Source of the DNA: an uncultured Holophagales bacterium
GTDB lineage: Bacteria > Acidobacteriota > Thermoanaerobaculia > Multivoradales > UBA5704
Direction of reading: 5' to 3'
Assembly: GCA_963842525.1 (NCBI GenBank)
Contig: CAWJGT010000024.1
Span: 128,001-192,000, forward strand
Length of the DNA stretch: 64,000 nucleotides
Every line of letters starts with the position of its first letter. Position 1 is the stretch's first letter. Both the position numbers and the translations under genes were made by a program. The notes beneath the pieces are model-generated. The model made no database searches. It had not been told where the DNA came from and was given only the letters and a program-made list of their open reading frames with translations. Positions 1 through 64,000 of this stretch are shown piece after piece.

Positions 1-72
1 GCCGCAACCGGAGCCGCGGTCTCCCATGAGGTATCCTATCGTTTCACCGAAGCCCGACCGTCTTCGAAGCGT

Positions 73-1401
73 ATGCTGACCCACACCGCCCTCGCTCTGC
101 TTCTGCTGCTCCCGGCTGCTGCCTCCGCGCAGGAGCTCGACACGGCTGTTTCCGCCGTGGTGAGGATCTCCGGTACGCGCGGCGGCACGCCGGTGCGGGG
201 AACCGGCTTCGTGGTTGGCCTAGATCGCGACAAGGCCACTATCGTCACCGCCTCGCACGTGATTGAGGGGGCGCCGCAGCTCGAGGTGACTTTCGCGGTC
301 GACCCCACCGAGAATTTCCCTGCCGGGGTCGTCTTCGGGATGGACGCCGGCAGCCCCCATGGCCTTGCCGTCTTCCAGGTTCGCGGTGCGCTTCCGGCGG
401 GGGTGACCACCCTGAGCTTTGAGGTCGAGAGCCGGCCTCGTATCGGGGAGGCGTTGTTCTTGCTGGGCTTTCCGGAGATGGCGCTCGCACCACGCGCCAC
501 TCAAAGAGTGCTTTCTTCCCGGAGTGGGACGTTGCTGCTGGTCGACCAGAGGATCGGGGAAAGTTTCTCCGGTGGTCCGGTCCTCCAAGGCGGCAGGGTG
601 GTGGGCGTGGTCACCGACATGGACGAGCAAACCACGTATGCCGTCAACGCTCTGGTGGTACGCGAGGCCTTGGAGGGCTGGGGGGTAAGGCTCGGACCGG
701 CAGCGCCAGCGGTGAAAGCATGCGTTCCTGGAGAAGAGCACACCGAAAACGGTATTGTCTTCGTTCGTATCTGTCCGGGGACCTTCACCATGGGCTCGGC
801 CGAGAACGATCTACGAGCCAATGCCGACGAGGTACCGGCCCACGAGGTTACGCTGAGCGAGTTCTGGATCGGCAAGACCGAGATCACCAATGAGCAGTAC
901 CGTCGCTTCCGCTCTGATCACAAGGGCGAGGCGAGCATGCCGGCGACCGGCGTCAGTTGGGCCGATGCGAAGGCGGTCTGCGAGTACCTCGGAGGCCGGC
1001 TTCCTACCGAGGCGCAGTGGGAGTACGCCGCGCGCGCCGGAAGCCAAACCGCCTGGTCGTTCGTTGACGACGAGCGCAGGCTCGGCGAGTACGCATGGTA
1101 TGCCGAGAACTCGGGCGACACGACACACCCAGTCGGCATGAGGAAGGCCAACGCCTGGGGTCTTCACGACATGCGCGGTAACGTCTGGGAGTGGGTGGCC
1201 GACTGGTACGGCGCATACCCCAGCGTGGCGCAGACCGACCCTTCCGGCCCCGCGACAGGCACGCTACGAGTGCTGCGGGGGGGCTCCTTCGACTGCACGC
1301 CAGGGTGCTTGCGCTCCGCGTACAGGTTCAGGACCCAGCCCGGGAACCGGTACGAGGACTTCGGCTTCCGCTGCGCGCGCGCCCCGCGCCGCCAGCCTTG
1401 A
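73..1401 (+). CDS. Secreted trypsin-like peptidase domain + FGE-sulfatase (SUMF1/CLec-fold) protein, copy 1
   Basis: Signal peptide (LALLLLLPAAASA). Trypsin-like motifs GTGFVV, TASHV, SGGPV. FGE motifs FTMGS, EITNEQY, RLPTEAQWEYAARAG, NAWGLHDMRGNVWEW, RGGSF..GFRC. Confidence 0.85.
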   Translation: MLTHTALALLLLLPAAASAQELDTAVSAVVRISGTRGGTPVRGTGFVVGLDRDKATIVTASHVIEGAPQLEVTFAVDPTENFPAGVVFGMDAGSPHGLAVFQVRGALPAGVTTLSFEVESRPRIGEALFLLGFPEMALAPRATQRVLSSRSGTLLLVDQRIGESFSGGPVLQGGRVVGVVTDMDEQTTYAVNALVVREALEGWGVRLGPAAPAVKACVPGEEHTENGIVFVRICPGTFTMGSAENDLRANADEVPAHEVTLSEFWIGKTEITNEQYRRFRSDHKGEASMPATGVSWADAKAVCEYLGGRLPTEAQWEYAARAGSQTAWSFVDDERRLGEYAWYAENSGDTTHPVGMRKANAWGLHDMRGNVWEWVADWYGAYPSVAQTDPSGPATGTLRVLRGGSFDCTPGCLRSAYRFRTQPGNRYEDFGFRCARAPRRQP

Positions 1402-1475
1402 TAGCGGCTTCTCATCAGACTCGTCTGGGATATCTATCTTAGCGCTTCACCGAGATCCGACCATCTCCGAAGCGT

Positions 1476-2837
1476 ATGCTGGCCCGCACCGCCTTCGCTC
1501 TGCTTCTGCTGCTGCCGGCTGTTACCACCGCGCAGGATCTCGACACGGCTGTTTCCGCCGTGGTGAGGATCTCCGGGACGCGCGGCGGCACGCCGGTGCG
1601 GGGAAGCGGCTTCGTGGTCGCCCTGGATCGCCGCAAGGCCACAATCGTCACCGCCTCGCATGTGATCGAAGGGGTGCAGAAGCTCGAGGTCACCTTCGCG
1701 GCAGACCTGGCCGTATCGTTCCGGTCCGAGGCCGTGCTCGGGGTAGACAAAGGCAACCCTCATGGCCTGGCCGTCTTTCAGGTTCGCGGTGCGCTTCCGG
1801 CAGGGGTTACCACGCTGAGCTTCGAGGTCGAGAGCCAACCTCGTCTTCGCGAGGCGCTGTTCTTGCTAGGCTTCCCACAGATGGCACGCGCACCACGTAT
1901 GGCCCAAGGGAGGCTCTCTGCCCGGAGTGGAACGTTGCTGCTCATCGATCACGAGAGCGAAGAAGGTCTCTCTGGTGGGCCGGTGCTCCAAGACGGCAAG
2001 GTGGTGGGCGTGGTCACCAACACTGATGCTCAGACGACCTATGCCATCAACGCGGTGATGGCGCGCGAGGCCCTGCAGGGCTGGGGAGTCAAGCTCGGCG
2101 GACAGAGCAGCATCGTCCCACCGACCAAGCCGGCACCGGCAGAGCTCGTGACGTGTAGGCCCGGAGAAGAACGTACAGAGGCCGGTATCGTCTTCGTCCG
2201 CATCTGCCCGGGGACCTTCACCATGGGCTCGTCCGAGAACGACCGTCAAGCCTCGATCGTCGAGAAGCCGGCCCATCAGGTCACACTGAGCGAGTTCTGG
2301 ATCGGCAAGACCGAGATCACGAACGAGCAGTACCGAGGCCTCCGCGGTGATCATCAGAGCGAGGCCCAGTTGCCGGCGACCGAGGTTACACGGGACGCAG
2401 CGGCAGCGGCTTGCGAGCACTTCGGCGGCAGCCTTCCCACTGAGGCGGAGTGGGAGTACGCCGCGCGCGCCGGCAGCCAGACCCCATGGTCGTTCGGTAA
2501 CGATGAGAAGATGCTCGGCACATATGCTTGGTATAAAGAAAACTCGGGTAATATGCCTCATCCCGTCGGAACTAAAAATCCTAACGCCTGGGGTCTTTAC
2601 GATATGCACGGCAACGTCGAGGAATGGGTAGCCGACAGGTTCTACACCTATCCTGAGATGGCGCAAATCGACCCCAGCCCCAAGACGGGTTGGAAGCTGA
2701 ACCGCATTGTGCGAGGAGGCTCCTTCGCCCAGGAGGCTTGGCACCTGCGCTCCACAAGCCGGAATGTGACTCCGTTCCCAGAATGGAACCGGAACATCGG
2801 CTTCCGCTGTGTGCGTGCCCCCCACAGCCAGCCCTGA
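1476..2837 (+). CDS. Secreted trypsin-like + FGE-sulfatase domain protein, copy 2
   Basis: Same architecture and motifs as copy 1. About 40 bp of upstream sequence is also duplicated. Confidence 0.85.
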   Translation: MLARTAFALLLLLPAVTTAQDLDTAVSAVVRISGTRGGTPVRGSGFVVALDRRKATIVTASHVIEGVQKLEVTFAADLAVSFRSEAVLGVDKGNPHGLAVFQVRGALPAGVTTLSFEVESQPRLREALFLLGFPQMARAPRMAQGRLSARSGTLLLIDHESEEGLSGGPVLQDGKVVGVVTNTDAQTTYAINAVMAREALQGWGVKLGGQSSIVPPTKPAPAELVTCRPGEERTEAGIVFVRICPGTFTMGSSENDRQASIVEKPAHQVTLSEFWIGKTEITNEQYRGLRGDHQSEAQLPATEVTRDAAAAACEHFGGSLPTEAEWEYAARAGSQTPWSFGNDEKMLGTYAWYKENSGNMPHPVGTKNPNAWGLYDMHGNVEEWVADRFYTYPEMAQIDPSPKTGWKLNRIVRGGSFAQEAWHLRSTSRNVTPFPEWNRNIGFRCVRAPHSQP

Positions 2838-2858
2838 CCCTCAACGCTCTTGATGCTT

Positions 2859-4196
2859 ATGCTGACCCGCCTCACTCTTGCCCTGCTCCTGCTGCTCCCG
2901 GCTTCCGCCTCGGCGCAGGAGCTCGACAAGGCGGTTTCCGCCCTGGTGAGGATCTCTGGCATGCGCGGCGGCACGCCGGTGCGGGGAAGCGGCTTCGTGG
3001 TCGGCCTCGATCGTGACAAAGCTACGATCGTCACCGCCTCGCGCGTGATCGAGGGAGTGCAGCAGCTCGAGATAACCTTCGCGGCCGATCGCACCGAAAG
3101 CTTCTCTGCCAGGCTCGTGCTCGGGACGGAAGCCGGTAACCAGCGCGGCCTGGCCGCCCTCCAGGTGCTCGGTGCGCTGCCGGCGGGAGTGATCGCTCTG
3201 AGCTTCGAGACCGAGGACCGGCTTCAACAAGGTGAGGACCTCTTCCTGTTAGGTTTCCCGGAGGCGTCTACGACTCCTCTTGCTCTGTGGCGACGCCATG
3301 CCGGCCCGAACGGTAATTTCCTGCAACTGGATGGCTCTGTGGAAGAGGCCTTCTCGGGTGCTCCAGTATTTTTGAAAGACAAAGTCGTGGGGGTCGTGAC
3401 GGTGACGGACGAGGATCTGCAGCGCGTCTTTGCTGTCAAGGCCACGGTAGCTCGAAAAGCAGTCGTCGGCTGGGGAGCCAGGCTCGGCGGGCACAGTAGC
3501 ATCCAGTCGAGATGCGAGCCTGGAGAAGAGTATACCAGGGAGAACATCGTCTTCGTCCTCATCTGCCCGGCAACCTTCACGATGGGCGCTCCTGATAACG
3601 ATTCGAAAGCCGATGACAATGAGAGGCCGGCCCATCAGGTTACGCTGAGCGAATTCTGGATCAGTAAGACCGAGATGACCAACGCGCAGTACCGCCGTTT
3701 CCGCCGTGGTCATAAAGGCCCGATCAACCGCCCGGTGACCGCCATCTCCTGGGAGGAGGCGAAGGCAGCCTGCGAGCACTTTGGAGGCCGCCTTCCCACA
3801 GAAGCAGAGTGGGAGTACGCCGCCCGCGCTGGCAGCCAGACGGTCTGGTCGTTCGGTGAGGACGAAAGGAAGCTCGGCACATATGCATGGTTTATCGATA
3901 ACTCAGGGAACAAACTTCCCCTCGCCGGATCGAAAGCACCCAATTCCTGGGGCCTCTACGACATGCACGGCAGCGTCTGGGAGTGGGTAGCCGACTGGTA
4001 TGCTCCTTACCCTGGCGCAGCGCAAACCGACCCCTCCGGACCCACGACAGGCGAGTATCATATTCTGCGGGGTGGCTCCTATCTCAGTGCGCCTGGTGAC
4101 CTTCGCTCCGGGGTCCGGTCCAGGTACGACCCCAAGATCATCCGATCCGCCGACTATGGATTCCGCTGTGCCTACACCTCTAGCGAGCAGCCATGA
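2859..4196 (+). CDS. Secreted trypsin-like + FGE-sulfatase domain protein, copy 3
   Basis: Same architecture; TASH changed to TASR. Start chosen by alignment to copy 1 (alternatives 2850/2853). Confidence 0.85.
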   Translation: MLTRLTLALLLLLPASASAQELDKAVSALVRISGMRGGTPVRGSGFVVGLDRDKATIVTASRVIEGVQQLEITFAADRTESFSARLVLGTEAGNQRGLAALQVLGALPAGVIALSFETEDRLQQGEDLFLLGFPEASTTPLALWRRHAGPNGNFLQLDGSVEEAFSGAPVFLKDKVVGVVTVTDEDLQRVFAVKATVARKAVVGWGARLGGHSSIQSRCEPGEEYTRENIVFVLICPATFTMGAPDNDSKADDNERPAHQVTLSEFWISKTEMTNAQYRRFRRGHKGPINRPVTAISWEEAKAACEHFGGRLPTEAEWEYAARAGSQTVWSFGEDERKLGTYAWFIDNSGNKLPLAGSKAPNSWGLYDMHGSVWEWVADWYAPYPGAAQTDPSGPTTGEYHILRGGSYLSAPGDLRSGVRSRYDPKIIRSADYGFRCAYTSSEQP

Positions 4197-5518
4197 TGCT
4201 GATCCGAATTATCCTTGTCCTGTCTCTGTTGTTCCCAGCGGCTGCCTTTACGCAGGAGCTCGACACGGCTGTTTCCGCCCTGGTGAGGATTTCCGGGACA
4301 CGCGACGGCACCCCCGTATGGGGAACTGGTTTCGTGATCGGTTTCGATCGCGGCAAGGCGAGGATCGTCACCGCCTCGCGCGTGATCGAGGGGTTGGAGC
4401 AGATTGCGGTGACCTTCGCGGTCGACCCCGGCAAAAGCTCTCTGGCCGGAACCGTCCTCGGGTTGGACGCCGGTAATCCGAACGGCTTGGCTGCCTTGCA
4501 GGTTCGCGGTGCCCTCCCTGCAGGGGTAACGACTCTCAGCTTTGAGACCGAAAGCCGGCCGCGCGCCGGCGAGGTGTTGTCCTTGCTGGGGTTTCCAAAG
4601 GCGGAATCTGCGCCGCTCACGATCTCCAAAACCCTGTCTGCCCAGAGCGGACCTTTGCTGCTGATCAATGAGGGAATCGGAGACGGTTTCTCCGGAGGTC
4701 CCGTGCTCCAAGGCGGCAAAGTGGTGGGTATAATCACCGACATCAAGGCACAGACGACGCACGCCGTCAATGCCATCGTGGCGCGCACGGCCTCGGAGGG
4801 CTGGGGAGTCAGCGATTGCGTGCCTGGACAAGAGCGCACGGAGAACGGCATCGTCTTCGTTCGCATCTGCTCCGGGACCTTTATCATGGGCGCAAATGAG
4901 AACGACCATAGAGCCTCTGACAACCAGAAGCCGGTGCACCGGGTTACGCTGAGCGAGTTCTGGCTCGGCAGAACCGAGATCACCAACGAGCAGTTCCACG
5001 GCTTCCGTCCAGATCATGTGGACGATTCTGATCTGGAGGGTGTGCCCAATATGCCGGTAACGAAGGTCAACTGGTTTGACGCGAAGGCCGCTTGCGAGCA
5101 CTTCGGTGGCCGCCTCCCCACTGAGGCGGAGTGGGAGTACGCCGCGCGAACCGGCAAACGGACCACCTGGTCGTTCGGTGACGACGAGAAGATGCTCGAC
5201 GAATACGCTTGGTACGATAAGACCTCAAGTGGCCTGCCGCACCCTGTCGGCACGAAGAGGGCCAACTCCTGGGGTTTATATGACATGGATGGCAACGTCT
5301 CTGAGTGGGTGGCTGACAAATTCAGCCGATCCTATCCGGACAAGCCGCAAACCGATCCTACCGGTCCCAGGGAAGGCGATCTCCGTGTGGTGCGGGGGAA
5401 CACGTTCAGATTCCCATCCTGGCTCCAGAGTCCGGCTGTCCGGAGAGGGGGGCAGCCCAAGTCTGGGGACTGGACCACCGGCTTCCGCTGTGCGCGCAGC
5501 TCTTTCCGCCAGCCTTGA
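4193..5518 (+). CDS. Secreted trypsin-like + FGE-sulfatase domain protein, copy 4
   Basis: Same architecture; ATGA overlap with copy 3; TASR variant. Confidence 0.85.
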   Translation: MMLIRIILVLSLLFPAAAFTQELDTAVSALVRISGTRDGTPVWGTGFVIGFDRGKARIVTASRVIEGLEQIAVTFAVDPGKSSLAGTVLGLDAGNPNGLAALQVRGALPAGVTTLSFETESRPRAGEVLSLLGFPKAESAPLTISKTLSAQSGPLLLINEGIGDGFSGGPVLQGGKVVGIITDIKAQTTHAVNAIVARTASEGWGVSDCVPGQERTENGIVFVRICSGTFIMGANENDHRASDNQKPVHRVTLSEFWLGRTEITNEQFHGFRPDHVDDSDLEGVPNMPVTKVNWFDAKAACEHFGGRLPTEAEWEYAARTGKRTTWSFGDDEKMLDEYAWYDKTSSGLPHPVGTKRANSWGLYDMDGNVSEWVADKFSRSYPDKPQTDPTGPREGDLRVVRGNTFRFPSWLQSPAVRRGGQPKSGDWTTGFRCARSSFRQP

Positions 5519-5526
5519 CTCTTGTC

Positions 5527-6303
5527 ATGAGTGTAGAAAGCAAGAGCCAGGGCCGGCGGAAGGGAAGCACGCGATGCGGGCGGGCGATCGCCGCGGTCCT
5601 CCTCCTAATCGCTCTGCCGCTCCTAGCTCAGTACGACCCCGCGCTCCAGTACCAGAACCGTGGCAACCGCTATGAGGGCCTCAAGCCCAAGCCGGTGAGC
5701 GGCTACGACATCGAGCTTCTCTCCGCCCTCGTCGACTACCGCGAGCCGAGCCCCGCCTGGCCTCCCACACTGCGCCTCAAGTTCTACCTCCCCGCCACCG
5801 AGCCGGTCTTCGTCACCGTCCGCCAGCCGCGGCCCAAGACCGCCTACTACTGGCTCGACAAGGTCGTCCCTCCTGCACCCTGGCGCCCTCGGGTGCTCAA
5901 CGAGTTCTCCTGGCCCACGAAGCCCGTGCTCCAGAAGTTGAGCTCGGTGACCCTCGACGACCTGGGAGTCGTGGTGCGCCTGCGCCAGCAAGATCCGTCC
6001 AGGAGAGAGACGATCGCCCCGGCAGCGCTTTTTCACACGCAGCCACCACCGGCCGCGAGCGGCTATCGTTTTACGTTCAAGACCAACGGCACAGCCCACG
6101 TCACCTGCAAGATCTACCGGGGCGACAAAGAGGTCTACCAACGGCCCCAGAATCGTGAGAGGGCCGGCAGCCCTTTCACTTTGAGCTGGGATACCCAGGG
6201 CCAACCGGAAGGCGAGTACCGCCTCGCGCTCTCCGGCTACTTCGACGACAACACCCCGCTCGCCAAAGAGGTGCTCTTCTACCACAGGGCCGCCTGGAAA
6301 TGA
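5527..6303 (+). CDS. Hypothetical secreted/anchored protein, beta-rich
   Basis: Coding-like GC3, N-terminal hydrophobic segment (AIAAVLLLIALPLLA), operonic spacing; no recognised family. Confidence 0.7.
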   Translation: MSVESKSQGRRKGSTRCGRAIAAVLLLIALPLLAQYDPALQYQNRGNRYEGLKPKPVSGYDIELLSALVDYREPSPAWPPTLRLKFYLPATEPVFVTVRQPRPKTAYYWLDKVVPPAPWRPRVLNEFSWPTKPVLQKLSSVTLDDLGVVVRLRQQDPSRRETIAPAALFHTQPPPAASGYRFTFKTNGTAHVTCKIYRGDKEVYQRPQNRERAGSPFTLSWDTQGQPEGEYRLALSGYFDDNTPLAKEVLFYHRAAWK

Positions 6304-7451
6304 GCGCCGTGGAAAGCAAGAAAGCGGCGCCACGCCGCTCGCGTTCGCTCCTCTGGCTGGCGCTGCCGACCCTGGTCCTCCTGCCGCTGGTCGTGCTTTC
6401 AACTTTCTGGCACCTTTCCACCCGCGTCCAACTTGAGGTTGCGACCCAACGGCTCGCCTTCACCTTGGGAGGAGAGGGGAGCCACGAGATCCTCGGTCGC
6501 TCGGTGCCTTTCTCGTCCCTCGTCGTCGAAGATTGCGGCGCCGTGGCCTTCGCCGCTGAGAAGCTGGAGATCGCTGATCCGCGACAACTCGTGCCTGGAA
6601 CAGAAGCCGGCGCAACACCGGACTTTCCCCCAGCGGCCTGGCGCGAGCTAACACCCACCGGCCCGGTGAAGCTTTTGTGCCGCGACCCGGCGGCCAAGCT
6701 GACCCTCCAGAACCCCGATCCCGTCGCCGGACGGTTGGGGCTCCTCGATCGCATCCGTTTCGCGCCAGGCTCGCAGGTGGTTCTCGAGGTCTCTCCGGGT
6801 CGAGAGCCCGCTCTCAGCCTGGAGATCGAGATGCCCCTGGAGCTCAACCTCGCGCTTGGCCCCGACCTCGAGGTCGTGACCGACTTCGTCGAGGCCAAGG
6901 GCATGGCCGTGCCCTTCCCCGCGGGCCTCCTGACCTGGCGGGCGCGGCTTCCGGAGGCGCGCCGGACGGTCGAGGTCACGAGCGGCGAGCACGGTCTGAT
7001 CTTGATCGTGACCCCCGCTCGGGACCAGCTCGCGAAGCTCTTCCGCGAGCCGCTCGACCTCCCGCTCGCCTCGGTGGAGCTGCTCGAAGAGGATCTCGAA
7101 GGGAAGCTCACGACGCCGCTCCGCGACAGGGCCAGCCTCAGCTACCCCGAATATCCCGCTGTCCCGGCCGTGACCATCGAGAAAGACGAGGCTGTGGGGC
7201 TTGGGAGGCTCTCGCAGGCGCGCCTGAGAAGCCTGGAGCTCGACGCCGGGAAGGGTGCGCTGCGGGCGCGCTTCGACGGTGTGGCTGATCGTGCCACCAG
7301 CCGTTCCGGACAGTTTGTCAGCGACCACCGCCTGACGCTCTTCCATATCTTTCGCTATAGCTGGCGCTGGGGGGCGATCGCGGTCGCTGCGGCGTGGATC
7401 GTTTCCACGACCTGGGTTGCCTTCGAAGCTCGGAAGAAGCTCCAGGAGTGA
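6300..7451 (+). CDS. Hypothetical membrane protein (N- and C-terminal TM helices, large extracytoplasmic domain)
   Basis: ATGA overlap with the previous gene; hydrophobic segments at both ends. Confidence 0.7.
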   Translation: MSAVESKKAAPRRSRSLLWLALPTLVLLPLVVLSTFWHLSTRVQLEVATQRLAFTLGGEGSHEILGRSVPFSSLVVEDCGAVAFAAEKLEIADPRQLVPGTEAGATPDFPPAAWRELTPTGPVKLLCRDPAAKLTLQNPDPVAGRLGLLDRIRFAPGSQVVLEVSPGREPALSLEIEMPLELNLALGPDLEVVTDFVEAKGMAVPFPAGLLTWRARLPEARRTVEVTSGEHGLILIVTPARDQLAKLFREPLDLPLASVELLEEDLEGKLTTPLRDRASLSYPEYPAVPAVTIEKDEAVGLGRLSQARLRSLELDAGKGALRARFDGVADRATSRSGQFVSDHRLTLFHIFRYSWRWGAIAVAAAWIVSTTWVAFEARKKLQE

Positions 7452-7628
7452 GGTGCCCCCCGCGACTCTTCCGGGGGGCGGAGAGCAACTTCTTCGCCCT
7501 TTTGCGCGTATTCAGGCTCGTGGAGCGGGCCCTGCCCTGGCATCCGGGCACCGGATCGGCTATCCTGGCGGCCGGTTTCCCCAGACTCCGTAGATTCCGC
7601 ACGACACGCAACACGAGGAGGAATATCG

Positions 7629-8384
7629 ATGATACGCAAGACCTTCGCCTGCCTGTTCCTGGCAAGCCTGATCGGAGCCGCGGTGTCGGCCCAGACCGCC
7701 GACGAGCTGATCGACAAGGGCATCCAGGCCCGGGGCGGACGCGACAAGATCAAGTCCATCCAGAGCATCCGGATGACCGGCAAGATGATCATCAACCAGG
7801 GTGGGCAGATGCTCGAGATGCCCATCGTGATGGAGGCGGCCCGCCCGGACAAGGTCCGTATCGACTCCACCTTCCAGGGCATGACCATGGTCCAGGCCTT
7901 CGACGGCACGACCGGCTGGACGGTGATGCCCTTCATGGGCAAGAAGGACCCGGAGGCGGTCTCCGGAGAGCAGCTCGACCAGATCAAGAGACAGGCGGAC
8001 GTCATCGACGGGCTGCTCGTCGACTACAAGGAGAAGGGCCATCAGGTCGAGTACGCGGGCAAGGAGGACCTGGAGGGCACGCCGGCCCATAAGCTCAAGG
8101 TGACCCGGAAGGACGGCGACATCGTCTATGTGTACCTCGACGCCGAGCAGTTCCTGGAGCTCAAGCACAAGCAGAAGACCAAGCTGCCGGGCGGCCAGGA
8201 GATCGAAAGCGAGGCCGCGATGAGCGACTACAAGGAGGTCGGCGGCATCCTCTTCCCCCATTCGATGGAGATGAAGGCCGGCCCCGGGACCATGAGCATG
8301 ACGCTGGACAAGATCGAGCTCAACCCGGATCTGCCCGCCAGCCGCTTCGAGATGCCGAAGGCCGAGAAGAAGCCGGCCCAGTAG
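7629..8384 (+). CDS. Secreted outer-membrane lipoprotein-sorting-like (LolA-fold) protein
   Basis: SD GAGGAGG, signal peptide, AQTADELIDK..ARGG..I.S.RMTG N-terminus and SDYKEVGG..FP..ME C-terminal motif typical of this family. Confidence 0.65.
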   Translation: MIRKTFACLFLASLIGAAVSAQTADELIDKGIQARGGRDKIKSIQSIRMTGKMIINQGGQMLEMPIVMEAARPDKVRIDSTFQGMTMVQAFDGTTGWTVMPFMGKKDPEAVSGEQLDQIKRQADVIDGLLVDYKEKGHQVEYAGKEDLEGTPAHKLKVTRKDGDIVYVYLDAEQFLELKHKQKTKLPGGQEIESEAAMSDYKEVGGILFPHSMEMKAGPGTMSMTLDKIELNPDLPASRFEMPKAEKKPAQ

Positions 8385-8476
8385 GCCGAGCGTCTTCCGT
8401 TCCCGCCGCGGGGCCCGGCACGGTCCCGCGGCGATCCTGAAGATCCCTTGTTTTCTTTTCTGAGAGAGGAACGCAC

Positions 8477-11400
8477 ATGGCGATTCTCCGTTCGATGATC
8501 CTCCGTCTTGCCGCGGCCGGCCTGATCCTCGCCACGGCCGCTCCCGCTCAGCCCCCTCAGGTTACCGAGCCGGCAGCTCCGACCCTTGCCCCCGCCGGGG
8601 TGGAGATCGACTCGGCGACGTTCGGCGCGCTCGAGGCCCGCCCGCTCGGACCGGCCGTGACGAGCGGCCGCATCGCGGCGATCGACGCCGTCGCCGACGA
8701 CCCGCTGACGATCTGGATCGGCACGGCCAGCGGCGGCGTCTGGAAGTCCGCCGACGGCGGCATCACCTTCAAGCCGGTCTTCGACGACCACACCCAATCG
8801 ATCGGCGCCGTGGAGATCGATCCCAAGGACCCGAAGACCGTCTGGGTCGGCACCGGCGAGTCCTGCACCCGCAACAGCGTCTCGATGGGCGACGGCGTCT
8901 ACAGGACGACCGACAACGGCGAGTCCTGGACGCGCATGGGCCTGGAGAATTCCGAGCGCATCGCCCAGGTGCGGGTGAGCCCCGCCGACAGCAACGTGGT
9001 CTTCGTCTGCGCCACCGGCCACCTGTGGAACGCTCACGAGGAGCGCGGGGTCTTCAAGACCACCGACGGCGGCAAGACCTGGAAGAAGGTCCTCTACGTG
9101 GACGCCGACACCGGCTGCTCCGACCTCGACATCGACCCCCAGGAGCCGCGCATCCTCTATGCCGGCATGTGGCAGTTCCGCCGCAGCCCGGACTTCTTCG
9201 AGTCCGGCGGCCCGGGCAGCGGCCTGTACAAGAGCACCGACGGCGGCGAGACCTGGAAGAAGCTGGAACAGGGGCTGCCCGAGGGCGAGAAGGGACGGAT
9301 CGCCGTGGCCGTGGCGCCGTCGCGGCCCAGCGTGGTCTATGCCCAGGTGGAATCCAAGAAGACCGCCCTCTACCGCTCCGACGACACCGGCCAGACCTGG
9401 GAGGAAGTCAACTCCTCGTTCAACATCCAGGCACGCCCGTTCTACTTCTCCCACCTGGCGGTCGATCCGGTGGACCACAACACGGTCTACAAGCCGGGGC
9501 TCAGCCTCACCACGAGCACCGACGGCGGCCGCACGTTCACCACTTTCTTCAGCGATTTCGGCGGCAACGTCCACGGCGACCACCATGCGCTGTGGATCAA
9601 CCCGAAGAACCGCAACGAGCTGATCCTCGGCACCGACGGCGGCGCCTACATGTCCTACGACCGGGGCCGGCACTGGCGGCACATCGACACGCTGCCGGTG
9701 GCCCAGTTCTACCGCATCAGCTACGACATGGCCTGGCCCTATGCGGTCTACGGCGGCCTGCAGGACAACGGCTCGTGGTCGGCGCCGTCCCGCGCGACGG
9801 GCGGCGTCAAGCTCCGCAACTGGCGCAACATCGGCTTCGGCGACGGCTTCTACGCCTTCCCCGATCCCGCCGACGCGGACCTGGTCTATGTGGAGTACCA
9901 GGGGGGCGAGATCTCGCGGCTGCGCCTCTCCACCGGCGAGAACCGGGACATCAAGCCGCGGCCTGGCAAGGGCGAGCCCGACTACCGCTTCAACTGGAAC
10001 ACTCCCATCCACCTGAGCCGCGGCGAGCCGGGGACGGTCTACATCGGTGCGCAGTTCCTCTTCCGCTCGCGCAACGCCGGAGAGTCGTGGGAGAAGGTCT
10101 CGCCGGACCTCACCACCAACAACCCGAAGCTGCAGCGGCAGAGCCAGTCCGGCGGCCTGTCCCCGGACAACACCACGGCCGAGAACCACACCACGATCTA
10201 CGCCATCAGCGAATCGCCGAAGAACCCGCAGGTGATCTGGGTGGGGACCGACGACGGCAACCTCCAGCTCACGCGCGACGGCGGCAAGAGCTGGACGAAC
10301 CTGGCCGGCAACCTGCCGGGCGCCCCGGCCGGCGGGTGGGTCTCGAGCGTCGAGGCCAGCCGCTTCGACGAGGCCACGGCCTATGCCACGGTGGAGAACC
10401 ACCACCGCGGCGACATGAAGCCGTACGCTTTCAAGACCACCGACTACGGCCGGACCTGGAAGCCGCTTGTCGCCGGCGACAGCGATGCCGTCGAGGGCTA
10501 CGCCCACATCCTCCGCGAGGATCTGGAGAACCCGGGCCTCCTCTTCCTGGGCACCGAGCGCGGCCTCTACCTCAGCGTCGACGGCGGCGCCCGCTGGGCG
10601 CGCTTCACCGGCAACTTCCCGCAGTACGTGGCGGTCCGCGACCTCGCCATCCACCCGCGGGAGCACGACCTGATCATCGCCAGCCACGGCCGCGGCGTCT
10701 TCATCCTGGACGACATCACGCCGCTGCGGAAGCTGACCCACGACATGCTGGAGCAGGAGGTGGCCATGCTGCCGGCCCGTCCGTCAGTGATGGTCATCCC
10801 CTCGTCGGCCCAGGAGTTCACGGACGACTCGGAGTACGTGGGGCCGAACCCGAGCGAGGCGGCCAGCATCGTCTACTACATGAAGAAGCGCCATCTGATC
10901 GGCGATCTCCTGCTGGAGGTCTTCAACGAGAAGGGGGAGCGCATGGCCGCCCTCCCCGCCGGCAAGCGGCGCGGCATCAACCGGGTGGAGTGGCCGATGC
11001 GGCTCAAGCCGCCCAAGATGCCGGCGGGGCAGCTCGGTGGTCCAGGCCCCCGGCGCTTTCCTGGGCCCGCGGACCCCCATGGGGACCTATACGGTCAAGC
11101 TCGTCAAGGGAGGCCAGACCTATACCGGCCAGGTGGTCCTGGTGCCGGACCCGCGCTCCACCCACTCGGTCGAAGACCGGGCTCTCCAGCAGGAAAAAGC
11201 CCTGGAGGCCTACCAGATGCTGGAGCGGCTGACCTATGTCGCCGACGCGGCGGTGGACGCCCGCGATGCATTGCGCAAGCGGGCCGACGCGCTGCCGAAG
11301 GGAGACCGGCTGCGGCGGCAGATCGTGGCGGCGGCCGGCGAGCTCGACGTCGCTCCTGGCCACGCTGGCGGCCACCGGCGAGGGGAGCATCTTCGCCAGT

Positions 11401-11643
11401 GAGGAGCAGCTCCGCGAGAAGCTGGGCACGGTCTACGGCAGCATCAACGGCTACGACGGCCGGCCGACGAAGTCCCTGCTCGACCAGTTGGAGGTCCTGG
11501 GAGGGCGGCTCGACCAGGCCGCCGCGCGGCTGGAGGCGATCGCCGCCAAGGACCTCGCAGCCGTCAACAAGGCGCTCGTGGCACGAAAGATGGAGCCGGT
11601 GAAGCTGATGACGAAGGAGGAGTGGGACAAGAAGCAGGTGTGA
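8477..11643 (+). CDS. VPS10/sortilin-like BNR (Asp-box) repeat beta-propeller glycosyl hydrolase-like protein (frameshifted near 11030 and 11345)
   Basis: Repeated S/T-x-DGG-x-T/S-W Asp boxes; GPAVTSGRI, HGDHHA, GGLQDNG motifs. The true C-terminus continues in the 11037 and then 11236 ORF frames. Confidence 0.85.
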
Positions 11644-11644
11644 G

Positions 11645-11702
11645 CCTCACCCCCTGTCCCCCTCTCCCATCGTCCTCCCACCCACCGGGAGAGGGGGGAC
11701 GT
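11645..11702. repeat. REP-like palindrome type A (CCTCACCCCCTGTCCCCCTCTCCC...GGGAGAGGGGGGACG)
   Basis: Near-identical copy at 17133-17190; both lie directly after a stop codon. Confidence 0.7.
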
Positions 11703-11723
11703 AGATCAGGCCGTTTTGGCAAG

Positions 11724-11774
11724 CTGAGGCAATCCGGATCGCCCCGACCTCGGGGTCGTTCCGGTTTGCCTCAG
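11724..11774. terminator. Long hairpin between convergent genes, probable bidirectional terminator
   Basis: CTGAGGCAATCCGGA..CCCCGA / TCGGGG..TCCGGTTTGCCTCAG inverted repeat. Confidence 0.5.
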
Positions 11775-11807
11775 AATGTCTGGTGTTTGGTATGGGGGTG
11801 AGGAACG

Positions 11808-12017
11808 CTACGCCAGACCCTGGCGCCGCTCCTCGAGCAGCTTGCGCATGATCTTCTTGCGAGCCTGCACGGCCTTGCGCTTGCGCTTGACCGAAGGCTT
11901 CTCGTAATGCTGCCGCTTCCGCAGCTCGGTCAGGATTCCGGACTTCTCGACCTTGCGCTTGAACCGGCGGAGCGCATTCTCGAAGCTCTCCTCCTCGCGC
12001 ACGTGCACAACGGGCAT
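11808..12017 (-). CDS. rpsU: 30S ribosomal protein S21
   Basis: [42 protein letters not shown], canonical S21. Confidence 0.95.
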
Positions 12018-12122
12018 TGTGAGTCTCACCTCTCTTCCGTGTCAGGATGCCGCGTCCGAACAGGACGCGAAGCTCCAATTTCGCTCAAGTGCGGTGGAAA
12101 GTCAAGCGCCGGAGCCGACTAG

Positions 12123-13031
12123 TCAGCCGGTACCCAGGCCGGTGGAGGAGGGCTCCGGGCTCGCGGGAGCGGCCGGGTAGCTCTCCGGCCGGAGGCCCTC
12201 GCGGCCCGGTCCGACCGCGTCGAAGTCCACCTCGTAGACGACGTAGCCCTTCCCCTGCTGCTGGAACCAGACCGCGGCGGCCCCGCCCTGCGCGTCCTTG
12301 GTGTAGAACCAGGCCGTGATTCCCTTTTCGGGGTACTCCCGGACGTTGTTCAGGTTGGGTTGCCCGAGGGCCGCCCGGACCTCCTGCTGGGTCATCCCTT
12401 CCTTGACCTGCGCGAAGCGCTCCGCCGTCATGTAGCGCCGGGCGCGGGCGCTCTCCAGCTCCTGCCGCAGGCGCGGGTTGTCCGGGTCCACGGCGAGAGC
12501 GGCCTCGTAGATGTCGAGGGCCCGCCGGTAGTCGCCGCCCCGCTCGATGTGCTCGCGGGCGAGGCGGATGTCCTCGTCGCTCTTCATGCGGACCGCCTCG
12601 AGCAGCCGCCCGGACAGCGGCTCGCCCTCGACCGCCGGATGGGCGTTGATGAAGTCGATCAGGCGGCGGTTGAGCTCGTCGGTCTGGCCGCGGACCTCCT
12701 GCTCGAGCTTCTCGAGCGTGTCGCGGGCCGCGGCCGGTGGGGGGGCCGGCGAGGCCGGTCCGTCCGGACGGGCAGCGGCCTGCGTCCGGGCGAGCTGATT
12801 GCGCTTGCCGTCCAGACGCTGCTTCGCCTGCCGGAGCCAGGCCCACTCGGCATCGTCGGCGGCCTGGACCTGCTCGTCGGCGCCCCGGCCGGAGCGGCCG
12901 CAGCCGGAGAAAATGCCTGCAAGGAGGCTGGTGGAGAGGAGCGTCAGGGCGAGCACGGCGGGCCATTGCGGGGGCCATCGCGGCGTGGGACGGCTGGGCT
13001 CGAATCGATCGCTGGCGGGCTCTCTGTCCAT
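12123..13031 (-). CDS. Lipoprotein with coiled-coil, TPR-like repeat and SmpA/BamE-like domain
   Basis: Lipobox-like FSGC; GDYRRALDIYEAALAVDPDN TPR; FAQVKEGMTQQEVRAALGQP BamE-like motif. Confidence 0.65.
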   Translation of the reverse strand: MDREPASDRFEPSRPTPRWPPQWPAVLALTLLSTSLLAGIFSGCGRSGRGADEQVQAADDAEWAWLRQAKQRLDGKRNQLARTQAAARPDGPASPAPPPAAARDTLEKLEQEVRGQTDELNRRLIDFINAHPAVEGEPLSGRLLEAVRMKSDEDIRLAREHIERGGDYRRALDIYEAALAVDPDNPRLRQELESARARRYMTAERFAQVKEGMTQQEVRAALGQPNLNNVREYPEKGITAWFYTKDAQGGAAAVWFQQQGKGYVVYEVDFDAVGPGREGLRPESYPAAPASPEPSSTGLGTG

Positions 13032-13139
13032 CTCGTTTCCCGGTCGGAGCGGCAAGGTACCACAGCCCGATAGGCCCCGCCAGTCCCGGGTCCGCCTCTA
13101 AGCCCTTGTGGAAACGGGGGTTTCGCGCCCGGCCATGCC

Positions 13140-13169
13140 TTGACACGTGTGGAACGGCTACAGAATAAT
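13140..13169 (+). promoter_or_regulatory. Putative sigma70 promoter
   Basis: TTGACA followed by AATAAT at an 18-nt spacing, upstream of ATG 13216. Confidence 0.35.
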
Positions 13170-13215
13170 GAGCTGCCTTCAGATGAGTCTGACGAGAACG
13201 CGCGGAGAGCTGAGG

Positions 13216-14845
13216 ATGTCCCTTTCGGAAAGAGTCCAGCAGATCAATCGGGAGATCAGCGCCACTGTGGAGCGCGCTCTCTCCGGCCTGCGCGAGGAAG
13301 TCTCGCAACGCCTGCGCAGCAGCCACGAAGAGGTCCTGCGGCGCCTGGACGAGATTACCCCGGAGCTGCCGGGCGCCTACCTCGCCGACCAGGACATCCA
13401 TCCGGTCGCCGAGCAGATGGCCTCGGCCGCGGCGGCCGTCGCGGGTGCCGTGGCGCGTCACAACGCCTTCGTCGAGGCCCGTGACGCCATCGCCGCGATC
13501 GACCGCTCCCGCTCGCAGGCGGAGATCCTGGCAGCGTTGCTGCGCGAGTCGTCGCGCTTCGCCTCCCGGGCGGCCGTGCTGCTGCTGCGCGGCGACGAGC
13601 TGCGCGGCTGGGGCGGCCAGGGGTTTGGCGAAGCCGAGCCGGGCATCCGCGAGCTGGCCCTTCCCGCCTCGGATGGAAGCCCGTGGGGCCGGCTGGCGCA
13701 GGCCCAGGGCGCCGAGCGGCTGAACGCCGCCGAGTGCGCCGCGCTGTGCAGCCGGATCGAGGCCCCCCTGCCCCACGACGGGCTCCTGGTGCCGCTGGTC
13801 CTGCGCGACCGCATCGCCGCCGCCCTCTATGCCGACCGCCTGGACGGCGACCTCGCGGTCGAGGCCCTCCAGGTCCTCTGCAATGTGGCGGCGCAGGCCA
13901 TCGAGCTGCTGCCGTTCCGCGATCGGCCGTTCACCCCGACGCTGAATCTGGAGGGCGATGGAGCGGCCTCTCCCACGGTGTCCGAGCCCGCTCCCGCGCC
14001 GGTCCCCGTTCCCGAGCCCGAGCCGGCGACCGAGCCGGAGGCTGCCCCGGAGGTCGTCCCGGAGGCGTCGAGCGCGCCCGCCGAGCCGGAGCCCGCCGTC
14101 GCGGCAGAGCCCGAGCTGCCCGAGTTGGAAGCCGAGCCGGAGCCGGTCCCCTCTCCCTGGGCGTTCACGCCTGCGGAGCCGGAGGCGGAGGCCGAGGTGG
14201 AGACGCTCTCGGACGTGGAGGCGATCCCCGAAGAGCTTCCGGAAGAGCCGGCTCCGGCCTCCGAGCCCGCCAGGTTCGCCAATATCGCCTGCGGCCACCG
14301 TCTACCAGCCCATCCCGGTCCCTCCCCCGGCGGCCAGCGAGGCGACCGTCCTGCTGCAGCGGCCGAATCTGCAGTCCGTGCCGGCCCCGCCGGCGCCAGC
14401 GGCTCCAACACCGCTGCGGCCGGTGCCTCCCCCGGCGCCCTTGTCTCAAACACCGCCACCCGAGCCGGCCGAAGCCGCGCCCAGCAGCTCCCCGGCCAGT
14501 CTCGCAGGCTCTCCGGAGGTCAAGCCACCGAGCGACGTCGAGGGTCCGGGCTGGGCCTTCGCCACCGGCCGCGTCGCCGTCTCGCCGAGCGAAGAGGCGC
14601 TGCACGAAGAAGCCCGCCGGCTGGCGAGGCTCCTCGTCAGCGAGATCAAGCTGTATAATGAGGAGCAGGTTGAAGAAGGCCGACGCAAGCGCGACGTCTA
14701 TGAGCGGCTCAAGGAGGATATTGACCGTTCGCGTCAGATGTACGAGGAGCGGGTGGAGCCCCGGATCCTCAAGTCGACCGATTATTTCTACCAGGAGCTG
14801 GTGCGGATCCTCGCCGCGGGGGACGCCAAGGCCCTGGGTATCTGA
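13216..14845 (+). CDS. Hypothetical protein: GAF-like domain, Pro/Glu-rich linker, conserved C-terminal helical domain (frameshift near 14290)
   Basis: LVPLVLRDRIAAALYAD GAF-like motif. The C-terminus EARRLARLLVSEIKLYN... lies in the 13958 ORF frame. Confidence 0.65.
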
Positions 14846-14895
14846 AACCTGCCAGTTGTCGCGCCTCCGGCCTTCCGGAGCGCTGGTGGAGCGCA

Positions 14896-17128
14896 GTGAG
14901 AAGTTCTAGAAGTGCTTTTGTAACGCGTAGGAACCTTTTCCCTCTCGCCCTGGTCCTCCTCGGAGCCCTGTTGCTGGGGTCCGCCCCGCAAACCCTGTCG
15001 CGGACCGGCTCGATCGCGCCGATCCCCGGCACCTCCGACCGCGCGGCGCTGATCTACGCCGAAGCGGCCGCCGCGGTCCGCAGCAAGGATTGCGCCGGCG
15101 CCTACAAGGTCCTCAACCCGCTGATGACGGGCAAGGGCCAGGAGGCCTCCTTCGCCCGCCTGCTGATCGGCTTCTATGCCCACGCCTGCGAGCAGGTGGG
15201 CTACGCCGAGGAGCGGCTGTTCGCCGCCAGCGATCCGGGCGGGTCCCTGGAGGACTGGCGCCTCTACCTGCTGAGCGACAGCGCGGCGGCCCAGGGGCAT
15301 ACCCTGCTCGCGCAGGCCTCCCTCGGCAAGCTGATCGGCGACTATCCCGCCTCTCCCCTGCGCCCGCGCGCCTTGCTCAAGGCGGCGACGATCGCCTGGG
15401 AGCGGACCGACTCGCAGCGCGCCCTGGAGCTGATCGAAAAGGCGCGGCGCGACGGCGTCAAGGGCGAGGAGAAGGCGCAGATCGAGCGGCTGGCCTGGGA
15501 CATCGGGACCCGCCTGGACGACCCGGCGATCCGGCGTGAAGCCGCCCGGCACCTGCTCGCCGAGGCGCCCGCGGTGGCGTCCGAGCTCCAGGTGGCCGAG
15601 ATCTTCCGCGGCCCCGGCGGCGACCTCGCCTGGGGGAGCTTCCTCACCGCGGAGCAGCTCCGCCGGCGGGCCCGCGCGCTGCTCGACATGAAGCTCGATC
15701 CGAACGCCGGGTCGTCGCTCGACGCCGTTCCCGCGAGCGAGCGCAATGTCGAATGGTACCTGCTCAAGGCCGAGTCGCTGACTCGCCAGGGGAAGGGCGA
15801 GGACGCGCTGTTGCTCCTGGCCTCGCGGACCACGGCCGATCCCGGGCAGGCGGCGGCGCTCGAATGGGCTCGCGCCATGGCGGCGGACGACGTGGCCACG
15901 GCCCGCCGCGGCCGGACCAACCTTCCGTCGGCCGAACGCCAGCGGATGCGGAGCCTCGCGCAGCAATACCTGCAGAAGGTGGCCCAGCCGGGCGCCGATC
16001 CCGAGCTGGCGGCCAAGGCCCTGCGCACCCTCTACGCCGACCAGATCGAGGACGACCTTTTCGATGCGGCCATCGCTTCGCTGCGCCAGCTCCGCAAGCG
16101 TCGATCCCGCCGACACGACCGGCGCGACCCATCTCTGGAACCTGGGCTGGCGCGAGTACGGCCGGCGCAACTACAGCGGCGCCGTGGGGTATTGGACCGA
16201 GCTGTACGCCCTCTACCCCAACGAATCCAGCGGGCGCCGGGGCCGGTACTGGACCGCGCGCGCTTTCGAGCTCCTCGGCGAGACCGAGCGGGCGCAGCAG
16301 ATCTATGCCGACGTGGCCTCTGCGGACACCACGGACTTCTACCGCAAGAACGCCCTGGCGCGGCTGCGCCAGCAGGCTGCCGCCAGCCCGCGGGGCGGAG
16401 CGGCCACCGAGCCCTGGCCGAACGATCCGGCCGTGGCACGGGTGCGGCTGCTCACCGACCTCGGGCTCGAGGATCTGGCCCTCTCCGAGCTGGCCATGGT
16501 CCGGGAGGATGCGCCGCCGCGCTCCGTGCGCGCCCTCGAAGCGCTGATCCTGGCCCGCCAGGGCGACCGCCGCAAGAGCGTCATGGCCATCCGCGACGCC
16601 TTCCCGGCGCTGGGTGGCGCCTACCAGGCGAGCCTGCCGGAGGAGGCGCGCCGCATCTACTATCCGATCGACTACCAGGACACGATCCGCACCTGGGCGA
16701 CGCGCAACCAGCTCCCGCTCCACCTGGTTTTGGGCATCATCCGCCAGGAGAGCGCCTTCGACCGCAACGCCCAGAGCTGGGCGGGCGCGCGCGGCCTGAT
16801 GCAGCTCATGCCGGCCACGGCGCGCGAGCTGGCCGGCAAGCTCGGCCTTTCCTACACGCACGAAAAGCTCTCCGACCCGGACTTCAACCTCCGGCTCGGC
16901 ACCACCTACTTCAGCAACGTGCTCGACATGTTCGGCGGCAACGTCGAGCTCTCGCTCGCCGGTTACAACGGCGGCCCCTACCGGATCAAGCGACTGTGGA
17001 AGGAGTGGGGGACATCGGAGATGGACCGCTTCCTCGAGAGCCTGGACATCGAGGAGTCGAAGACCTACGTGAAGCGGATCCTGGTCCTCTCGGACAGCTA
17101 CCGGCAGCTCTACTCGATCCCGGGGTGA
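14896..17128 (+). CDS. slt: Soluble lytic murein transglycosylase with TPR repeats (frameshift near 16100)
   Basis: SLT motifs IIRQESAF, GARGLMQLMPATA, AGYNGG, ESKTYVKRI in the 16064 frame; TPR-like N-terminal region. Start uncertain. Confidence 0.85.
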
Positions 17129-17132
17129 GTGA

Positions 17133-17190
17133 CCTCACCCCCTGTCCCCCTCTCCCGTCGCCCCCCCTCCGGCCGGGAGAGGGGGGACGT
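17133..17190. repeat. REP-like palindrome type A, second copy
   Basis: Matches 11645-11702. Confidence 0.7.
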
Positions 17191-17237
17191 GGTTCGGCGG
17201 CCGTGCCTACGTTCACCTATCGGGACGCGCCCGATCG

Positions 17238-17346
17238 CCCCGGGTTGACACCCGGGGCTACCCAGTTCCGCCCTCCGGGCTCTGGAACCCTCAGCTCTCG
17301 CGAGCCCGGAGGGCGACATTCGGTAGCCCAGGGTGTGAACCCTGGG
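17238..17346. repeat. REP/REPIN-like inverted doublet type B
   Basis: CCCGGGTTGACACCCGGGGCTAC..CGCCCTCCGGGCTC is inverted to GAGCCCGGAGGGCG..GTAGCCCAGGGTGTGAACCCTGGG. Confidence 0.65.
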
Positions 17347-18795
17347 CGAGGGCTGCTGCTGCTGCTCCTCCTTCTTTCCGCCTGCGCCCGCACCCCCGCC
17401 CCGCACGACGGCCCGATCGTGCTCGTCACCCTCGACTCCCTGCGGACCGACGTGGTGGACGGGCTCGGCGGTCCGCAGGGGCTGATGCCCCGCCTCTCGA
17501 AGCTGGTCCACGAGGCTGACTGGGCCGGCCCGGCCATCTCTCCCTCGAGCTGGGGGGTGCCGGCCATGGCCTCGATCTTCACGGGTCTGCAGCCGTGGCA
17601 GCACCAGGCCCTCCACGCCGGCCAGGCCCGGCTCGCGCCGGAGCTGGTCACGCTGCCCGAGGCGCTCGGTGCCCGCGGATACACGACCGCCGGGTATTTC
17701 ACCGGCCGCTGGTACTCCGACAAGCTCGGCTATGCGCAGGGGTTCGACATCTTCCAGAACCTGGGCCGGGGCCGGCGCGCGTTCGACCGGCTGGGCAACC
17801 TCGGCGGCGGACGGCAGCTCGTCTGGGTGCACCTCCCGGAGCCGCAGGCGCCTTATGTATTGCGCGACGAGCTGATCACCCGCCTGGCGCCGCCGCTCCC
17901 TCCCACGCTGCCGCGGAGGATCCTGACCGCCCAGCTCGAGCCTTTTTTCGATCCCGCCGAGCCCCTTCCCCCGGGCCGACGCCGCCAGTTCTGGGCGATG
18001 TACCGGCTCAACGCCGCCTGGGCGGACGAGCGGCTCGGCCGCGTGCTCGACGCCCTGCGCGCCAGCGGCCAATGGGACCGGACGCTGCTGGTCGTCACCG
18101 CCAACCACGGCGAAGAGTTCGGCGAGCGGGAGCAGATCCTCCACGGCGGCAACCTGGGACGCCGGCTCCTGGAGGTCCCCCTGGTGATCAAGCTGCCCCA
18201 GGGGTTCGGCCGCCGTCTCCACATCCCCGCCGGGCAGCGGGTCGGGACGGTCCGCCTGTGGGCGACGCTCGTCGAGGCTGCCGGGGGCACCGCACCGCCG
18301 GCCGTGGCGCCCAGCCTCTTCCGCCCGGCGCCGGCAGGCGTGCTCTCGGAGCTCTACCTGACCAACGGGACCAACCAGTTTTCGTGGGTCGAAGGGAACG
18401 ACCAGCTCCTCTGGGAGTCGCGCTTCGCGCCGCCGGAGCCGGAGTACTACCGCGCGCTCCGTGCCGTGGGCCGGTCCGGGCTCCGTCTCTCCGAGCCGCC
18501 GGAGGCGATCTTCGCGCGCCTGGATGCGGCCTTCCGGACCGCGCCGCCGCTCTCGGGGACGGGCGCGCCGCGCCTCACCCTGGAGCGCTGGGACGAGAGG
18601 GAGAGCCGGCCGGTGGTCGATCCTGCACGGACGGCCGCCATGGCGCGGCGTCTCGCCCAGGCCTGGAACCGGTTCGCGCCGGGAGAGCTGGTCCCCGGCG
18701 AGGAGGAGACCGCCTGGAGCCGGCCGTCCCCTCCGTCGGCGCCGGCCCGGAAAAAGGGTGGCTCCAGGCAGACGGCAGCTCGTGGGCAGGGATGA
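17335..18795 (+). CDS. Sulfatase/alkaline-phosphatase-superfamily lipoprotein
   Basis: Lipobox LSAC; VLVTLDSLRTD, ASIFTG, WVHLPEPQAPY, TANHGEEF, VPLVIK motifs. GTG start inferred. Confidence 0.75.
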   Translation: MNPGRGLLLLLLLLSACARTPAPHDGPIVLVTLDSLRTDVVDGLGGPQGLMPRLSKLVHEADWAGPAISPSSWGVPAMASIFTGLQPWQHQALHAGQARLAPELVTLPEALGARGYTTAGYFTGRWYSDKLGYAQGFDIFQNLGRGRRAFDRLGNLGGGRQLVWVHLPEPQAPYVLRDELITRLAPPLPPTLPRRILTAQLEPFFDPAEPLPPGRRRQFWAMYRLNAAWADERLGRVLDALRASGQWDRTLLVVTANHGEEFGEREQILHGGNLGRRLLEVPLVIKLPQGFGRRLHIPAGQRVGTVRLWATLVEAAGGTAPPAVAPSLFRPAPAGVLSELYLTNGTNQFSWVEGNDQLLWESRFAPPEPEYYRALRAVGRSGLRLSEPPEAIFARLDAAFRTAPPLSGTGAPRLTLERWDERESRPVVDPARTAAMARRLAQAWNRFAPGELVPGEEETAWSRPSPPSAPARKKGGSRQTAARGQG

Positions 18796-18830
18796 TATAC
18801 TCGCGAACCGCCCTGAAAGGGGCGCTTCCC

Positions 18831-18903
18831 GGGTCCATAGCTCAGCGGTTAGAGCATCCGGCTCATAACCGGACGGTCCCTGGTTCAAATCCAGGTGGAC
18901 CCA
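18831..18903 (+). tRNA. tRNA with CAT anticodon (probably tRNA-Ile2, otherwise elongator Met); CCA not encoded
   Basis: Acceptor GGGTCCA/TGGACCC, D-arm GCTC..GAGC, anticodon stem TCCGG-CTCATAA-CCGGA, T-loop GGTTCAAATCC; lacks initiator features. Confidence 0.93.
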
Positions 18904-18967
18904 CTCCGAAGCTCGGACGGGGCTCTAATTTTTTCTCTTTCTTCCTAGAGGAGTTGCTATCTCATCC

Positions 18968-19720
18968 ATGAACCCGCAGATCGAAAAGGTCGTGGAGCTG
19001 CAGGACGCGATCTCCCGCCTCCGCGAGGCCGAGCAACGGCTGCATGGCATTCCGGACTGGATGCGCGAGCTCCACGACGAGCATGTGGCCCGCCGCGCGG
19101 AGATCGACGTTCTCGACGAAGCCGCCCAGACCGCCACCCGCGAACGCCGCACCGCCGAAGCCTCGACGCAAGACGCCCAGGAAAAGCTCAAGAAATACCA
19201 GCAGCAGATCAATCGCGTCAGCACCCAGCGCGAATATGGAGCGTTGCTCCAGGAGATCGACACCGTGAAATCACAGATCTCCGGCTTTGAGGAGCAGGGC
19301 CTGGCCGCCCTGGAGAAGACCGAGCAGACGCAGAAGGAGCTGGAGGTCAAGCGCGAGGGCTTCCGCGAGCTGGACGAGCGCTACCAGACCGAGCTTGTCC
19401 GCTGGGAGAGCGAAAAACCGGAGATCGCCCGCCAGGCCGAGGAGCTGCGCGCCAGGATCGCCGCGCTGCGCGCCCAGGTGCCGCGCCCCCAGCTCTCGCT
19501 GTTCGACCGTCTCCTCGATCGCTATCCCGGCGGGGCTCTCGCGTCCGTGCGTCCCATCGAGCGCCCCGGTCGCACCCAGCGCGAGTGGCATTGCAGTGCC
19601 TGCAACTACCGGGTGAGGCCCCAGACCGTGGTGGAGATCCGCAACTCGGGCACCATGGTCCAGTGCGACAGTTGCAAGCGGGTCCTCTATCTCGAGCCCG
19701 AGCAGCAGCAGGACTTGTGA
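18968..19720 (+). CDS. Coiled-coil + C4 zinc-ribbon protein (CT398/HP0958-like)
   Basis: Long coiled coil, REYGALLQEID, CSAC...CDSCKRVLY. Confidence 0.85.
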   Translation: MNPQIEKVVELQDAISRLREAEQRLHGIPDWMRELHDEHVARRAEIDVLDEAAQTATRERRTAEASTQDAQEKLKKYQQQINRVSTQREYGALLQEIDTVKSQISGFEEQGLAALEKTEQTQKELEVKREGFRELDERYQTELVRWESEKPEIARQAEELRARIAALRAQVPRPQLSLFDRLLDRYPGGALASVRPIERPGRTQREWHCSACNYRVRPQTVVEIRNSGTMVQCDSCKRVLYLEPEQQQDL

Positions 19721-20433
19721 GCGGCATCGCCGGGCGTCTCGCCGAGGTCGAGGCCCGCATCGCGGCGGCCTGCGAGCGGGCCGGCCGCTCGCCCGCGGAG
19801 GTCACGCTGGTCGGGGTCAGCAAGACCCACCCCGCCTCCGCGGTCGAAGAGGCCTGGCGCGCCGGCCTCAAGGTCCTGGGAGAGAACCGGGTCCAGGAGG
19901 CGGTCGCCAAGAGCCGCGAGCTGGGCCATCTCCAACCACCGCCGGAGTGGCATCTGATCGGCCCTCTCCAGTCGAACAAGGTCCGCCAGGCCCTCGAGCT
20001 GTTCCGCACCATCCACTCGATCGACCGTCCCAGGATCGCCGAGGCGCTGGACCGTGAGGCCGGTGCTCTCGGCCTCCGCGTCTCCGGCTTCCTGGAGGTC
20101 AACCTGGGGGAAGAGGGGAGCAAGCACGGCTTTTCACCCCGGAGGCTTACGGACGCGGTCCGCCCGTTCGCGCACCTGGAGCACCTGCGGATCGTCGGCC
20201 TCATGGCCATCCCGCCCGCCGCGGACGAGCCGGAAGCCTCGCGCCCCTGGTTCATCCGCCTCCGCGAGCTGCGCGACGAGCTCGCCGCCCGCCCCGAGTG
20301 GTCGGGTTTCCCCGGCTGGCTCTCGATGGGCATGAGCCACGACTACGAGGTGGCAATCGAGGAGGGGGCGACCCACGTGCGCGTGGGCACCGCGGTGTTT
20401 GGTGCACGCGGCGCACGCGACGCGCAGGGGTAA
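19717..20433 (+). CDS. yggS: PLP homeostasis protein YggS
   Basis: VSKTHP, GENRVQE, WHLIGPLQSNK, GLMAIP, LSMGMSHDYEVAIEEGATHVRVG; GTGA overlap. Confidence 0.93.
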   Translation: MSGIAGRLAEVEARIAAACERAGRSPAEVTLVGVSKTHPASAVEEAWRAGLKVLGENRVQEAVAKSRELGHLQPPPEWHLIGPLQSNKVRQALELFRTIHSIDRPRIAEALDREAGALGLRVSGFLEVNLGEEGSKHGFSPRRLTDAVRPFAHLEHLRIVGLMAIPPAADEPEASRPWFIRLRELRDELAARPEWSGFPGWLSMGMSHDYEVAIEEGATHVRVGTAVFGARGARDAQG

Positions 20434-20514
20434 TCAGGCGAGAGTCCTTTTTTTATGCTAAGATAGCTATCTATTTTGTCCAGAGAGTGATCCGAACGGC
20501 TTTTCGGAGGTCCC

Positions 20515-21015
20515 ATGGCGCTGACTCCCCTCGAGATCCAGAAGATGCGCTTCAGCCAGCGGATGAGGGGCTATGACGCGACCGAGGTCGAGAGCTTCCT
20601 CTCGCTGCTCGCCGAGGAGATGACGGCCCGTCTCGCCCATCTCGACAAGCTCGAACGGGAGAACCGCTATTACCGCCAGCGGCTGGAAGAGGGCGAGCAG
20701 CGGGAGCACCAGCTCCAGCAGACCCTGCTGCGGGCGCAGAAGGTGTCGGACGAGATCCTGGCCAATGCCCGCCGCGAAGCCGAGCTGACGGTCAAGGAGG
20801 CCGAGATGGCCGCCGACAAGATCGTGCAGCAGGCCATCGATCAGTCCACCCGCATCGAGGCGAGGATCTCCGAGCTGCGCGCCTCGCGCCGCGAGCTGCA
20901 GCTCAAGTTCAAGAACACCCTCGACCTCTTCCAGCACATCCTGGAAACGGAGATCGAGGACGAGCGGACCACGGCGACCGTCCTCACCCTCCCGCGCAAG
21001 CGGCGCGAGGCCTGA
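20515..21015 (+). CDS. DivIVA domain protein
   Basis: LTPLEIQKMRFSQRMRGYDATEVESFL followed by a coiled coil. Confidence 0.9.
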   Translation: MALTPLEIQKMRFSQRMRGYDATEVESFLSLLAEEMTARLAHLDKLERENRYYRQRLEEGEQREHQLQQTLLRAQKVSDEILANARREAELTVKEAEMAADKIVQQAIDQSTRIEARISELRASRRELQLKFKNTLDLFQHILETEIEDERTTATVLTLPRKRREA

Positions 21016-21020
21016 GGGTT

Positions 21021-21299
21021 TTGTCGGTTCCTCCCGGTGCGCGGCGGCTCTTCCCGCATCACGACGAGAGCGCCCTCGATCCCGGCACCTCTCTGCTGAC
21101 CGCCCGCCTGTTGGAGGACGGTGACGCCGCGGACCTCTCCTGGCTGACTGCCAACGTGCCCGAAGCCGACCTCGCGGGCTGGCTCGAACGGCACGGCGGC
21201 CGCCAGCTCTCCCGCCGCAGCCGGGCCTTCTGGGAGGTCGTGCTCGGGCGGAAGGCCGTGCCGCCGCCGGAGTCGAGGAGCCTGCTCTGGCCGCTCTGA
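21021..21299 (+). CDS. Small DUF6922-like protein, putative antitoxin partner
   Basis: RLLEDGD...WL...LSRRSRAFW pattern, directly upstream of an AbiEii-type gene. Confidence 0.6.
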   Translation: MSVPPGARRLFPHHDESALDPGTSLLTARLLEDGDAADLSWLTANVPEADLAGWLERHGGRQLSRRSRAFWEVVLGRKAVPPPESRSLLWPL

Positions 21300-21952
21300 C
21301 AATCCTTCACCCTGAAGCGCTGGCGCCGCGGGCCCAGGCCCTGATCGGCCGCATGGCGCCGGAGCCCTGGGCCGAAGATCTCTACCTGGCCGGCTCGGCC
21401 GCCCTCGCCCTCTATGTGGGCCACCGGCCGGTGCGGGACCTCGACCTGATGACCGCCACCAACCGGCTGACCCCGCCCGAGCGGCGCGACCTGCTCGGGC
21501 AGCTCCTGGAGCTCGACCCCGCCACGGAAGTCGAAACCGCCAGGGACGGCTACCTCTTTGCCCGTCTGGGCGGCGTGGGGGTGCGCTTCTTCTACTACCC
21601 CTATCCTCTGGTGGATGCTTTCGAAGACCTCTCCGGGCTCGCCGTGGCCTCGGCGGTCGACCTCGGCCTGATGAAGATCGCCGCGATCATCAGCCGGGGC
21701 ACGAAACGGGACTTTGTCGACCTGTACCTCCTGTGCCGCGAGCTGCCGCTGCAGAGCTTGCTGGACCGGGCGGACGACAAGTTCGGGCACGTCCGCGACT
21801 TCCCCCTCCAAGCCCTGAAGGGCCTCGCCGACCTTTCCGAGACCGAGGGAGAGCCCATGCCGCGCCTCGCCGCGCCGCTCGACTGGGAGGAGGTCGAGTC
21901 CTGGGTCCGGGCCGAAGTGCGCGAGCTGGGCCGGGCTCGGGTGGGGTTGTAG
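21296..21952 (+). CDS. AbiEii/AbiGii-family nucleotidyltransferase toxin
   Basis: YLAGSAALALYVGHR..RDLD, MKIAAI..RGTKRDFVDLY. The frame extends upstream of ATG 21353 (LHPEAL), so the start may be the CTG at 21296. Confidence 0.8.
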   Translation: MTILHPEALAPRAQALIGRMAPEPWAEDLYLAGSAALALYVGHRPVRDLDLMTATNRLTPPERRDLLGQLLELDPATEVETARDGYLFARLGGVGVRFFYYPYPLVDAFEDLSGLAVASAVDLGLMKIAAIISRGTKRDFVDLYLLCRELPLQSLLDRADDKFGHVRDFPLQALKGLADLSETEGEPMPRLAAPLDWEEVESWVRAEVRELGRARVGL

Positions 21953-21996
21953 GACCAGCCCCTGGCTCAGAGCGGATGAGGTTCGAGCGGACGGCC

Positions 21997-22077
21997 CTAC
22001 ACCGGCTCACAATCCGACTCGATCACATGCCCGATCGCTTTGATGACCTCGTCGACGTAGACCTCACCAGGCTCCAT
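21997..22077 (-). pseudogene. Internally deleted PemK/MazF-like toxin remnant (26 aa)
   Basis: MEPGEVY-VDEVIKAIGHVIESDCEPV*, i.e. MazF-like N-terminus joined to C-terminus; TGATG coupled to the upstream gene. Confidence 0.6.
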
Positions 22078-22295
22078 CAAGAGGCCTCGTCCAGACGTCG
22101 TCCCGCATTTCGGAGACCAACCGCCCGAATCGCCCTTTGCCGCCTTTCATCCTCTACGATCTCGCGGACAGCTTCATACTCGGTCAGGGGGACCAGAACA
22201 TACGCTGCATTGGTCCGGGGATCCACCACCTGCGGAGGCCCGTCGTCCGGCGAATCAAGAGCGCGCTGCTGCTGTGCGGTCAAGCGAATAGCCAT
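22077..22295 (-). CDS. Small putative antitoxin
   Basis: 72 aa, VVDPRTNAAYVLVP..EYE motif; translationally coupled to the toxin remnant. Confidence 0.65.
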   Translation of the reverse strand: MAIRLTAQQQRALDSPDDGPPQVVDPRTNAAYVLVPLTEYEAVREIVEDERRQRAIRAVGLRNAGRRLDEAS

Positions 22296-22404
22296 GGCAC
22301 ATTATCCCTCAACAACCCCTGTCTGACGACCTGCCAGCCCGCCGCCGTCGTCCCTCCGCTGTCCAGACCTTTCCAGGACAGGCCGTGAGGTAGACTTCCC
22401 CCGC

Positions 22405-23655
22405 ATGCTCCTCATCCACAACCTCGCCGAGGTGGCAACTGCCGAAGGCTCCGAGCCACGGCGCGGCGCCGATCAGGGCCGGATCCGGCGCCTGGCGGGG
22501 GCGGAGGTGCTCTGCCGGGCGGGCCGGATCGCCTTTGTTGGGTCACCGGAGGAGCGGCGGCGGCTCTTTGGTGAGCTGCCGGATGCGGAGCGGCTCGACG
22601 GGCGCGGCGGCACTCTCGTCCCGGGCTTCGTCGACGCCCATACCCACCTGCCGTGGGCCGGCAGCCGCGAGGACGAGTTCGCGATGCGCCTGGCCGGCCG
22701 GACCTACCAGGAGATTGCCGAGGCCGGCGGCGGCATCCTCTCCACGGTGGCGGCCACCCGCCAGGCCAGCGAAGAGGAGCTCGCCGCCCTCGCCCGGCGC
22801 CGGATGGACCAGATGCTCGCCTGGGGAACCACGACCGCTGAGGCCAAGAGCGGCTACGGGCTCTCGCTGGAGAGCGAGCTCAAACAGCTCCGCGCCATTC
22901 GCCGCGCCTCGGAGGACCATCCGGTCGACCTGGTGCCGACCCTGCTCGCTGCGCACGAGGTCCCTCCGGAGCACCGGAAGAAGCGCCGGCGGTACATCGA
23001 CCTGATCTGTGACCAGATCGTGCCAGCCGTGGCGGAGCAGGGCCTGGCGCGCTTCTGCGACGTCTTCTGCGAGCAGGGGGTGTTCAGCGCCGAGGAGTCG
23101 CGCAAGGTCCTGGAAGCGGGTGCCCGCCACGGCTTGGCGCCGCGGCTCCATGCCGATGAGTTCGCCGACTCGGGAGGGGCCGAGCTGGCCGCCGAGCTGG
23201 GCGCTCTCTCGGCCGACCACCTGATGGCGGTCTCGCCCGCCGGCATCGAGGCGCTCGCACGCTCCCAGGTGACCGCGGTGCTCCTTCCCGGCACCAGCTT
23301 CTTCCTCCGCCTGCATCGCTGGGCGCCGGCGCGGCGGCTGATCGAGGCCGGCGTGCCCGTGGCGCTGGCGACCGACTGCAACCCGGGCTCCTCCTACACC
23401 GAGTCGATGCCCATGGTCTTCGTCCTGGCCGTCTTCGAGCTGGGGCTGACGATCGAAGAGAGCCTCACGGCGGCCACCCTGAACGCGGCCTGCTCGCTGG
23501 GTCTGGGTGCCGAGATCGGCTCCGTCGAACCCGGCAAACGCGCCGATCTGGTCCTGCTCGACGCTCCCAATCTCCTCCATCTGGCCTACCACTACGGGAT
23601 CAACCCGGTGGCGGCAGTCGTCAAGGAAGGACGCGTCGTCCGCCGGATGGCGTAG
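22405..23655 (+). CDS. hutI: Imidazolonepropionase
   Basis: PGFVDAHTHL, GGGILSTV, EAKSGYGL, DVFCE, HADE, ATDCNPGSS. Confidence 0.95.
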   Translation: MLLIHNLAEVATAEGSEPRRGADQGRIRRLAGAEVLCRAGRIAFVGSPEERRRLFGELPDAERLDGRGGTLVPGFVDAHTHLPWAGSREDEFAMRLAGRTYQEIAEAGGGILSTVAATRQASEEELAALARRRMDQMLAWGTTTAEAKSGYGLSLESELKQLRAIRRASEDHPVDLVPTLLAAHEVPPEHRKKRRRYIDLICDQIVPAVAEQGLARFCDVFCEQGVFSAEESRKVLEAGARHGLAPRLHADEFADSGGAELAAELGALSADHLMAVSPAGIEALARSQVTAVLLPGTSFFLRLHRWAPARRLIEAGVPVALATDCNPGSSYTESMPMVFVLAVFELGLTIEESLTAATLNAACSLGLGAEIGSVEPGKRADLVLLDAPNLLHLAYHYGINPVAAVVKEGRVVRRMA

Positions 23656-23668
23656 ACTGGTCATCCCA

Positions 23669-24115
23669 ATGCACCCCAGGCGGCTGTACCCCACGTTGAT
23701 CATGACTCTGCTCGCCGGAGCAACGGCGGCCGTCCTCCAGGCTGCCCCGGAGAAAACCCCGGTCGTCGTGGTCACCCCCTCGGGCCTGCGCTACGTGGAT
23801 CTCAAGCTGGGGGAGGGGGAGGAGGCCATTGAGGGCAAGATCCTCGAAATCGACTACACCGGCTGGCTCAAGGAGGGTGGGAGCAAGTTCGACTCCACCC
23901 AGGACAGCAAGCGCCCCCTCACCCTCCGCCTCGGCGCCGGCGACGTCATCAAGGGTCTGGACGAAGGGCTCACCGGGATGAAAGTGGGCGGAAAACGCAA
24001 GCTGATCGTCCCGCCCGAGCTGGGCTTCGGAAAAGAGGGAGGCGGTGGGGTGATCCCCCCCAACGCCATCCTCCTCTACGAGGTCGAGCTGCTCGCCGTG
24101 CGGGATCCGGGGTGA
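23669..24115 (+). CDS. FKBP-type peptidyl-prolyl isomerase, secreted
   Basis: SGLRYVD, YTGWL..KFDS, VIKGLDEGL.GMKVGGKRKLIVPPELG, IPPNA.L.YEVELL. Confidence 0.92.
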   Translation: MHPRRLYPTLIMTLLAGATAAVLQAAPEKTPVVVVTPSGLRYVDLKLGEGEEAIEGKILEIDYTGWLKEGGSKFDSTQDSKRPLTLRLGAGDVIKGLDEGLTGMKVGGKRKLIVPPELGFGKEGGGGVIPPNAILLYEVELLAVRDPG

Positions 24116-24118
24116 GGA

Positions 24119-24302
24119 TCAGGCGCAGACCGCCTCTTCCTCGACCAGCTCCTCTTCACCTGTCACTGCCGGTTCCTCCGCTGGCTGCTCGCGCCGGCTC
24201 TCCGTCTTCGCGCTGGTGATCAGGGCCACGCCCGTGACGATCACCGCGGCGGCCCCCAGGGACCGTCCCCAGGGCGAGCCAGACCTTCCACTTCTCAGTC
24301 AA
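24119..24302 (-). CDS. Small single-TM protein (~60 aa, one-base frameshift near 24260)
   Basis: SD AGGAGGT before TTG. Removing one C gives MTEKWKVWLALGTVLGAAAVIVTGVALITSAKTESRREQPAEEPAVTGEEELVEEEAVCA*. Confidence 0.5.
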
Positions 24303-24396
24303 GGGACACCTCCTCTGCCACGTCTTCTCACCCCGCGCTGCTCCAGCTTGCGGATCCGCTCCAGCAGAGAGCGGGTCCGGAGCGGGCCCTACGGCC

Positions 24397-24434
24397 GGGA
24401 CGGCGGCGCCCTTGGGCCTGGCCGCCGCCGTCCC
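24397..24434. terminator. GC-rich hairpin downstream of argR
   Basis: 12-bp stem GGGACGGCGGCG/CGCCGCCGTCCC; no clear U-tract. Confidence 0.35.
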
Positions 24435-24468
24435 CATTCTGTTGTCAAAGAACGCCTTCCGGCGGCGC

Positions 24469-24921
24469 TCACGTCTTGACGATCCTCCGGAGCCGCTGGA
24501 GCAGGAGCCGGGTGTCGTAGACGTTGTCCGTGGCGACGAAGAGCGTGTCGTCCTCGGCGAGGACTCCCCTCACCTCGGGCCAGGCGGCACTCTTGAGAGC
24601 CACTGCCACGGCCTTGGCCATCCCCGCAGTCGTGTCGAACACCATCATGTACGGCCCGGCGCTGCGCACCCGCCGGATGAACTCTTCCATCTTCCCGATC
24701 GCGCCTTCGTTCCCCTTCGGGTTGGGCGGCCGGTAGACGCCCTCGCGGCGCACGACCCCGAGGGCTTTCAGATCGCGGCTGACACTCGACTGCGTCACCT
24801 TGAAACCCATCTTGCGCAGAGCGCGCCCGAGGTCAATCTGGCGTCGGATCGGGCGGTCCGCCAGGATCTCGAGGATCGCCTTGCGGCGGTGGTCCTGAAA
24901 CTCACGGTCGATCGGCATCAC
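24469..24921 (-). CDS. argR: Arginine repressor
   Basis: RRKAILEIL..Q.DL..AL...GFKVTQSSVSRDLKALG HTH; GVLAEDDTLFV. Confidence 0.88.
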   Translation of the reverse strand: MMPIDREFQDHRRKAILEILADRPIRRQIDLGRALRKMGFKVTQSSVSRDLKALGVVRREGVYRPPNPKGNEGAIGKMEEFIRRVRSAGPYMMVFDTTAGMAKAVAVALKSAAWPEVRGVLAEDDTLFVATDNVYDTRLLLQRLRRIVKT

Positions 24922-25156
24922 GTGCCTCCTTCAATATGCTGCATCCTACCAGGGCTGTAAGAAACTGTCCATCTGGCCCTTGACAACCGGATGCACCCCA
25001 TGGATTCTATGCGCACCGAGCTGTCGGGGGACACCCTCCCTGGCGCCAATTCCGGCGCCTGGAGGTCAGGGGCCGGAAAGGCTCCAGCAAAGGAGACGGA
25101 GCATGCCGCACGAGACGCGGGGGGGCGGGCGCCAGGAACGCACGGCCGAGCCGCCG

Positions 25157-25450
25157 CTGCTCGGCCTCCAGCCGCTGCCGCACGGCCTCCAGCCGCAGCC
25201 GCACGGCCTCCAGCCGCAGCCGCACGACCCCGCGCCGCAGCCGCACGACCTCCAGCCGCAGGCGCCCGACCCCGCGCCGCTGCCGCACGACCTCCAGCCG
25301 CCGCCGCACGACCCCGCGCCGCTGCCGCACGACCTCCAGCCGCAGCCGCACGACCCCGTGTGGCAGCCGCACGAGCCCGTGCGGCTCGCGCACGACCGTG
25401 TGTGGCAGCCGCACGACCCCGTGCGGCAGCGGCACGACCGTGTGCCGGTT
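25157..25450. repeat. Tandem 21-bp repeat (~14 units, consensus CCGCACGACCTCCAGCCGCAG)
   Basis: Read directly from the sequence; partly alternating 42-bp higher-order structure. Confidence 0.9.
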
Positions 25451-25596
25451 CCGCAGGCCGAGTAAGTTGGATTTCATGGGGGAGTGTGCGTTGCGCACGT
25501 CCCCCTGTTCTTTGACAACCGAAGTACTACCTTCCAAGCCAGGGATGGGCCTTGGCCGGAGGCCTGTCCCTCCCACCTGTCTGCTCCCCAGCCGCG

Positions 25597-25782
25597 CTAC
25601 ACCAGATAAGCGAAGGCTTTGCCTGCCAGCGCTGCCGAATTGGCCAATGCAGAGACGTTCTCGCCGATTTCCTGCGGCTCGGCGTCATTCACCTTGAATT
25701 CGGCCCACTCGGTTTCGTGTGGCAGCTTGCACAGCTCCCGTACCAAGCTGACCAGATACTCGGCGGGGCGGTCGGTGGTCAC
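25597..25782 (-). pseudogene. 5' fragment of a Schlafen/AlbA_2-domain ATP-binding regulator
   Basis: LVRELCKLPHETEWAEFKVN..EPQEIGENVSALANSAALAGKAFAYLV*, stopping where WG is expected; GTGA-coupled to the ABC gene. Confidence 0.75.
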
Positions 25783-27620
25783 GGAGCCGACCCCGCCACC
25801 GCCTCTTCCACATCCCCCGACTGGATGTGCCACAGATCGGCGTAGGTGCCGCCGCGGGCGACGAGGTCGTCGTGGGTTCCCTCTTCGACCACGCCGCCGT
25901 CGCGCAGGACCAGGATGCGGTCGGCGTGGCGGATGGTCGAGAGGCGGTGGGCGATGATGAGGGCGGTGCGGCCGGCGGTCAGAGTGCGGAGGTTCTGCTG
26001 GATGGCGCGCTCGGTCTCGGTGTCCACCGAGCTGGTGGCTTCGTCCAGGATCAGGATCGGCGCGTCCTTGAGGATGGCCCGGGCGATCGAGAGGCGCTGG
26101 CGCTGGCCGCCGGAGAGCTGGATGCCTCTTTCGCCGATCTGGGTGTCGTACCCCTGGGGCAGCGAGGCCACGAAGTCGTGGAGCTGGGCGAGCTCGGCCG
26201 CCCGCACCACCTCCTCGATCGGCACGTCGCCGGTGCGGTAGGCGATGTTCTCGCGGATCGTGCCGTGGAAGAGATAGACGTCCTGGCTCACCAGGGCGAT
26301 GTTGCGCCGCAGGTCTTGCAGGGACAGGCTGCGCAGGTCGATGCCGTCGAGCAGCACCGCGCCGGAGGTCGGGTCGTAGAAGCGCAGGAGCAGCTTGATC
26401 AACGTCGACTTGCCCGCTCCCGTCGGTCCGGCGATGCCGATCGTCTCCCCGGGGGCGATGCGAAAGCTGATCCCCTGGAGCACCGGCTCGTGGCTGCGCC
26501 CGCGGGCATAGCGGAATTCCACGTCGTCGAAGGCGATCTCGCCCTGCGCCCGCTGCAGCGGTGTCGGGTGCGGCGGGTCCTGGATCGAGGCCGGCGTGCC
26601 CAGCAGGCCGAAGATCCGCCGCGCGCTCGCCCGGGCCCGCTCGAAATCGTCGAGCGTGGTGCCCAGCCGGGTGAGCGGCCAGAGCAGGCGCTCGGTCATC
26701 ATGGCGAAGAGGACCAGCTCGCCCGCGGTGATGATCCCGCGACCCTCCAGGACCCAGTAGCTCCCGACCAGCAGCACACCGGCAAAGCCGCCCACGATAG
26801 CCATGCGGATCACCGGGATGTAGAGTGCCGACAGGCGGATCGCGTCGTAGTTGGCCTGCCGGTAGGCGTCCGACACCTGGCGGACCCGCTCGGTCTCGAA
26901 GTCTTCGGCGGTGAAGCTCTTGATGACGTGGATGCCGGAGATGTTGTTCTCCAGCCGGCTCGCCAGCCCCCCGACGCCCTCGCGCACCTTGCGGTACCGC
27001 GGCGCGATCTTCCGCTGGTAATAGAAGCCGCTCCACAGGATGACGGGGATCGGCGCCATGCCCACCAGAGAGAGCTGCCACGAGATGGGCACCATGACCG
27101 AGACCGCGAAGATGACCAGGATGGCGACCTGGAGCAACTCGTTGAAGCCGGTGTTCAGGAACCGCTCGAGCTGGTTCACGTCGTCGTTGAGCATGGCCAG
27201 GATCTCGCCCAGCCGGTGCTCCTCGAAGAAGGCGATCTCCCGCGACTGGATGCGGTTGTAGGTGTCGATCCGCAGGTCGTGCTGAACGGTCTGGGCGAGG
27301 CGCATGAAGCCGAGCTGGTAGAGCCACTGGAAGAAGCTCTCGAAGAAGAAGATGCCGACCGAGAGCCCGGCCAGCACCATGGCCATGCTCCAGGGGTCCG
27401 AGGTCCCGGCGAGCGAAGCGATCCAGCGCGGCGGCGCGCCGCGGAGCGAATCGACCACCCAGCCCACCAGGAGCGGCGGCATCAGGTCGAGGATCTTGTT
27501 GGCGACGCTCGACCCGCTGGCGAACAGGAGCTGTCCTCGATAGGACATCAGGTAGCGGAACAGGCTCCGCATCGGGCGCTCGGCCTCGGGCAGGCGGGAC
27601 AGGGCGGCGGGCTGGCTCAT
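25779..27620 (-). CDS. ABC transporter, fused permease/ATP-binding (MsbA/MdlB-like)
   Basis: TM domain; Walker A GPTGAGKST; LSGGQRQR; ILILDEATS. Confidence 0.93.
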   Translation of the reverse strand: MSQPAALSRLPEAERPMRSLFRYLMSYRGQLLFASGSSVANKILDLMPPLLVGWVVDSLRGAPPRWIASLAGTSDPWSMAMVLAGLSVGIFFFESFFQWLYQLGFMRLAQTVQHDLRIDTYNRIQSREIAFFEEHRLGEILAMLNDDVNQLERFLNTGFNELLQVAILVIFAVSVMVPISWQLSLVGMAPIPVILWSGFYYQRKIAPRYRKVREGVGGLASRLENNISGIHVIKSFTAEDFETERVRQVSDAYRQANYDAIRLSALYIPVIRMAIVGGFAGVLLVGSYWVLEGRGIITAGELVLFAMMTERLLWPLTRLGTTLDDFERARASARRIFGLLGTPASIQDPPHPTPLQRAQGEIAFDDVEFRYARGRSHEPVLQGISFRIAPGETIGIAGPTGAGKSTLIKLLLRFYDPTSGAVLLDGIDLRSLSLQDLRRNIALVSQDVYLFHGTIRENIAYRTGDVPIEEVVRAAELAQLHDFVASLPQGYDTQIGERGIQLSGGQRQRLSIARAILKDAPILILDEATSSVDTETERAIQQNLRTLTAGRTALIIAHRLSTIRHADRILVLRDGGVVEEGTHDDLVARGGTYADLWHIQSGDVEEAVAGSAP

Positions 27621-27636
27621 CAGCGAAATGGCGTGT

Positions 27637-28182
27637 CTAGCTGCCCGTCTTCCCCGCCAGTTTCGCGTTGAACGCCGCCGACTCGCCGCGCGGGACGGAG
27701 AGGGTCTGCCAGCCCTCGTCCGCGAGGACTTTGCAGAGGAAGACGATCTGGCCGACGTGGTAGGCGACGTGGGTGAGGGAGCGGTCGAGGGCCCGGACGA
27801 CGGTGTGGGGCTCGGAGCGGATCGCCACGGTCTTCGCCAGGTCCTCTTCGGTCAGGGTCGCGAGAGTGCCGAAGAGGCAGCTCCAGCCCTCCTCCCAGCG
27901 CGCCAGGAGGTCCGCGCGGGTCGTCGCCTCGGCGACCTCGAACTCACTGTCCCGGTCGCGGTCGGGCTTCTCGCCGTCGGTGGTCAGGAAGTCGGTCCAG
28001 CGGGAGCGGAGGTTGCCTCCCACGTGCTGGAGCAGGACGGCCAGGCTGTTGGACTCCCGGCCGAGGTTTTCGAAGAGGTCTTCGTCGGGCACCTGGGCCA
28101 GGGCCCGGTCGGCCAGCTTCTTGAGGTCGCGGAACTGGGCGTCGACGTCCTTCAGATAGAGGGCCGCAGGCGAGTCGCTCAT
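27637..28182 (-). CDS. DinB-superfamily DUF1572 protein
   Basis: SNSLAVLLQHVGGNLRSRWTDFLTTDGEKPDRDRDSEF, HVAYHVGQIV. Confidence 0.85.
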   Translation of the reverse strand: MSDSPAALYLKDVDAQFRDLKKLADRALAQVPDEDLFENLGRESNSLAVLLQHVGGNLRSRWTDFLTTDGEKPDRDRDSEFEVAEATTRADLLARWEEGWSCLFGTLATLTEEDLAKTVAIRSEPHTVVRALDRSLTHVAYHVGQIVFLCKVLADEGWQTLSVPRGESAAFNAKLAGKTGS

Positions 28183-28484
28183 GCTGGCGAGGCTAGCACG
28201 CGCGGGGCGCCCGCGCACCGGGGAGTGCGATGCGCGCGGCGCCCCGCGCCGGCGGCTTCCGTCTGCCGGCGCCTTGCGGAGCCGGCAGCCCTTGCGACGG
28301 AAGCCTGGATCTCGAGGCGGCGTTCTCTGGGGGTAGACGGTAGCGCACCTGCGCGGAGCGCGCTGTGAAGCGCTGCACAGAGAGGGTGCGAGCTGCTCCA
28401 CAAGCGGGCCGGGAGCCGGAAAGAGCTATACTTTGTGCCGTTAGAACAAAGGGAAAGTCAGGATCAGATGGAATCTCAGGCATC

Positions 28485-30647
28485 ATGGGATTGACGGGCA
28501 CCGCTCGCACCGCTCGCGGCAATGCCGAACGCGCGCGGGTCGAGCAGGCGTTGCGCGAGTCGGAGGAGCGTTTCCGCAGCCTCTTCGACGGCATCCCCGT
28601 GGGCCTCTACCGCACGACGCCGGACGGCCGCATGCTCGACGCCAACGCCGCCCTGGTGGAGATCCTCGGCTATCCCAGCCGCGAGGAGCTCATGCAGGTC
28701 AGCGTGGGCGACATCTATTTCGACCCCGAGGACCGCCATCGGTGGCAGCGCGAGGTCCTGTCCGAAGAGCGGATCTACACCTTCGAGGCGCGGGTGCGGC
28801 GCTGGCAGGGCACGGTCATCTGGGTCCGCTTCAGCCTGCAGGCGTTTCGCGACCAGGAGGGCCGCATCCTCCGCTACGAAGGGGCGCTGGAGGACGTGAC
28901 CGCCCGCAAGGAGGCCGAAGCCGCGCTGCGCGCCAGCGAGGAGCGGTTCCGCGCGCTGGTGCAGAACGCCTCCGACCTGATCGCCATCCTGGAGGCGGAC
29001 GGCACCATCCGCTATGAGAGCCCCTCGCACCGGCGGGTCCTCGGCCATGCCCCGGAGCAGCTCCTGGGCAAGAGCTTCCTCGACCTCGTCCACCCCGAGG
29101 ACCGGCCGCGGGTCGCCGACGCCCTGCGCGGCCTCGGCGACCAGCCGGGGGAAATCGCGGCCGTCGAATACCGGCGGCGGCACAAGGACGGCGACTGGCG
29201 GTTCATCGAGTCGACCGTATCGAACCTGCTCGGCCATCCGGCGGTGGCCGGCATGGTCCTCAACTCGCACGACATCACCGACCGCAAGCGGGCCGAGGAG
29301 CGCCTCCTCCACGACGCCCTGCACGACGAGCTCACCGGCCTGCCGAACCGCACGCTGTTCATGGACCGCCTCACCCATGCCATGGACCGCTCGCGCCGCG
29401 AGCCCGGTCAATGGACGGCCGTGCTGTTCCTCGACATCGACCGCTTCAAGATCGTCAACGACAGCCTCGGCCATCTCGTCGGCGACGAGCTGTTGATCCA
29501 GATCGCGGGCACCCTGTCGTCGGCCCTGCGGCCGTCCGACACCATCGCGCGCATCGGCGGCGACGAGTTCGCCATCCTGCTCGAAGGGACCAAGAGCGTG
29601 CTCGACGCCGAGCACGTGGCGCAGCGCATCCACGAACGGTTGACGGCGCCGATCAATCTGCATGGCAACGAAGTGTTCCTCACCGCCAGCATCGGCATCG
29701 CGGTCCAGACGCCGGAGTACCAGAAGCCCGAGGAGCTGCTGCGCGATGCCGACACGGCCATGTACCGGGCCAAGGGGCAGGGGCCGGCCGGCCATGTGGT
29801 CTTCGACCGCGGCATGCACCAGCACATCATGGCGCGGCTGCAGCTCGAGACCGACCTGCGGCGGGCGCTGGAGCGCGGCCAGCTCCAGGTCTGGTACCAG
29901 CCGTTCATGGACCTGCGGACGGGCGAGGTGATGGGCTTCGAGGCCCTGCTGCGCTGGAGCCATCCGCGCCATGGCGTGCTCTCTCCCGACGAGTTCCTCA
30001 TGGTGGCCGAGGAGACCGGCCTCATCGTGCCCATCGGGCGTTTCGTCCTGGAGGAGGCCTGCCGGCAGATCCGCGGCCTGCAGGTCCGCTACCCCCGGCA
30101 CCGCCGCCTCAAGCTGAGCGTCAACCTGTCGAACAAGCAGTTCTTCCAGGCCGACCTCCTCGACCAGGTGCGCGAGGCCCTGGCCGTCTCCGGGCTCGAT
30201 CCGTCGTGCCTGGGCCTGGAGATCACCGAGGGGGTCATCCTCCAGCACGCCGACTCGGCGAGCACCCGCTTCGCCCGCCTCAAGTCGCTGGGCGTCCAGC
30301 TCTACATGGACGACTTCGGCAAGGGTTATTCCTCCCTGAACTACCTGCACCGCTTCCCGATGGACCTGCTGAAGATCGACCGCTCGTTCGTGTCGCGCCT
30401 GGAGGAGGGCCGGGCGAACCTGGCGATCCTGGAGGCGATCGTGACCCTCGCCCACCAACTCGGCATGGAGGTGGTCGCCGAAGGGCTGCAGACCGCGGGG
30501 CAGGTCCGGAAGATCCGCGCCCTGGGCTGCGAGTACGGGCAGGGTCACCTGTTCTCGCGTCCGCTGCCCGGCGACGAGATCGAAACCCTGCTCGCCGGCT
30601 TTCCCGGCGGGGAGCCGGCCCCTGCCGACTGGGAGCTCCCCGCCTAG
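28485..30647 (+). CDS. PAS-PAS-GGDEF-EAL diguanylate cyclase/phosphodiesterase
   Basis: Two PAS/PAC domains, intact GGDEF, FEALLRW, DDFGKGYSS. Start approximate. Confidence 0.93.
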   Translation: MGLTGTARTARGNAERARVEQALRESEERFRSLFDGIPVGLYRTTPDGRMLDANAALVEILGYPSREELMQVSVGDIYFDPEDRHRWQREVLSEERIYTFEARVRRWQGTVIWVRFSLQAFRDQEGRILRYEGALEDVTARKEAEAALRASEERFRALVQNASDLIAILEADGTIRYESPSHRRVLGHAPEQLLGKSFLDLVHPEDRPRVADALRGLGDQPGEIAAVEYRRRHKDGDWRFIESTVSNLLGHPAVAGMVLNSHDITDRKRAEERLLHDALHDELTGLPNRTLFMDRLTHAMDRSRREPGQWTAVLFLDIDRFKIVNDSLGHLVGDELLIQIAGTLSSALRPSDTIARIGGDEFAILLEGTKSVLDAEHVAQRIHERLTAPINLHGNEVFLTASIGIAVQTPEYQKPEELLRDADTAMYRAKGQGPAGHVVFDRGMHQHIMARLQLETDLRRALERGQLQVWYQPFMDLRTGEVMGFEALLRWSHPRHGVLSPDEFLMVAEETGLIVPIGRFVLEEACRQIRGLQVRYPRHRRLKLSVNLSNKQFFQADLLDQVREALAVSGLDPSCLGLEITEGVILQHADSASTRFARLKSLGVQLYMDDFGKGYSSLNYLHRFPMDLLKIDRSFVSRLEEGRANLAILEAIVTLAHQLGMEVVAEGLQTAGQVRKIRALGCEYGQGHLFSRPLPGDEIETLLAGFPGGEPAPADWELPA

Positions 30648-30653
30648 AATCGC

Positions 30654-32612
30654 CTAGAAAGCCGCTGTGTCCGCCCGGCTCGCCATTGTACCGGCCGGGT
30701 TGTGGTAGGTCTTCACCTTTCCGGAGAGCTTGTCGGTCACCGTGATCGTGTATCCGACAGCGCGCCGTAGAAGACCCAGTGCTTGCCGTTGACTGCGCGG
30801 CCGTCCAGGATCTTGATCAGCAGCTCCACGTTGTTCCGTTCGAAGAACCAGACATAGGCGCTGTCGGAGGTCAGCCCCACGGCCTCGCCCGACCCGGTCT
30901 GGCCGGTGCCCGGGATCCGCCAGGTGACGTCGACGCCGAATCGGCCGCCGTGCAGGCAGGGGAACCCGATCACGGGTGGACAGGCGAACGGCTCTGCGGC
31001 CGTGCTTTCCGGCGCAGGGAGCGACGCCACGGCGGACAGGGGCGGGCCGGAGCCCTCGAAGGCGCGCGTGTCCGCCTTGCTGGCCATCGTGCCGGCCGGG
31101 TTGTGGTAGACCTTCCGTTCGCCTGTGACAAGGTCGGTCACGGAGAGGTCGTATTCGACGTTCGAACAGGGCGCCGTAGAAGATCCAGAAATGATCGTTC
31201 AGGGCGCGGCCATCCAGGACCTTCACCACCAGCTCCAGGTTTTCCGGGCCGAAGAACCAGAAAGCGCCGGTGTCGCCGGTCAGGGGCACGGCTTGGCCGG
31301 CGCCGTTGCCGCCCGGGCCGCCCTGGAAGGCCACCTCGACACGGAAGCGGTTGCTCAGGCAGAGGCTGGAGGCGTCCGCCAGGCAGGTGGTGAAGCGCCG
31401 CGCGTAGAGGTTGCCGCCGCCGTCTTCGCCGGTCTCAGTCACCCAGGAGATCACCCAATCGCCCTGGCGCTCCACGACCCGGACGCCGGTCTGGTCGCCG
31501 GCGGTGTCGGCCGCGACGACGAAGGCGGGACCGAGCGGGCTCCCTTCGGCGTCGAAGAGGCGCGCCGACAGGTCGGCGTCCACGAGCGCGTCGTTCTGCG
31601 GGTCTTCATTGGACCAGACCACCAGGACGCGGCCGTCGTCATCCAGGGCGACCGCCTGGACGATCTGGTCGCCGCTGCCGCCCGCGGCGAGGATGGGGTC
31701 GCCGAACCGGCGCCCTTCGGAGTCGTACAGGCTCAGCCAGGCGTCCGCTCCCTGGTCCGGCGGAGACGGGAAGGCTCTGATCGACGTGGCCGTGGCAAAA
31801 CGGCCGTTCCGAACCGCAACCAAGTCGCCGAAGATCAAGTGGGGATCGCCGGTCCGCCTTCCCGCAGAATCGAAGGGTTGGAAATACACCTCGATGCTCC
31901 CCCCGCCGGAAACGCTCACGACGGGAAGGAAGCTTCCATCCTCCAGCGTCGCGGGAGCTTCGTTGACAAGCTCCCGGTGTACGAAGGGCGGGGTGGAAAA
32001 GCTGATGCCGAAGAGCACGAGGTCCGCGCCCGATGGCTTGCCGTCCGCGTCGAAGAGCCGCGCCCAACTCGTATTGCCCTCCAGCCAGGTCGCCACCACC
32101 CCGCCCGCAGGCAGGGCGGCGAGCCGGGTCTGGCGAGCCTGATCGTAGAAGGCCGGGATCCGGTTCTCCTGGCCGATCGTTGTCCCGTCGCCGTCGAGCA
32201 CGCGCAGGGACCCGGTCCCGGCGTCGCCCGCCTTGCCAATCCCGAGAGTGGCAGGAGACAGCGGCGTCCGGACGTTCTGCCACGCCAGCGCGAAGCGGTC
32301 CGAGGCCAGGGCGACGATAGCCGGGTCCGCCACAGGCTGGCCCGGACCCTGAACCGCGGCCTCCGGGCCGGCCGGCTCGCCACTGCGGCTGAAAAAACGG
32401 ATCAGGATGTCGTCCGCGGCCGGGCTCGGCCAGGCTGCCAGGAGCCGCCCCGCACTGTCGAGGGCCAGGGCGGGCGCCTCCGTGGCATGGACATCGGCTT
32501 CGTTGATGCGGAATTCCGGGCCGAGCGGCACGAGCTGGGACGCGAGGGGCGCTGCGGCCCCGAGCAGCACGAGAGAGAACAGGGTCCACGAACGGCGCAG
32601 GCACTGGATCAT
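30654..32612 (-). CDS. Secreted repeat protein with duplicated C-terminal domain, paralog 3 (compensating indels near 31165 and 30755)
   Basis: Signal peptide, GPEFRIN start, FWFF..NLELVVK.LDGR domain. The second domain is in the 30737-31141 frame. Confidence 0.7.
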   Translation of the reverse strand: MIQCLRRSWTLFSLVLLGAAAPLASQLVPLGPEFRINEADVHATEAPALALDSAGRLLAAWPSPAADDILIRFFSRSGEPAGPEAAVQGPGQPVADPAIVALASDRFALAWQNVRTPLSPATLGIGKAGDAGTGSLRVLDGDGTTIGQENRIPAFYDQARQTRLAALPAGGVVATWLEGNTSWARLFDADGKPSGADLVLFGISFSTPPFVHRELVNEAPATLEDGSFLPVVSVSGGGSIEVYFQPFDSAGRRTGDPHLIFGDLVAVRNGRFATATSIRAFPSPPDQGADAWLSLYDSEGRRFGDPILAAGGSGDQIVQAVALDDDGRVLVVWSNEDPQNDALVDADLSARLFDAEGSPLGPAFVVAADTAGDQTGVRVVERQGDWVISWVTETGEDGGGNLYARRFTTCLADASSLCLSNRFRVEVAFQGGPGGNGAGQAVPLTGDTGAFWFFGPENLELVVKVLDGRALNDHFWIFYGALFERRIRPLRDRPCHRRTEGLPQPGRHDGQQGGHARLRGLRPAPVRRGVAPCAGKHGRRAVRLSTRDRVPLPARRPIRRRRHLADPGHRPDRVGRGRGADLRQRLCLVLRTEQRGAADQDPGRPRSQRQALGLLRRAVGYTITVTDKLSGKVKTYHNPAGTMASRADTAAF

Positions 32613-32689
32613 GATCTGCCTCCTGTGAAGAATTCAGACCCCCGATTCTTGATGACTGCGCCGTGCGTTTCCTTTCGCACAAGCTCTCC

Positions 32690-34678
32690 TCAGAACGCCG
32701 ACGTATCCGCCCGGCTCGCCATCGTGCCGGCCGGGTTGTGGTAGGTCTTGACCTTTCCCGTCAAATTGTCGGTCACACGAATCGTGTACTCCACGTCCGA
32801 CAGCGCGCCATAGAAGACCCAGAACTTGCCGTTGAGGCCACGGCCGTCCAGGATCTTGATCACCAGCTCCACGTTGTCCTGGTCGAAGAACCAGACATAG
32901 ACGCTGTCGGAGCTCAGCTCCACGACTTGGCCGGATCCGGTCTGGCCGGCGGCCGTCCGCCAGGTGACGTCGACGCTGAAGCGGCCACCGTGCAGGCAGG
33001 GGAGCCAGGGCACGGGTGGACAGCAGGGGACCCCGGTTCCGGGTGGACAGATCACCTCTTCAGGCAAGGCCATGCTCTGCGGCTCCTGGAGGAAGGACGC
33101 GGCAGCGGCCGGGGGCGGCGGGCCGGGTTCCTGGAAGGCGCGCGTGTCCGCCCGGCTGGCCATCGTGCCGGCCGGGTTGTGGTAGACCTTCTGCACGCCG
33201 GTCACCGTATCGGTCACCGTCAGGTCGTACTGCACGTTCGAGAGCGCGCCGTAGAAGATCCAGAAGTGATCGTTCAGGGCGTTGCCGTCGATCGCCTTCA
33301 CCACGAGCTCGACGTTGGCAGGGTCGAAGAACCAGAAGGCGCCGGTATCGCCGGTCAGGGGCACCGCCTGGCCGGAGCCGTTGCCGCCGGGGCCGCTCTG
33401 GAAAGCCACCTCGGCACGGAAGCGGTTCGCGAGGCACAGGGTGGAGCCGTCCGTGACGCAGGTGGAGAAGCGCCGGGCGTAGAGCTCGCCTCCCCAATAG
33501 GTGTTGGCCGGCTCGCTGACCCAGGAGATCACCCACTCGCCGTTCTTCTCCACCACCGACGCGCCGAACTGATCGCCCGGTCCGGCGGCGACAGGGAAGG
33601 AGGGGCCGAGGGGCTGCCCGGCGGCGCTGTAGAGGCGCGCGAAGACATCGGAGTCCACGTAGGGGTCTTCGCTGCCGAGGCTGTTGGTCCACAAGACCAG
33701 GAACCGGCCGGCGTCGTCCATGGCCACCGCTTCGACGACCTGGTTTCCGGGGCCACCTGCGACCACGGTCGCTTCGGAGTTGAGGCTGCGGCCCTCGCGG
33801 TCGTAGAACGTGACATAGACCTCGGTGTCGGTCCGCTGGAGGTCGAGCGGGGGTAGGGGGCGTCCGGTCGAAGCCACGGCGAAGCGGCCGTCGGGAGACA
33901 CGGCGACCTGCTCGGAGTGGAGCGCTACGGCCTCTGCGACCGGCTGCCCGGCTGCGTCGAACCGCCGGCTCCGGAGGCTCGGAGCGTACGGCGGCGGGTA
34001 CGGATAGGTAAGACCAGGCTGTCCCCAAAAGCTCAGGAATCCGCCGTCCTGCAGGACCACGAGCGACCAATTGAACGCCCAATCGGCGGTGACGGGCGTT
34101 TCGGCCGCGGCCGGTGCTCCGTTCTCGTCGAAGGGACGCGCCACGATTTTGGCCTCCAGGCCGATCAGCCCGTCGACGTCCCCATTCCAGGTCGCCAGGA
34201 ATCCGCCCGAAGGCAGCGCATCCACTTGCGGGCGGCCCCCTCCCACAGCGTGGGAATCCAGGTCGAGGCGGAGCTCCGGGCCGAGCGGGGCGCCATCCGT
34301 GCCGAGCACTCGGGCGGCAATCGTCCCATCGCCGCCGAGCGTGCGGTCCCAGGCCAGGACGAACCGGCCCGTGCCCAGAGCGGTGACGTCCGGATCGAGA
34401 AGCTGGTATCCCGGCGTGCTGAAGGCTCTTTCGGTGCCGAGCGGCACGCCGACGTGGTTGAAGGTGCGCGCCACGAGGGCGTCCTGGGTGGCACCCTGGC
34501 CGGGCCAGACCGCGAGCAGGGTGCCGGCGGCGTCGAGCGCGAGAATGGGCGCCTTCATCGTTTTGAGATCGGCTTCGTTGACCCTGAATTCCGGGCCGCG
34601 AGGGATCAACTGAGAGGCCAGGGGCGCCACTGTGAGCAGCACCATCGCGGGCAGGGGCAGGATGCGAAGCAGGCGCAT
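32690..34678 (-). CDS. Secreted repeat (beta-propeller-like) protein with duplicated C-terminal domain, paralog 2
   Basis: Signal peptide; ~55-60 aa P.V.....G.F...W repeats; two CL..RF..WFF..NVEL.VK.LDG..N..FW.FYGALS..Y...NPAGTMASRADT.AF domains. Confidence 0.75.
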   Translation of the reverse strand: MRLLRILPLPAMVLLTVAPLASQLIPRGPEFRVNEADLKTMKAPILALDAAGTLLAVWPGQGATQDALVARTFNHVGVPLGTERAFSTPGYQLLDPDVTALGTGRFVLAWDRTLGGDGTIAARVLGTDGAPLGPELRLDLDSHAVGGGRPQVDALPSGGFLATWNGDVDGLIGLEAKIVARPFDENGAPAAAETPVTADWAFNWSLVVLQDGGFLSFWGQPGLTYPYPPPYAPSLRSRRFDAAGQPVAEAVALHSEQVAVSPDGRFAVASTGRPLPPLDLQRTDTEVYVTFYDREGRSLNSEATVVAGGPGNQVVEAVAMDDAGRFLVLWTNSLGSEDPYVDSDVFARLYSAAGQPLGPSFPVAAGPGDQFGASVVEKNGEWVISWVSEPANTYWGGELYARRFSTCVTDGSTLCLANRFRAEVAFQSGPGGNGSGQAVPLTGDTGAFWFFDPANVELVVKAIDGNALNDHFWIFYGALSNVQYDLTVTDTVTGVQKVYHNPAGTMASRADTRAFQEPGPPPPAAAASFLQEPQSMALPEEVICPPGTGVPCCPPVPWLPCLHGGRFSVDVTWRTAAGQTGSGQVVELSSDSVYVWFFDQDNVELVIKILDGRGLNGKFWVFYGALSDVEYTIRVTDNLTGKVKTYHNPAGTMASRADTSAF

Positions 34679-34679
34679 G

Positions 34680-36665
34680 TCAGAAGGCTCCTGTGTCCGC
34701 CCGGCTGGCCATCGTCCCGGCGGGGTTGTGGTAGGTCTTCACCTTCCCGGAGAGCTTGTCCGTCACCTTGATCGTGTATTCCACGTCCGACAGCGCGCCG
34801 TAGAAGACCCAGTGCTTGCCATTGAAATCCTGGCCGTCGAGGACCTTGACCATCAACTCCACGTTGCCGGGGCTGAAGAACCAGAAGTACCCGGTCTCGC
34901 CGGTCAGCGTCACCGCCTTGCCGGTGCCCGTCTGGCCGGTCCCCGGCACCTTCCATGAGACCTCCACCTGGAACTGCAGCCAGGGGCTTCCCAGGCAGAG
35001 GTGCTCAGGCCCTGGGAAGCAGGGGGGCGGCGTCAGCGGCGCGGTCTGCTGCCGCGGTGCCTGCGTCGCAGGTGCCGCCCGGAGGGGTGCGACGAGGGCG
35101 GTGCCGCCGGGCTTGAAGGCCTGTGTATCCGCCTTGCTGGCCAGGGTGCCGGCCGGGTTGTGGTAGACGCGCCTCTGGCCGCTTACCGCGTCCGTCACCG
35201 TCAGGTCGTACTCCACATTGGACAGGGCACCGTAGAACAGCCAGTAATGGTTGTTGAAGGTGCGGCCGTCGAGGGCCTTGACCACCAGCTCGAGGTTGTC
35301 CTGGCCGAAGAACCAGAAGGCGCCGGTGTCGGCGGTCAGGGAGACGGCCTGACCCGGGCCGCTGCCGGTCCCGACTCCCGGAGCCTTCCAGGTGGCCCGC
35401 GCCCGGAAACGCCCGCCGAGGCAGAGGTCGGTGCCGCCCGTGATGCAGGCCGCGAACCGCCGCGCGAAGAGGTTCCCTCTGTTGCCGGCGCCTTGCTCGG
35501 TCACCCAGGAGATGACCCACTCGCCGTCCCGCTCGGCGATTTTGACGCCGAGCTGGTCGCCCACGGCATCGGTCGCGACGGCGAAGGGCAGGCCGAGCGA
35601 CTCGCCCGCGGCATCGAAGAGGCCGGCGGTCAGGTCGGCGTCGACCGAGAGGTCCTCTCCGGGAGCCTCGTTGGACCAGACCACCAGGATGTTGCCGGCC
35701 TCGTCCATGGCAGCCGCCTGCACGACCTCGTCGTCCTGCCCACTCGCAATGAGATTCGATGTCACGAGCCGGCCTCCGGCGTCGTACAGGTTCATCCAGG
35801 TGTCGGCGTCGGGCCCCGGCGGGCTCCCCACGGACGCCTCGGACCAGACGACGGCGAAACGGCCGTCGCTTCCGAGCGCCACGACGCCGTCGTCCAAGGG
35901 GAAGGCCGCCCCGGCCGGCTGACCCGCGGCGTTGAACCGCCATCCGATCCGGCTGGGCAACGAAGGCCCGATCATGTCGGAGAGCCAGGTGGTCAGGAAG
36001 CCGCCGTCCTGCAGCCCGCGGAGCGTATCGTTTTTGAGGACGCCGGGCACGGTCACATCGCGGAAAGCGAGGGTGATCTCCTCGCCCGCCGGCCTGCCGT
36101 CGGTGCCGAAGAGCCGCGCCATCAGCCGGGTCTCGTCCTCGACCCACGTCGCCACGATCTGGCCCGAGGGGAGGAGGGTCAGACGGACTCCTTGCGCGAT
36201 CCCATAGTCCTTGTCGATCCGGATCTCGTCGCCCACCGGATCGTCCGCCGAGTCGAGGACATACAGGGACAGGGTCCCGTAGTCGCCGATCCTCGGCGGG
36301 GGAGGGAGGATCGGAAGAGGAGGCGTGTGGTTCTCCCAGGCCAGGGCGAATCCGCCCGCGGGCAGAGAGACGACGACCGGATGGTCCTGCAAGATCGCCT
36401 CTGTCAGGAGCGCTCGCTCCGGGCCGGTCGGCTCCCCGTCACGACCGAAGAGGCGGATCAGGAGGTCGTTGCTCTCGGAGCCCGGCCCCGCCCAGGCGGC
36501 AAGGAGCCGGCCCGAGCCGTCGAGGGCCAGCGCAGGCGCCTCCGCCGCAAGAAGCTCGGCCTGGTTGATCCGGAATTCCGGTCCAAGCGGGATCAATTGA
36601 GAGGCCAGGGGGCTGGCGGCGAGCACAATCAGGACAACCAGGGCTCCTGCACTGCGTAGAGTCAT
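34680..36665 (-). CDS. Secreted repeat protein with duplicated C-terminal domain, paralog 1
   Basis: Same architecture as 32690-34678; SD AGGAG upstream. Confidence 0.75.
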   Translation of the reverse strand: MTLRSAGALVVLIVLAASPLASQLIPLGPEFRINQAELLAAEAPALALDGSGRLLAAWAGPGSESNDLLIRLFGRDGEPTGPERALLTEAILQDHPVVVSLPAGGFALAWENHTPPLPILPPPPRIGDYGTLSLYVLDSADDPVGDEIRIDKDYGIAQGVRLTLLPSGQIVATWVEDETRLMARLFGTDGRPAGEEITLAFRDVTVPGVLKNDTLRGLQDGGFLTTWLSDMIGPSLPSRIGWRFNAAGQPAGAAFPLDDGVVALGSDGRFAVVWSEASVGSPPGPDADTWMNLYDAGGRLVTSNLIASGQDDEVVQAAAMDEAGNILVVWSNEAPGEDLSVDADLTAGLFDAAGESLGLPFAVATDAVGDQLGVKIAERDGEWVISWVTEQGAGNRGNLFARRFAACITGGTDLCLGGRFRARATWKAPGVGTGSGPGQAVSLTADTGAFWFFGQDNLELVVKALDGRTFNNHYWLFYGALSNVEYDLTVTDAVSGQRRVYHNPAGTLASKADTQAFKPGGTALVAPLRAAPATQAPRQQTAPLTPPPCFPGPEHLCLGSPWLQFQVEVSWKVPGTGQTGTGKAVTLTGETGYFWFFSPGNVELMVKVLDGQDFNGKHWVFYGALSDVEYTIKVTDKLSGKVKTYHNPAGTMASRADTGAF

Positions 36666-36754
36666 TGGGGACTCCTCCCAAAATCACTGCGATTCCATGC
36701 TGTTATAGCATGAAACTGGGTCCGCGGCACAAGGGGACGCCGCGGCAGATTTTC

Positions 36755-36783
36755 TTGACACACTGCGGCATGACCCCTAGGAT
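36755..36783 (+). promoter_or_regulatory. sigma70 promoter, probably giving a leaderless fadJ transcript
   Basis: TTGACA-N17-TAGGAT, 7 nt before ATG 36791. Confidence 0.6.
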
Positions 36784-36790
36784 GCGGGAC

Positions 36791-38968
36791 ATGGCCACCG
36801 ACATCCACCCTCCGCAGACCCTCGCGACCGGCACCACCACTGCCGTTCCCGGCTCTCTCTCAATGGACGGCGACGGCCTTGCCTGGCTCGTCCTCGACGA
36901 CCCGTCCAAGAAGGTCAACACCCTCTCGACGCGGCTTTTCGCCTGGTTCGGGGAGCAACTCGCCCAGGTCGAGCAACAGCGTCCCGCGGGGCTGGTGATC
37001 GTGTCCGGCAAAGCGGACGGGTTCGTGGCCGGGGCGGACCTGGAGGAGCTCCAGACCGCGAGGGACAAGGAGGAGGTGCTCGCCATGCTCCAGCGCGGCC
37101 ACGAGCTGATGGAGCGGCTGGCCGCGCTGCCGTTCCCCACCGTGGCCGCCATCCACGGCGCCTGCCTGGGCGGCGGCCTGGAGCTGGCGCTCGCCTGCCG
37201 CTTCCGGGTGGCGACCGAGCACAAAAAGACCAAGCTCGGCTTTCCCGAGGTCCAGCTCGGGCTCCTCCCGGGCCTCGGCGGCACGCAGCGGCTGCCGCGC
37301 CTGATCGGTGTGCCGGCCGCCCTCGACCTGATCCTGACCAGCAAGCAGGTGGACGCCAAAAAGGCCCGCCGCTTAGGGCTGGTGGACGACACCTGCCATC
37401 CGACCGACCTGCGGCAGGCGGCGACCCGCTGGGTGCGCGGGCCGGCCGAGCCGAAGAAGCTGGCCGGAGGGCTCGCCCGCCGGGCGACCGACCTGCTGGC
37501 CCGGGTGCCCGTGGCGGACAGGCTGATCTTCGACCGTGCCCGGGCCGAGACCCTCAAGAAGACCGGCGGCCACTACCCGGCGCCGCTGGTCGCCATCGAG
37601 GTGGTGCGCGAGGGCATGAAGCTCCCCCTGCGGCGCGCCCTGGACGTCGAGGCCGGCGCGTTCGCCGAGCTGGTCGTCTCCGGGACCGCCAAGAATCTGA
37701 TCTCCATCTTTTTTCTGAAGACCGAGGTCGAGGCCCGGGCGGCACGCATCGCCCGCGCTGCGCGGCCCATTCCGCAGGTGGGCGTGCTCGGCGCCGGCTT
37801 CATGGGCGCCGGCATCGCCCAGGTCCTCTCCTACAAGGGGCTGCCGGTGGTCCTCAAGGACAAGGACCTCGCCGCCCTGGGCCGGGGCCTTGGCTTCAGC
37901 AACCAGCAGTTCCGCGATCTCCTGAAGCGCCGCCGCCTGACCGAGGCCGAAGCCAAGAACGCCATGGGCCGCATCCATGGCACGGTCGACTACAACGCGC
38001 TACGCCGCACCAACCTGGTGGTCGAAGCGGTGTTCGAGGACGTGGCGGTCAAGCACGCCGTGATCCGTGAGACCGAGGCAACGGCGCCGGACGACCTGAT
38101 CTTCGCCTCGAACACGTCCACGATCCCGATCGGCATCCTGGCCCAGGCAAGCCGCCGGCCGGAGAACGTGGTCGGCATGCACTTCTTCAGCCCGGTGGCC
38201 AAGATGCCGCTTGTCGAGGTGATCCGTCACCCGGGGACCTCGGACGAGGCGGTCGCCACCGTGGTCGAGCTGGGGCGGGTGATGGGCAAGACCGTGATCG
38301 TGGTCAACGACGGTCCCGGCTTCTTCACCAGCCGGGTGCTCGGCACCATGCTCAACGAGGCCGCCTGGCTCCTGGCCGAAGGCGCCAGCATCGAGCAGAT
38401 CGACACCGCCATGACCCGCTGGGGCTGGCCGGTCGGCCCCTTCGCCCTCCTCGACGAGGTCGGCCTCGACGTGGCCCGCCACGCCGGCGAGGTCGTGCGC
38501 GGGGCCCTCGGCGACCGCTTGGCGGCGCCGCCGGTCTTCGAGCCCATGATCGGAGACAAGCGCCTCGGCCGGAAATCGAAGCGCGGCTTCTACCTCTATG
38601 AAGAGGAAGGGAAGAAGAAAGGCGAGAAGAAGGTCGACCAGGCCGTCTACCGCCTCCTCGACTGGCAGCCGAAGCCGATCGGCGACGAAGAGATCGTCGA
38701 CCGCTGCTGGCTGCAGATGCTCAACGAGACCGTCCGCTGCATGGAAGAGGGCATCATCACCAAGCCGGCCGACGTCGACATCGGCGTCATCTTCGGCTTC
38801 GGCTTCCCGCCCTTCCGGGGCGGTCTCCTCCACGAAGCCGACCGCCGCGGCCTCCCCTGGGTCGTCGAGCGCCTGGAAGCCTTCGCCGCCAAGCACGGCA
38901 AGCGCCTCGAGCCGGCCGACCTGCTGCGCACCATGGCAGCCAAGGGCGAGACGTTCTACAAGGACTGA
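36791..38968 (+). CDS. fadJ: Fatty acid oxidation complex alpha subunit (enoyl-CoA hydratase/3-hydroxyacyl-CoA dehydrogenase)
   Basis: FVAGADL, GACLGGGLELAL, PEVQLGLLPG, GAGFMGAG, ASNTSTIP, GMHFFSPV, GFGFPPFRGG. Confidence 0.9.
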   Translation: MATDIHPPQTLATGTTTAVPGSLSMDGDGLAWLVLDDPSKKVNTLSTRLFAWFGEQLAQVEQQRPAGLVIVSGKADGFVAGADLEELQTARDKEEVLAMLQRGHELMERLAALPFPTVAAIHGACLGGGLELALACRFRVATEHKKTKLGFPEVQLGLLPGLGGTQRLPRLIGVPAALDLILTSKQVDAKKARRLGLVDDTCHPTDLRQAATRWVRGPAEPKKLAGGLARRATDLLARVPVADRLIFDRARAETLKKTGGHYPAPLVAIEVVREGMKLPLRRALDVEAGAFAELVVSGTAKNLISIFFLKTEVEARAARIARAARPIPQVGVLGAGFMGAGIAQVLSYKGLPVVLKDKDLAALGRGLGFSNQQFRDLLKRRRLTEAEAKNAMGRIHGTVDYNALRRTNLVVEAVFEDVAVKHAVIRETEATAPDDLIFASNTSTIPIGILAQASRRPENVVGMHFFSPVAKMPLVEVIRHPGTSDEAVATVVELGRVMGKTVIVVNDGPGFFTSRVLGTMLNEAAWLLAEGASIEQIDTAMTRWGWPVGPFALLDEVGLDVARHAGEVVRGALGDRLAAPPVFEPMIGDKRLGRKSKRGFYLYEEEGKKKGEKKVDQAVYRLLDWQPKPIGDEEIVDRCWLQMLNETVRCMEEGIITKPADVDIGVIFGFGFPPFRGGLLHEADRRGLPWVVERLEAFAAKHGKRLEPADLLRTMAAKGETFYKD

Positions 38969-38982
38969 CGCTCACGCCGGCT

Positions 38983-39180
38983 CAGCGTCAGCTCCGCAAA
39001 GCCAGTGTCCGCGTACACTGCTCCAGCGCAAGCTCCGCAAAGCCAGTGTCAGCTGACGCTGGCTCAGCGTCTCCGTACACTGGCCCAGCGTCAGCTCCGC
39101 AACGCCAGTGTCCGCGTACACTGGTCCGGTGTCCCGGGGCACTGAGCCAGTGCAAGCTCCGCAAAGCCAGCGTCAGCTCA
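38983..39180. repeat. Tandem array of mixed 20- and 21-bp units, several palindromic
   Basis: A unit CAGCGTCAGCTCCGCAAAGC (20 bp) and B unit CAGTGTCCGCGTACACTGNNN (21 bp); about 10 units. Confidence 0.8.
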
Positions 39181-39204
39181 TGCGATCCTAGGTAAGAGGC
39201 AAAG

Positions 39205-39417
39205 TCAGCCCCGCCAGGGGCGATCGGAATTAGCCCGGGATTTCAATCCCGGGAACCAGGCGCACCCCAAAACTCCTGGAGCCCCGCCAGGGGCGACAGG
39301 AAAATACGACCGGCGATGTCCTGCCGCCCCTATCGGGGCTTGATCGAGAGGGGGGTGGCCTTCCTTTCCCGGGCCTGAAGGCCCAGGGCTAATTCCTGCC
39401 GCCCCTGGCGGGGCTGA
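39205..39417. repeat. REPIN/MITE-like element with 18-bp terminal inverted repeats
   Basis: TCAGCCCCGCCAGGGGCG ... CGCCCCTGGCGGGGCTGA, with internal AGCCCCGCCAGGGGCG copies and CCCGGG hairpins. Confidence 0.7.
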
Positions 39418-39466
39418 TTTTCCAGACATCCTCTAAGATCGTCTCAGTCCACCAAGAAGATCGAGA

Positions 39467-40228
39467 ATGCCTCGCTACGACGTCTTCCTCAGCCACGCCA
39501 GCGCCGACAAGCCGGCCGTCGAGCACCTCGCCCGCAAGCTCCGGGAGGAAGGGATCGAGCCATTCCTCGACAAATGGCACCTGATCCCCGGCGAGCCGTG
39601 GCAGGAGGCGCTGGAGGAGGCCCTCGACCAGAGCCGCACCTGCGCGGTGTTCCTCGGCAAGGCGCTCGGCCCCTGGCAGAACGAGGAGATGCGGTCGGCG
39701 CTGGAGTCACGCGTCAGCGATGGCACGTTCCGGGTAATCCCGGTCCTGCTGCCCGGCGGGCGGGAGCCCGGTAGGGAGAAGCTTCCGCGCTTCCTTCGCC
39801 GTCTGACCTGGGTCGACTTCCGCGCCGACATTGACAACGAAGACGCCTTCCGCCGCCTCCTCGCCGGAATCCAAGGCAAAGAGCCCGGCCGCGACGCCCT
39901 GCTCGCGAGTGGAACCGGCCGTGCCACGACCGTGGGTATCACCACGGCCATCCACGGCGCAGGAGGATTCGGCAAGACCGCATTGGCGATAGAGCTCTGC
40001 TACGACGAGCAGATCCGCGAGCGGTTTCCCGACGGCATCCTCTGGACCACCATGGGCGAAGAGATCGACGCCGCCGGCCGCCTGGCCAGGGTTCGGGACC
40101 TGATCCGCTGGTGGACGGACGAGGATCCGCCCGCCTTCGAGACCGTCTCCGCGGCCAGCGCGCGCCTCCGCCAGTCCATGTTTCTTCATTCTGCCTCGCC
40201 GGAGCCGACGCTGCCTCGGCGCCGTTGA
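39467..40228 (+). pseudogene. TIR domain fused to a truncated NB-ARC (STAND NTPase) fragment
   Basis: YDVFLSHASADK...WQNEE TIR; HGAGGFGKT Walker A and FPDGILW; ends before Walker B. Confidence 0.75.
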
Positions 40229-40301
40229 TCTAGAACCCGGGGTCGCCGGGCCAGGGAGGCTCAGGGATCGACGCGTGCTATCCTGCCGAAGAGGCGCCAT
40301 C

Positions 40302-40508
40302 ATGACAGACGAGTCCCGCTCAGTGTCCCTGGATCCAACGGCCGATCCGGGCTCGGTGGAGCCTGTCATCGAAGTCTCGCCGGACGGAGTGGATCTGGGC
40401 CTCATCCGCTGGATGCTGGGCCTGACGCCTACCGAACGTCTGGAGGCGCTGCAGGATTTCGTGGACGGAGTCCTGGCGTTACGGGATGGCCGAGAAGCCG
40501 CGGACTAA
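40302..40508 (+). CDS. Small protein, putative partner of a nucleotidyltransferase
   Basis: DGVDLGLIRWMLGLTPTERL motif; overlaps the next gene. Confidence 0.6.
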   Translation: MTDESRSVSLDPTADPGSVEPVIEVSPDGVDLGLIRWMLGLTPTERLEALQDFVDGVLALRDGREAAD

Positions 40509-41010
40509 CTTCCTCCGCCTGATCGAGGTCCTGGTCCGGCACGAGGTGGAGTTCATCGTCGTCGGCGGTGTCGCCGCGATCCTGGAAGGTGCACCGATCC
40601 TTACCCTGGATCTCGATGTCCTCATCCGCCAGACTCCCGGAAATATCGAGCGCGTCGTCACGGCCCTGGCGGAGGTGCGCGCCCACTATCGCGATCCGGC
40701 CGGCCGGATCATCCTTCCGGATGCTACCCGTCTCGCTGCCAACCGTCTCAACCTGTTCGTCACCGACCTCGGACCCTTCGATGTCCTCGTGAGCCTCGTC
40801 GGAGGGCTCGGGTACGACGACCTCGTCGGAAGGACCCGGACCCACGAGGTCTCCGGGCTCGCCGTGCAAGCGTTGACCCTCGATGCATTGATCGAGATCA
40901 AGGAGAGGACGGGCCGCGACAAGGACCGGGCTGTGCTACCGGTCCTCCGGCAGACTCTCGAAATGAAGAGATCGCTTTCTCCGCCTTCGGATGAGGAAAG
41001 CGTCACCTGA
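40486..41010 (+). CDS. Nucleotidyltransferase-family protein (TA-like)
   Basis: VEFIVVGGVAA..G....TLDLD, LIEIK..TGRDKD. Confidence 0.75.
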   Translation: MAEKPRTNFLRLIEVLVRHEVEFIVVGGVAAILEGAPILTLDLDVLIRQTPGNIERVVTALAEVRAHYRDPAGRIILPDATRLAANRLNLFVTDLGPFDVLVSLVGGLGYDDLVGRTRTHEVSGLAVQALTLDALIEIKERTGRDKDRAVLPVLRQTLEMKRSLSPPSDEESVT

Positions 41011-41019
41011 CGACACCCA

Positions 41020-41781
41020 CTACGCAAGCAGGGCCGCGAGCGCCGCCCCGCCGTTCACGAATGCGTTGCCGATGCCGTGCATCACGCCCACGAGCCAGAC
41101 GTTGCGAGTCCTGTGGAAGATAAAAGCGAAGATCAGGCCGATGCCGAAGGTCGCGGCGAGGATCGCTGCCGTGGAAGACCAGGGCCGCGCCGCTGTAAAG
41201 TGATAGAAATGAAGGGGCCCGAAGGTGAATACAACGTTTGCCGCAAGGGGGCCCCAGGTTGAGCCGAGACGCCTCGTCAGCTCGGTCTGCAGGATCCCGC
41301 GATAGTTGACTTCCTGGTAGAACCCCCAGAGAAGCTCCACGGCGACGATCCCCGCGGCAGCAAGCCATCCTCCCGGGAGTCTCTGGATCTGTCGGAAATG
41401 GAGAGCGACAAAGGCTCCCATTGCAAGGAGCACGACCTGGGCGAAGTAGAGCCGTTCGGTCGCAGTCCACTTGCGCCAGGCCAGGAAGCCTATGTCGCTG
41501 AAGCTTGCCTTCGCCCCGAGCCTGACGGCCAGAAGGGCTGTCGCCAGAAGGAGAGTCACCCTCAGCCCAGGGGGTGGGAGTGCGACACCGAGCCATGACA
41601 ACAGGCCGAACCTGGGTCCCATCACGAATTCGAGAATCAGAAACACGGCAAGAAGACGGAGGCCCGTCGCAGGCGAGTAGGCGGGTCGCTCGCTCCTCTC
41701 GAAGAGAAGGAAGTGGCCGCGAAGAAAGGGGCCTACTCGACGGGCCTGCGAGTCGTAAAAGAGCCCTGTGATCGTACTCAT
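41020..41781 (-). CDS. CPBP (CAAX/Abi) intramembrane metalloprotease
   Basis: Multi-TM; QEVNYRG, FGPLH, HGIGN motifs. Confidence 0.8.
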   Translation of the reverse strand: MSTITGLFYDSQARRVGPFLRGHFLLFERSERPAYSPATGLRLLAVFLILEFVMGPRFGLLSWLGVALPPPGLRVTLLLATALLAVRLGAKASFSDIGFLAWRKWTATERLYFAQVVLLAMGAFVALHFRQIQRLPGGWLAAAGIVAVELLWGFYQEVNYRGILQTELTRRLGSTWGPLAANVVFTFGPLHFYHFTAARPWSSTAAILAATFGIGLIFAFIFHRTRNVWLVGVMHGIGNAFVNGGAALAALLA

Positions 41782-41865
41782 GATAGACGGGTCTCCCGGA
41801 TCGGGTTTCCCGACCCTACGGAGGGAGATCGCCAGGGGTTTCGTGGGTCAGATCGGTCTACCGCA

Positions 41866-42894
41866 TCAGTCGCGGCCGATGTTTCCCCAGGTCCTGGCCT
41901 TCTTTCTGGGCTTGGCGCCCAGCAGCTCTTCGGACAGCGAGGGCGGATCGAACAGTTGGCAAGGTGGCAGTGTCTTCGGGTCGAGCCCCTTCACTTGATC
42001 CCAGGTCTTGGCAGGGTCCGGACGCACCATGGCGAAATCGGTGTAGTTCTGGCTCACCACAGGCGCATTGGCCGGGGCGAAGGGATAGCCCGAAAAATAG
42101 AAGGATTGCGGATGCCGGTAGGGTGGGGCCGACGGCTGCGCGCTGTCGGGCCGGGGAGTGCTCTCGAAGGCGTAGCCGAACATGATCCCGCCATTGTCGG
42201 TCTGGTCCGGGAATACGCCGGTCTGCATCGGCTTGCCGGTCGCATTGTCGATCCAGAACGAGTAGCCCTGCACTGTACCGTTCAGGCGCGAGGAGTCCCC
42301 CAGGCTGTAGGGCAGGTGCTTGATGAAGTCGCGCTTCGGCGGGCTGTTGTCCGGCGAGAACAGGCAGACCGGCGGCATGTCCTTGGGCCGGTCTTCGGGG
42401 TAGGTGACGAAATAGGCCGTCTTGCCGAGCGAGATAAACGAGCAGGTGAAGTTGTTCGGGATCGGGAAGATCGGCAGGCAACGCTTGACGTAGTGCTCCT
42501 CCATCGCGCCCTGGCCGTTGCCCCAGGTGGAGTCGTAGTAGCTCACGCCGTCCGAGGTCTCGTAATCCTTGCCATCGACCAGGTCGGCCGGCGGCTTGCC
42601 GTCGTAGGGCGGCGGGTACGATTGGAAGCGGTTGAACACCCGGTACATCTTCCAGTGCGAGGTCCAGTATTCCGGGTACTCGGGATCGCTCGGCATCCCG
42701 GGCGCCCGTTCATAGGTGCAGGTCCTCGGGTCGGCGCACTCCCCGGAGTGGGAATCGTTGTGCACGCCGTAGGTGGCGTAGACGTCGTCAGGCACCTCGG
42801 CGGCGGGCTTGCCGGCCGTGCTCGCGCAGGCGGCACCGCCGAGCGCCAGGGCCGCGATCAGGTTCAGAGCGTAGAAGCGACGGTTGCGGGTCAT
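41866..42894 (-). CDS. Hypothetical lipoprotein, possibly VioE/ependymin-like (LolA-fold)
   Basis: Signal with GGAAC lipobox; PEYWTSHW..Y and GVSYYD motifs; ATGA-coupled to the ferritin-like gene. Confidence 0.6.
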   Translation of the reverse strand: MTRNRRFYALNLIAALALGGAACASTAGKPAAEVPDDVYATYGVHNDSHSGECADPRTCTYERAPGMPSDPEYPEYWTSHWKMYRVFNRFQSYPPPYDGKPPADLVDGKDYETSDGVSYYDSTWGNGQGAMEEHYVKRCLPIFPIPNNFTCSFISLGKTAYFVTYPEDRPKDMPPVCLFSPDNSPPKRDFIKHLPYSLGDSSRLNGTVQGYSFWIDNATGKPMQTGVFPDQTDNGGIMFGYAFESTPRPDSAQPSAPPYRHPQSFYFSGYPFAPANAPVVSQNYTDFAMVRPDPAKTWDQVKGLDPKTLPPCQLFDPPSLSEELLGAKPRKKARTWGNIGRD

Positions 42895-43970
42895 CGGCAA
42901 GCTCCGGTCGTCGGGTTTTCGGCTGTGGTCGGCTGCCAGCGGAAGCAGAGGCCGGTGGCCATGTCGGGGTTGTCCGGCAGGGGAGTGGACAGCACGTCCT
43001 GAGCCGCCAGCCTGAGCTGGTACATAAGGCCCATGGCGTCCCGGATCGCCTCGGGCTCGCCGTTGAAGGTCCGGTGCAGGGCGTTCAGCAGGCCGGTGTA
43101 GCCGTAGGCGAACTGCACCGAAGCCCGCCGCGCGCGCGAGTTTTCCGGCAGGGTGTCCGGATTGCCGTTGGGCTGCATGTTCCAGACGTTGCGCTCGTCG
43201 ATCCGCACCGGGGCGCCGCCGAACACGAAGCCGCCGGTGACGGGGTCGCGCACCAGCCGCTTGCCGACCACGATCTGTTCGAACCGGTAGTAGTGAGCCG
43301 GCTCTTCCTCGGGGTCGAGCGGCGAGGTCGGGGTGCCCTCGCCCTGCTCGACGATCAGCTCGATGGCGGCCGAGGCGCTCTCCGGGCCGGTGATCCGGAA
43401 AAGCTGGTCCGGCGGGAACCAGGTGGTGTCGACCATCTCCTGGCAGAAGTCGCCCTGGAACGCGGGCTGGCCCATCTCCTGGAGCTTCTTGTCGAGCGCC
43501 GCGTAGAACTCGCCGATGGTGTGAAACTCCGGTCCCGTGCCCTCGGCGGTCGCCTGCAGCCGGACCGGGATATGGATCGGGTTTTCCGGCTCTTCGATCA
43601 CCATGAAGACGTTCTTTACCAGGTCGACCGAACACTTCTCGATCGGCACAATCAGGCCGTCGCCGATATTCATCGGCAGCGGGCCCGGGTATTTGGGCAC
43701 GAAGCCCGGGCGGTTGATCTGGGGGCTGCCGCCGAGCGCGATCATCAGGTTGGAGGCGATCGACATATGGAGCATCTCCTGCATCGCGACGCTCCGGATG
43801 ATGTCGGCCACCATGTCGTTCGTGCCGAGCTTCAGGCTGAAATAGGCGGCCAGGTACGGCGGAATGGTCGCGTGTTCGAGCTCGATGGCCTTCTGCACCA
43901 GCCAGTGGAGGTCGCCGGGCTCCTGGGCCGCCTGGATGGCGGTGATGTATTGGGGGTCGATCTTCAGCAT
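42891..43970 (-). CDS. Ferritin-like domain protein (VioB/RebD C-terminal type)
   Basis: AIELEHATIPPYL, EMLHM..ASNL..ALGG.P, IEEP, TIGEFY, IVEQGEG, HYYRF. Confidence 0.85.
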   Translation of the reverse strand: MLKIDPQYITAIQAAQEPGDLHWLVQKAIELEHATIPPYLAAYFSLKLGTNDMVADIIRSVAMQEMLHMSIASNLMIALGGSPQINRPGFVPKYPGPLPMNIGDGLIVPIEKCSVDLVKNVFMVIEEPENPIHIPVRLQATAEGTGPEFHTIGEFYAALDKKLQEMGQPAFQGDFCQEMVDTTWFPPDQLFRITGPESASAAIELIVEQGEGTPTSPLDPEEEPAHYYRFEQIVVGKRLVRDPVTGGFVFGGAPVRIDERNVWNMQPNGNPDTLPENSRARRASVQFAYGYTGLLNALHRTFNGEPEAIRDAMGLMYQLRLAAQDVLSTPLPDNPDMATGLCFRWQPTTAENPTTGACR

Positions 43971-43985
43971 GGGATTTCTCCGGCC

Positions 43986-46085
43986 TCAGGCGTCGGTGCC
44001 CGGCGCGTTCTCCAGGAAGCTGCGCAGCGCGGCGGTCTTGCCGTCGTTGCCCGGGCCGAGCCGGGCGATCGCCGCCTGGGCCGCGCCGGTGCTGAGGCGC
44101 GTGGGAGCGGCCACGCCCACCACTGTCTCGTCCGCGGCCGCGCGGGCGGCGCCCTCCGGCAGACCGGGGTAGTGCCTGCGGTCGATGGCGGCCTCGGGCA
44201 GGTAGCCCTCCAGCCAGCGCAGGATCGCCGTGATCTTGCCCGCCGACAGGTCGCGGGTGGCGGGCATGTAGTTCGGGTCCTCGATCGGCTTGGTGAAGGC
44301 CAGGTGCAGCAGCCGCGCGTTGGCCGCGATCACCAGCGGGTCGGAGAAGCTGAACAGCCCCCGGCTCATCACCGGATAGAGGTTGCCGTACTGAATCAGG
44401 ATCGGCCCGACGTCGTCCGCCCAACTCGGCGTGAGCGGCGGCACGTATGCCTCGCGCGCGTGCACGGCGATGACCTCGACGAGCGGCATGGGCGACTGGC
44501 CGGTCAGCGCCAGCGAATAGCTGATGTTATAGATCTGCCCGTCGATGTAGCCGCGCGGATTGCCCGGGTTCTCGACCTGGATGTCGAGGACCCCGATGCC
44601 GTCGTCGCCGGCATTGAGCGAAACGGGAACCGACACCTTGTCGGGCGGCACATTGACCAGCGGAATTACCGTCTGCGGCGGCCTGACCTCCTGGTCGTCG
44701 TCGGTGCCTCCCTGGCCCGCCTGGGGCGGTTGCAGCGAGGCCTGGAGCGGCGCGTCCGCCCACGGCTTCCCCCAGCGCATGGCCCACAGGCTCACGGGGG
44801 CTGAAACCCAGCCGGCCTCGGCCGTGTCCACCCGTTGCACGAACTGGTCGGCGCGCACCCAGGCGCCGGCCACGGTCTCGCGGATGCCGATCGTGACCGG
44901 GCTCGGGTCGGAGCCGATCAGGACCGCGAGCGGGTGTTCGCCGATCAGGGCGGCCGCGGCGGCCGGGATCGGCAGGTCGGCGATCCCGCCGGTCGCCTGG
45001 AGCCAGGCCATGTCGTAGCCCTGGACCACACCGACCACCTCGCACTGGTCCGGCGCCAGGGCGTCCCCGTCCGAGAGGCAAGGGGCGGTCACCAACCCGG
45101 ATTCCGTGCTCGCGAACGGGTCCTCGCCCTTGAGCACCACGACGGTCAGCGGGCCCATGTCCTGAAGCGCCAGATAGGGTGCCTGGCCGGGCTGCAGGTT
45201 TTGATCGACCAGCCACATCGGGATGGAGTTGCCGAGGTCCAGGCTGAAGGTCGCGCCGTCCTGCGAAACGGCGCCGGTCATGTAGCCGAGCCCGGAGGCC
45301 GAGGCGAAGGGCAGGTTGGGGCTGGTGGCCGCGGGCGCGAACCGGCGGCCGGGCGCGAACATCTCCGGGTCGCCGGGCAGCCAGGGTCCGATCGAGCCGA
45401 CCACCGAGCCCACCAGGTAAGCATTGGCCTTGGGCGTCTTGGAATAGCCGTAGGTGAGCAGGCTCATCGTCAGCCTGCCGCCGCAGCCCTCCGCCGCAGC
45501 CTTGAGGGCGCCGACCCCGGTCATGCCCTCGGTGTCCGGCCCCCAGGCGAGGTCGGTCAGGGTGCCGGTGAAACGGGCCGAGGCGCCGGGGCTGCCGCCC
45601 AGGGCCTTGCCCGTGCTCTGGAGGATCACCCGTCCGAAATAGATGTCGCGGAAGCAGGCAGGCTGCAGGGTCGCGGACAGCAGCGCGACGTCGTCGAGCA
45701 TCAGCGACAGCCGCATGCCCCAGAGGCCCGAGGCGAACTGGAACTGCGGATCGAGGTCGACGATCTTGGCCTGAGTCCGGCCCTGCTGGGCCTCGATGCG
45801 CAGGGACAGCGCCGGGTCCGGGTCGCCGGCTCGGGCCGCGCTGCCATCGCCGGTCGAGCCGGCCGCGCCGGTGACCCTGCACTCCATCAGGCGGAAGGCG
45901 TTGGAGCCGTCCGGATTCCACCAGCCGTTGTACTCGGTCCGGCCGTCCGGCTCCGTCACTTGGGGCTTCTGGAAGCGCGCCTCGAAGACGTTGGAGTCAT
46001 AGTTCCGGACATCGTTGTTGACCGTGTTGACATCGGCCTCGAAGAAGCCTGCGAACGTCACGCGCGGCAGATTCAGGTAGCTCAT
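43986..46085 (-). CDS. VioB/RebD N-terminal-region-like protein (699 aa)
   Basis: MSYLNLPRVTFAGFFEADVNTVNND start, WNPDGSNAF, KIVDLDP, YGNLYPVM, YMPATRDLS. Confidence 0.65.
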   Translation of the reverse strand: MSYLNLPRVTFAGFFEADVNTVNNDVRNYDSNVFEARFQKPQVTEPDGRTEYNGWWNPDGSNAFRLMECRVTGAAGSTGDGSAARAGDPDPALSLRIEAQQGRTQAKIVDLDPQFQFASGLWGMRLSLMLDDVALLSATLQPACFRDIYFGRVILQSTGKALGGSPGASARFTGTLTDLAWGPDTEGMTGVGALKAAAEGCGGRLTMSLLTYGYSKTPKANAYLVGSVVGSIGPWLPGDPEMFAPGRRFAPAATSPNLPFASASGLGYMTGAVSQDGATFSLDLGNSIPMWLVDQNLQPGQAPYLALQDMGPLTVVVLKGEDPFASTESGLVTAPCLSDGDALAPDQCEVVGVVQGYDMAWLQATGGIADLPIPAAAAALIGEHPLAVLIGSDPSPVTIGIRETVAGAWVRADQFVQRVDTAEAGWVSAPVSLWAMRWGKPWADAPLQASLQPPQAGQGGTDDDQEVRPPQTVIPLVNVPPDKVSVPVSLNAGDDGIGVLDIQVENPGNPRGYIDGQIYNISYSLALTGQSPMPLVEVIAVHAREAYVPPLTPSWADDVGPILIQYGNLYPVMSRGLFSFSDPLVIAANARLLHLAFTKPIEDPNYMPATRDLSAGKITAILRWLEGYLPEAAIDRRHYPGLPEGAARAAADETVVGVAAPTRLSTGAAQAAIARLGPGNDGKTAALRSFLENAPGTDA

Positions 46086-46265
46086 CCGTCCCCCTGCATT
46101 CCTCGTGTCGCTGAAGTGAGGATCGTAGCCTCGTCGACAGGAGGTGTCAAAGGTGTCAAAGGACGGGGAGCAGCGGCCGGCGACCCCATCGGCTACAATA
46201 GCCGGCTCTGTCGCAGCGGCGCCGTGGCGGTCTCCGCCCGGCTCCCGCCTCAACGAGGTTCCCGA

Positions 46266-49200
46266 ATGAGCGATTCGCGATTTCCCGACGTGCCGGGCGG
46301 CTATCCCTTCCCCTCCCTGGAGCTCCAGGTGCTGGAGGAGTGGCAGCGCGAGCACATCTTCGAGCGGAGCCTGGAGAAGCCGGCGCCCAAGGGCGAGTTC
46401 GTCTTCTTCGAGGGGCCGCCTACGGCCAACAACGTGCCGCATGTGGGCCATGTGGTCACCCGCGTCATCAAGGACCTGTTCCCCCGCTTCCGTACGATGC
46501 GCGGCTACCATGTGGCCCGCAAGGCGGGGTGGGACACGCATGGCCTCGCCGTCGAGATCGAGGTCGAGAAGCGCCTCGGCTTCTCCGGCAAGCAGCAGAT
46601 CGAAGAGTACGGCATCGAGAAGTTCAACCAGGCCTGCCTGGAGAGCGTCCGCACCTACGAGCAGCAGTGGCGCGCCATGACCGAACGGGTCGGCTACTGG
46701 CTCGACCTCGACCGCGCCTACTGGACCTACTCCAACACCTACATCGAGTCGGTCTGGTGGTCGCTCGCCGAGCTGTGGAAGAAGGGGCTCCTGGGCGAGG
46801 GGTACAAGATCCAGCCCTACTGCGGACGCTGCGGCACCACCCTGTCGAGCCACGAGGTCGCCCAGAACTACAAGGACGCGGACGATCCGTCGATCTGGAC
46901 GCTGTTTCATGCCCGCCCCGGTCAGACCCTGAAGACCCTGGAGGGTGAGACCTGGGAGGTCGGCCCACAGCTCGAGCTGGTCGCCTGGACCACGACGCCC
47001 TGGACCACCCTGGCCAATGTGGGCCTGGCCGTCCATCCCGACCAGATCTACCGGGTGATCGACCATCCGGCACATCTGGCCGCACCGGGTGCGCAGATCC
47101 TGCTCGGCGACGAGCTGTCCGTCCCCGTCCCTCTGGTGATCGAGGAGGAGGGCAAGCGGAAGCAGATCGACCTGCGCGAGCAGCCGGCCCTGGTCCGCTT
47201 CCGCGGCCGGGACCTCGAGAACCTCCTCTACGACCGGCTCTTCACCTTCTTCGCGCCCGACGAGCCCGGCCGGGTGGTGCTCGGCGAGTACGTGACGACG
47301 ACGGACGGCACCGGCCTGGTCCACACCGCGCCGCCGTTCGGCGAGGACGACTACCAGACCGGCCGGCGCTATGGCCTGCCGCTGCTCCTGACCGTCGATA
47401 CCGCCGGCCGCATCGCGCCCGGCGCCGGCCCCTTCGCCGGGATGTGGTTCAAGGACGCCGACCCCGAGATCACCAAGGACCTGAAGAGCCGCGGGCGCAT
47501 GCTCCACGTGGACCGCTACCGCCACAGCTATCCGTTCTGCTGGCGGTGCGACCGGCCGCTCCTCTATTACGCCACCACGAGCTGGTTCATCTGGACCACG
47601 CAGCAGAAGGAAAAGCTGATCGCCAAGAACCGGGAGGTCCACTGGCACCCGGAGCACATCGGGGAGGGCCGGTTCGGCAACTGGCTGGAAAACGTGGTCG
47701 ATTGGGCCCTGTCGCGCAAGCGCTATTGGGGGACGCCGCTGCCGATCTGGCGCTGCGACGCCTGCCCGCACACCACCGTGGTGGGCTCCTATGCCGAGCT
47801 GTTCGCCGCCGCCGGCCGCGAGCTGCCCGCGGACCCGTACGATCCGCAGCAATTCAATCCGCACCGGCCATACATCGACCAGGTCACCTGGGACTGCAAG
47901 GAGTGTGGCAAGGGCACGATGCGCCGGGTCGAGGAGGTCATCGACGCCTGGTTCGACTCGGGCGCCATGCCCTTCGCGCAGCACCACTATCCGTTCGAGA
48001 ACCGCGACCTGATCGACGGGCGGCGCCAGTTCCCCGCCGATTACATCTCCGAGGCGGTGGACCAGACGCGCGGCTGGTTCTACACCCTGCACGTGCTGGG
48101 CGCGCTGCTCTTCGATTCAGTGACATATAAAAACTGCATCGTCCTCGGCCATATCAACGACGAGCAGGGGCGCAAGATGTCGAAGCGCCTCGGCAACGTG
48201 GTCGATCCCATGCAGGTCATCCCCGAAACGGGCGCCGATGCCCTGCGCTGGTACTTCTGCATCAACAACCCGACGCAGACGTCACGCTTTTCGGCCCGGC
48301 TGGTGCGCGAGGCTGCACAACGGTTCCTGCTGCCGCTCTGGAACGCGCTCTCGTTCTTCACGATCTACGCGAACCTGGACGGCTGGCGGCCTGCGGGTCC
48401 GACCGCGCCTCTCGACTTCGCAAAGCGGCCGGCGCTCGACCGCTGGATCCTCCTCCGCCTCGACCGTCTGGCCGCGGAGATGACGCTCAACCTCGACACC
48501 TATGAGCCGACCGGGGCTGCGCGGGTGATCGAGGAATTCCTGGACGACCTGACGAACTGGTACATCCGCCGCAGCCGTTCCCGCTTCTGGGCACCGGACG
48601 GGCAGGAGGATCATGCGGACAAGGAGAGCGCCTACCGCGCCCTCTACGAGGTGCTGACGACCGTGGCGCGGCTGATCGCACCGTTCACGCCGTTCGTGGC
48701 CGACGTCCTGCACCGCCATCTCGTGCGCAGCCAGGACCCGGCCGCCGCGGCGAGCGTCCATCTGGAGAGCTGGCCCGAGCCTGCCACATCGCAAACATCC
48801 AGGAAGGACGAGCCGCTGGAGAAGGGGATGGCGGCGATCCAGCGCATCGTCCGGCTGGGGCACGCCGCGCGCAACCTGCATGGTCTCAAGACCCGGCAGC
48901 CGCTCGCCGCGGTCACCCTGGTGACGGCCGACGTGGCGCTTCCCGGCCTGGTGATGCCCTACGCCGACCTGCTCAAGGACGAGCTCAACGTGCGCGAGAT
49001 CCGGTGGGCGGAGGACCGCACGCAGTACGTCCATCACGAAGTGCGGCCGGTCTTCCCGAAGACCGGGCCCCGTTTCGGAAAGCAAATGCCGGAGGTCAAG
49101 CGCGCGCTCGAATCCGCGGACGGCGATGCCCTTGCCGCCGAGCTGGAGCGCTGCGGGGAAGCTCACCATCCAGCTCGCGGACGGTCCGGCCGAGCTGTCA

Positions 49201-49565
49201 TCCGAAGAGGTCGAGGTGCGGCTGGTCGAGCACGAGGGGACCGCCACGCAGGGGGACCGCGAGCTGCTGGTGGCGCTCGACACCCATGTCACGCCGGATC
49301 TGATCGCCGAGGGGTGGGCGCGCGAGGTCGTGCACCGCTTGCAGACTGCGCGCAAAGAGGCCGACCTCGACTACGCGGACCGCATCAAGGTCGTCTATGC
49401 TGCCGCGCCCGAGCTGGAGCAGGCGATCGACGCCCATCGGGCCTGGATTGCCGGCGAGACCCTGGCGCTCGAGCTGGCGCCCCGCCGGGATGGGGATGCC
49501 GCGCCTCGCTCCAGGATGCGCCGGTCGAGGAGCTGCCGTTCGCCTTCGCCATCGAAAGAGCCTAG
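46266..49565 (+). CDS. ileS: Isoleucyl-tRNA synthetase, type 2 (frameshifts near 49155 and 49505)
   Basis: EGPPTAN..PHVGH, GWDTHGL, WTTTPWT, GTGLVH, DQTRGWF, KMSKR. The C-terminus continues in the 49126 frame. Confidence 0.95.
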   Translation: MSDSRFPDVPGGYPFPSLELQVLEEWQREHIFERSLEKPAPKGEFVFFEGPPTANNVPHVGHVVTRVIKDLFPRFRTMRGYHVARKAGWDTHGLAVEIEVEKRLGFSGKQQIEEYGIEKFNQACLESVRTYEQQWRAMTERVGYWLDLDRAYWTYSNTYIESVWWSLAELWKKGLLGEGYKIQPYCGRCGTTLSSHEVAQNYKDADDPSIWTLFHARPGQTLKTLEGETWEVGPQLELVAWTTTPWTTLANVGLAVHPDQIYRVIDHPAHLAAPGAQILLGDELSVPVPLVIEEEGKRKQIDLREQPALVRFRGRDLENLLYDRLFTFFAPDEPGRVVLGEYVTTTDGTGLVHTAPPFGEDDYQTGRRYGLPLLLTVDTAGRIAPGAGPFAGMWFKDADPEITKDLKSRGRMLHVDRYRHSYPFCWRCDRPLLYYATTSWFIWTTQQKEKLIAKNREVHWHPEHIGEGRFGNWLENVVDWALSRKRYWGTPLPIWRCDACPHTTVVGSYAELFAAAGRELPADPYDPQQFNPHRPYIDQVTWDCKECGKGTMRRVEEVIDAWFDSGAMPFAQHHYPFENRDLIDGRRQFPADYISEAVDQTRGWFYTLHVLGALLFDSVTYKNCIVLGHINDEQGRKMSKRLGNVVDPMQVIPETGADALRWYFCINNPTQTSRFSARLVREAAQRFLLPLWNALSFFTIYANLDGWRPAGPTAPLDFAKRPALDRWILLRLDRLAAEMTLNLDTYEPTGAARVIEEFLDDLTNWYIRRSRSRFWAPDGQEDHADKESAYRALYEVLTTVARLIAPFTPFVADVLHRHLVRSQDPAAAASVHLESWPEPATSQTSRKDEPLEKGMAAIQRIVRLGHAARNLHGLKTRQPLAAVTLVTADVALPGLVMPYADLLKDELNVREIRWAEDRTQYVHHEVRPVFPKTGPRFGKQMPEVKRALESADGDALAAELERCGEAHHPARGRSGRAVIRRGRGAAGRARGDRHAGGPRAAGGARHPCHAGSDRRGVGARGRAPLADCAQRGRPRLRGPHQGRLCCRARAGAGDRRPSGLDCRRDPGARAGAPPGWGCRASLQDAPVEELPFAFAIERA

Positions 49566-49580
49566 AACAGGGGATAGAAC

Positions 49581-50935
49581 ATGGCCGGAATCTTCAAAGC
49601 CTACGACGTGCGGGGAATCGTTCCCACCCAGGTCAACGAGGACATCGCGCGGCAGATCGGCCTCGCGTTCCACAACGTGCTGGACGAGGAGGACAAGGCG
49701 AACGGGAACACGGTGGTGGTGAGCCGCGACATGCGCTCGCACAGCGAGGGGCTCGCCAAGGCGCTGATTGAGGGGCTCACCGCTTCCGGCCTCGACGTGC
49801 TCGACATCGGGATGGTGACGACGCCGACGAATTATTTCGCCGTCGGCCACACCAAGGCGGCCGGAGGCGTCCAGGTCACGGCGAGCCACAACCCGGCGGA
49901 GTACAACGGCTTCAAGTTCAGCCGCCACGGGGCGCGTCCGGTCTCGGGCGACCACGGCATTCCGCTGATCGAGGAGAAGGTCCGCTCCGGCGACCTGCCG
50001 GTGGCCGAGAAGCCCGGCACGGTGACCCAGGGCGACATCTTCGAGGACTACGAGCGGCACGTCCTCTCCTTCCTGCGCAACGCGGCGAGCCGCCGCCTCA
50101 AGGTGGCGGTCGACGCCGCCAACGGCATGGGTACCCTTTACAAGCCGATCCTAGAAAAGATGGGAATCGATCTGATCCCCATGTATTTCGAGCTGGACGG
50201 CACCTTCCCGAACCACGAAGCCAATCCGCTCAAGGAGGAAAACCTTCACGATCTGATGCGGCTGGTGAAGGAGAGCGGCGCCGATCTCGGAGTGGCCTTC
50301 GACGGCGACGCCGACCGCGCGGCCTTCGTGGACGAGCAGGGCACGCCGATCGGGAGCGACCTGATGACCGCGCTCATCGGCGGCGAGCTGCTGTCGCGCG
50401 AGCCGGGCAAGGCGGTGCTCTTCGACCTGCGCTCGTCGCGGGCGGTGGCCGAATACATCGAGGAGAAGGGAGGCATCCCGGTCCGCGAGCGGGTGGGCCA
50501 TTCCTTCATGAAGGCGACGCTGCGCAAGCGGGACGGCATCTTCGGCGGCGAGCTGGCCGGCCACTACTACTTCCGCGACGCCTTCCATGCCGATTCGGCG
50601 AGCCTGGCCGTGGTGGAGGTCCTGAACGTTCTGCGCGAGACCGGCAAGAGCCTCTCCGAGCTGATCCAGCCCCTGCGGCGCTATGCCAAGAGCCCGGAGA
50701 TCAACTTCGTGGTCGAGGACAAACAGGGAAAGATCGACGGCTCGCCCGGCGCTATGCGGACGCACAGATCGACTATCTGGACGGCATCACTATCCAGTAC
50801 CCGGACTGGTGGGCCAACGTGCGCCCGTCGAACACCGAGCCCTACCTCCGTCTCGTGCTCGAAGCCCGTACACCCGAGGAGCTGGAGCGCCGCGAGCGTG
50901 AGCTGATCGAGATCCTGGGCGAGCCGGCCGAGTAG
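49581..50935 (+). CDS. Phosphomannomutase/phosphoglucomutase (frameshift near 50740)
   Basis: IFKAYDVRG, TASHNP, FDGDADR, GELAGH; RPSNTEP lies in the shifted frame ending at TAG 50935. Confidence 0.92.
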
Positions 50936-50953
50936 ACCTCGGTGTTTTCAGGC

Positions 50954-51211
50954 CTACCTCCGTCGCCCGCGGATCATCCGCCAGATGACGAGGAGCACCA
51001 CCGAGCCGATGATGGCGATGAACAGGCTCCGCCAGTCGAAGCCCGACAGGCCTCCGAAGCCCAGGGCCGTCGCAAGGAAGCCGCCGAGCAGGGCGCCGAC
51101 GATGCCGATGATCATGGTAATGATGCAGCCGCCCGGGTCCTTGCCAGGCATGAGCGCCTTGGCGATGGCGCCCGCGATCAGGCCGAGCACGATCCACGCG
51201 ATGATCCCCAT
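50954..51211 (-). CDS. GlsB/YeaQ/YmgE transglycosylase-associated membrane protein
   Basis: MGIIAWIVLGLIAGAIAKALMPG..PGG....IGIVGALLGG. Confidence 0.9.
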   Translation of the reverse strand: MGIIAWIVLGLIAGAIAKALMPGKDPGGCIITMIIGIVGALLGGFLATALGFGGLSGFDWRSLFIAIIGSVVLLVIWRMIRGRRR

Positions 51212-51284
51212 TCCTTCCATCTCACTCTCCTTTTTTCGCGCAGCCGGAAACTACTGGCTTGGCGGTGGAATGTGCGAGAGCCGT

Positions 51285-51340
51285 GCCAGGAGGCCGACAG
51301 CCGTGAGCCCGAGATGGCGGACGAGGTCGAGCCGTTTCAC
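51285..51340 (-). pseudogene. HicA toxin 5' remnant
   Basis: GTGA-coupled start MKRLDLVRHL, a frameshift, AHGCR, then no further similarity. End approximate. Confidence 0.6.
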
Positions 51341-51555
51341 GAGGCGAGGAGCAGTGGCTCGCGGATGAAGTCCTGCCCGCGGATCGACTCTTCAGAGCTC
51401 CGGTTTGCTTCCAGGACGAGGGCGATCGCCTCCTTGAGGTTCTCCCGGGCCTCCTCCAGGGTGGCGCCTTGCGTATTGGCCCCGGGAAGCTCCTCAACGA
51501 AACCGATGTACCCCTCGGGGACTTTCTTGAAGACTGCGGTCAGCTTCAGGCTCAT
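51337..51555 (-). CDS. hicB: HicB-family antitoxin
   Basis: YIGFVEELPGANTQGATLEEARENLKEAI. Confidence 0.88.
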   Translation of the reverse strand: MSLKLTAVFKKVPEGYIGFVEELPGANTQGATLEEARENLKEAIALVLEANRSSEESIRGQDFIREPLLLAS

Positions 51556-51650
51556 GCCGGTCAGCATACCAGGATTACCTGGCCTGCTACGCTGTTGTCA
51601 CCTGTCTCCCTGACATAGGACGAGGCCCGGAGCCCGGACGCCGAGGGATG

Positions 51651-52064
51651 TCATGCAAAGGGATTGACGACCTCCAGCCCGTCGATCCTGCGGCCGGCCT
51701 GCAGGTCTTCCGAGTAAAGAACCGAGCATCTGGCCCGGAGGGCGCAGCGCACGATGAGTGCATCCCAGAAGGAGATCTGGTGCAACCGGTGAAGGTCGAT
51801 GGCTGCCAGGATGTCTTCGAGCCCGACCAGAACGAGGTCAAAGCGCGAAAACAGCTCCACCTTTCGGCGGGCGACCTCGGCAGGGACCCGCAGCTTGCGG
51901 GTCGCTGCGGCAAAGTATTCCTGGAGGACCTGGCTGGAAAGGACGCCCTTCCGTTCCCTCTGACACTGTCTTACGAGGTCCAGGGCGGTCGCGAGCTTCT
52001 CCGGAGCCCTCGCATCGTCGGTATAGACCAGGATGTTGCTGTCGAGGAAGCTACGGCCGCTCAT
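51651..52064 (-). CDS. PIN-domain (VapC-like) toxin
   Basis: FLDSNILVY, SSQVLQEY, SFWDALIV, LYSEDL. Confidence 0.9.
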   Translation of the reverse strand: MSGRSFLDSNILVYTDDARAPEKLATALDLVRQCQRERKGVLSSQVLQEYFAAATRKLRVPAEVARRKVELFSRFDLVLVGLEDILAAIDLHRLHQISFWDALIVRCALRARCSVLYSEDLQAGRRIDGLEVVNPFA

Positions 52065-52271
52065 GGATCTCTTCGCGGTTGAACTTCCAGCCCCTCGAAT
52101 CTCCCATTCCCGAGAGGCGCCGTAGCTCTTCGATCTCGCCTCCACGGAAGACTGGGACGTGATCTCCGTCAGGTACTCCCGGATGAGCTGGTTCAGGCTG
52201 GTTCCCATGCTCTCCGCAACCTTCCGTGCTTCCTCAACAAGACGCTCATCGATGGAGAGGGTGAGGTTCAT
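52051..52271 (-). CDS. RHH antitoxin (DUF6364-like), frameshift near 52137
   Basis: MNLTLSIDE.LVEEAR..A...GTSLNQLIREYL; the natural end WKFNREEIHERP* is in a shifted frame. Confidence 0.75.
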
Positions 52272-52386
52272 GGCGTCCTCCTGACTCCACATATTACGTG
52301 TGCCCGCGGCCTGGTAGCAACTCCGGGGAGGCCGGCGTGGGCTCATCAGGAGGTAAGGAAGGAGGAACGGCTAGAATGTCCCGGCC

Positions 52387-52555
52387 ATGACCGTTGCGAC
52401 CACCGACACCGCGCGCCCCCGCCTTTTCCTCATTGACGGCTACTCCAATATCTTCCGGGCCTTCTACGCGATCCGGAACCTGTCCAGCTCGAAGGGGGAG
52501 CCGACCAACGCCGTCTATGGCTTCATCACCATGCTGCGCAAGCTTTTGCGCGAGG
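52387..52555 (+). pseudogene. Duplicated 5' fragment of polA (codons 1-56)
   Basis: 169-nt direct repeat of 58324-58492 with 7 mismatches; upstream TAGAAT also shared. Confidence 0.9.
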
Positions 52556-52809
52556 GCCGCGGAATCGATGAAGTCGAGGGGCGCCGGCGTCTCGGCGGCG
52601 CTGCGTCCTTCGACGCGCGTGCCCGTGACGGTGATCTCCTCCTGGAACCTCCGTTCCTCTTGCAGCTTGTCCTCTGCCGGGGGCGCTTCCTCCCGGGCCG
52701 GCTCGGGCTCTTGCGCGCGGGCCATTGACGGCCCGGCGCAGAGCGATCCGAGGGTCAACACCATAATCCCGAGCCATTTCACCGGCTGGACGTTGCAGGA
52801 GCTGATCAT
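52556..52809 (-). pseudogene. 5' fragment of a TonB-dependent receptor
   Basis: Signal peptide, TonB-box-like EEITVTGTR, RSAAETPAPLDFI; cut at the polA fragment. Confidence 0.75.
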
Positions 52810-52870
52810 ATCCTGGAGGTCCTCCCTGGAATGCGGACCGGCGGGGATTCGCCGCGCGAGATCACGAGTC

Positions 52871-55504
52871 TCACTTCAACCCTTCCGCGAGAAAAAGCCT
52901 GGAGAGTGTGCGCGTCGCCGCGTATACGCAAGTCTGGCCGTCGGGCGTCAGCACGACTCGCTGGATGTTGAGCCCGGCGGGATCCGCGGACCGAATGTCC
53001 CTCCAGCGCTGCCGCTCACCCGTTGTGACATCCACCCGGTAGACCTTCGAGAGCAAGGCCGATTGCGAGTCCGCCGACCGCAGGACGGTGAACAGGGCCT
53101 TCCCTTCGGCATCCCAGCGGATGAACCATTCCCCGCGTTCGTAAGGGATCTCGCGGGGAGGGCCTCCGGCGACAGAAAAGAGCGCAGCCGATTCGTCGTT
53201 CCATGCCACCACGTGTTTGCCGTCAGGCGAGACCGGAGTCTTGATGACGGCACAGCCGAAGCCCTCGGGAGTGATCGCACGCGGAGCGCCCCGGGCCGGA
53301 TCGAACACCCAGCAGCGTAGCGGCTTGCCGGGCTCGAGCGCCGTGAGAGCGAGCCGGCCGCCGTCCGGAAACCAGCCCGCCGCGAATACCCGCAGCGGGA
53401 GGTCGAAAGAGCGTGCCTGGCCCGTCCCGACGGGGAGCAGGAGGAGCCGGGTCGGCAGGCCATAGACGAGCGACGCGACCCACTGTCCATCCGGCGAGAT
53501 CGCCTGGGGACGTCCTTCGCCGAGCCGGATGGCGGAAGTCCCGTCGAGGTCGCGCAGGTAGACCGAAGTGCTCGGCCCGCTCCCCTCACCCCGGTGTGAG
53601 AAAAGCAGTGTCTTGCCGTCGTCCGAGATGTCCACGGGGAACGACCTGCTGAGCCAGGACAGGTCTCGCTCCCGCGCCTCTCCAGGCAGCACCACTGCAG
53701 TCAGGTCGCTCGCGTCTTGTCGGGCCAGAAGGGCCCGGCCGTCCGGGGAGACATCGAGAAGCGCAATATCCACCGGGATGGGCAGGAGGGTCCGTTCGTG
53801 TCCCTCGAGGTCGACCGCGGACAGCGTGGTGTTCCAGTCCCGGCTCCCCGTGATCCAGATCTCGTCGCCGGACGGGGACCAGGCGAGCCCCCGCAGCGTG
53901 CTCCAGCCTTTCGACAGCGTCGTGACCTTGCCCGTCTCCAACTCCACGACGGAGACCGAGCCGCTCCAGTCCACGGGCGGGTGCTCGATGAAGGCGATCC
54001 GCTTGCCGTCGCGCGAGAAACGAAGGCGGCTGATAGGGCCGCTGGCCCGGTGGAGGACCTGCCCCATCGGGAATTCCAGCCGATCGTCTCCCGTCACCAG
54101 AGCCAGTTGGGAACCGTCCGGCGTCCAGTCGGCCTCCAGGACCCTTTCCTGGAGCCTTCGGGCCCCCCCGCCGAGCAGCGGAGCCCGGGCAAGGGTGCCG
54201 ATCCCGAAGTTGTAGAAATTGGCCATGCTGTGATCGAGGGAGATCGCGAGCTCGCCCGTGGACGAGACCGCGAGGAGGTCGGCCGGCGGCAGCTCGATCG
54301 GGCTCGACAGGAGACTTCCGGGCCGGGTGAGGAAGAGACGGAAGGGAGCGCCGTTCCACGACGCACCGAAGAGGAACGTCTGCCCGTCCGGGGCGAATCT
54401 TGCCCGCTGGATGAGCCCGCGCTCGTAGGTCAGGAGCTTGAAGGTCGGGACGACTTCCTCTCGGGAAGGAAAGAACGCAAGATCGGTCTGCCGCGTCACG
54501 GCGAGACCGGTGAGAAACGCGAGCCCGATCACCGCGGTGAGGGCCGCAGCCCGGGAGAGCTGCTTCCAAGGCAGCCGGAACCGGCGGGCCACGGAAGGCC
54601 TCGGCTCTCCAGCCTCGGGAACAACCCGCGGTATCGCGACCAGCGTCGTCCCCGTGGCGGCCAGCCGCCCGGAAGAGGAGCGCTGGAGAGCCCGCAGATC
54701 CACCGGGATTTCGTCCACGTGCTGGTACCGGTCGGCTGGATCCTTGGCCATGGCCTTGGCCACGATCCGCGCGAGCTCCACCGGCGTCTCCGGACGTACT
54801 TCCGTCAACGGCTTGGGCGTCCGGTGCAGGATCCCATGGGTGACGGACCCCTCGTCGGTCCCGAAGGGAGGACGGCCGGTGACCATCTCGTAGAGGACCA
54901 CCCCGAGCGACCAGATATCGGTCCGGTAGTCGATGGATTCTCCCAGGATCTGCTCGGGCGACATGTAGGCCGCGGTGCCGACCGTCCGCCCGGACCGCGT
55001 CAGCCGGGCCTCATTGGCGAGCTTGGCGACCCCGAAGTCCACGATCTTGACCTGGCCGTCCCGGTTGACAATCAGATTGGCCGGCTTGATGTCGCGATGG
55101 ATGACACCCTGGGCATGGGCGCGGGCGAGCCCGGCGGAGATCTGGATCGTGTAGTCGATGACCTCTGCGATCCGCAGGGGCCCGCGTTGGATCTTCTCCC
55201 GGAGGGTCTCGCCCTCGCAGTAGGCCATGGCAAAGAAGATCTCGCCATCCCCGGTCTCGTCGATCTCGTAGACCGTGCAGATGTTGGGGTGGTCGAGAGA
55301 GGATCCGGCCTGGGCTTCGTAGAGGAAGCGCTGGCGGGCCTCCTCACCATCGTGGTGGGTGGGGAGGAACTTGAGCGCGGCGATGCGCCCGAGCCGCAGG
55401 TCGCGGGCTTTGTAAACCACGCCCATCCCCCCGCCTCCGATCTTCTCGAGAATCTCGTAGTGGGAGACGGTCCGCCCAACCCACGGGTGCGCTAGATCGG
55501 CCAT
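52871..55504 (-). CDS. Hanks-type Ser/Thr kinase with TM segment and TolB/PD40-like beta-propeller
   Basis: GGGGMGVVY, HRDIKPAN, DFG, GTAAYMSPEQ; repeated SPDG blades. Confidence 0.92.
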   Translation of the reverse strand: MADLAHPWVGRTVSHYEILEKIGGGGMGVVYKARDLRLGRIAALKFLPTHHDGEEARQRFLYEAQAGSSLDHPNICTVYEIDETGDGEIFFAMAYCEGETLREKIQRGPLRIAEVIDYTIQISAGLARAHAQGVIHRDIKPANLIVNRDGQVKIVDFGVAKLANEARLTRSGRTVGTAAYMSPEQILGESIDYRTDIWSLGVVLYEMVTGRPPFGTDEGSVTHGILHRTPKPLTEVRPETPVELARIVAKAMAKDPADRYQHVDEIPVDLRALQRSSSGRLAATGTTLVAIPRVVPEAGEPRPSVARRFRLPWKQLSRAAALTAVIGLAFLTGLAVTRQTDLAFFPSREEVVPTFKLLTYERGLIQRARFAPDGQTFLFGASWNGAPFRLFLTRPGSLLSSPIELPPADLLAVSSTGELAISLDHSMANFYNFGIGTLARAPLLGGGARRLQERVLEADWTPDGSQLALVTGDDRLEFPMGQVLHRASGPISRLRFSRDGKRIAFIEHPPVDWSGSVSVVELETGKVTTLSKGWSTLRGLAWSPSGDEIWITGSRDWNTTLSAVDLEGHERTLLPIPVDIALLDVSPDGRALLARQDASDLTAVVLPGEARERDLSWLSRSFPVDISDDGKTLLFSHRGEGSGPSTSVYLRDLDGTSAIRLGEGRPQAISPDGQWVASLVYGLPTRLLLLPVGTGQARSFDLPLRVFAAGWFPDGGRLALTALEPGKPLRCWVFDPARGAPRAITPEGFGCAVIKTPVSPDGKHVVAWNDESAALFSVAGGPPREIPYERGEWFIRWDAEGKALFTVLRSADSQSALLSKVYRVDVTTGERQRWRDIRSADPAGLNIQRVVLTPDGQTCVYAATRTLSRLFLAEGLK

Positions 55505-55669
55505 TGCCTCAACGATGACGTAAAACCTGGATGGCGCAAGCCTAGCAGAAATGCAAAGCCAATGGCAGATGCCCCCCAACCCCCCGCAGCCGGTCGCGAA
55601 CGGCCCTTCGCAAGGGAGAGGTGTAGGCGGCCGCTCCCGAATGCGAGCCCCGCCAGGTCCCGGCCCGTC

Positions 55670-56950
55670 TCAGGAGACGGGAAAGGGCTCAGGGCGGGTG
55701 ACCCATTCCGGCAGGGCGTTCCCGTCGAGCCAGTCGGGCACGCGCTTGAACGCCGGCAGGGTCTGCAGGACGAAGTCGTAGAGCATCAGGAAGTGGGCGC
55801 CCATGATGTTGGTGATCAGCCGCTTGCGCGTGATCGCGAGCTCGCTGCCTGCAAGGCCGAGCGTCGCGAGATTTGCGAGGTCGATGAAGAGGAAACTCGG
55901 GTCCGGCTGGACGTAGCTGAAAGGCGAGCTGTCGTAGGCCCGGATCAGGGGCTCCCCCAGACGCGAAGCCATGCCGGCGGTCACACGATCAGCCGCATTG
56001 AGCAGGAGGCGGGAGAGGCTGGATTCCTGGATCAGGATCCGCTGGGGCATGTTGGCGCAGAAGGCCATCTTCACCCACGCCTCGCCGTTCTCAAGCACCC
56101 GGAAATGGATGCACTCGAAGGCCGAGACCAGCTTTTCCGGCCCGTACGCCCAGACGCTGTCGAGCTCCGGATTACGGATGAAGGTGTAGCCGTAGCCGTA
56201 CTCGCCGAGGACGCCGGGCGACGGATTGTCCCGATGGCCGCAGAGGTCCTCATGGAAGACCACATAGACGTCCTCGCGGACCGGGATGTAGAGCTCGAGA
56301 CCCTGGAAACCGCCAACCTGCGCCTTCAGGCCGAAGTCGAAGATCTGCACGTTGCCGAGGACCCACTCATAGCGAGTCCCCATGTCCGCCAGATCGAACA
56401 TGCGGTAGCGCTCCTCGGCGGGGAAGCGCCCGATGCGGCCGGAGCCCTTTTCCTTGTACAGGAACTGCCGATAGCCGAACCCGGTCCGCTGCCGGTTCGG
56501 GTCCGGACAGAAGCTGAGGTTGCGGAGCCAATCCGGCTGCGGCCTCGACGCACCGCGAGGCACGTAGACCTGCTGCGCCTGCCGCGAGCAGATACGCAGG
56601 AAATGGCGCAGCACGAACTCGCGGACCTGATCGCGCATCCATGCCGCGGCCTGCGCCGCCGAGCCCTGCCGCGGCTTGGACCGGTCGTAGAACATGTCCT
56701 GGACCACGCCCGCAACGGGCAGGATGCCGCGTGCGAGGGGTACCTGGTCATAGAAGCCGAAGTTGGTGTCCGGGCCGTCCGGCTGCCGCATCAGCGCATA
56801 CTTGTCCGCATAGCGGCCCGTGGCGTCGACGTTCTGCCACCAGCGGAAGATCTGCAACCCGTCAGACAGCGAGGAGTGGAGGTGTGCCAGTACCTTCCGC
56901 TCGACGTCGGCGTCCAGGTCTAGACGTTCAATCGGCCGGCTCGCACCCAT
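55670..56950 (-). CDS. Hypothetical protein (paralog B)
   Basis: 426-aa ORF with coding-like codon use, similar along its length to 56920-58251. Confidence 0.75.
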   Translation of the reverse strand: MGASRPIERLDLDADVERKVLAHLHSSLSDGLQIFRWWQNVDATGRYADKYALMRQPDGPDTNFGFYDQVPLARGILPVAGVVQDMFYDRSKPRQGSAAQAAAWMRDQVREFVLRHFLRICSRQAQQVYVPRGASRPQPDWLRNLSFCPDPNRQRTGFGYRQFLYKEKGSGRIGRFPAEERYRMFDLADMGTRYEWVLGNVQIFDFGLKAQVGGFQGLELYIPVREDVYVVFHEDLCGHRDNPSPGVLGEYGYGYTFIRNPELDSVWAYGPEKLVSAFECIHFRVLENGEAWVKMAFCANMPQRILIQESSLSRLLLNAADRVTAGMASRLGEPLIRAYDSSPFSYVQPDPSFLFIDLANLATLGLAGSELAITRKRLITNIMGAHFLMLYDFVLQTLPAFKRVPDWLDGNALPEWVTRPEPFPVS

Positions 56951-58251
56951 TCTGGAATCGCCTCCCGATCCAGCCAGTCAGGGACCCGGCTCCAGGTCTG
57001 GAGCGCGGCCATCATCTCTTCGTAGATCACGGTGCAGTGGAGGTACAGCGCGTCGACGTAGATCGACTCCCGCGAGAGGCACAGCTCCCGCTCTGTCCAG
57101 CCGCCGGTCATCCGGTTCAGGGCGTCGATGCCGGTAAAGACCGGATCGAAGCCCAGGCTCCCCCCGGGCAGCCGGCGTACGGTCCGCTCCAGCGGGCGGA
57201 TGAGCGGGTCGGCCATGCCCAGGGTGAACAAGCTCGTGAGACCGAGACCCCAGAGGAGCGGATTCAAGGGTACGTCGAAGATCCTGGCCGGTTGGGGGAT
57301 GACAAAGATCGAGCGGCCAATGACCTTGCCGCTGCGGTCGACGTTGAACTGCACGGCATCGAAGGCGGGTTCGACCTTGTCCGGACCGAACGCGAGAACT
57401 CCGCTGCCCGGATGGGCCAGGAAGCAGTACCCCGGGCCGTAGCTCCCCAGCAAGTGCGGCGCAGGGTCGTCCTGATTGACGATGAGGTCCTTGGTCAGGA
57501 TTACGTAGGGCTGGTCGCTGGAATAGCCGATGAGCTGAGGTCCGTCCGGTCCGAAGGGCTTCAGGCCCACCTGCTCGTAGAAGTCGAGCTGCAGCACGAC
57601 CCACTCGTACTTCGTCCCCACCGCGCGCACGTCGACGATCCGATTCCGGTCCTCGGCCGGGAACATACCGACCTCGCCGCTGTCCTGGAGCTTGTAGTAG
57701 AGCTGCCGGGCGCCGAAGCCGGCGATGTCGAGGCCCCGCGTCGGCCAGAAGCTGAGATTGCGCAGCAGCTCAGGCAGGTTGGGCTCGCTCAGGTCGGGAT
57801 ACAACTGCGGCTGAGCGATCTTCATCACCCGGTGGTAGTAATGGAGGGCGAATTCGCGGATCTGGTCGCGCATCCAGAGAGCCGCGGCGGCCGCGTCTTC
57901 CCCCGGCCGGATCCTCGGCTGGTCGAAGAAGATCTCCTGGACGACACCCATCACCGCCAGCGGATTGCCATCCACGGGCGCGACATCAAAAAAGGCGTAG
58001 ATGCCGCCCTCTCCCTGGTGGGAGGGGATCAGGTCGAACCGCCGGGCATAGGACTGGCGGGCGTCCGCGTTTCTCCACCAATCCCAAAGCTGAGTACCCT
58101 GCCGAATCGCCGTCTCGACCCGGTCCAGGATCCGGTAATCCTGCGCTCGGAAAGCAGGCTGCTCGATGGTGGATCGCAACTCAGTGTAGGGTACCACGCG
58201 CGAGAAGCTAACGCGATCCTCGCCGGACCGTGAATAGCCCGCCCGATTCAT
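56920..58251 (-). CDS. Hypothetical protein (paralog A)
   Basis: SD GGAGG; shares WMRDQ.REF.L, GFG.RQ..YK, FPAE.R, YEWV with the neighbour. Confidence 0.75.
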   Translation of the reverse strand: MNRAGYSRSGEDRVSFSRVVPYTELRSTIEQPAFRAQDYRILDRVETAIRQGTQLWDWWRNADARQSYARRFDLIPSHQGEGGIYAFFDVAPVDGNPLAVMGVVQEIFFDQPRIRPGEDAAAAALWMRDQIREFALHYYHRVMKIAQPQLYPDLSEPNLPELLRNLSFWPTRGLDIAGFGARQLYYKLQDSGEVGMFPAEDRNRIVDVRAVGTKYEWVVLQLDFYEQVGLKPFGPDGPQLIGYSSDQPYVILTKDLIVNQDDPAPHLLGSYGPGYCFLAHPGSGVLAFGPDKVEPAFDAVQFNVDRSGKVIGRSIFVIPQPARIFDVPLNPLLWGLGLTSLFTLGMADPLIRPLERTVRRLPGGSLGFDPVFTGIDALNRMTGGWTERELCLSRESIYVDALYLHCTVIYEEMMAALQTWSRVPDWLDREAIPEWVRAGRLNV

Positions 58252-58323
58252 TTTGGAATCCTCCCAGAGTCAAAAAAGCTCCAGGGGAGACCAGGGCCGG
58301 GGAACGCATAGAATGACCCCGCC

Positions 58324-60990
58324 ATGACCGTTGCGACCACCGACACCGTGCGCCTCCGCCTCTTCCTCATCGACGGCTACTCCAACATCTTCCGGGCCTT
58401 CTACGCGATCCGCAACCTGTCGAGCTCGAAGGGGGAGCCGACCAACGCCGTCTATGGCTTCATCACCATGCTGCGCAAGCTTTTGCGCGAGGACAAGCCG
58501 GACCTGTTGGGCGTGGCGCTCGACGTAGGCAAGACCTTCCGCAACGAGAAGTTCGAGGACTACAAGGCGAACCGGGCGCCCATGCCGGAAGACCTCGCCT
58601 CCCAGATGCCTTACATCCGCCGGACCCTGGAGGCATATCGCATCCCGGTCCTGGAGCTGCAGGGCTTTGAAGCGGACGACGTCCTGGGCTCCCTCGCCTG
58701 CCGGGCGGCCCAGGAGGGCTACGAGGTCGTCCTGGTCTCGGCCGACAAGGACCTGATGCAGCTCGTCGCGCCCCACGTCTCCCTCTACCACACCGGCCGC
58801 AACAAGCTGTACGGCCCCGCCGAGGTGGAGGAGGACTTCGGCGTGCTCCCGGAAAAGGTGGTCGACGTCCTCGGCCTGATGGGTGACTCGATCGACAACA
58901 TCCCTGGTGTGCCCGGGATCGGCGAAAAGGGTGCCAAGTCGCTGATCAAGGAGTACGGCTCGCTCGAAGAGCTGCTCGCCCGCGCCGGAGAGGTCACCCG
59001 CAAGGCGTACCGTGAAGGCCTCCAGCAGCACGCCGAGCAGGCCCGGCTGTCCAGGGAGCTGTCGACGATCCATGTCGACTGCGACATCCCGCTCGAACCG
59101 GACAAGCTCCGGATCCAGGCACCGGACCCCGAGGCGCTCCGCAAGCTCTTCACCGAGCTGGAATTCTTCTCCCTGGTCGAGGAGCTGAAGTCGACCGCGA
59201 CGGAACAGGCCGAGGCGCTCCCGGCCGCTGAAGAGGTGTCGACTCCGAAGGATTGGGAGATGAGGACTGCTGCGCTTCTTCCGGACGGTCAAGGCGAAAT
59301 CTATGCCGCGGTGCTCGGCGAGGACCGGCCGCTCGGGCTGGCCGCGGGTGGGCCGGACGCCACGGGTCCGGTCCTCTATGCCGACTTCCGGCGCGACGGC
59401 ATGAGGGACGCTGCCCTGGCGAGCCTCGCCCGCTGGATCGAGGACCCGCGGGTCCTCGTGTCCGGCCACAACCTGAAGGAGCTGCTCCGGCTCTGCGCCG
59501 ACGGTGCCCGCTGCCGCGCCGCCCTGGCCGACGCCATGCTTGTCTCCTACCTCCTCAAGCCGTCCATCCACGGCCATACGCTCGACGAGATGGCCCTGGA
59601 GCGGCTGGGCCGCAAGGCCATCACCGCCAAGGAGGCGGGCTGGGACAAGAGGCAGGAGCCGCCGGTCGGGGACTCGCGTCTCGCCGCCTACGCCGGGGAG
59701 CGGATCTGGCTGGCCCGCCAGATGTCCGCGGCGATCCGCAGCGAGCTGGAGGCGGGCAAGCTCGCCGCGGTCTACCGGGAGATCGAGGCGCCGCTGGTGC
59801 CGGTGCTCCTCGGCATGGAGGAGGCCGGCATCCTCCTGGACGTGGACTTCCTGCGGCAGATGTCGCATGAGCTGGGCAAGGAGATCGCGGACCTGGAGGA
59901 GGAGATCTACAAGCAGGCCGGCGAGCGGTTCAACATCAATTCGCCGCAGCAGCTCGGGTTCATCCTCTTTGAAAAGATGCAGCTCCCGGTCCTGAAGCGG
60001 ACCCAGAAGACCAAGAGCTATTCGACCGGGGCGGAGACGTTGGAGGAGCTGGCGGGCCGCGGCTTTCCGATCGCGGAGCTGCTGATGCGCTACCGCGAGC
60101 TGACCAAGCTCAAGTCGACCTACATCGACGCCCTGCCCGAGCTGGTCGGGCCGGACGGCCGGCTCCACACCCGCTTCAACCAGGCGGTGGCGGCCACCGG
60201 GCGGCTCTCCTCGGTGAACCCGAACCTGCAGAACATTCCGATCCGGACGGAGGTGGGGCAGCGCATCCGGAAGGCCTTCATCACGGGGCCGGGCTATCTC
60301 CTGCTGGTGGCCGACTACAGCCAGATCGAGCTGCGGGTCCTCGCCCACATCGCGGACGAGACGACCCTGATCGACGCCTTCTCCCGCGGGGAGGACATCC
60401 ACCGTTCGACCGCGGCGACGGTCTTCAACATCGCTCCCGATCTGGTGACGGTCGAGCAGCGGCGGGCCGCGAAGACGATCAACTTCGGCATCCTCTACGG
60501 CATGAGCGCCTTCGGCCTGGGCCAGGCGCTCCACATCCCGCAGAAGGAGGCGGACAAGTTCATCAAGGCCTACCTTGACCAGTTCCCGGGCGTGCGGCAG
60601 TACGTGGAGGACACCCAGAAGAGTGCCGAAAAAGAGGGGAAGGTCGAGACCCTCTATGGCCGCGTCCGCTGGTTGCCGGACATCCAGAGCAAGAACTGGA
60701 ACCTGCGCGAGAACGCCCGCCGCATGGCCATCAATGCCCGCATCCAGGGCACCGCTGCCGATCTCCTGAAGAAAGCCATGATCGCGATCGACCGCAGGCT
60801 ACGCGAGGAGCATCCCGATGCGAGGCTCCTCCTGACCGTCCACGACGAGCTGGTCTTCGAGGTCCCGGAAGGCCAAGTCGAGCCGGTTGCGAAGCTCGTC
60901 AAGGAGGAGATGGAGGGGGTGGCGGAGCTGAAGGTGCCGTTGGTCGTGGATACCGGGTGGGGGAAGAGTTGGTACGACGCGAAGGGATAG
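58324..60990 (+). CDS. polA: DNA polymerase I
   Basis: 5'-3' exonuclease LIDG, EADD, GDSIDNIPG; polymerase DYSQIELR, RRAAKTINFGILYG, VHDE. Confidence 0.97.
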   Translation: MTVATTDTVRLRLFLIDGYSNIFRAFYAIRNLSSSKGEPTNAVYGFITMLRKLLREDKPDLLGVALDVGKTFRNEKFEDYKANRAPMPEDLASQMPYIRRTLEAYRIPVLELQGFEADDVLGSLACRAAQEGYEVVLVSADKDLMQLVAPHVSLYHTGRNKLYGPAEVEEDFGVLPEKVVDVLGLMGDSIDNIPGVPGIGEKGAKSLIKEYGSLEELLARAGEVTRKAYREGLQQHAEQARLSRELSTIHVDCDIPLEPDKLRIQAPDPEALRKLFTELEFFSLVEELKSTATEQAEALPAAEEVSTPKDWEMRTAALLPDGQGEIYAAVLGEDRPLGLAAGGPDATGPVLYADFRRDGMRDAALASLARWIEDPRVLVSGHNLKELLRLCADGARCRAALADAMLVSYLLKPSIHGHTLDEMALERLGRKAITAKEAGWDKRQEPPVGDSRLAAYAGERIWLARQMSAAIRSELEAGKLAAVYREIEAPLVPVLLGMEEAGILLDVDFLRQMSHELGKEIADLEEEIYKQAGERFNINSPQQLGFILFEKMQLPVLKRTQKTKSYSTGAETLEELAGRGFPIAELLMRYRELTKLKSTYIDALPELVGPDGRLHTRFNQAVAATGRLSSVNPNLQNIPIRTEVGQRIRKAFITGPGYLLLVADYSQIELRVLAHIADETTLIDAFSRGEDIHRSTAATVFNIAPDLVTVEQRRAAKTINFGILYGMSAFGLGQALHIPQKEADKFIKAYLDQFPGVRQYVEDTQKSAEKEGKVETLYGRVRWLPDIQSKNWNLRENARRMAINARIQGTAADLLKKAMIAIDRRLREEHPDARLLLTVHDELVFEVPEGQVEPVAKLVKEEMEGVAELKVPLVVDTGWGKSWYDAKG

Positions 60991-61323
60991 GCCTCCAGGG
61001 TGGCGGCGGCGCGTCATCAGCCTGCCGAGGTGAGTCTCCGGCCTAGCGAGGCCCTCCACTCGTCTAATGAGGCCGCGATGCTCGAGACGGTAGCATTCGC
61101 GCCGACGGGGTGTACCGGGCAGGAGCTTTAGCGGTATAATGTCGGCTTCTGGAGAAAATCCTATGGGCACAACTTCTGCCATTCAACATAGAGAAAGTGG
61201 GAGGACCGCAAGCAGGGAGTCACACACGAGTCGGTCCCCGAGGAACCCCTTTGGGGGAATTCTGCTCAGGTTTTCAGGCACGAAGCTAGGCACAATGACC
61301 GAAGTCTCAAACCCGGCAAAGAA

Positions 61324-63417
61324 ATGACTCTCCTACCAGGCATAGCCCGATCGATCTTCGAGTTTGAAGAGAATCCGTTCCGATTGGAATCTGTCTGCAT
61401 CGAACTATACAGGGCTGCTCAGGGCATCGAATTAGTACCTACGTCTAGAACATGGGACCTGGCCCGAGACGCTAAATCGATCTCGATCCTCCAACCCGGG
61501 AAGGAGATCCCCGGCGTTTTGTGCGTTAGCCTTTCCGCAAAAGTGGATGCGAAGGTTGAAGCTGATGTGCGGCGGCTTGCAGAAACCACTGTAACTAAGG
61601 CCATTGTCTTCTGCTCCTCGCGCCCACTGACTGAGCATGCCTGCGATGAGATTGAGGCTCAGATCAGGAATCTTTATGCCCGAGCAGAAGCAGTCGTAGT
61701 TCTTGGGCAGGAGCAACTCGCTGCACTGGCGGAGCGCTATCCCGAGATCGCCGAAAGGTACTACCTAGCCGAGATCAATAATATAAAAAGTGCACTACTG
61801 TCAACGCCTTCCACGGTCTCCGACCCGGAGCACATAGGCCTACGCCTTGCCCTTATTACCCAAACCGGTGAAGATGCACGTGAACTCAGAAGCGAACTAA
61901 CAAAGCGCCTCCTCTTAGAGGCGTTGGCGACTGAGTCAGCTCTCAGTCCCAGCCAACTCGCAAACAAGATCTCTGCCCAGTTGCATCTGAGTAGGTCACT
62001 CCCGGATGCGTATGCCAGAGAAACTATATTCCAGCTTCAGTCAAGCGGCTTGGTGAAGATCAACGACAATCTCGCTACTCTTACTAATGAAGGGCGAAGC
62101 TTCATAGATGAAATACCTCCTCAGGCAAGCAACAAACTACTCGAGGGGCGGGCGGCGATTCGAAATGCAATAAAGGTGCTTTCTGGTCACGCGATGGCTG
62201 ACGCGCACTACAGTCGTGTATGGAACACTCTTCAAGATGGACTTGCTGAGTTGTTCTATACGCATGGCCTCTCAATTGCGAAGATGGTCGGGGCGCTAGT
62301 GGGCGGGCATCGACAAAGACCAGACGCTAGGGAGAGGATGTTGTTTGAGAGGCTTGGAGACAAAGTGCTCCCTCTCTTTTCGGAACGATCTCAGGGAGCA
62401 GATGTGCGGCAGGCTATTATCGATATGTTCTCCGAGCGGAGCACGGGCGCTTTTGAATGGTTGTCGCAAATGTGCATTGTTTATCTGATGATGTGCTCGC
62501 TCGGCTTCGAAAGCTTGAGTGGTCGAGAGATTACCGCAGCACTTAGAGCCTTTCGCCTAACAATTGATACAGACATAGTTCTTTCATTTCTGTGCCGCGG
62601 CGAAGATAACCACGACGAGGTCCACCGACTCGTGAACGGCTGGAAGGCGCTGGGAGGTAGGCTTTTGGTGGCAATCCCGTCACTTGAGGAGCTTGCTTAT
62701 CATGCCTGGATTGCTGAAAACGATTTCCATGCTGTAAGCCAGCAGCTTTCGAAGATGACCGATGAGGATGCCAGGCACCTCGTAGGAAATGTATTCGTTC
62801 GTTCTTTCCGAAAGCTTGCAGAAGGAAGTTCTCGTCGAGATCTCTGGAATAGATACATCAATGAGTACAGAGGGCACTCAGAGTGGGACTATGGTCGGGT
62901 ATCCAATCTCCTGCGAGACGAGTATGGCATCGACATGCTGGCAGCCGCGCCCCAGGAGTACGATGATTTTGCGCATCGCGTTGCAGTCTTTCTGGAGAAG
63001 CGCGTTCGTGAAGCGCTCGGAGGTAGAGCAGAGGAACTTGATTTCCGGGCTAAAGACAAGTGCCGCCGGGACGGCCAATTGCTGGCTGCTGTGAGTGCCG
63101 CTCGACGCTCAATGAGAGGTATGTCACTTGATAGTTCGGTCATGATACTTTCGTCAGCTCGGCGTCTGCGAGAAGCCGATGATTTCTTTAAAAATGAACT
63201 CGGCGAGCCGGACGCGGTGATTCATCCAGCCGCCCTCAGTTGTCTCTTGACCTTGGTCCCGGGTGTCGAAATGGGCCTGGGCACATTGAGGGGAGTGCTC
63301 TTTGATGCTGCCCTGGGTGCACGCTTTTCAAACATGGAACGCTTCGTATACAGGCTCTTGGCTTCATCAGAACAATATGCTCTTCCCTTGTCCCGCCGTA
63401 TCTGTTTACCGCCCTAG
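61324..63417 (+). pseudogene. Low-GC putative defence protein (REase-like + wHTH + PIN-like), truncated by IS insertion
   Basis: Markedly lower GC; WDLARDA..S...K...D N-terminus, wHTH segment, IDTDIVLS..EEL PIN-like motif; the last codons read into the IS end. Confidence 0.5.
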
Positions 63418-64000
63418 TGCCGCCTTCCCCGAGCGGTGGCACGTCCGCAAGGGCTTGAAGTTCTCTTCTCGGCATGGTCTAATGTCTTTCAGGCATGCCG
63501 ACTTACGAGGAACTCCTTCAAGAGAACTCTGAGCTTCGCCAAGACAACGGTGAGCTTCGCCAGCGGGTGGAGGAGCAGGAGCGCCAGATTGCGCACCTGA
63601 AGCGCCGAATCGTCGATCTGGAGAAACTTGTCGAGGAGCTACGGCGCCGGGGCAAACGCCAGGCTGCCCCCTTCTCGAAGGGAGATCCGAGCGAGGATCC
63701 CAAGTCTCCAGGGCGCAAAGCCGGGGATCAATATGGTCAGCAAGCGACTCGAGCTGTGCCCGATCACGTCGACGAAACCATCGTGGTGGAGTGCCCGCTG
63801 TATTGTGAGCACTGTGGGGGTCAGGTCATTCCGCAGGGCGAAGCTCGCCAGTATCAGACCGATCTGCCGCCGATTCGGCCGGTGACGACGGAGTTCATCC
63901 TCCATTATGGGAAGTGCTCGGCATGTGGCCGGGAAGCTGTGGGGCGTCACCCGCGCCAGACTTCCCAGGCGTTCCGGGTCGGCAACGTGCAACTCGGTCC
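63398..64000 (+). mobile_element. IS66-family insertion sequence (single-ORF ISBst12-like), left part
   Basis: End begins GTATCTGTTTAC; followed by a transposase ORF. Confidence 0.75.
63495..64000 (+). CDS. IS66-family transposase (partial, runs off the window)
   Basis: MPTYEELL.. coiled coil, KRQAAPFSKG, PGRKAG, CEHCG...CSACG zinc finger, QTDLPP. Confidence 0.85.
   Translation, partial: MPTYEELLQENSELRQDNGELRQRVEEQERQIAHLKRRIVDLEKLVEELRRRGKRQAAPFSKGDPSEDPKSPGRKAGDQYGQQATRAVPDHVDETIVVECPLYCEHCGGQVIPQGEARQYQTDLPPIRPVTTEFILHYGKCSACGREAVGRHPRQTSQAFRVGNVQLG

Follow-up and report, generated by a model that had tools for sequence, protein, structure and literature searches.

The last 44 codons of the first gene in the window (the whole 64,000-nucleotide stretch of DNA that was analysed), at positions 1267-1398, are very likely a fossil variable region (VR), left in a gene that was once a DGR target, probably a remote one, and has since become fixed. 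The first-pass annotation had proposed that this gene, copy 1 of a tandem array, is a "current or recent" target of a DGR located elsewhere. On an evolutionary scale "recent" can be retained, whereas "current" has to be given up: there is no adenine-mismatched template repeat (TR) for it in the assembly, the one complete DGR that the genome does possess has a different TR, which matches its own VR only, the cognate cassette is a relic, and the ten variable codons are stable in contigs from soil.

Four tandem paralogs, all on the plus strand (73-1401, 1476-2837, 2850-4196 and 4193-5518), occupy the start of the window. Each of them carries a hydrophobic N-terminal leader, recognized by eye, followed by the Pfam domains Trypsin_2 and FGE-sulfatase, and the latter ends no more than six residues before the stop codon. 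The open reading frame of copy 1 (73-1401, plus strand) encodes 442 amino acids that combine a signal peptide, a trypsin-like serine peptidase and an FGE-sulfatase domain of C-type-lectin fold. Trypsin_2 spans residues 43-179 (E 4.3e-12, above the gathering score), and FGE-sulfatase residues 231-436 of 442 (E 1e-51). The translation, read by eye, suggests a signal peptide at residues 1-19 (ending in AAASA, with QE following) and a peptidase that appears to retain its His motif TASHV and its Ser motif SGGP, the Asp residue lying outside this assignment. The product of copy 1 may be a secreted protease aimed by its lectin domain.

The VR-like segment (1267-1398, plus strand) comprises 44 codons that read RVLRGGSF...GFRCARAPRRQP, with the stop codon at 1399-1401. 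It lies where a VR is found, at the C-terminal end of an FGE/C-type-lectin fold, and it is divided into a hypervariable core (1291-1362, plus strand), with ten NNC codons opposite the AAY codons of the template, and a GC-rich constant 3' scaffold that follows it (1363-1398, plus strand; GGC TTC CGC TGC GCG CGC GCC CCG CGC CGC CAG CCT). This scaffold constitutes the IMH-like end, the point at which VR/TR homology stops in living relatives, and has the VR-type ending RRQP followed by the stop codon. Both the scaffold and the ending match most VRs of the living cassettes in the class, which mostly terminate in RRQP plus stop (one in RRQR plus stop, and two continue as RRQH), while their TRs continue as RRQHA. 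Following the BPP-1 model, the scaffold is presumably the homing signal.

The codons quoted in the first-pass annotation are present as written, with GGC TCC TTC at 1282-1290, followed by GAC TGC ACG CCA GGG TGC TTG CGC TCC GCG TAC AGG TTC AGG ACC CAG CCC GGG AAC CGG TAC GAG GAC TTC GGC TTC CGC. Its remark that all ten variable positions end in C was made on a typical FGE-type template pattern, and it remains valid when a natural TR takes the place of that pattern. The ten AAY codons of the TR at locus L066 face GAC TGC TGC TAC TTC ACC AAC TAC GAC TTC in copy 1, ten out of ten ending in C, and the AAY codons of the TR at L074 face NNC in 8/8 cases. In the upstream part of the same gene (398 codons) the share of NNC codons is 42.2%, and in 1566 long ORFs taken as a crude sample of the whole genome it is 42.5%; on this background of about 42%, ten out of ten would be expected by chance with a probability of about 2e-4, for positions that were chosen post hoc. 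The AGG codons, described as uncommon in this genome, are so genome-wide (5.6% of Arg codons in the crude ORF set) but not in the array, where they account for 23 of the 128 Arg codons of the four tandem genes, so that the two AGG codons of the tail weigh little alone.

Stronger evidence than the NNC count is provided by the pattern of mismatches against natural templates. A degenerate scaffold pattern, scanned over genome contigs with one genome per species, gave 110 stretches, and 80 loci were fetched. They contain 81 distinct segments, six of which are TR-like and rich in Asn (L056, L066, L072, L074, L079 and L090; ..GGSFNNRARNLRSANRNRNTPENRNRNNGFRCVRGSRRQH.. and ..GGSFINPAQNLRSANRNRNRPENRNRNIGFRCVRSPRRQH.. 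are examples). All six come from other phyla or orders, and four of them have one or two VRs close by, in the layout VR1 (+), TR (+), VR2 (-). Copy 1 differs from these living TRs at 14-20 of 24-30 adenine sites and at 14-30 of 99-105 other sites, an enrichment with Fisher p values from 7.6e-8 to 3.7e-3; in the best case, 20/30 adenine sites are mismatched versus 14/99 other sites (p = 8e-8). These adenine-site mismatches against six TRs, together with the ten NNC codons out of ten, bear out the reading of the tail as a DGR variable region. This evidence is indirect, as the cognate TR itself is gone, but the clustering of substitutions at template adenines indicates that the copy 1 tail was DGR-written.

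VR-shaped tails are present on all four tandem copies, at different stages of decay. Copy 2 (1476-2837, plus strand) has a decayed VR-like tail at 2703-2837, with a weak adenine bias against the living TRs (p 0.002-0.2) and mismatches to the copy 1 tail at 30/98 scaffold sites. The decayed VR-like tail of copy 3 (2850-4196, plus strand), at 4059-4196, also shows a weak adenine bias. Copy 4 (4193-5518, plus strand) has the most diverged tail of the array, with RGN replacing RGG.

The closest counterparts of the copy 1 tail are found on another contig, at C3:1675 kb, in two convergent FGE genes. The long one encodes 882 aa, has a long N-terminal region and lies downstream of a gene for an AAA_5 (MoxR-like) ATPase; the product of the short one has 562 aa at most and carries a hydrophobic stretch ahead of the FGE domain. 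Their tails show an adenine bias against the six living TRs like that of copy 1. The two genes (C3plus and C3minus) share 58% nucleotide identity in the upstream part of the FGE domain, where the same codon is used at 37 of 78 identical residues, versus 88% in the VR (from the R of RVLRGG to the stop), where the same codon is used at 31 of 31. The 16 differences between the two VRs are distributed as 9, 7 and 0 over codon positions 1, 2 and 3. A GC-rich hairpin shortly downstream of the VR is reportedly an accessory feature in BPP-1. Both C3 VRs have one, of about 8-10 bp and about 26 nt past the stop codon, and none of that form is found downstream of copy 1; the feature is not universal, and the C3 hairpins may be plain terminators.

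In relation to these genes copy 1 is a mosaic. Upstream of the VR its identity is 73-75% with copies 2-4 and 58-66% with the C3 genes, while in the VR it is 78-81% with the C3 genes and 59-63% with copies 2-4. The switch occurs at alignment column 214, equivalent to window position 1267, where nucleotide identity to the C3 genes rises from about 0.6 to about 0.8 and identity to copies 2-4 falls, so that the segment has a sharp 5' boundary with its sister VRs. The 129 aligned VR positions can be split into 31 adenine sites, where either of two living TRs has an adenine, and the remaining 98 scaffold sites. The copy 1 tail differs from the C3 tails at 8-9/98 scaffold sites and 16-21/31 adenine sites, and the C3 tails differ from each other at 1/98 and 15/31, respectively. 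The mosaic structure and a scaffold held in common with two genes on another contig fit a remote target, in line with the proposal of a DGR located elsewhere, except that no complete cognate DGR is present in the assembly. As the copy 1 scaffold departs from that of the C3 genes at 8-9 non-adenine sites, copy 1 may last have been written from a TR that differed from, or predated, the one used for the C3 pair.

Within the 554-nt spacer between the two C3 genes lie an inverted repeat of 48 nt, the beginning of an HTH gene and two RT fragments, each about 65 nt long (..GPTYEQGFIDQSYAC.. and ..DRLVRSLRSYRGLLLSV with a stop codon, at C3:1675.6-1675.7 kb). These correspond to the N-terminal part and the extreme C-terminus of the RT of a genome of the same genus, G002, with 82-85% nucleotide identity. 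In relatives, a DGR-type RT is located between the counterparts of the C3 convergent pair. The open frame of the G002 RT has 276 aa and begins just ahead of IRDPKTR. Compared with those of the loci L106 and L067, this RT is devoid of its N-terminus, and it directly adjoins the HTH gene, so that both Avd and TR are lacking at this site. The RT of G024 is frameshifted and split over several frames, and the adjoining target ends right against it. Judged by its sequence, the cognate cassette is dead in three genomes, the present one (G000), G002 and G024, with a different lesion in each.

Two loci retain the complete arrangement. L106 has the order target, HTH, Avd-like, TR, RT (344 aa) and convergent short target, and L067 has the same layout; both are living cassettes with a TR of the copy 1 scaffold. 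The G002 RT is 69% identical to that of L067 and 61.5% to that of L106, versus 40-44% to the RT of DGR#1, the complete DGR of the genome under study, and this closeness of the remnant to the L067 and L106 enzymes identifies the cognate diversifier of the copy 1 scaffold. A scan of metagenome contigs with an exact 28-nt piece of the C3 scaffold retrieved two contigs, both with a living TR, HTH and RT. Their TR was rejected as the genome's own template, given that it is one codon longer and that the accompanying RT shares just 53-56% identity with the G002 remnant. As a cousin, it shows a scaffold that, on this sequence comparison, is tightly conserved at the nucleotide level among distant members of the class. 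Genome-specific scaffolds are common to several genes within a genome: in G002 to the convergent pair and, in part, to one array gene, and in G022 to four tails, two of them in tandem-array genes. Multi-target writing therefore went on after the lineages had split.

The model proposed here starts from copy 1 as a predicted secreted trypsin-like protease fused to a binding domain of C-type-lectin/FGE fold, whose last 44 codons would have been overwritten by mutagenic retrohoming, that is, by cDNA made from a TR with its adenines randomised. The diversifier responsible would belong to the class with the order target 1, HTH, Avd, TR, RT and convergent target 2, and its cassette would once have stood in the spacer of the convergent C3:1675 kb pair, on a contig other than that of copy 1. 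Copy 1 would have served as a remote target, overwritten where it now lies, and all three VRs probably go back to a single TR or to an earlier form of it. The TR, Avd and nearly the whole RT of the C3 cassette have since been deleted, which would have frozen the three VRs of its scaffold, those of copy 1 and of the C3 pair. Copy 1 would have drifted slightly since then, accumulating the 8-9 changes seen at 98 scaffold sites.

An alternative is a tail that was DGR-written but never at this locus. A diversified FGE tail could have been moved here by recombination or gene conversion, or an ancestor of the array could have stood beside the cassette. The identity switch at column 214 also resembles a recombination breakpoint, VR-shaped tails in different stages of decay are borne by all four tandem copies, and a cyanobacterial paralog with remnant TR-VR homology and no nearby RT is read as target dispersal in the main text of PMC7517822. 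However, with 16-21 differences at 31 adenine sites from the C3 VRs, copy 1 is a copy of neither, and the tandem-array genes of G022 and G002 bear the scaffold of their own genome, for which homing in trans within each lineage is an easier explanation than repeated transfers. Transfer of a finished tail is therefore considered unlikely, and the fossil VR of a target that was itself written, in trans, is preferred.

The search for a template covered the whole assembly (9.95 Mb in 34 contigs, 96.4% complete). The 126-nt VR was scanned over both strands of the 34 contigs, tolerating any mismatch where the genome has an adenine, and was also compared by blastn with word size 7; neither procedure found a TR for the copy 1 tail in any contig. 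Apart from the query itself, the best windows were the tails of the gene pair at C3:1675 kb, which have 23 and 29 non-adenine mismatches over 126 nt, followed by the tandem paralogs and then by a background of at least 39 (at least 36 over the scans of the copy 1 and C3 tails taken together). The genome-wide BLASTN suggested in the first-pass annotation, for a near-identical copy mismatched at adenines beside an RT/Avd gene, thus returned no such copy, the best matches being other VRs with at least 23 non-adenine mismatches per 126 nt. The same adenine-tolerant scan found no TR for the two C3 tails in the assembly, and none in the window, in agreement with the earlier statement that no template repeat is present there. 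The accompanying statement that the window has no RT also holds, as none of the 18 RVT_1 matches of the genome falls on its contig, C24. Outside the window, the genome has at least eight more VR-shaped FGE tails beyond copy 1 and the C3 pair, in three other scaffold families and none with a TR, and tblastn found no RT remnants between two further convergent VR pairs, on C14 and C1.

A single DGR-type RT and a single Avd were found in the assembly. The DGR-type RT motif, identified by eye, is seen in the RT at C3:961 kb and is absent from the other RVT_1 matches; these 17 were discarded by eye as multi-copy intron-type, fragmentary or non-DGR, in a sorting that left out one truncated RT at C14:161.6-162.5 kb. 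The RT at C3:961 kb belongs to DGR#1, the only complete DGR in the assembly (C3:958-962 kb, locus L010), with the order FGE-type target with VR (L010:6152-6296), HTH gene, Avd (NF033474, E 2.7e-11, under the curated cut-off), TR (L010:7647-7791) and RT. The frame of this RT breaks at an A-run and resumes with YVDD. Its VR and TR differ at 16 positions, 15 of them TR adenines and one not. The TR scaffold of DGR#1 (..GGSSWNDADRTRAAYRNIRNPGNEIRNQGFRVLL..) differs from that of copy 1, and in the TR scan it matched its own VR only, the next window having 28 non-adenine mismatches, which excludes DGR#1 as the diversifier of copy 1. Both systems have an FGE-type VR, but with unlike scaffolds, and copy 1 lies outside the targets of DGR#1.

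Among relatives, 41 genomes were searched by blast with the copy 1 VR, which yielded 25 matches; none of the 19 segments translated is rich in Asn, as a TR would be, and six short or partial matches were left untranslated. DGR-type RTs occur in 8 of 92 genomes of the family at E <= 1e-25. Of five other DGR loci examined in relatives, four have TR/VR pairs, with scaffolds that differ from that of copy 1.

Variation among strains was assessed in public sequencing runs, all of them as contigs, in which the best share of sampled words was 0.11, reads of the source sample lying outside these data. Four soil runs from four studies provided Logan contigs of low depth (2-3x), which represent a consensus from which rare variants are dropped. 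These contigs cover 1184-1397, 1244-1401, 1169-1300 plus 1305-1401, and 1206-1320, with 4-10 differences each, and the differences inside 1267-1401 are just 1297 A>G, 1309 T>C and 1332 G>T. Where covered by the contigs of the four soil runs, the ten NNC codons show no changes, and hypervariation limited to adenine-derived positions was not seen in these consensus contigs of depth 2-3, which do not derive from the source sample. The copy 1 VR is stable among strains at the consensus level, which argues against ongoing diversification.

These results bear directly on the possibility that copy 1 is still an active remote target, served by a TR and RT that are encoded in the few percent of the genome missing from the assembly, reside on a mobile element left unbinned, or are supplied in trans. 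Remote targets and activity in trans are documented in the main texts of PMC5758913 and PMC10907252, and an assembly that is 96.4% complete and divided into 34 contigs could have a second cassette unassembled or unbinned. In addition, one DGR RT is kept, perhaps a functional one if its frameshift is an assembly error, and the VR-type 3' end of copy 1 is intact. Against this, 9.95 Mb contain no TR for copy 1 and the TR of DGR#1 matches one VR only, the syntenic cassette is visibly deleted, and the variable codons are unchanged in strain contigs from four studies. The drift at 8-9 of 98 non-adenine scaffold sites also counts against activity, since recent homing would have erased it. A target still being written is thus very unlikely. 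The opposite proposal, that the tail has no DGR history and is an ordinary FGE tail shaped by GC-rich codon usage and diversifying selection at binding residues, is hardly credible and for practical purposes refuted by the codon pattern of the C3 VRs, the RT relic and the adenine bias: NNC codons are indeed common (42%) and the GGS..LRSA..GFR motif is general to FGE domains, but ten NNC out of ten has a chance of about 2e-4, the adenine-site bias reaches p values down to 8e-8, the C3 VRs show zero third-position differences despite 58% identity upstream, and RT remnants lie between the C3 genes.

As the fossil VR of copy 1 illustrates, one gene alone can still display a DGR signature when the retroelement has long been lost, and the source of orphan VRs can be followed to a decayed cassette in another part of the genome. 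It implies for annotation that FGE tails with this codon pattern are not proof of ongoing hypermutation. It also adds a trypsin-lectin fusion with a signal peptide to the proteins shaped by DGRs, and the series of lesions (truncated, frameshifted and nearly erased) offers material for understanding how and why diversifiers get lost. A tentative extension is that the DGRs of this lineage could be write-then-discard diversifiers, whose variants are fixed by loss of RT and TR and kept as a hard-wired repertoire of paralogs. This idea derives from the three lesions, in G000, G002 and G024, which followed the writing of genome-specific scaffolds on several genes, and from the eight or more further VR-shaped FGE tails of the genome under study, none with a TR. 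If it is true, the four tandem genes for secreted protease-lectin proteins, with their different binding tails, would be an example of such a hard-wired repertoire.

The literature already contains examples of remote targets, incomplete loci and remnant VRs, and current understanding is not overturned by this case. According to the main text of Wu et al. 2018 (PMC5758913), remote targets exist and FGE-sulfatase targets have many N-terminal domains. The TvpA-type targets of Treponema denticola treated there resemble copy 1 in having a C-terminal VR in an FGE-sulfatase domain and in that several targets, some of them distant, share one TR, although TR and RT are present in that system and absent here. 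The word "Trypsin" has no occurrences in that main text, the supplementary tables being outside this scope, and the main texts of PMC5758913, PMC10907252, PMC7159879 and PMC7517822, supplements again apart, contain no mention that was found of a Trypsin_2-FGE fusion as a DGR target.

Two-target loci, which combine a short with a long CLec target and have trypsin-like effectors nearby, are described in the main text of Dore et al. 2024 (PMC10907252), as are incomplete loci with candidate remote targets, and the main text of Kaur et al. 2020 (PMC7159879) treats FGS domains linked to DGRs in MoxR-vWA systems. The C3 pair is like the "clade 5A" two-target loci of the former paper, with a long target and a short CLec-only one in convergent orientation and with TR and RT between them, and the living cassettes L067 and L106 keep the same order. 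The AAA_5 (MoxR-like) ATPase upstream of the long target at C3:1675 kb likewise recalls the "clade 5A" and MoxR-type conflict loci described in PMC10907252 and PMC7159879. Unlike "clade 5A" loci, the cassette studied here is a deletion relic, likened to them by its layout. Moreover, copy 1 has its trypsin domain joined to the variable lectin, behind a signal peptide, and does not encode it as a separate effector in the cytoplasm.

A further parallel to copy 1 comes from cyanobacteria, for which the main text of Vallota-Eastman et al. 2020 (PMC7517822) documents a degraded cassette as well as a paralog that retains VR-like sequence with no RT close by; the authors suggest that diversification components are removed after a variant has been selected. 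Copy 1 shares with that remnant the combination of an orphan VR and a degraded cassette. It differs from it in belonging to another phylum, in that the relic can be traced in place, in three genomes with three lesions, and in that the orphan VR is carried by a protease fusion.

At least eight additional FGE-sulfatase gene tails shaped like a DGR variable region (VR) are found in the bacterium's own genome, where they sort into three other scaffold families. They lie, by assembly contig, on C4 (104978-105106, + strand), C9 (1916740-1916868 and 1921038-1921166, both -), C14 (203798-203926, +, and 204948-205076, -), C28 (6203-6331, -) and C1 (486333-486464, +, and 486795-486917, -), and two groups among them, those on C14 and C1, form convergent pairs. 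The adenine-tolerant scan, a genome-wide search in which mismatches at adenine sites are allowed, found no template repeat (TR) for any of these tails, and tblastn detected no reverse transcriptase (RT) remnant in the spacers of the C14 and C1 pairs.

The genome also carries four sets of full-length RT genes, 450-530 aa long, each set with 2 to 4 identical or near-identical copies; these genes, together with fragments, are found on several contigs (for example C3:1640978-1642426, C6:149483-150853 and C3:361034-362386). Judged by eye from their sequences, these multi-copy sets look like group II intron RTs. A truncated RT also lies at C14:161586-162488. In the complete DGR at C3:956-962 kb (L010:3051-8945, in locus coordinates), the TIR, NACHT and FGE parts of the target are spread over three overlapping frames, and the RT has a frameshift at an A-run near L010:8620; these split frames could reflect assembly indels or early decay.

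The codon usage of the four-gene tandem array is atypical for this genome: AGG provides 23 of the 128 Arg codons in these genes (window 73-5518), against a 5.6% share of Arg codons in a rough set of ORFs taken from the whole genome. An AT-rich patch lies in copy 2 at about window 2520-2600. The 66-nt spacer between copies 1 and 2 (window 1402-1467) is replaced by 17 nt of different sequence in one soil-run contig (X3), a junction that is a strain variant of this intergenic region. Neither of the two ORFs located 3' of the array (262 and 383 aa, window 5515-7451) has a Pfam match at E <= 0.001.

The relic spacer at C3:1675 kb (locus L009), which separates the convergent FGE genes sharing the VR scaffold of copy 1, harbors between its HTH remnant and its RT fragments a 48-nt inverted repeat, 85% complementary (L009:7471-7518 and 7552-7599; C3:1675.47-1675.60 kb), possibly a small element that was inserted there. 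The VR scaffold of this locus shares an identical stretch of 28 nt with a living TR on two metagenome contigs (L165 and L166), although the RT beside that TR shares only 53-56% identity with the RT remnant of the lineage's own cassette in a same-genus relative (G002); the nucleotide sequence of the TR scaffold is therefore conserved even between distant members of this DGR class.
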